Shown here piece by piece: positions 1-64,000 of a stretch of DNA of 64,000 bases. This DNA comes from the human T2T-CHM13v2.0 reference genome, Homo sapiens. Where the stretch lies: assembly GCA_009914755.4 (NCBI GenBank), contig CP068257.2:19808001-19872000 (forward strand). Reading direction: 5' to 3'. The position numbers and the translations under genes are program-made. The notes beneath the pieces are model-generated. The model made no database searches and was not told the origin of the DNA. It worked only from the letters and a program-made list of their open reading frames with translations. Within the stretch, counting starts at the first letter, position 1. The number at the start of each line of letters is the position of its first letter.

Positions 1-11235: not shown

Positions 11236-13284
11236 AATTTATAATTTTAAAACAGTTAATGATATAAAGTATGAAGAAAAATGAAGCAGAGCAAGATGCT
11301 GTGTAAGTGGGGGTGGGAATGGGGACTAATTTTATAAAGAGGAGTCAGCAGGGTCTGTGATGTTTAAGCAGAGTCCCATATGAAGTGAGGGCATGATCAC
11401 ATAAATACCTAGGGAAGCCTAGCCTTGGCAGAGGTCAGTATGAAGGGCGTCCTGCCTGGAATGGCATGATCAGAGAGAGGAATTAAATGAAGTAGGAGTA
11501 GACAGATAGCCAAGCCAATGTCCCATGGGGCCTTACAGGCTATGGAGAAGACTTTGCATTTTATTCTTAATGTCATGGAACCTTATTGAAAATCTCGTAA
11601 GTAATTCTAGAAAGGAGTATAGGAGAGGTCATTTTTAAGTACTGACATTATTAAAAGGGATCATTTTGAGTAGGGAACAACCTTTCTCAAAATCTCCTTT
11701 ACCACATGAAGCAAAATTTTGGGGTTAGAAAAGTAAAAGTTACCTTCTGCCATATGTTTAGTAAAGATGAAGAATCCTTAGTGCATTGTATCACTTGATA
11801 TACATTTTCCTTCTTTTTCTACATTAAACAAATGATTCTTTGCTATTTTTGAAATTCTCATCTTTACTAGTTCTCAAAATATTGAAATTTAGTTTCCCCC
11901 TGTATTATTCTTGAATTAGTCCTTAGAATATAAGGCGATGTTTATAGTTAAGGTTTGTTTTTGTTTGTTTCTTTCTTCGGTATGGTGTTTTTATTCTTGA
12001 AATACAGAGGTCTACAATGACAATAGTTCAGCGTCCTATGAATGTTCTTTTTGAATTTTTAAACAGTATGATGAAGGTAAGTTATGATTTACCATGCCTA
12101 GGATTTCTAGTTACATATTGTGGAAATTAATTGATCTAACTTTGTAGAAATTTGACCACCTACCCTTTTCTAAATATATATATAGACACACACAGAGAAA
12201 TCATACTTTTCCTGTACTAATTACAAAACTCTAGAGTGATGTTAAATTTTTCATGCATTAAACAACTAAAGCCTACAGTGTGCCAAGGCACTGTTCAAGG
12301 AAGTGAGAATATAATCACAAAAATTCTTCCCTAATTCATATTAAATTGTATATATGGAGTGTGTATGTTTGTGTATACCCATTGGAAGTTTGTTTTATTC
12401 TGCCAACTGATCTAATTAGATAAACTTAGTCAATATATTTGAATCCCACATTCCAGCAGCTATTTTCTCCATTTGCTTTTATTGCTGTTTGTGGTGAGTT
12501 TGATATATAATTTTAAGGTGTTAACATCCCTAACTTATGTATGGGTACAGCTCATAAATACGAACCTGTGTCATGCAACTCATATATGACTGTGTTCAAA
12601 ATAATGTGTATTAGACTGTAAAACGATTTTAATATTTTAAATAACTTTCCTGCATTTGTCGGTTTCAGCAGGAAAGTTATTTTTAATAACTTCCCTGTAT
12701 TTGTTGGTTTCAGTATTAATTAATCTCATTAATGCTAAACTTTGTGATCCTAGGTTAAAAAACATATTCAAGATAGCTTCAGAATGTTTGGTATACAAGT
12801 AGGTCTGGCTAAATATAAGTGTTAGCTTTCTCAAGCATCTAAATGCTGGCGGGCTTTTAAAAAACCAGGGCTTTAAGGAGAAAACACCTGCTCTGTGGTT
12901 TTGTAGCAGATATGAAGTATTCAAATTTCTTAATAAATAGAAAAAGAAATATATAACAGAAACAGGTTGCACTTGTCTTTCTCATTAAGCAGGTGGTTAG
13001 TACCATTATTTGCATTCTCATAGCCTTAATATACATTTTCCTTCTCTAGATACAAGGGGAAATTATCACAAATTTGCCTAAGGATAGCAATTAGGATTAC
13101 TAATTTATTCTTCTTTGCATTTTATTAAGCTTTACCAAATACAAATGAATTTCATAAGGGAAGATTATATGTGTTTTTACGTCTACCATTATAAATTTGT
13201 ATGCCAAATAAGATCACATGGTTTCTTTCCCAAATTCTAACATAATCTTCCACTCAGAGTCCTTTTAAAAGGAAACCTATTGGC

Positions 13285-13306
13285 AAAAAAAAAAAAAAAA
13301 AAAAAA
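13285..13306. repeat. A22 homopolymer.
   Basis: A run of 22 A visible in the sequence. Confidence 0.95.
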
Positions 13307-14639
13307 GTTTAATTTGTCCTGTTTGATGACTCAATACAGCCAGGATATCCCAGATCAAAAGTTATTGGAATAATATGATTTCATCGTTTTTACATTTATA
13401 CCTACAATTATTTGTATTCACTGCAACTTTAATTTAGAAATACTCATTTTTTTGAGCTCTAAAATGCAAGGTTCAAGTGATTTTTTTTCCTTTTAATTTA
13501 GGAGGAGATCCAATAGAATAATTCAAATAAGCATTTTCAGGTTCTATGACATGCTCATAAGAAAATAAATTATTCATAGAAATGTTTATTCATAGAATTA
13601 CTGTCCTAATAATTTAACTTCTCCAGAAAACATGTTTTAAAATGCTATATATCAAAATAACGTGTAATCTTTCAAAATAGCATTAGAAAAATATAATGCA
13701 ATATTTTCCTGAAATATTTGAATTATTATTTAGGAATACAATTCTTGTCACAAATATTTAGTGATGTGAAAATCTCGGCAAACCATTCATATTAATTCAT
13801 TTAAAATATTTAAATAAATAACTTGAAAATGAAAAATTTGTGTTAAGCAACAACAAAGGACAGAAAGAAACATAAATGTTTCCAAATATCTAGAGAGATT
13901 AGAAGGTTTTTATGGCTTGAATTTCATTGAAAAATAACAAGCAATTTATTAGAATTAATGGAGATATCTGGGTTAACTATATAGAAGAATGGCTTAGCAA
14001 AGACAAATTTTAAATATTATTATGAATTTCTTCCCAATATAATATTAAAAATTCTTTCAAAATAAGAGAGAAAACTTTAAAAAAAGAAACAAAAACCTGC
14101 CTAGTGTTGCAATTGGTGCGTTGATCTCAAATCTTGTTCACATTCTAACAAGGCCTCTGGGCTTTCTGTGTGATTTGGTATGTTCCATAGTAGAGAATAC
14201 AAATGATATAGCAAGAACAGTTCATTCATCATTATTAGCAAATTTGACTGGGAATCTTGAATGGGATATATGAAATAAATAGGTTGATTTCATAGTTTAA
14301 GAAATGACAGAATATGCTGGCCAGAGTGTATAATAGTAACAAAGTGGCTGGTACATGCATCTTTACTACAAAAGGCCTAAGAATAAAATCTCTAATTAAC
14401 CAGAGAATCTGATTGACTTTATTCTGAATCTCTCTTCTCTGTATTTTTAGTGTGATTACAATTTGCTCCTGTGAACTATAAGGAAAATGCTGAATTGTAT
14501 TCATTTTATAGTGCTAGCAATTCATGAGGATAATCAGCATGGATTTACATTTTTTTAGTCTAATGAGAACTCAGAAACACGTAATTAAGTAAAATATTCT
14601 GAGAAAGACACTGTGTCCTCTAATAGTTTAAATTAAATT

Positions 14640-14730
14640 TTAAAAAGATCTTACACCATATGCAAAAATCAACTCAAAATAGATTAAAGACTTAAAGGTA
14701 AAACCTGAGCCCATAAATCTACTAGAAGAA
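14640..14730 (+). mobile_element. L1 ORF2 internal fragment.
   Basis: It translates to LTPYAKINSK(W)IKDLKVKPEPINLLEEN, matching L1 ORF2 '[30 protein letters not shown]'. Confidence 0.7.
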
Positions 14731-14764
14731 AATTTCTATAGAATGACTGTTTGGTACCCTCAAA

Positions 14765-15060
14765 ATTTATATATTGAAACCTAGTCCTCAATGTGATGGT
14801 ATTGGAGGTGGGGCTTTGAGAGGTATTAAATCCTAAGGGCAAAATGCTCATGAGTAGGATTGGTGCCCTTTTAAAAGATATTCCAGGGAGCGACCTAACT
14901 TCTACATCTATGTGAGGGTGGAATGAGAAGATGTCTATAAGCCAACAACCAGGCCCTCATCAGCTGTCGAATCTGCTTTCACCTAAACTTGGACTTCTCA
15001 GGCTCTGGAACTGTGAGAAATTTCTCTTGTTTATAAGCCACTTAGTCTAAGATATTCTCT
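14765..15060 (+). repeat. Ancient interspersed repeat copy with the motif ...tgtgatggtattggaggtggggctttgagaggt...cttggacttctcaggctctggaactgtgagaaatttctcttgtttataagcc.... It resembles the 3'-terminal region of old mammalian L1 (L1M) subfamilies, formerly called MER-type.
   Basis: Related copies occur at 16620-16810 and 63290-63540 in this window. The motif is very abundant in human DNA. The family name is from memory only and unverified. Confidence 0.4.
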
Positions 15061-15433
15061 TATAATTGTCTAAATGTAATAAGCCAGAAATGGGCACCAA
15101 AAAGTAGAGGTGCTGCTCTAACAAATACCTGAAAATGTAGAAGAGGGTTTAGAATTGGGTAATGGCTAGAAGCTGTAAGAGTTTTGCAGTACATGCTAGA
15201 AAGTGTTGGCATTGCCTCAAATAGACTATTAAGGGAAATTCTTGTGAGGGCCCACAAGGGAAAAAAGAGCTACATAGAAAGTCTCAGTATTCTTTGTGAA
15301 TACTTCTTTGTGAAGAGAATTCTGTTGATACAAATATAAACAGTAAAGGACGTTCTGATGAGGTCTCAGACAAAAATTATGACATGTGTTGGACAATGGA
15401 GGAAAGGGCATCATTGTTAAAAAGTGGCAAAGA

Positions 15434-15729
<296 letters not shown>

Positions 15730-16619
15730 GTGGTGAAGAACTCAGGTACACTATGTTAGTATGCTAGTGTTTTTGGTAAGTTACAACTTGTGTGTGATGG
15801 AATCAGATATTCGCCTGGAAATTTCTCAACAAAGTGTTGAAGAAGCAGTCTGATTTTTCCTGACTGCTTATATTAAAGGGCTAGAGAAATACATGATTTA
15901 AAGATAGAATTATTAATCAAAAAGGATGCAGAACTTTTTACCGTATCCATTTTGTAACAAATGAGAAAAACTGGGAAAGAACATTAAGGGTTTGGCCAGG
16001 AGGACATTTGATATAGAGATTGATTAGCATGGATCAGCCATCTCAGTCGAAGCTAGGAGTTAATTTTTCCAGACAATGGAGGAATGTCCATGAAGCAGAT
16101 ACAAAGATAATTAGAGCTGCCACTCCCATCACAGGATCAGGGTTCAGGTGCCTAGGAGACAGGAAGTTTCAAAGGAAGGTTTGAAGGTGCCTACAGGATC
16201 TCCTAGTGCCATCTCACATCGTGGGCTCTGCTCCTGTTACGCCAGCACTACGCCTCTCATTGTCCCAGCTGTGGCCCCACTGGGGCCTGGTCTCGGGTAG
16301 GACATGGTGGGTGCCCCTTCAGAGAACATAGGCAGCAAACTTTGGTCATGTTCCTGTGGAACCATCTCCACCAGGGCACAATGTGCCCCCAGGCCCTGGG
16401 AGCGTGGCTGCCTCCACGTGGATTTCAGAGGAAGGGCCTCTTAGCAGAGCTGCAGGCTCAGGTCCCTAGCTCTGGAGAGCCGCTGGGCCCCAGCAGAGAA
16501 CTGGTGTAGGAGTGGGGCTCAGGCACTGAGCACACTTAGGGGCAGTGTGGGAGTGGAGCAAATCAATGGGAGTGGAGCCTTCTTAGCCTTGGAAATGGTG
16601 CCTTTATTAGATAGACCTC

Positions 16620-16810
16620 AGAGAGCTGCTTTGCCCCTTCTGCAATGTGAGGAAAAAGTGACATATGTATAAACCAGGAAGCAGGCCGTCACCAGACACT
16701 GAACCTGCCAGCTCCTTGATCTTGGACTTCCCAGCCTCCAGAACTGCGACAAATAAAATTGTGTTGTTTATAAGCCTCCTAGTTTATGGTAATCTCTTTT
16801 AGCAGCCAGA
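16620..16810 (+). repeat. Second copy of the same ancient repeat family (...caccagacactgaacctgccagctccttgatcttggacttcccagcctccagaactgcgacaaataaaattgtgttgtttataagcctcctagtttatggtaatc...).
   Basis: It shares the ttggacttc.cagcctccagaactg...aaat....tgttgtttataagcc motif with 14765-15060 and 63290-63540. Confidence 0.4.
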
Positions 16811-16849
16811 ATGTACTAAGACAGAAATATAGGGAAAAGGCTTCTTGGC

Positions 16850-17455
16850 GTTGGTCTGCACAATGATTATTTTGCATATGACACCCAAAGCCTAGGCAAC
16901 AAAAGCAAAAATAAACAAGTGGGATTGCATCAAGATGAAAAACTTCCGCACATAAAAGGAAACAACCAACAGAGCGAAAGGGAATGTATAAAATAGGAGA
17001 TCATATTTGTCAGCCATATACCTGATAAGGGGTGAGTCTCCACAAATATATGAAAAATTCATACAACTCAATAGCACAAAACCAAATAACCCAATTAAAA
17101 CATAAGCAAAGGATCAGAATAGCTATTTCCCAAAAGGAGACATACACATGGCCAATAGGTATATGAAACGGTGCTCAGTATCACTAATCATCAGAGAAAT
17201 GAAATCAAACCACATTGAGATATCAACTCACACCTGTTGGGATGGCTTTTTTTTCAAAGAGAGAAAAGTTAAGTGTTCGCAAGCATGTAGAGAAACGGTA
17301 ACAGTGTACACTTGTACACTGTTAGGGAAAATAGTATGACATTTCTTAATTCAGCAGTCCCATATCTGGGTATATATTCTCAAGCGAAATGTGTACGTCT
17401 ATGTTCTTTGTAGCATTATTCACAAGAGCCAAGATTTGGAAACAACCTTAATGTC
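16850..17455 (+). mobile_element. Older L1 (L1PB/L1M-like) ORF2 C-terminal region and 3' end, followed by a (CA)n/TA-rich tail.
   Basis: The sequence is collinear with the L1 ORF2 C-terminus: ...yaaikknei..smkktsahkrkqptere..., ...ksilnkknkaggitlpdfklyyka..-like, and HMANRYMKRCSVSLIIREMKSNHIEISTHTCWDGFF (L1 '[37 protein letters not shown]'). Downstream comes '...iyskrnvyvyvlcsiihksqdletpkcpsvnew'. Confidence 0.75.
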
Positions 17456-17491
17456 TATCTGTGAATGAATGGTTAAAGAAAATATGTATAT

Positions 17492-17720
17492 ACACACACA
17501 CACACACATATGCCATATTTATAATATATATAATATATATACACACATATAATATTCCTGTATGCATACATATGTGTATAGAATGTTTATATATATTATA
17601 TATAATATTGTTTATATATTAGAATATAGGATATTGTTATATATTTATACATATGTATACATTTATATACATTATTTATATGTACACACATATGTATATA
17701 GACATAAAAAAGAATTGCTG
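17492..17720. repeat. (CA)n followed by a TA/TG-rich low-complexity tract.
   Basis: The sequence reads tacacacacacacacacat..., followed by atatatataatatatatacacacatat... and further TA/TG-rich units. Confidence 0.9.
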
Positions 17721-20700
17721 CATGATCTCACTTATATGTGGAATTTAAAAGAATCATACTCATAGAAGCAGTGAGTAAAATGGTGGTTGCCAGGAGTGAG
17801 AGATAAGGGAAGTGAAGAAATGTTGGTCAAGGGATACAAAATTTCAGTTATGCAAGATGAATGCATTCTAGAGAGATAATGTACCGCATTGTGACTATAA
17901 TTAATAATGCCATATTAATGATACATATGGATATGTGCTAAGTTAATAAGAAATGTAACTATAGTTAACAATACATATTAAAATGTACTAAGAGGCTACA
18001 TATTAAGTGTACAAATACAAACATATTAAAAAACTGGTAAATATGAGAATTGGTAGATATGTTTAATTAGCTTGAATTTATGGTGATTATTTCAGAGTGT
18101 ATGCATATATCAAAACATCAAGTTAAACCCCTTAAATATATATAATTTTATTGGTAAATTATCTCTCAATAAAGCTGGGAGAAAAGCATATACAGTAATA
18201 TCATTTTTCTTATTTATCATTTTTATTTTTGTTTGTATTGAATGTTTTATTGGGAGATAATACATTTTCCTTATAATTCGCGTTTATGAGGATTTTCATT
18301 TACTACAAAGTGCTCTCTGTACTCTAGTTTTATATTAATAGGTCAATATAAAGCTATGGGTCATACAAAGCTTTAACTTAAGCTAGAATCATGTTCAAAT
18401 CCAAACTCTGATGCTTAGTGGCTAGTTCATCTTTCTGAGCCTCCCTTTACTGGTGTAGGAAATGGAGAATGTAACCAAACTCTGTTAGTTCTGGTATTAA
18501 ATGAAATAGGATCAGACAGGACTTGAATAGTAGATTTTTCCCTAAAACAAACTTTAATTTGGAAAAGTAAAATTTGTTTTCAATGTTCAGCAACAAGAGC
18601 AGAGTGCATTTGTAATAAAGGATAACTACTATAGATTTAACAAGTGCTCTCATTGGGTCAGTTTTCTTTAAAAGTGGTGTTTCATTTGGTATAATTTTTA
18701 AAAACATAAATTCAAGCACTAACTGCTGAATTATTATTTTACATTTAAAATGTGTAGGCTATATGAGGGCTGAGGACAGTATTTATGGTATGTGATATGT
18801 GTCCTCACAAGATCCTTATAATAAAAAGATTCTCACAGTATAGTAGCCAAATACAATAATGAGGGTGTGATCAATAACTGAGAAAAATTATATAGAGATG
18901 TTATTAGGAGGTTAAATAGGTAAAATGGAGGTTAGAGTTTCCGTCAGCACAGAAGAGAGAAGAGCATTTAATTACAAAACCTTAACTCATCCCAGTTCAC
19001 CTGGCTAAAAAAAAAAATTAAAAAGTTTGTGGCAGAAAAAGAATTTGGCAGTATGGACATTTAGGGAAGTTAGCAATTTTGTGAGTGAAAAAATTTAGCA
19101 ATTTTCTGGTTATCTGACATCATGAAGATATTTTATGAATATTTTATAAAAACCTACGCATTTAGACTATAGAAGGAAATGTTTAGTAATTACACATTTG
19201 TGATATTTTACGTACTCAGTGGACCTTGAAAAAACGTCAGTTGAATTTTTCTTGCATAAATAATTTTACGTATACTAAGAAGTATTATATTTGAAATGAA
19301 AAATACTATAAATTGTTTATGAAACATATTTTGTTCAATGAAACTGTTATGTTTTTAAATTAATGTTTTTATATAAGGCAAAGTTTTTCTATTTAAATAG
19401 GAAGCCATCTGATTTTAAGGGTAATATGTACTTCCTGTATAAAATCTCGCAGCAATTAAACTCCAATTATTAAATTGTTTATTTTGAGTATAACTTATAC
19501 TCATGATGGAAAGTTACATAAGCAGTACAATAAATATGTTGTAAACATTTGGATGTGCTGAACTGTGATCTTAAAATAATGCCATCAACATATTGTTTTG
19601 ATGAAAGTCCTAGACAAATGACACATCATTATTAGATTAATTTTTCTTTCCACTGTTCATCAAAATATATATCCATATAAATGTTTTATTAACCAATAAT
19701 CTATCCATAAAAGTTATTTATACCAAAATATGTATGCATACAGGTAAAAGTATGATTCATAAAATATTTAAAGTACTGTTAAAAAAACTAAGATTATATT
19801 ATTAATATTATGCAAGTAATGAGAACTTCAAACACAATATAATTTGTGCAAAAATGTAAATTTCAGAAGTAAGTGAAAATATAATTGAACTGAGATGATT
19901 ACATACCTAAGCTTCTAAGGAAACTTAAAGGCAATTTCATTAATAATGGAATTCCCTCTGAAGTCATTCGTACGTGTGGAGCTGGCGTCAAAGTATTAAA
20001 ATGTTCTGCGTGTGTATAGAAACAGTAAAAAATTATTTTTATTTTGCCTGTTGCTAACTCCTGCAGAAGCCAGTCAGATAATTCTCTCAAAAATAGACCT
20101 GCTTTTGCTTCTTTTAATTGTTTACAGATCAAAAGCTTTTTTAAGTGAGAAACTTGAGGGACTTCACTGTGTTTTCAGATCTATCTGAGGGGATTAACAC
20201 CAAGTGTTATTTTGGATGATCAGTTTTACCCTTGCTAAGCTTTGTAATTTCTCATAGCTCTCTGAGTTGTTGCACAGTACTTGACAATATGAACAGTTCC
20301 ATTGGGGTTAAGTGATAAAGCAGTTCTACATCTGGGGAGACTGTAATTGCTTACGTTGAATAGGACAAAAACCCCATGAAGAGAGCCAGGGTTTGAGAAA
20401 GGAAAGAGAACATGAATAAAAATAATCTTACTTTAGAATTTTGCTGAGCTTAATTAGTTACCAAATATGTATTTAGTTGATGTCGTTGCTGCAATTGTTG
20501 TAAATATTCTATAGCCTCTACTTCTCTTGACAGCCAACAGGAAGTAATTTATAATGCATTATAGGAACAAAAAATTATTTTGTGTAGTTCCCTTTAATAA
20601 AGTCTGGTTCTCTAATAAAAAGAGAATAAACTTTCAAATTCAAATTTTTCTCTCTACTATGATCATTTCCAAACTTATAAAAAATGTAAAAAGATTTATA

Positions 20701-22555
20701 TTTTTCTGTCATTTTTAAGTTAAAGTGTTTTTAATGTATCTTGACTTTTTTGTCTTTTTTGCCTTTATAGACAGGTGATAAAGCGTTATTTCTAAAATTC
20801 AGTTATATATAAATGATGTAGAAATATTAGTGCAGGAAACTAGATTCTATAGAGAATTCATTTCTGTTGCCGCGTTAAAGAAAAATTCATGATTGTTTAT
20901 AATTTTTGGAAGAACCGTGTTAAGATTTGTAAATCGTGCTGACTAAATATAGCTCTAAAATACCTTAATTTATACTTTGTCCTTAAAAGCTTTTACTAGT
21001 TTGTAATCTAGATCTGCTTTCTCCTAATTCTGGAGTTTGAATTTCTAGTAAATTACAAGGCAAGAACCCATCCCACACTTCAGTTTAAGGTTCTGTTGTT
21101 CTGTTTGTATATGCAGATTTAGGGAAAGAAAGTCTCACATTAACTATCTTCATAATTTGAGGTACAACTCTATTATTGAGTACACAGCCTTTCATTTTCC
21201 AAGTGGTAGTTTTCTTTCAGTCCCTACCTTGGGTGTTCAGAAACTCTTGTTTGGTAAAATGCCAGTAAATTACAGATGATTTAATGTATATATCCTCTCA
21301 TTTAAGAAAGGCAAGTCAAATTACAGATCCAGGCTTTGCCTCCTCCAAATCTTTTCCCTCTCTCACTTTAATGTAGTCTCAATGTGTGGAGTTCTATTTC
21401 ACACAATAATCTTCATGTTCACGCAGTGTTAATAAGCCTCATAATAAGAGTTATTGTATCAAAACCTGCATTCACGAATCAAAAACAAACTGACTTCTTG
21501 TATATAAACTTTGCAAAACTTACATCAGTAGGTTTATTTTATACCTCTTCCCTATAATTTTAAAGGTTATCTATAAAACCTCTCTTTGGCCAGCTTTCAG
21601 TTTTCATGTTTTAGCCCAGGACTGTAATAACAGTTTAGCCATCGGTGTGCCCTCTTCGCTCCTTTCTTCTGCCAACTGATGTGAAACTCGGTCAGTACAT
21701 GGGTAAGCCTTGAATCTGAGAACAGAAACATGTGAGGAAACAGGGAAATTCCATTCTGAGTTGATACAGTGTAACTAAGGAAATACTTAGCCTTGGCAGA
21801 GGTAGTGGGGCATGCAAAACTCCTCATAGCGCCTGTGAAATGTTGAAGGAAGGGGATTGCTGACAATACAAGCCAGAAAGAGCTTTTGCCTGAAATACTC
21901 AGATAATTCAAGTAAGATCTGCACTTGATTTTTTTTTGCTGGGGTATGTGGGGTGAGTATCATCTTTATTGTTTAACCTAATTAATAACCTCAACTTTTC
22001 TCACAGTAGGTTTGCCCTGGTACTTTGGTAGCTCTGCTGTTATCAATTTTTAACCTACAAAGATGAAGAAATCATATCTAGAATAATGATCTCTACACTT
22101 CTGATTTATGTAGGATTTTATTTGCAATTGAAAGTGCATGTTTAAATTCTTTTGCTTCTCTTTTTGCCTTGTATTAAGAAATACAATTGAATATAAGCAT
22201 TGCCAGATGCCATCACCAACGCAGCCAAGTCACAGACTACTGAATGCTCTTAAAATGATGTTGCAGCTGCACCAGGATATCACAGAAATATGGAAAGGCA
22301 TACCATATATCAAAGTTGGCTGTTTTATAAAAGGGCGTTTATTCTTCAAGTCTTATTCCAAAACATGTTAGGCCTTAGGACAGCCAATATGATGTTATAG
22401 CACAGTCTGTGTTCTATTGCACTCTTTACCCTAATGAAGCATGACTAGATATAGCATGGGGCGTATGAGCCTAGCTCACCTTTGCTTTTGCTTTTAAAAA
22501 TATTCATTATCTGATTTAATTAATAAAATATTGTGATTTTTAAACTCTTGTTAAA

Positions 22556-22612
22556 GGAGTTCAAGACCAGCCTGAGCAACATAGTGAGACCACATCTCTA
22601 TTAAAACCAAAC
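22556..22612 (+). mobile_element. Alu left-monomer (FLAM-like) 3' fragment.
   Basis: It reads ggagttcaagaccagcctgagcaacatagtgagaccacatctctattaaaaccaaacaaaatgc. Confidence 0.6.
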
Positions 22613-23379
22613 AAAATGCTAAATAAATGCCTTGATTGTAAACATTGAGGAAAAGAATGGAACAAAAGGAAGCATCAAAACAAATTCATGTTATGCTGAC
22701 TTTCAGCAGAGGCTTTACATCTTAAAGACAGTAAAATTCCAATTTACTAGCATTTTAGCAACCTTGGTTAAATTTCCTCTTCTCATTCCATAATCTATAT
22801 AAACAACTCTTTATCTATGCACTCAGCTTCTCTTCAGTGTAACTATATACTTTTCTGGGGCTTAAATTATATACCATTAACTACCAGTTATCAAGTGGGT
22901 TTGGGTTTCCTGAAAAGTTTGCAGGTCATTACCCTGTCAGAAATCATTGAATTCAAGCCTTGGCTATGCCATTTATCCTTGCAGCTTCTAATCAGTAGGA
23001 TTTCTGTGCCAATCAATCTATTCCCAATTGGCCTCCCTTAAATCTGAAATAATGTATTATAATCTGAGGCTTCAATAAGGCAGTACACTCTAAAAAGCAA
23101 GTTCAGTTTTCTTATAAGGTTGAGAAATTGAGAAATACGAAAGTAAATTTTGCCATTTGGAAATTTAATTTTTTTTGTTGATTTTAGAACATCTGTACAG
23201 GATTAAGTAATGTCTGGTTGATATGTGTGTTGTGGCTATTAATATTTATCTGGTATTAAGTAATTTTTATATATTTTTTCTTTTAATTTTGGACACAGTA
23301 CATTCAACAATGTATTTTTTTCTTTTCTAGAATGTGATAATATAGATTAAATGATTACAATACAAAATGCTAAGCCAGA

Positions 23380-23512
23380 CCTAGTGGCCCACTCCTGAAA
23401 TCCAAGACTTTGGGAGGCTGAGGTGGGCAGTTTGCTTGAGCCCAAGAATTCAACACCAGCCTGAGCAACATAGTGAGACCCCATCTCTATAGAAAACAAA
23501 CAAAATGCTAAA
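23380..23512 (+). mobile_element. Alu left-monomer (FLAM-like) copy, paralogous to 22556-22612.
   Basis: It reads cctagtggcccactcctgaaatccaagactttgggaggctgaggtgggcagtttgcttgagcccaagaattcaacaccagcctgagcaacatagtgagaccccatctctatagaaaacaaacaaaatgc. Confidence 0.65.
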
Positions 23513-24678
23513 TAAATACCATGATCATAAATATTGAGGAAAAGAATGGAACGCAAGGAAGTATCACAACAAATTCATTAAGTATCCTCATATAATACAG
23601 AGAATATGTTATCTAGTAAATTATAATATAATCATTAGAAATAATATTAATAAATTATATTACAATGTTATTGCATGTATATCATTTCTGGTCATGGTTT
23701 ATGTAAAACTATAGTTCTGCAAAGATAATCTTAATTACCTATGATTTAATCTTTTATATCTCCTAATATTAATTGATTATGTGACTTGGAGTTACTGTGT
23801 AAACCAGACATAACTTCCTTTTGATTTTCATCAAGATATTGTTATATCCCCTAGCTGAGTTTCTGCTTTCTTTAGCAAAAGCATTTAAAGAAAGTGGCAA
23901 CTATAAAATTCTGGTGGCTCCATCAGATGAATTTTTGAAGATGTAATATTTTGAAATCTATAATTGCATCCAAAATTAACAAGGGTCAAATAACAAGGGT
24001 TGACATGACCCAGATATTTCTAGTAACCTTTATTTCCTTGTGCCTTTTCATATTCTTCCTTAGTGTCTTATTGAATCCAGGTCTGGTAGAGTATGTAAAT
24101 GAGAAGAAACTCAGAGTGAAAATACAAGTTATGAGTAGGCTTCAAACTAGAATTAAAACAACTTGATTTGATTTGAAATTGTAGAATAAACTATTTTTGC
24201 TGTATTTTCAACTTTGTCACACTTGTTTGACATGACTAAATCACCTGACATTGGAAGCCAATCTGCATATTAAATTCCATGATTCTATTAAATACTATAG
24301 AAATAATCTATGTAGAGTACTTCTACTTGAGACACATACAGAATATATGCATTTTAGCATCATTAACATCATTCTTGGTTTTTGGATATTAAAAAGATTT
24401 AACTTTCTACTTTGAGAATGTGTCACAAATGAAACGGGTAATTTTCTTTGAAAGTACGTGGCTTGGAAAGCTAAAATAGAGGTGAAGAAGAGAACTATTC
24501 ACAAATCAGTTTCTTCTTATATGACTTATCTATTTTTTAGGTATTTCATGGAAAGATTTCAGTGAAATTATTCACTCAGAATTGTAATAGTTTGATTTGT
24601 TTTCCTTATTAAAATGTGTCCAATTAGATATATATGTATATATATGTTTTATTTTGTTTTGTTTTGTTTTTCTTCTAG

Positions 24679-24798
24679 CAATGGTTGTTTTGAACAACCT
24701 GGAACCAAATACAACTTATGAAATCAGGGTTGCAGCTGTAAATGGAAAGGGACAAGGAGACTACAGTAAAATAGAAATCTTCCAAACATTACCAGTTC
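24679..24798 (+). CDS. NCAM2: Internal coding exon of 120 nt, C-terminal half of fibronectin-III domain 1 of NCAM2. Encodes (x)[39 protein letters not shown] plus 1 nt; phase-1 at both ends.
   Basis: A long polypyrimidine tract (ttttgttttgttttgtttttcttctag) and AG at 24677-24678 sit immediately upstream. The donor is GTAAGT at 24799-24804. The peptide has the fibronectin-III F-strand motif ([16 protein letters not shown]) and is paralogous to NCAM1 'ETTYAVRLAALNGKGLGE...FKTQPVQ'. The terminal c joins gt of the next exon to make Arg, giving ...LPVR-EPSPP. Confidence 0.85.
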
Positions 24799-40203: not shown

Positions 40204-42528
40204 TTACTGTTACTGAATCCGGATTGCTAAGGCCTCATAGAAAGTCATATCAGAAACAAACCATAAATTAAGAATTGTTTGATTTAGATCTAGGTTTTGT
40301 GAGGCAATTTTAAAGGCTGTGATGATGGGGAATTTGAGAACCTTTCAGATCTTATAGAGTTAACATTATATATTTGCAAAATATGAAAAAAGATCATATA
40401 ATTTTATAACATTTTATTTTTCATTTTAAAATGAAATATAAATTCAAACATATTAGAAATAAGTTATCTGTAATAAACTAGCACATCTTAAGTCTTTTCA
40501 TTTAAGTTAGAGAAGATATAGAGTTTAAAGGTTAAAGTGGTTTTAATTTATTTTTATATTTCATGCATTGTAGACTGTCAAAATAAGTTTTCTGGAATTT
40601 TGAATTTAAAAACCCATTACTTATGTATATTAGATATATTTAACTTTTTGTAAACAATAGGGTAAGTCTAGAGAACATTTATTTGTTGGACTAAAGCACT
40701 ATTTTTTCGTTTTTTATCAACCTACTCCCTTTACATTCATATAAAATATTACATTGATAACAATAATTTTTCTTGTAAGTATGCTAGTGGATACTACATT
40801 TCTTCTTAGTTTATAATTATTAAAAAATAATTTTGTAATTAATATTTTTCATTTTTTCTTATTAAAGATGTACTTATTTTGAAAGATATGTATTTTGATT
40901 TATTTAAAATGGAGTTTCCATAATCAATCGTGTTCCTTTTCAGAATATTCATGCAGCATAACTCCATCTTATTTTATTTTATAAGAAACAAGAATATTGG
41001 GAAACTATAGCAGATTAATTGTTATAAAATGACTACCAAACTATGGATTTCAAGGCTGATAGCATGGCATTTATTGATTTGTTCTGTAATCTTAATGACT
41101 AAAAATACTACTAAACTTCTGGACTGGATATAATCTAATGTTTAAAAAAATCCTTGGAAATAAATAAACTTACTTTGAAAAACATTTTCACCATTTCTTT
41201 TGGCCTGCCACATGTTTGATAACATTTATATTTAACCAAAAAAGACGTTAGTATCTTTCAGTAACTGCTTCCTTCTTTTCCTGAAGACATGTCTAATTTT
41301 AATATTGACTATCAATATAATTTGATGACAATAATTCTGTTCAACATTTTTTATATTCAATGATAAAATAATTCTGCCCTCTGGGAACATGTAATGCATA
41401 CATAATACATACAAAATAGTTGTTTAGATTTAACAAGCTAAAAAAAATAATATAAATCACCACAAAAAATATTGCTAAAATATTTCAGTTACTTTGTATT
41501 TTCATGGGCTTTTAATTTGTACTTCCAATGAACTATACAGTAAAATTATTTTGATCACCTCAACTCTAGTTTCAAGCAACACTAATAAATCCTTCATCAC
41601 TAGATAATTCAACATGAACAGAAAACAACTTTCAAACACATGGCAAATATGAAAATATTATTTTAGGATTACATTTATGGTTGTTTTAGAACATAAGTTT
41701 AAAAATTCTAAAACAATGGTGAAATAGAAGTCCAATTACCTGGGGAAACTTCATCTTAACCCTCTGGAATTTTCAGTCTAACCTAAATATTGATACTACA
41801 CCTGCAGCAGCATTTAGTTTAGCATGTAGTGAAAAAGTAAGTCTAAAAAATATTTTCATAATCTTTGGTTCCTAAAATTGTTTTAAAAGAGATGCAGTGA
41901 CATATGTCTGGAGTTTGCTTATGGCCAATAGGTTAATGCTTCTAGCTTCTATGCTTATTGCAAATTTTAATTATGTGAATATGCAATTTTCACTTATATT
42001 TGTTGGTAGCTTGTTTATTATTAAAATAGAATGGCTTTTATTAAATATATCCTAAGAAATTACGGTAGAAAAAATTACCATCAAACATTGTGGGATATAT
42101 TGAGATCATATTAAAAGTAGCACTGTGAATTCACCAATAGCACAGTGAAATGACTGGTGACTTTTCCCTTGTAATTTACATTTTCAACTTATAAATGAAA
42201 GATATTCACATGTAAGGGATCAGTGACAGAATTAATTTCTGAGTAATGCAGAATAAACATCAATATTGACCTTTGTATGTTTTTAATATGTGACAATACA
42301 TAGAAATGTTTTATACAAGATTTTAGCCATTCTTGTTTTGTATGAAAGTATTTTTTGTAGGTTTGCATTAATTGTTAATGACTTTGTGTAAATCTTGCAT
42401 TAATTATTCTTTTTTCTTTCCTACTGTCACGTTTTTTCTCTTTTGATTTCCTCGTTTGTAACTCTACCCTTTATTTTCTTAATTATTTCATTCTTATTCT
42501 ATTTTCAAAAACAATTTTCATCATGCAG

Positions 42529-42635
42529 ATAAATGCTGTGAAGCGAATAAAGGCGAAAATGGAAGCCAGTCGTGGCAGCTGAATGCTGCTGGGTTTTCTT
42601 TCATTATAGCCATAAGTTTGTCTTGCGTGTTTTAA
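42529..42635 (+). CDS. NCAM2: Candidate alternative 3'-terminal coding exon: GPI-anchor attachment signal for a GPI-linked NCAM2 isoform. Encodes (D)KCCEANKGENGSQSWQLNAAGFSFIIAISLSCVF followed by a stop.
   Basis: An 80-nt polypyrimidine tract ends in catgcAG at 42527-42528. Only the phase-1 frame stays open, which is exactly the phase left by the exon ending at 35545 (g+at=Asp). The peptide has a small-residue omega region (N-G-S-Q-S), a roughly 9-residue spacer, a 13-residue hydrophobic tail and then TAA at 42633-42635. Four CpGs fall in 107 nt although the surrounding intron is CpG-depleted. Its position after fibronectin-III domain 2 matches the NCAM1 GPI exon (exon 15). Confidence 0.6.
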
Positions 42636-42718
42636 TGTCATTGTTATATCATATGGTATATCCTCTTATGCCCTGAAAATTAAAAAAAAATAGTAATAGC
42701 AAGGCTTATCTAAAATTA

Positions 42719-42724
42719 TAATAA
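42719..42724 (+). promoter_or_regulatory. Candidate polyadenylation signal AATAAA for the GPI-exon transcript. An ATTAAA variant lies at 42678-42683.
   Basis: The hexamer lies 84 nt downstream of the TAA stop of the candidate terminal exon, in an A/T-rich context. Confidence 0.35.
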
Positions 42725-44091
42725 AATATTTCCTAAGGTCCAATTAATTATGCATGTATCTTCACCCATGAATGATTAAGCTTTTTCTCCTTCCCCCAAT
42801 TATCAACCTTTTAAGTGGATAATTTGTCAGAAAATCAAATGAAGGAAATTCAATCGGGATTGCTACTTTCAGCTACCAGTTCACTGCATAACATACTTTA
42901 TTCTAAATTTTCCATTAATTCCTAAAGTTGACCTTGTTAAATAGCATGTCACTTGTACTTGAAACTTAAGCCTTTGCTACATCTAATCTTTCATTATTAT
43001 TTTGCAAATAATTAAATATCCATGGCCATACTTTTTAAAAATCATAATTTTATTATGTAGAATTGTGGATCACTACTATTGTTTTTTTTACTGTTACTTT
43101 TAAGTATAAGTTTCCAACTTTATGAACATTTCTAATATTTCAATGTGTTTACCATTTATATAAAACATAAGCATTATATTTTATTAGATGTGTATCCCAA
43201 TTGTGCTGCTTATTTTCCCTTTGTTGAACCAAAATGTCTTAAGGAATAAATGTGAAACAGTTTCCTATTTTAAATTTGAACACCGATTAATTTTTTTCAT
43301 TAAGTGAAAATATCTCTGCAATTTTCCCAGAATGAATGTTAAATTAAATTTGTATATGTCTAAAAAGTTACACCCAATTCACTGGATTTAGATTACATTT
43401 TGAGCTGACCTCAAGTCCTATTGTTCTAACATAAGTAGTTATTTATTACATTTTTCTGGACATCTGGTAGTCAGAATTCTTGCAAGCATTAGAGAGAGAG
43501 AAGAAAATATTATAGACACTCCTTTAAAGAAGTTGAAATCAAGATGGGAAGAAATTGAGATTGGAACTAGATTCCAAATTTCAAAGGAATTTCGATTTGA
43601 GGGAGTAGCATGAAGAATGATTTTTGGTCTTTGCAAATTTTCATTATGTGAATATGCAATTTTCACTTAAGTAATCTTTACCTAAGTAATTTCAAAACAA
43701 GTAAAGAGTGTTTGTGTTTTTCACTTGCAACCACATCTTAACAAGTGACTTTTACTACTTATTTATTTAGGACAATAGGAAACAACCAGATGTACATATA
43801 TGCATAAAAGTGACCATAACATACTTGGTAAATCAAATGATTGGGTTCTGGACTCTGTGATTCATTCATCAAAAGCTATCATTTTGTTGAACAGAAATAT
43901 TTTTCGTGTCTCTTTTTAAAGAGATAGCTACAGAATCTTTTCATATGAGGGCTAGGCCTCTCTTTCATAGTAGATTTTCTTTTAACTTATCTTTTCCAAA
44001 CTCCTAGCTGTCAACTGCTATCCTTTCTTGTAATCTAGTAATAGACCTGTAGACTGCAGAAGCAACCCATCAACCGATAAAACACACTTCT

Positions 44092-44479
<388 letters not shown>

Positions 44480-47064
44480 TTATAGGGCAAGTTTTGTTTT
44501 TAAATCACCATAACCAATATTCCGTTTATTAAATAACTATCATTGCATATTAAATTTCTCGATATTTGAGACTGAAGAGTTTATATTGGTTACTAATTTG
44601 TAGAAGGCGTTGATAAAAAGATTTCTAGTAACACCTCCAGAAACTGTTTTTTACATTCATTGTAACCTTACTTGATCTTTCCAATAAATTAGAGACATTT
44701 CTGTGAGAATTTCATGTAGAAATGATCTTGACTTAGGAATGACAAAATATTTTTTTGGAGATCACGGAATACTTATTTAGTAAGTTAGTGCAAAGTTTAT
44801 TTATCTTGAAGTTTTACATATCATAACTCAAGGTCACTAAGTGATATAAAGAACATTCAAAGTGAGGTATACACAGAAATAAGATACATCAATTTGGCAT
44901 TTTGAAAAGAACCTAATATTAAAATTATGTTAGCAGAGTTATATACATTTAAAGAGTTGTTTGTTAGATTTTAAGCATCTAAGTGTGGATCTAGTTTTAG
45001 TCCTAAACTTTATAAGCAGTCTGTCATTTGGCCAAATGTTTATTCTTACATGAACACCTATTTCACAACTCTGAGATACACATAAATTCTTTTAAAAATA
45101 TTCTCAGAGATGGTAAAATAATAGGCTTTGTGATCTGCCTTATTTCTCTAAGAAATTAAAAAGTACAAAACTAAACAATAAAGCTATTGCATTCCAATAA
45201 ATAAAACCTTAGACATTTTACATCCTAGGATTTTTTAAAAGTTTTAATGTGTTGCTGAGTTATCTTTTATATTATCTGAACAATACTGTTGTTATATGCA
45301 GCCATAAAAATCAGACAGTTTACTTGTTTATTTTAAAAATGAGTTTGTTACTTTTTTGGCTTTACTATTATTTCATCTGTCTACCCATCTAAGTAAATGT
45401 GATTACTGGTAAGCAAGACATAAAAATTTAAACTTATTTTAAGTATCTTCCTAGTACCATCCAATGATTTTTTTTTCATACAATGGAGTTTTACATAAAA
45501 TTCTGTCTCTGAAGATGTATAAATTTGAGCTTGTGTGTTGAGTGTAAGATTAGTCATTATATATAATCAGAAATATATGTCTATGTCCAATGGTGTGTGT
45601 ATTGTATCGTTCACTGTTAAAATATTTCAAAAGATTGTTTTGACCGTATTACCAGTTATGAAGCTAGATTGATTTACTTATGCATGATTGCCATTATCTG
45701 CATGTGGAATATCAGGATTTTTAAAATATAGATCTGGATATCTCCTTCTTTCTCCTCCCAATCTCTTCTAGTCTGTCTTCTTTCCTCCATTTTACAGTCA
45801 ACGTTACTGGCCTCTCTACCCCAATCAAAACTATAATTACTCATCAGTTCACAGTAAGACCCACAAGTACCATGTTTCAGATATGCTAACAGAGTAGGCC
45901 TAGGAGGTAGCAGTAAATTCTTTCCTATAAAATGTATTCTTACGTGGAAAAACCTTAGGTGAGTTGCTATTTTTGTTCATTTCTTTCCTAATACTATAGG
46001 TCATTAGGACGGACTAAGTTTAATTTTATAAACTCTATATTCATATTATTTCCAGAAGCATTTTGCAAATGCACATATATGCCTTCATTCCTGGTATACA
46101 TGAACAAGATTGAAATTAAAATATGTAAACATTTTAAATATGCCTATCTATAGAAGGGGTTAGATTGATGTTTAATATATATGCAATTTTCACTTACATA
46201 TAGCAAATACATATAAAGACAAATAATTTTATTGCAAATAAATTTGACTTTTTAAATATTCAAGTTCTTTTTAAATTAACAAAGTTACAAGTATGCATCC
46301 TAGTGCACATGTTACACACAATAATATGCAATTTGTGTCAATTGGGAAACCATTATAATTAATTATAATATTTTCTGTGTAAGAATACTCATTCATTATG
46401 TTTGAGTTAAATTAAAGCTAAAACAAGAAAAATTCCAAAGTAGTTTCAACCACGTACAATTAAATTTATGATTAGTCATTTATGTTAAATGAAATATATT
46501 GTACAAGAAAGAATTAAACCATGAACTTTTGGATCTGGAGGTATTCTTAGATACATAAAAATAATTTTAAATATTAATATGGTATATTTACCCTGATAAT
46601 GGAGAAATAAAACCTTAAAATTACAAATTATTTTAATAATTCAAGATGGATACTGATATCAATACAATAATACAATATATTTGGGTCTAGCTTTCAAGAC
46701 TAATAGCCAGTATTATGCATGATAACATTTGAGTTTGTAGTAATTAAGAAATATCCCTAGTCATGTAAAGTTTTCTTTAAAGGTTTAAATTTGATATTAA
46801 TATGATATAAGCAACATTAAGAGCTTGAAATGATCAATTCTGGTATTAAACTAAATATTATCACATATATTTTTGTCTGGCCTTGTAGTATTATGATTTC
46901 ACTCACTGAATAAAGATAAACTATAATATTGATCATACCTAAATATGTAACTTTATGTGTTTTATTATGATTAATCTGTGTAAGAGATAATGTAACATCC
47001 TTTAAATGATCTTTTAATAAGTCCAATTTAATTATGTTTTCTTTTTCTATTTTAATTTTTATTT

Positions 47065-47370
47065 ATTTATTTTTTTATTTTCTTGAGACAGACTCTTGCT
47101 CTGTCGCCCAAGCTGGAGTGCAGTGGCCTGATCTCAGCTCACTGGCACCTCCGCCTCCTGTGTACAAGCAACACTCATGCCTCGGCCTGCCTAGTAGCTG
47201 GGTGTGCTACTAGGCGTGCAGCCACCACACCTGGCTAATTTTGTATTTTTAGTAGAGGCAGGGTTTCACCATGTTGGCCAGGCTGGTCTCGAACTCCTGA
47301 ACCCAATTGATCCTCCTGCTTCAGCCTCCCAACATCCTGGAATTACAGGCGTGAGCCATGGTGCCCAGCC
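47065..47370 (-). mobile_element. Alu (AluS-like), antisense, followed by a CT-rich low-complexity tract.
   Basis: It reads ttttttattttcttgagacagactcttgctctgtcgcccaagctggagtgcagtggcctgatctcagctcactggcacctccgcctcc...gtagctgggtgtgctactaggcgtgcagccaccacacctggctaattttgtatttttagtagaggcagggtttcaccatgttggccaggctggtctcgaactcctgaacc...ggaattacaggcgtgagccatggtgcccagcc. Confidence 0.9.
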
Positions 47371-47394
47371 TCATGTTTTCACTTTTTTAAAATT

Positions 47395-47565
47395 TATTTT
47401 CTTTTATCCTTTCTTACTTTCTTCTAATGCTTTATTTTTAATTTTCTCCCTTTTTCTCTATTTCTGTCTCTTCCTCCTTTCTCTTTCTCTCCATTTCTCT
47501 CTTTTGTTCTGTCTCTCTCCCTCTTTCTCTCTTTGTCTCTCTTATGCTTCCTTTCTAAATTTTTG
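47395..47565. repeat. CT-rich polypyrimidine low-complexity tract of about 170 bp, (TCTC/TTTC)n-like.
   Basis: The sequence reads ctttcttactttcttctaatgctttatttttaattttctccctttttctctatttctgtctcttcctcctttctctttctctccatttctctcttttgttctgtctctctccctctttctctctttgtctctctt. Confidence 0.9.
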
Positions 47566-50500
47566 GCCATGAATGAATGGAATATATTTCCTCTATTATG
47601 TTTCTGTTCATTGTTTGTAAATTTTAAAATACTAACCTTTGTGGTATAGAAATATGTCATAAAAGCTTCAGCAAATCTAATATATTGGATAGATAGCTGA
47701 AATCTGCATATTTCAAATAACTGAATATACAGATATTCTACAAATTGTCTTTAAAATGATTACAACTTATGTTGAAATTGGTGACGAGGCATTTCCAAAT
47801 TAATCTCATAAATAGTATTGTTTAATCATTAATATTTGATAGTTAAACATAATATTCAGAATATATTTCCACAGTAAATTTTGGGACTTAACTAAAGAAA
47901 AAAATTAACACTTATTAACTCGTTCTCTTACCAATTACCATATAAATTGGAGTATTATTCTAAAGTTAATATGGTTTGTCTTTTAAATACAAAGTTGTAT
48001 TATTCCTTCTACATGTTATACTTACATAATCCCAATTTTTATCTAAGGAAAACATTCCCTCAGTTTAAATCTAATTTTATTTTTTTCAAAATTAGACAAA
48101 GATGAGAGTTTAATATCCATGCTTTGTTTTCCAAAAACCTTTAGTTTTGTTGTCTAAAATTAAGAACTCAACAAAGATCTCTTGTAATAATTCAACATAT
48201 TCCCTGGCTATTAACTAATTTCCAAGCCTGAACTGTCAGTAAATGTTGCACATAGCCTGGAATAGTCCATAACATCTGTATTAGCTAATATTCTGTAAAA
48301 CTAAAAAAAAACAATATCCAAGAAATGTAAAAAATAATTATGTTTAAGAATTCTATTAGTGTTTCTGAGATGGTCTTAACTGCATTTCATCTCCTTTGTT
48401 GGTAGACTATTATTTCATCTACTTTTTAAGGATACTTTCATCCAAGTAGAATTAAACTTAATTTTAATTGTGAACTAATCTAATATTGGTTGTATTAAAT
48501 TTAGATATATTGAAAGTTCTAAAACTATGTATGCTTAAGTTAAATTCAATTAGTCTTTATCATTTCATTTTAGTTAGTAAAAATATGTTACACACTGTAA
48601 AGAATGCATAATAATGAGACACAACTTCAGTTTAGAAAATATATTTTTATTTTTATTCTATGTATGTACTGAATAGGGGCTACGACATAAATCTAGCTAG
48701 TCTTATTTTTTTTCCTAAAAAGCAAGCAATTACAACTACTGTTTTAAATAGTGTACACAATTCATGTACCCCTTTCAAGAATATTTTTCTCTTACATTTT
48801 CATTGATGTCATGTATAACGCTTCTGTTTTAAAGTACTTCTGATCATTTAATTGCATTCGTTTTCATCATAGCTTGTTTTCTTGAAAAAAAAGTATGCTA
48901 TAAGTGTATTGTCCTCAGTATCATCTTATTTAAAACCCTCAACATAATATCCAGCACTGTGTGTAATCCTATGCGTGTGTTTCATAGTATATTAAATGTC
49001 ATTTTATTTTCTGTACCTCTGTGTCTCCATTGTTGTAATAAAGAAAACTGAGGAAAAGCTTTGTTATACGTGTTTTCTTTATTACTGGTACAGCCTTTTT
49101 TGTCCTTGTCGAGTGTTGTCATATCTAACTTGATCAAATTTAATACAAACATTTATTTACTTAGGAGCAGGTAATAAACTTATACTCATTAAGTTACTCA
49201 ATTTTTGGATAACCCATACATCATCAGCAGATTCATAACAATTGTATATTGTAAAAATAATTTCGTGACAATATCAAATATTGTTACTTCCATTGTAAAC
49301 TTGTTCTAGTGTCTTCATAAAAACATCGATCTCTAGTGGGAGGCCAAAATAATCATATATTTCAATAAAACACATGAACATAGTTAACAATTTCAGTAAT
49401 ATAAAGATTGTTAACTAGTCTCCATTGCTAGCAAAAGTCCATAAAGGAAATATAAACACGTAAAGTGATTTTTCTCCAGTTCCTTTGGTCATTTCTTTTG
49501 TTTTGGGCACCAAATGAATAAAGTTGCAGAAATTGATTAACATTCTGTGCTTATCCACTGCAAAGGTATGAAACACAAATAGTAAGTTGAAATTTTGGAA
49601 TAATACTATAAGTAATATAAAAATTATTTAATTAGCTTTTATAGTGTAAAAATAATTTTTGACATAGATATAAACAGAAAAGTCATATTTTTCTTTTAGA
49701 GCAAAATGTTACATTGCCTGATAAATATGAAATGATGCCAAAATTCAAAAGAGAAAATGTTCATTTTCAGGATTTTGGATTGTTTTGGAGCATATTTAAT
49801 TTCTCTTATTCCATGACAGTCCAGTCCAAAATGTATATTTTAATATATACATTATTATACACCTTTTGAAACATGCTTGTGTATATTTCAAAATGAAAAT
49901 TTTAATGCATTTATAAGTCTTATATATTGTAATACTTATACTTCTTTTAAATGATACAATAGTTATAGTAGTTTGAAACATACACCAGAACAGTTATTTC
50001 TTTTTATTATTTTTGTTTTTATTTTTCCTGAATCCCCTTGATAATAGGATGATATCAAATGGAGGGTATCTTGGAATTCTTAGGAATTTGTATGATTACT
50101 GTTGTAGTAAATATATATTACTTTATTAATTTTTTATTGTTCTACTATTCTGGGCCATTGTGAAGAAACTAAAGAGATTTGAGAAAATCTGAAGCTATTA
50201 TAACCAAACTCTATTATTTTATTATATCAACAAACTGAGGATCAGAAAAACCAAATAGTCATTGATATAGTCAAGCAACTTTGATTCTCAGTTTTCCTCC
50301 TATCTTTGTTGTATTACACTAAATCAAAGTTGGTACAAGTAAATTTCTGACCTATAAGTTATATGGTCATATGTCTTAGGTCTAGTTCCTTTGCTATTTT
50401 CTTGATTGGCCTGTGGAGAACAACAACAAAAAATCCCTATGTGTCAGAGGAAAGGCTATGTGTACAACAACCACGGTTTCATCCATTAATCACAGTATTT

Positions 50501-53500
50501 CTATTAGTCAGCTTTTATCTTTCTCACTCAAACTTTTACATATAGCTGCTTCCCTATGACCAAGGTAAGTAAGCACACATTAAGTTTATGGTTTTAAATG
50601 AATATCAAATTAAATTTTCATCACTTTCTTGTTTTTTACACATATTTTGATAACACCTTACTAAATTACTTATTTGCATTGTTGGTAGAGATAGGTAATT
50701 TTTAATTAATATATTTTTATTTACTGTCCACTAAAAGTAAGATATTTTCATCTCAATATGCATCCTTTTTATTTTAAGAATTCAAAGTAAATAGTTTCAA
50801 CACTTACAATTTGCATAGCAGCTATGTGTTTGCTTCTCTACTGATTTCTTATTTAATATTACAAAGAGAAACAAAATGTTAAAAACAAGTATTCAAGATA
50901 GAGGACTTTATTTTTTCTGTTTAAATGTGGTTAAATAAAAAATAAATTATCTTCAAATTGGCATTTCTGTTTTAAAGAATCCATGAATAACACACCTAAA
51001 TTTTACTATTGTTTCTAGAATATAATTTCACAATAGCTGAATGGGATATACTTGTATGTAATGTGAAGTGCAAACTACCCTTGGCTCTTGAAAAACATCC
51101 TATTTCTTAGTGCATGTTGGCAGAAAACATTAAAATTTGTATGGAATTTTTATATAATAGCCTGTGACTCACGGTCCTGTCAAATGGCTCAGTCGTGAAA
51201 GAAAGTTTAAGTGAACAGGGAAAAATATTTATCTAAAATAGGATGTGGTATGGTTCACTGCTGAATTCTATTACATAAAAACAGGAAGCTAAAACCTTTT
51301 AAAGCATCTATATGTGTTACTCCTCACTTAATATGTGGAGTTTTTTTATTTGTTAAAGGACAGAAAAGTAAAAGTTGTTTTTATAGGAGATAATCAATCT
51401 AGGCATAGTAGCCCTTTCCATGCAGGTAATAGAGATATCACCATTGCATGTTTTCCCTTTTAAATAGACTTTAGTTTTTCAAATACTTTTAGATTTACAC
51501 CAAGATTGAATGGAAACTAAAGAGGGCTCCCATATACCATCTACCCCAGTCAGGCACAACCTTCCTGATAATGAATATCTAACACCCAAGTGGTACCTTT
51601 GTTACACTTGATGAACCCACAGTGGCACATTGTAATCACCCAAAGTTTACAGTTTACATTACGGTGCATACTTGGTGTTGTACATTTTATGGATTTGGAT
51701 AAATTAATAATGACCTGTATCCACCATTTTGGTACCATACATAATAAATTCACTGTCCTAAAAATCCTCTGTGTCCTAAAAATCCTCTCTTCCTCCCTCC
51801 TTTCTCCACTAGTTCCTGGCAATCACTGACCTTTTTACTATTTCCTAGGTTTGCCGTTTCCAGAATGTCACTTGGTCGCAATTTTACATTATGTAGCCTT
51901 TGCAAATTGATTTCTTTCAATTAGCAACATGCATTCAAGGTTTCTACGTGTCTTTTTATAATTTGATAGCTGGTAGCATAAAATGTCTTCAGTCAGATGC
52001 ATTATATAATAATAGACGTTTATAAACCCTACATGCTTAAAATATGTAGTTTTAATAATGTAGAATTGATGTTTTTGTATAACTCTAAGCAGAAATTGAA
52101 ATATCTAAGATAGAATGCAGTGAGTATCTAAAACTGAAAACTTTAAACATCTTAATAAATTACCATAGATTCCAAGAAAAATAATAATACGTATCTTCTG
52201 TGTATTTGCTCACATTTTTCATTTATTCTGTTACATGTTTAGAAAACGCAGAAGTTTTATAAATAGTTAGGAATTTTATATTGGAGAAAATTAAACAGTT
52301 TGGACTTTCGAAAACAAATTATAAAATATGAACTGAAGTATAATCATATAGAGATATGTTTCAATTTTGTAATATAGTCTAGGAAAATAATTTTGTTTGT
52401 ACAATGAAAATATATTTTTCATTTTCTATATATGGAGCAGCCTTTCAATGTTGACAGAAAAATAAAATTGGTCAGGTGGGGGCTTAAACAAAGAACTAAA
52501 AATAAAATTATTCAGTTCTTTTACACTGGCTAATACATATTTGGGTCATATTCATGCAAATCTTTGAAGCTGCCTTTTCTACTAATCAATACAAACACTA
52601 GTTGTTTTATAGCAAACAAACTGCATCCATCAAAGTCAACCAGAAATATAACCAAATTTAAACAGTATTTGGAAAAGTTTAGAGTTAGTAAGATAATAGC
52701 AAACATCAAAAGAAGAGGTTCAACTGGATAGTTAAAGAACACAAAAGATATTTTATATGTGCCAAAATGATCTCAGTTCCAACATACATAATAATGTGAA
52801 ATGTCAGTGTAGATAAGATAATAGATATTTTGTTGTGCAAAGACTTCAGATATTTTATGATTTTTCATGGTTTACAGTTGTACCACATTTATTAAAAGGA
52901 TATTTTAAAATATTTATTTTTAAAATTTTTAGTACTTTGTGATATTTATCACAAAAGAGCTGTTATGTATGAATTTGTTTTTAGCCAATTTTTTTTCAAA
53001 ATAAGCACAGCTCAGTTTCTTTCTTTTTCTTATGTTAAAATCAGTTACTTTAAAGGATAACAAGAATTTGACAAGTTCTCATCAACATTTCTATACAAGC
53101 ATAATAAACTTCTATTTTAGTGGTTCACTTTTTACACAAGATTGTTCTAAAAGGATAGCTAAAACTATAAGAGGGATTGTGTAGATATTTTAAAAAGCAG
53201 GGCGGCCATGGGGGGCTACTTAAAATTCCATTCCAAATAAATATATAGAGAATAGTTATACATAAATATAAACGTATATATTATACAATTTCATAGTATT
53301 TTATCTTATTTAGTTTCTATTTTTAAAATATACCAATAGACTTTAATTATGTAATTTTAATTCAACAACTAATCATATATAAGGGGCTGAGTCTATTTAA
53401 TTCTTCACCTTTTCAATCCAAACATTATCCAAGGAGTTCTCATTCTTATATGGTGTGTGGAAATGGGCATGGAATAGGAGAGAAGGAGAGAGGGAAGACT

Positions 53501-54149
53501 GGACAGACATTTAATAGCCATTACCATAGCCCAGGCCGCCTCTAGCTCTTTCCAAACCATTGTGACGATTCTGCTTCCCTCCAATGACTCCCTACCATCT
53601 TTTGGAAAATGATCACAATTTCTAGTTTGTTTTTGGTGCTGTTTGTCAATTTTGATTTGGTTGATCTATTTATTTGTTACTGAATTCACTTGCAAGCTCC
53701 ATCCTCTTTAACAGCATCCTTCACCACTAAAATTCCAATGCCCACCAATCACCTCTAATATCCATGTATGTTTTCTAATGTCAGAATCACACACAGTTTC
53801 ATACATCTTTTTTTATTCAAGCCATGTTCAGATTAAAATGGACTCCTTACGTCAAATGGGAACCTGATTCTTATTTTCGAAAACCATCTCAAACATTATT
53901 TTCTTTATTATGTTTCCTTGACCATTGGTCACTAATTTATATGCTTCTCCCTCCTATTTGCTAACCTCACATTATTTTTTTTGCCAAGAGGTAAACAATA
54001 AATTACACTGCATATTAATTTCTAAATGATGTATCTTACTCTTCCCAATACATTACCCAGTGTATGTGTGTGTGTATATATATATGAAATATATATATAA
54101 TATATAAAATATATATATGAAAACATGCCCTTTAACAAAGTACAGCACA

Positions 54150-55445
54150 ATGATGAACATATGAGTGCACGTGTCTTTTGGGTGGAATGATTTATATCTT
54201 TCAGGTAGATACCTGGTAATTGGATTACTGGGTCAAATGGTAGTTCTGTTTTAAGTTATTTGGGAAATCTCCAGACTGCTTTCCTCAGTGGCTGGACTAA
54301 GTTGCATTCCCATCAACAATGTATAAGCATTTTCTTTTCTCTACGGCCTCACCGGCATCTGTTGTTTTTTGACTTTTTAAAATGATTATTCTCATTGGTG
54401 CGAGATACTATCTCATTGTGGTTTTGATTTACATTTTTGATGATTAATGATGCTAAGCATTTTTTCATATGTTTAATAGCCACTTGTATATCTTCTTTTT
54501 GAGAAGCGTCTGTCCATGTCCTTTGCGTATTCTTTAATGAGATTATTCATTTATTGCTGGTTGATTTAAGTTCCCCATAGATTCTGGATAATAGACCTTT
54601 GTAGGATGCGTTGTTCGTGAATATTTTCCCCCGTTCTGTAGATTTTCTCTTTGCCCTGTTGATCATTTATTTTGCTATACAGAAGCTCTTTAGTTGAATT
54701 AGGTCCCACTTGTCTATTTTTTGTTTTGTTGCTATTTCATTTGGAGATTTAGCCAAAAATCCCTTGCCAAGGCCAATGTCAAGAAGAATATTTCTTAGGT
54801 TGTCGTCCAGGATTTTTATAGTCTGAGGCCTTATATTTAAGTTTTTAATCCATCCCGAGTTAAGTTTTGTATATGGTGAAAGGTAGGGATCCAGATAAAA
54901 TCTTCTGCATTGGGCTAGCCAGTTATCCCAGCATCATATACTGAATAGAGAGTTATTTCCCCCTTACCTTGTTGTAGGTGAGGTGGTTGTAGGTGTGTGG
55001 CATTACTTTGGGTTTTCTGTTCTGTCTAAGAGCATTCAAGCCAGGTGCCTATCAGTGGTAGATTGTATAAAGAAAATGTGGCACATCTGCACCATCCAAT
55101 TCTACACAGCCATAAAAAAAATGACATCATGTCCTTTGCAGCAACATAGATAGAGCGGGAGGCCATAGTCCTAAGCAAATTAACTCAGCAACAGAAAACA
55201 AAATATCACATGTTCTCACTTATAACTGGGAGCTAAGTATTGAGCACACATGGACATAAATATGGGGACAACAGACACTGTGGACTACTAGAGGATGGGG
55301 TGTGGGTTAAAAAACTACCAATCAATCAAGCTGTGTGCTCGCTATCAGGGTGATATGACTTCCAAACCTCAGCATCATGCATTTCCGCATGTAAGAAATC
55401 TGCACATATACCCCCTACATCAAAAATAAAAGTTGAAATTCTAAA
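54150..55445 (+). mobile_element. Older L1 3' portion (ORF2 C-terminal domain through 3'UTR).
   Basis: The sequence contains the L1 ORF2 C-terminus, reading '...gsngssvlsylgnlqtafl.gwtklhshqqcisifflsta...', and the 3'UTR block gccataaaaaaaatgacatcatgtcctttgcagcaacatagatagagcgggaggccatagtcctaagcaaattaactcagcaacagaaaacaaaatatcacatgttctcacttataactgggagctaag. Confidence 0.8.
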
Positions 55446-56533
55446 AGGTATACAGTTTTACAATTATAAATGCCATTCCTATAATCTACTTGTTTATAGT
55501 TCCCCCATTTTTAACCAAATATTCTCAATTAGCTACTTTTTCTTGCCCTGAATCAGATATTAAGAAAAAGCAAATAAAAGGATATGGTTATCGGTGCTAC
55601 CTTTTTACTGTTCCGAATCCCTGATAAGCTTCCTAGGATTTTGAAGTGATTTGAAGGAAAATTTTGGATTGCCACTGAGTTTATTTACAAAACAATTATT
55701 TATACGTGTAACAACATTTTGACAAAACATTTAAAATCATTAGAGAATGGAGACTCAGTACTGAAGAATAAGTGTTGGGAAATACATACATCTACCCCCT
55801 AAAGAATAAGCATTCTGGGAAAAGAAATTCGGTAGTAAGTAATAAAATGTCTACATCAAGACTGTTCAGCAAAGTACACATAAAATGGTACATTAAAACG
55901 ACCTTATTGAAAGTTACCAAAAATAGCCTGAGGATGTAAAACATATATAAATAAGCATTAGCCTTTTTTTATTTATTTAAGTAATGTTGAAAATTGTTGA
56001 TGAATTTTACTCAGAATTTTTAAAACCTAAAGTTTTCAAATTCCCCAAATAATATGTGGATGCTGTAAATAGTATTGTAAGGGACTAAAAGAGCTGGAAA
56101 TTATGTAAAATGATTTTACACAATCTACATCAGTGTATTAATGTCCAGTATAAACTTTTATAATTTATTTATAGATCTAAAAAGAGTTCCAATGAACTCA
56201 TTATATACGTATGTGAAAATAGAGCAAATAACTTGTGTGTGATTCTAAAAATTAAAAATCCCTCCAACTGGCCACACACAATCCATAAGCTGGTGTAATT
56301 TCATCAAATTAAGTGCTGTATTCCTGATTATAATTTAATTTTGATTTTTAATGTTTTTAAGCATTATTATTTTTAATATTCCAAAACTCATTTCATAGAA
56401 TTTATCTCTTAAAAAGACACTCTTTGCAGTTTTCTCTTCATAGATAACAATGCTTTTTTCACAGCCATCACAGACATTACTAGCATTACATACTTTTTCT
56501 TTTCAAATTATTCATTGAAAATTACAGGAGATT

Positions 56534-56619
56534 ACATGTTGTACCCATACAGCTCTCATTCAATTATTTCTGTAACACATGTTGTACCCATACAGCTCTC
56601 ATTCAATTATTTCTGTAAG
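56534..56619. repeat. Perfect 43-bp tandem duplication (two copies of acatgttgtacccatacagctctcattcaattatttctgtaa).
   Basis: Copy 1 is 56534-56576 and copy 2 is 56577-56619. They differ only at the last base. Confidence 0.95.
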
Positions 56620-57319
56620 CAGTTTTATATATGATGACTGCGAACTTGAGTGAACTTAAAAAAGTTGCCAATAAGTGCATTTTGTCAGGGAGCTGAAAGA
56701 TGTAATGCCTTTTTATAATCTCATAAATACTCTGAGCTGTCCAGAGGGAGCCGAGACATACCAGAGTAAAAGATTAGAACACAAAAGAAGTACAGTATTT
56801 TTTTTGGGGAGGTGATTTTGATTCACTTTGTAACAATCTTTTAAAAGTTATAATTTTATGTTTTATTACAATGAAGATGAATTGATCTAAAATATTGGAC
56901 AAAATAATAATACAATAAATATGTTAATGATCACAAAAACGTAATAATGTACTAGGGGGCAAAATGAATTATAGAAGAAGAGAATGCCTCCCAAAATCCA
57001 GTATCTCCTTATCTCAAAACTGAGCAAAAGCCAAAGTCATATATGAGTGACAGTAAGAGCATTAGTAAATTATATGGACTTCCTCCATCTTCACATGAGT
57101 TTTAAAAAGATGAAGAAAAATTTTATAGTGTCAATTAGGAATATAGCAATGACCAAAACCAAAATTTACTAGCTAAGAAGTGAAGAAATAAAAAAGGAAT
57201 AATATTAAAATTTTTAAAAACTTGTTGATTCTGGCCACAGTAAAATGCGTAGCTAAAAGTAGAAGAATGGAAATGATCTGAAGCCTTAAGCCTTAATGAA
57301 GATAACATATTAAACAAAT

Positions 57320-57622
<303 letters not shown>

Positions 57623-60600
57623 AATAACAATAAATTTTAAAACAAAATGTTTGTACTTGCTAAAATCTAGGAAGGTTTTGTATAAAAGTGGAGAAGTTCT
57701 AGTTTAAAAAAAAATACTGCTATAAGCAACAAGTAACAAGAAGCTACTCTAAACTGAATGTTTTTAAAATAATAGATTTAACAAATGAAATAATAACATA
57801 TGTATATAATGACTTGGAATTCCCAAAGTACTTTCTTGCTTGAGCCTAAAAGAGCATTTTCATTAAGATAACTAGATATGTATATCACCATTTTACCAAC
57901 AATGAAACTGGGAATGAAACAACAATATTATTTAGATATTTCCAATTGTATTATATGGACCACAAAATGGGTGAAAAATATAATTCACTCTGAAGATATA
58001 AAATGTTAGAATTTCCAAGTGCATTTATATCAACTCATCTTTTTATTTTTCTGTTTTATAATGTGCATTACATATTTCAATATATATTATAAAATACTAC
58101 CTGTTTATAATTTAAAATAAAAACACCCATCTTGGAAGTGGATACTCAGCTCTTCTCTAGATATATACAGGAAACAATTTTAAAAGTTTTCTAGAAGGAA
58201 GGAAGAATATAAAATTCAATCATGGTTGCTGTTGAGTGTGCTGTTTATTTTTTTAAATTTTGAATGAATGTCAAATGATATTTTTAATCATCCTTGCTAA
58301 TGAAATTTGCCATGATTTTTCTCTTTTTTCTCTAATTGATACAATTAAAGGAGTATTGACTAAACATTGGAAACCTCAAAAGTACAAACACTTCTTTCAA
58401 ATAAGGAGTTTTAATGTGAATTAAAATTGAATAAATCTATCCATTTAGGGATGCACTACAGGTAGCAAAAATGCAAGAGGCCCCACCTGGTGTGATGCAG
58501 AAGAAAAACCTGTTCAGAGAAATGGAAATAGTGTTACATTGTGCTCGGATTGCTAGTATCAGTGGTTCCATATAAAATTCAGTGAATTTTATAACTTGCG
58601 TAAATCAAAATTTTCATTTTCCTTTTTTTCTACCTGTAATTACAACACATGCAAATGCGATCTGAAAGTCATGTTCTTTCAAATATATAAAGATAAATAT
58701 TTTGGAATAATTTTTTTCTTACCACCCACAAATATATAAAGAAAACATTTATACATATATTTCTAATTATCTATGTAGTTTAACTGAGAGAAGTCTATCA
58801 AAGTCCAAACATGAATCTTAACTCATTTAAACTATTTGGTAAGTAAGTTTGTGATTAACATGTAAGGTCTTCCCTGTAGAAGATAGGAAGTTTTGTTAAT
58901 ATAAGACATCTCTCTTCACAACTCCATAATGTTGAAGAGTACTATTTTATTTCGTGACAAGTGGCTTCTGTTAAGAAATGTAAAGGATGCTGTTTGGTTT
59001 TATACTGGAAGAACATTATGAATACAGTTTATTCTCAATATCCCCACCATTTTTAAAGCCGTGAGCATTTAATTTTAAAAAAATTATTTTTGAACACTAT
59101 TTTGCTCACCTAGTCTAGTATCTGCTTTGATTGATTCTTTCTACATTCTGCTACACATTGACTCTTTGAACTACATTTTACTCTTTGTATATTCAAGGGA
59201 ATTCTATGGAAAATGCCACAAAACAAACATTTAATTCATCAATTTAATATAATATCCAGGTTTATAAGGAATAGGTAATCTTGGTAGACTGCTTGCCTAA
59301 CATAACACAACAAGAAGCGTTGTATAAATCTCAGAAATGTTAATTGGTTTTTAAATTAGTGCAATGCATTTTTCTTTAAAACTATGTATTATCTCAGAAT
59401 GTGTCTTCCATAACGCAAAATTTTGCCATAATGTTAACTATTACCAGTATGCCCTTGTTAATGTAAATATCATATCCATTAGCTCCTTTGTCGTGTCTTT
59501 TGTAATTCAATGGATGAAATTATATAAGGGAATTTATAATGCTCCCTAAGTAAATATGGACTTGAAGTATAATATTTCTAAAGAGTTATGTTAATTTTAT
59601 TAATTCTATTTTAGTACATTTTAGGCAACCCTTCTGGTTCTGCACTATTTTATTAGACAGTCAATCAATGTTTATGAAGCATACATGGATTAATGTTCCT
59701 TTTTTTTTTTTTGCTATGTAGCTGCAGAAGTCTTTAGACTATCCAGATGTTTGACTTCTTAAGTAGCTGTCAATTCTGACCTAGATGGAGCCCTGCTGCA
59801 GAAAGATGCCTACTCCACCTTTCTCCACACCAGAAATGCAATCAAAACAAGACTAATTGACTGTGTTCTTGTAATTTTTGAGAAATTGCCCTTTAAGTTT
59901 CAGTATACCAAATTCAAATATTAAAAATTACAATCATAGTTTTACTTCAGTAATTTACAAAGCCATTCAAATCCAAATCAGCAATATTTTAAGAAGTATC
60001 CCTGTGAAGTCCAACACTGATAATACATTTCCCAGAAATTGGTAAATAAGAGTAATTAGATACCTTCCAAATTTTTAAAAAGTCTCTATCCCCTGGAGGA
60101 AACATTTCTACTGACTAAAGTATTTTGCGAGAAAAATTTTGCCTAGTTGTTTTGCTTGACTATATTAAGTAAATTTAATGTTTTCAACATTTTGACACTT
60201 TATATTAAGTATTTCTCAAACCATTTTGAATAGAAGTTAGTGAAACTTTAGACTATACTCATGCCTCTCAAAGAAGATACTTTTGGGGTATGTTTTACAA
60301 TGGATAATTTCTAAAAATATTTTTTGAAACTCTAAAGAACAGTTATTAATTCTCTCAATTTTCTATCCATGTATCAAATTTATTTAATTGTAGGATTAAC
60401 TCTGCACTATTTAAATGATTCAAATTTGAGGTAATTTTGAAGAGTATGTTTTAAAATATTCTTAACTTAATTTCACTTCATAAGATTCCACAAAAGTATT
60501 GTTGAATTCATGTCTATTGACCTTAATCTACAAAGCAAACTAAAACATCCCCCATGATTAGATATCACCAGGTAGAATTTCAAGTTGCAGGGGATTTTTT

Positions 60601-63289
60601 AATCTTCTTTAGTTTTTCCTCATATACATGTATGTATTTGCTATAGACTTAGGCCAAAATTTTCCAAATATCATTTGATGTTAGGGAGTATATTGTACTA
60701 CGAAGGACGAAGTAAGAACATATAATTAAGAGTCATGTAGACTTATCACCAATGTGGAAAGATACCGTACGTAGTAATATCATCAACACCAATCAGAGTT
60801 ATTTAATGTCTTCTCTTTTCATATGCTTAACCTACTTGCCTGCTGCATCCAACAATATCTCTTATGAAAATAGCTACCAGTATTCTGGAAACAGCAACCA
60901 ATCACCATCTTAGGACTCTGACTTTTTTCTCCATGTCTTTATTGCAGCTTTCCACGTCCTGAAATTAATTTTCAGTCTACCTGGAGAAGATGATACATGC
61001 ACATAGAAAAAAGTTAAATAAAACATTGAACTATATAAGGAGTCAAAAAGCATGGCTAGTTTTATGAATCTAATAGTGCAGTGGTTTTTGAAAAGCTAGT
61101 ATTATCAAATATAATACATTTCATGGACAAATATTTTAATATTGCAGTTGGGATTTAATTTATACAACAGAAACATGAAAAGACGCATACAATAGTCCCT
61201 GCTTTAGCCAGAGATACATTCCAAAACTCTCAGTGGATGCCTGAAACCTTTGATCGTACTTAACCCTACATATACAGATTTTCCTCTACGTACATACCTA
61301 TGATAAACTTTAATTTACAAGTTAGGCACAGTAAGTTAACAATAATATCTGTTATTAAAATAGAACAATTACAACAATTTTCCAGCATCGCTAATCTTGT
61401 GTATAAGGGCCATTATTAAGTAAAATAAGGGTTATTGAACATGAACGCTTTGAGACTGACAATAGAGGGCTGAAACAGCTCCTAAGTAACTAAGAGGTGG
61501 GTAGTGTAGATAACATAGACATGCTGGATAAAGGGATGATTTGTGTCCCTGTCACAACAGAGAGGAATAGCAAGATATTTCATCGCACTACTCAGAATGG
61601 CCTCAAATTCAAAATTTATGAATTGTATACTTAAATTTTCCATTTGATATTTTTGGACCACAGTTGACTATAGATAACCGAAACTGCAGAATGCAAAACT
61701 GGATGAGGAGGGACTACTGTATATAAGACATTTGAATGAAGCTTGGATTCTCATACTTTAATACTTTGATTTTATGTTTGGCTGAAAATTTGAATGCAAT
61801 TACAAGAAGATATGGGGAAACAGATTTAGAAAGTCAATTTCCAAATTTCATGGGGTTAGAGAAAATGCAGCTCAGAGGGAAACTGATTCTCACAGTTGCT
61901 TTTAATAGTAAAATATAAACCAAATATATTTTTAACTTTTTATATTCTAAATTATTTATTCTTATTCAATTATGAAGCCCATTTTTCATAACAGCAATAC
62001 AAAATGATCATTAAAGAGGAAGCTTAAAGCAGAAATATAAGTTAGATAAATAATTTACATTGATGTTTTTCATTTAAATAGTTGTTAAATAGTTGTACCT
62101 CCAAATAATATTAAAGGTATATGGATATTGACATTTTTCTATAAGAATAATACATATTTTAATGTATTTGCTGTATTGCTGTACTGTATTTTATCCATAT
62201 CTTTTCATTACTCGTTGGTGAATATCCAAGATAAAATGTTGACTCTAACACAAGTATAAAAAGTATACAACCTGGAGTTAATTAGTGATTCACGTGTACA
62301 GTTCTCATTTTAGGGGTTAGTATGTGACTTAGGCCAATGACCTCTCTGGATCTCAGTTTTCTTTTATGTAAATTAGAACTGATAATATTGTTTTCCTACC
62401 TTATAAAGTTACCATAAAATTTACACCATAAGTCGTAAGTGTAAGTATTCTGATGATCTTAAAAAATAAAAAATGGATTTACAATTATTTAAATTATTAC
62501 TTATGCTCAGGTTTGATTTCCTAAGTAATAAAACCATGATTAACTAATAAAAATGAATGTTCTGGATGTTATTGTGAAAATACATCATTAGTAGTGCCCG
62601 AATCTTAATGATGTCATTTCATATGTGCTTATGGTTTTATTTGTGAAACGTCCAGAGTACAAATAGTGGACTTTTTATGCCAGAGTAAATTGGTGAGAGA
62701 AAATAATTAAAATACTTAACTTTTATAGTTGTAACAGCCTAACCTCATGAGATATGAGAAAGTATAAGCATTTAAATACATCCTCAAGGTGACATTTAAT
62801 ATATATATAATATGTATATACATACATAGAACATAACTTTCAAAAGACAAAACTTATAAACTTATTATTTTTCAATTTTAATTTTTTTTCAGAGAATAGT
62901 ACATTTGTATATTTGTGGGGTACATGACAACTTTTGATACAGGCATACAATGTGTAATAATCAAATTAGGGAAAATGGTGTATCCATCACCTCAAGCATT
63001 TATCTTTCGTGTTACAAATAATCCAATTATACTTTTAGTTATTTTTAAATGTATAATTATTATTGACTATAGTCATCCTGTTGTGCTATTAAATACCTGA
63101 TCTTATTCTATTTTTAACACAAACCTATTTGAAGTTCACTTCTATCCTCTGCAATGACAAAAAGATACTTATTTTTTCATAAAAATAACTTCAAGCAACC
63201 TACGATTGTAATAAGTTTATAAAGTTAATTTTCTATATATAGAAAAAAGTACTAGCTATTAGTATTTTAGCAATTCTTCACCATAATAA

Positions 63290-63540
63290 AATAGGGCTCC
63301 TATATGGTTAAAAAAGAGTAGGATCTTAATCTGATGGGATCAATGGCCTTAAAAGAAAAGGAAAAGAGAGTTCTCTCTGAGTCTCTATCCCACAAGTGAT
63401 CACACAGTGAGAAGGAAGCTGTCTGCAAAGCCAGGAAAAGAGCCCTCACCAGAATCCAATCATGCTGGTACCTTGACCTCAAACTCTAAACCACCATAAC
63501 TGTTAAGAAATAAATTTCTTTTGTTTAAGCCAAAAAATGA
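63290..63540 (+). repeat. Third, more diverged copy of the same ancient repeat family (...gccaggaaaagagccctcaccagaatccaatcatgctggtaccttgacctcaaactctaaaccaccataactgttaagaaataaatttcttttgtttaagcc...).
   Basis: It is collinear with the other two copies. Confidence 0.4.
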
Positions 63541-64000
63541 AGATGTTTTACATATATAATTTTTCTGAAAGCTTTTCTAAAGATAAAAATGAAGCATATA
63601 ATTATACTAGTTTAATGCTAAAAAGGTCACAGGATGAAATACTTGTCATTTAAAAGCTAACTAGCCAAACCTGAATTATTAAAAAAAAACTTACTTTAGC
63701 CTCAAGAGAATAATCATTACTTAATAAGAGATAGTCTTCCACTTTAGATTACTGCTGAAAAGATGTGCTTACAGAATAGTTTAATGTTTAACATTAGATA
63801 ATTTTTAGTTGAAATATCATTTTTATAATACTAAATATCAATTTTATAATATTAAAATAATTATAAGCAGTACTTGCTAGATTTTTACTTTGTACTGGGC
63901 AATAAGTGCTGGAGGTTAAGTACATTACCACATTCACACAATCTTCTCAACAAACTTGTGACCTATTTTTGGTTGTTATTTTTATTATTACTGTCTCCAT

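What the first reader, a model, noticed from the sequence alone, without database searches (positions are those of the whole stretch)
42421..42724. Candidate alternative last exon encoding a GPI-anchor signal (GPI-linked NCAM2 isoform)
An 80-nt pyrimidine-rich tract ends in AG at 42527-42528. Only one of the three frames stays open past the first few codons. That frame is exactly the one required by the phase-1 donor of the fibronectin-III domain 2 exon at 35545 (g + at = Asp, giving ...PNIIK-D-KCCEANKGENGSQSWQLNAAGFSFIIAISLSCVF*). The 35-residue tail has the canonical GPI-signal architecture: a small-residue omega site (N/G/S cluster), an 8-10 residue hydrophilic spacer, a 13-residue hydrophobic C-terminus, then a stop, with ATTAAA/AATAAA 45-90 nt downstream. 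Four CpGs in 107 nt stand out against the CpG-depleted intron, suggesting constraint. The position after fibronectin-III domain 2 mirrors the NCAM1 exon-15 (NCAM-120) arrangement. This would make NCAM2 produce a lipid-anchored isoform from this exon.
Basis: partly seen in the sequence, partly recalled or inferred. Interest (0 to 1): 0.65.

Follow-up and report, generated by a model that had tools for sequence, protein, structure and literature searches.

The report
Known GPI-anchor exon of human NCAM2

Summary
An AG at 42527-42528 opens a 107-nt reading frame (42529-42635). Joined to the phase-1 donor at 35545, it reads ...PNIIK-DKCCEANKGENGSQSWQLNAAGFSFIIAISLSCVF*. The neighbouring exons are 100% identical to human NCAM2 in PDB entries 2JLL and 2KBG.

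- The published mouse OCAM-GPI-specific RT-PCR reverse primer (PMC4395419) matches 42567-42586 with 2 mismatches, where none is expected by chance.
- I recovered the orthologous exon from four other species in Logan genomic contigs. All four keep the AG, an indel-free 107 nt, the frame and the stop position.
- Exon identity to the human sequence is 76-96%, against 29-66% in the flanks. dN/dS is 0.23-0.52.
- All five tails have a polar first half and an uncharged, hydrophobic last 16 residues.

Two details need correcting.
- The only omega site that fits the small-residue rule in all five species is Ser13 (omega+2 = Ser15), not the N of "NGS".
- The nearby ATTAAA and AATAAA are not conserved and are common in this AT-rich DNA. 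The 3' UTR probably runs further.

The GPI-anchored isoform (OCAM-GPI, also called NCAM2.2) is established in mouse, and a review states it exists in human. Novelty: already known.

The parts
35365..35545 (+). NCAM2 exon for the second half of fibronectin-III domain 2. It ends in a phase-1 GT donor (AAA G|gtaag).
   Evidence: The translation is 100% identical to human NCAM2 in PDB 2JLL and 2KBG.
42448..42528 (+). Pyrimidine-rich tract and 3' splice acceptor (cag|AT) of the alternative last exon. The proximal 20 nt are purine-interrupted, which suggests a weak, regulated acceptor.
   Evidence: 71% pyrimidine, top 1.1% of 80-nt windows. The AG is conserved at the same column in 5 species. The 100 nt before the AG are 79% identical to L001, against 68% for the intron further upstream.
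42529..42635 (+). Coding part of the GPI-specific last exon: (D)KCCEANKGENGSQSWQLNAAGFSFIIAISLSCVF plus the TAA stop.
   Evidence: The mouse OCAM-GPI reverse primer matches 42567-42586. The exon is 107 nt without indels, with a stop at the same codon, in 5 species; 96% identical to L001 and 76-79% to L002-L004, with dN/dS 0.23-0.52.
42529..42546 (+). D-x-C-C-E-A motif, invariant in 5 species. It would remain in the mature GPI-linked protein. The Asp codon is G (35545) + AT (42529-42530).
42564..42566 (+). Ser13 of the tail (AGC), the best-conserved candidate omega (GPI attachment) residue. Omega+2 is the invariant Ser15.
   Evidence: It is the only position where omega and omega+2 are small in all 5 species. 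The rule comes from PMC7125958. This is inferred, not shown.
42594..42632 (+). C-terminal hydrophobic segment of the GPI signal, FSFIIAISLSCVF. With the preceding AAG it forms an uncharged run of 16 residues.
   Evidence: Mean Kyte-Doolittle hydropathy is 2.0-3.4 over the last 13 residues and 1.8-3.0 over the last 16, with no charged residues, in all 5 species.
42636..43375 (+). Probable 3' UTR of the GPI-isoform mRNA. Its true end is not determined.
   Evidence: 75% identical to L001, against 68% for the upstream intron. None of the five human poly(A) hexamers in this stretch is conserved in L001.

Best explanation
This is the GPI-isoform-specific alternative last exon of human NCAM2 (also called OCAM or RNCAM; the isoform is NCAM2.2 or NCAM2-GPI).

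Proposed mechanism:
1. When the donor at 35545 is spliced to the acceptor at 42528, rather than to the distant transmembrane exon, the ORF gains 35 residues and stops.
2. The transcript is then polyadenylated somewhere downstream of this exon.
3. In the ER, the hydrophobic C-terminus acts as a GPI-attachment signal. GPI transamidase cleaves at a small residue, most probably Ser13 of the tail in ...KGENG-S-Q-S..., and attaches the GPI.
4. The result is the full five-Ig, two-FnIII ectodomain anchored by lipid in the outer leaflet, with no cytoplasmic tail.

Shown here:
- The sequence anatomy.
- Orthology to the mouse GPI exon.
- Purifying selection on the frame, length, stop position and signal architecture.

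Inferred:
- Use of the exon in human tissue.
- The exact omega site.
- The poly(A) site.
For: - Identity of the gene: the window exons are 100% identical to human NCAM2.
- Junction and ORF.
- Link to the mouse isoform: the OCAM-GPI-specific reverse primer GCATTCAGATGCCATGACTG (PMC4395419) matches 42567-42586 on the minus strand with 2 mismatches, and no shuffle gave a match. The forward primer matches FN2a at 26767-26786.
- Orthologues: four copies (L001-L004) were recovered through read-through ORFs.
- Conservation: the AG, an indel-free 107 nt and the stop codon sit at the same positions in all of them. The other two frames contain stops in every species. dN/dS is 0.23-0.52. Exon identity is 76-96%, against 29-66% in the 100-nt flanks.
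- Signal architecture: polar residues 1-19 and an uncharged, hydrophobic 20-35 in all 5 species, with small omega and omega+2 residues at positions 13 and 15. This fits the signal definition in PMC7125958.
- Literature: TM and GPI isoforms of NCAM2 are described in PMC7949136 (two bands in mouse olfactory bulb membranes), PMC8304497 (NCAM2.2 enriched in the insoluble, raft fraction) and PMC8471948 (states both isoforms exist in human and mouse).
Against: - No human RNA-seq junction or cDNA could be examined with these tools.
- All experimental papers I could read concern mouse. The claim for human rests on one review sentence (PMC8471948).
- No dedicated GPI predictor (PredGPI, big-PI) was available, only a rule-based check.
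- The proximal polypyrimidine tract is weak.
- No conserved poly(A) signal was found within the roughly 740 nt covered by L001.
- The species behind L001-L004 are unknown, so the evolutionary depth is inferred from divergence alone.
Confidence: 0.93

Rival explanations
1. The exon is conserved and was functional ancestrally, and still is in rodents, but in human it is rarely or never spliced in. On this reading human NCAM2 is effectively TM-only.
For: No human expression data could be accessed. The experimental papers I read are all on mouse. The proximal polypyrimidine tract is weak. The list-style review of human GPI-anchored proteins, PMC7125958, does not mention NCAM in its main text.
Against: The human copy is fully intact: AG, frame, stop and signal architecture are all present. 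It differs from L001 at only 4 of 107 nt, against 32% divergence in the upstream intron. The review PMC8471948 states that both isoforms are transcribed in human.
Confidence: 0.05
2. The exon yields a secreted or soluble NCAM2 ectodomain, or a tail-anchored form, rather than a GPI-linked one. The hydrophobic end would be a degron or a retained membrane segment.
For: A small soluble OCAM, about the size of the GPI form, is found in conditioned medium (PMC4395419). No GPI predictor or experiment was run here.
Against: A 13-16-residue uncharged C-terminus with nothing after it, preceded by a conserved small-x-small motif 7-10 residues upstream, is the GPI-signal layout and is too short for a stable TM helix with a stop-transfer (PMC7125958). 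The short isoform is membrane- and raft-associated in mouse (PMC7949136, PMC8304497). Shedding of GPI proteins explains the soluble form.
Confidence: 0.015
3. Chance ORF: an AT-rich intron produces a hydrophobic tail after an AG by accident.
For: AT-rich codons favour F, I and L. One other ORF, at 49700, also passes the crude GPI rule. Poly(A) hexamers are frequent.
Against: The exon is conserved across five species while the flanks decay. There are no indels, the stop position is conserved and dN/dS is below 1. The mouse isoform-specific primer matches it.
Confidence: 0.005

Closest known systems
Mouse/rat OCAM-GPI (RNCAM-GPI, NCAM2.2, NCAM2-GPI), described by Yoshihara et al. 1997 and Alenius & Bohm 1997 (cited in PMC8471948; originals not readable here)
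   Same: Same gene and same exon position after FnIII-2. The mouse isoform-specific primer maps in this exon at 18 of 20 bases, translating to QSWHLNA against human QSWQLNA. L004 carries the same SQSWHL. The outcome is the same: a GPI-anchored ectodomain with no cytoplasmic tail.
   Different: This is the human copy. About 40% of tail residues differ from the rodent-like copies L002 and L004, mostly hydrophobic-for-hydrophobic swaps. Protein-level evidence in human was not found in the papers I could read.
NCAM1 exon 15 / NCAM-120 (the GPI-anchored isoform of the paralogue NCAM1)
   Same: Same logic. An alternative terminal exon placed between the last FnIII exon and the TM exon supplies a GPI signal and its own 3' end, while the ectodomain is unchanged (PMC7949136, PMC9360506).
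   Different: It is the paralogous gene. As I recall the NCAM-120 sequence (not tested here), the tail shows no obvious similarity and lacks the D-x-CCEA motif.
Generic metazoan C-terminal GPI-attachment signal (PMC7125958)
   Same: Small omega and omega+2 residues, a short polar spacer, a hydrophobic C-terminus, and 22 residues from omega+1 to the end, within the stated 20-30 range.
   Different: The hydrophobic stretch is 13-16 residues, shorter than the 'about 20' quoted. The polar spacer is 4-7 residues rather than 'about 10'.

Membership tests
NCAM2 gene (human) | Exons encode the NCAM2 FnIII-1 and FnIII-2 sequence | tested here: met
   136 of 136 residues are identical to PDB 2JLL, and the match to 2KBG runs through PNIIKD.
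NCAM2-GPI / OCAM-GPI isoform-specific exon | Orthology to the sequence that distinguishes mouse OCAM-GPI mRNA from OCAM-TM | tested here: met
   The published GPI-specific reverse primer matches 42567-42586 with 2 mismatches, where none is expected by chance.
NCAM2-GPI / OCAM-GPI isoform-specific exon | In-frame splice from the FnIII-2 donor, then a short ORF and a stop, conserved across species | tested here: met
   Phase-1 donor plus acceptor gives Asp and then 34 codons. The AG, the 107-nt length and the stop position are identical in 5 species, with dN/dS 0.23-0.52.
NCAM2-GPI / OCAM-GPI isoform-specific exon | The spliced junction is actually present in human mRNA | not testable with these tools
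   There is no transcript or RNA-seq resource here, and the protein databases searched hold only prokaryote-style ORF calls. Only a review statement is available (PMC8471948).
GPI-attachment signal | Small residue at omega and at omega+2 | tested here: met
   Position 13 is S/S/S/G/S and position 15 is S in all five species. It is the only position that passes in all 5. N11-G-S passes in 4 of 5.
GPI-attachment signal | Polar spacer followed by an uncharged hydrophobic C-terminus that ends the protein; signal of 20-30 residues from omega+1 | tested here: met
   Mean hydropathy is -0.5 to -1.5 for residues 1-19 and +1.8 to +3.0 for residues 20-35, with 0 charged residues in the last 16. There are 22 residues from omega+1 to the end. 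The hydrophobic part is shorter than the textbook figure of about 20.
GPI-attachment signal | Accepted by dedicated predictors, or shown experimentally (PI-PLC release, transamidase dependence) | not testable with these tools
   PredGPI, big-PI and NetGPI are not available offline. Raft enrichment and membrane association of the mouse short isoform are reported in PMC8304497 and PMC7949136.
Alternative last exon with its own polyadenylation site | Functional poly(A) signal downstream of the stop | tested here: inconclusive
   Human hexamers lie at 42679, 42720, 43011, 43245 and 43343. None is conserved in L001 and L001 has none in the aligned stretch. Hexamers occur once per 303 nt by composition.

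The most novel reading that the evidence does not exclude
The tail is more conserved than a GPI signal needs to be. D-x-C-C-E-A and G-x-Q-S-x-x-L-x-A-A-G-F are invariant in five species, and the di-cysteine lies upstream of the best omega candidate, so it would stay on the mature protein next to the lipid anchor. This membrane-proximal Cys-Cys could give the GPI isoform a property the TM isoform lacks, such as disulfide-linked dimerisation or another isoform-specific interaction or modification. Alternatively, part of the nucleotide conservation could reflect splicing or poly(A)-choice regulatory elements rather than protein constraint.
Probability: 0.12. Interest if true: 0.4.

Novelty: already known. 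Interest (0 to 1): 0.12.

Why it matters
The work confirms that a reader using sequence alone can recover a genuine alternative terminal exon and its biochemical consequence.

Biologically, the TM/GPI switch decides whether NCAM2 can signal through a cytoplasmic tail or instead sits in lipid rafts. This matters for olfactory axon sorting and for work on the chromosome-21 candidate gene NCAM2 in Down syndrome, autism and Alzheimer's disease. It adds nothing new to what was published in 1997 and later.

Two minor points may be useful:
- A conservation-based omega-site prediction (Ser13 of the tail).
- The invariant CCEA motif.

Tried and rejected
- The search for homologous proteins with the joined FN2b + tail peptide returned only prokaryote-style ORF calls that read from the exon into the intron. 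It gave no spliced NCAM2 proteins, so it could not test the junction.
- A concatenated query of all ORFs overlapping the exon found only one contig, L001.
- A degenerate-codon DNA pattern for NAAGFSFIIAI scanned against metagenome contigs found nothing.
- The transmembrane exon was sought in the window using motifs recalled from memory (GAVIG, LLILV and others) and was not found. It probably lies beyond 64000, but this test is weak.
- The original 1997 papers (Yoshihara; Alenius & Bohm) are not held in the library, so the published mouse tail sequence could not be compared directly. The primer from PMC4395419 served instead.
- P0033 appeared to lack the stop. This turned out to be a TGA=Trp translation by the gene caller, and in the standard code the stop is at the same position.
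- The repetitive multi-stretch hits P0024-P0030 and similar were rejected as low-complexity matches.

Full report
**Observation**

- The exon 35365-35545 ends ...CCC AAC ATT ATT AAA G|gtaagc, a phase-1 donor.
- An AG sits at 42527-42528.
- G + 42529-42635 reads DKCCEANKGENGSQSWQLNAAGFSFIIAISLSCVF, followed by TAA.
- The 80 nt before the AG are 71% pyrimidine, in the top 1.1% of 80-nt windows of this sequence.
- The 107 nt hold 4 CpG, against a mean of 0.64. Only 2.5% of such windows reach 4.

Small corrections:
- One of the other frames is open for 17 codons.
- The 20 nt next to the AG are only 50% pyrimidine.
- ATTAAA at 42679 and AATAAA at 42720 exist, but such hexamers occur once per 303 nt on this strand.

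As a chance control I applied a crude GPI-signal rule to the tail following every one of the 1577 AG sites downstream of the donor, in the required phase. The rule asked for an uncharged hydrophobic C-terminal run of 12-25 residues and small omega and omega+2 residues 3-10 residues upstream. Only this ORF (from three nested AGs) and one other, at 49700, passed.

**Which gene**

The exons at 24679-24798, 26735-26856 and 35365-35545 all have AG/GT boundaries. Joined, they translate to a sequence 136/136 identical to human NCAM2 in PDB 2JLL. They also match 2KBG through ...PNIIKD. The window carries Alu-like sequence. It is therefore human, or a near-identical primate, NCAM2.

**Link to the known isoform**

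Reviews and primary papers describe two NCAM2 isoforms: a transmembrane one (NCAM2.1, NCAM2-TM) and a GPI-anchored one (NCAM2.2, NCAM2-GPI, OCAM-GPI).
- PMC8471948 states that both are transcribed in human and mouse.
- PMC7949136 shows both bands in mouse olfactory bulb membranes.
- PMC8304497 finds NCAM2.2 enriched in the insoluble, raft fraction.
- PMC4395419 gives RT-PCR primers specific for mouse OCAM-GPI.

The reverse primer from PMC4395419, GCATTCAGATGCCATGACTG, matches the window once, at 42567-42586 on the minus strand, with 2 mismatches. No shuffle of the window gave a match. Its forward partner matches 26767-26786 in the FN2a exon. The primer's reverse complement translates to QSWHLNA, against QSWQLNA in the human sequence. 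The candidate exon is therefore the orthologue of the sequence that defines the mouse GPI isoform.

**Conservation**

The protein databases available here hold prokaryote-style ORF calls on raw contigs, not spliced eukaryotic proteins. I used that to my advantage. ORFs that happen to read through the intron into this exon brought in genomic contigs from four other species:
- L001 came from a concatenated-ORF query.
- L002-L004 came from an exhaustive HMMER search with the stop-to-stop ORF 42483-42632.

L001 aligns to the window over 2.4 kb at 74% identity. Identity by segment:

| Segment | Identity to L001 |
|---|---|
| Upstream intron | 68% |
| 100 nt before the AG | 79% |
| 107-nt coding segment | 96% (103/107) |
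| Next ~740 nt | 75% |

In L002-L004 the exon is 76-79% identical to the human sequence, while the 100-nt flanks are 29-53%.

All five species share these features:
- The AG is at the same column.
- The coding segment is exactly 107 nt with no indel.
- The stop is at the same codon (TAA in four, TGA in L003).
- The other two frames contain stops.
- Pairwise dN/dS is 0.23-0.52.

The apparent read-through in P0033 was an artefact of a TGA=Trp translation by the gene caller.

The five tails:

| Species | Tail |
|---|---|
| human | DKCCEANKGENGSQSWQLNAAGFSFIIAISLSCVF |
| L001 | DKCCEANKGENGSQSWQLNAAGFSFIIAISLSWMF |
| L002 | DTCCEAHKGGIGSQSLQLNAAGFVFLIVISILCIF |
| L003 | DRCCEATRPENGGQSLQLNAAGFSFIVVITFWCMF |
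| L004 | DTCCEARTGGNGSQSWHLSAAGFVFFIVITLLCVF |

**GPI-signal anatomy**

PMC7125958 defines the signal as a small omega residue (S, N, D, A, G, C or T), a small omega+2 residue, a hydrophilic stretch and then a hydrophobic stretch, spanning 20-30 residues from omega+1.

In all five tails, residues 1-19 are polar (mean Kyte-Doolittle hydropathy -0.5 to -1.5). Residues 20-35 are hydrophobic (+1.8 to +3.0) with no charged residue.

I scanned positions 6-17 for omega candidates. Only position 13 (S,S,S,G,S), with position 15 (invariant S) as omega+2, fits the small/small rule in every species. N11-G-S fits in four of five, because L002 has Ile there. With omega at Ser13, the hydrophobic FSFIIAISLSCVF starts at omega+10 and the signal is 22 residues long. 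This is a rule-based inference; no dedicated predictor was available.

**Mechanism**

What the sequence and conservation show is a conserved alternative terminal coding exon, in frame with the FnIII-2 donor, ending in a GPI-type signal.

Inferred from the literature on the mouse isoform and from the NCAM1-120 analogy:
- Splicing 35545^42529 and using a downstream poly(A) site, instead of splicing to the TM exon, produces the short mRNA.
- GPI transamidase then removes about 22 residues and attaches GPI, giving a raft-located ectodomain without a cytoplasmic tail.

The TM exon was not found in the window using motifs recalled from memory, so it probably lies beyond 64000.

The poly(A) site is unresolved. 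None of the five human hexamers between 42679 and 43343 is conserved in L001. Sequence conservation above intron background continues to about 43375.

**Comparison and novelty**

This is the human copy of a known exon of a known isoform, so it is already known. It works like NCAM1 exon 15 (NCAM-120), but it belongs to the paralogous gene.

What I could not show is human expression. All the experimental papers I could read are on mouse, and the original 1997 papers are not held in the library.

The only mildly unexpected feature is the degree of conservation beyond what a GPI signal needs. D-x-CCEA is invariant, and this di-cysteine would remain on the mature protein.

**Verdict**

Novelty is nil and interest is low.

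Noticed in passing
window 42529-42546: The D-x-C-C-E-A motif at the start of the tail is invariant in five species. It lies upstream of the likely omega site, so two adjacent cysteines would stay on the mature GPI-linked protein next to the membrane. Their function is unknown.
   Followed up: partly
window 42636-43375: Sequence downstream of the stop is more conserved with L001 (75-77%) than the upstream intron (68%), and it contains no conserved poly(A) hexamer. The 3' UTR of the GPI isoform is probably much longer than about 90 nt.
   Followed up: partly
L003 977-1429 (protein P0033): The database ORF was called with TGA read as Trp, so it runs through the real stop. In the standard code L003 stops at the same codon as human. 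This is a caution for using these ORF calls on eukaryotic contaminant contigs.
   Followed up: yes
window 49700-49870: This is the only other AG-preceded ORF downstream of the donor that passes my crude GPI-tail rule (EQNVTLPDKYEMMPKF...MYILIYTLLYTF). It is probably chance. Conservation was not checked.
   Followed up: no
window 56534-56618: A perfect tandem duplication of a 43-nt unit (2.0 copies, 100% match) sits in intronic sequence.
   Followed up: no
window 10570-11232; 8870-8908; 31041-31088: There is a long degenerate (TA)n tract of about 660 nt, and two (AC)n microsatellites.
   Followed up: no
window ~4900-6000; ~1121-1451, 15421-15756, 37400-37740, 38141-38474, 44259-44471, 47100-47330, 57322-57600: Stop-to-stop ORF translations look like an L1 ORF2 fragment and multiple Alu copies. 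This is consistent with primate intronic DNA.
   Followed up: no
proteins P0011-P0014, P0017: FN2b exon orthologues from other species end in ...PNIIT or ...PNIIA rather than ...PNIIK, so the last residue before the splice junction varies between species.
   Followed up: no
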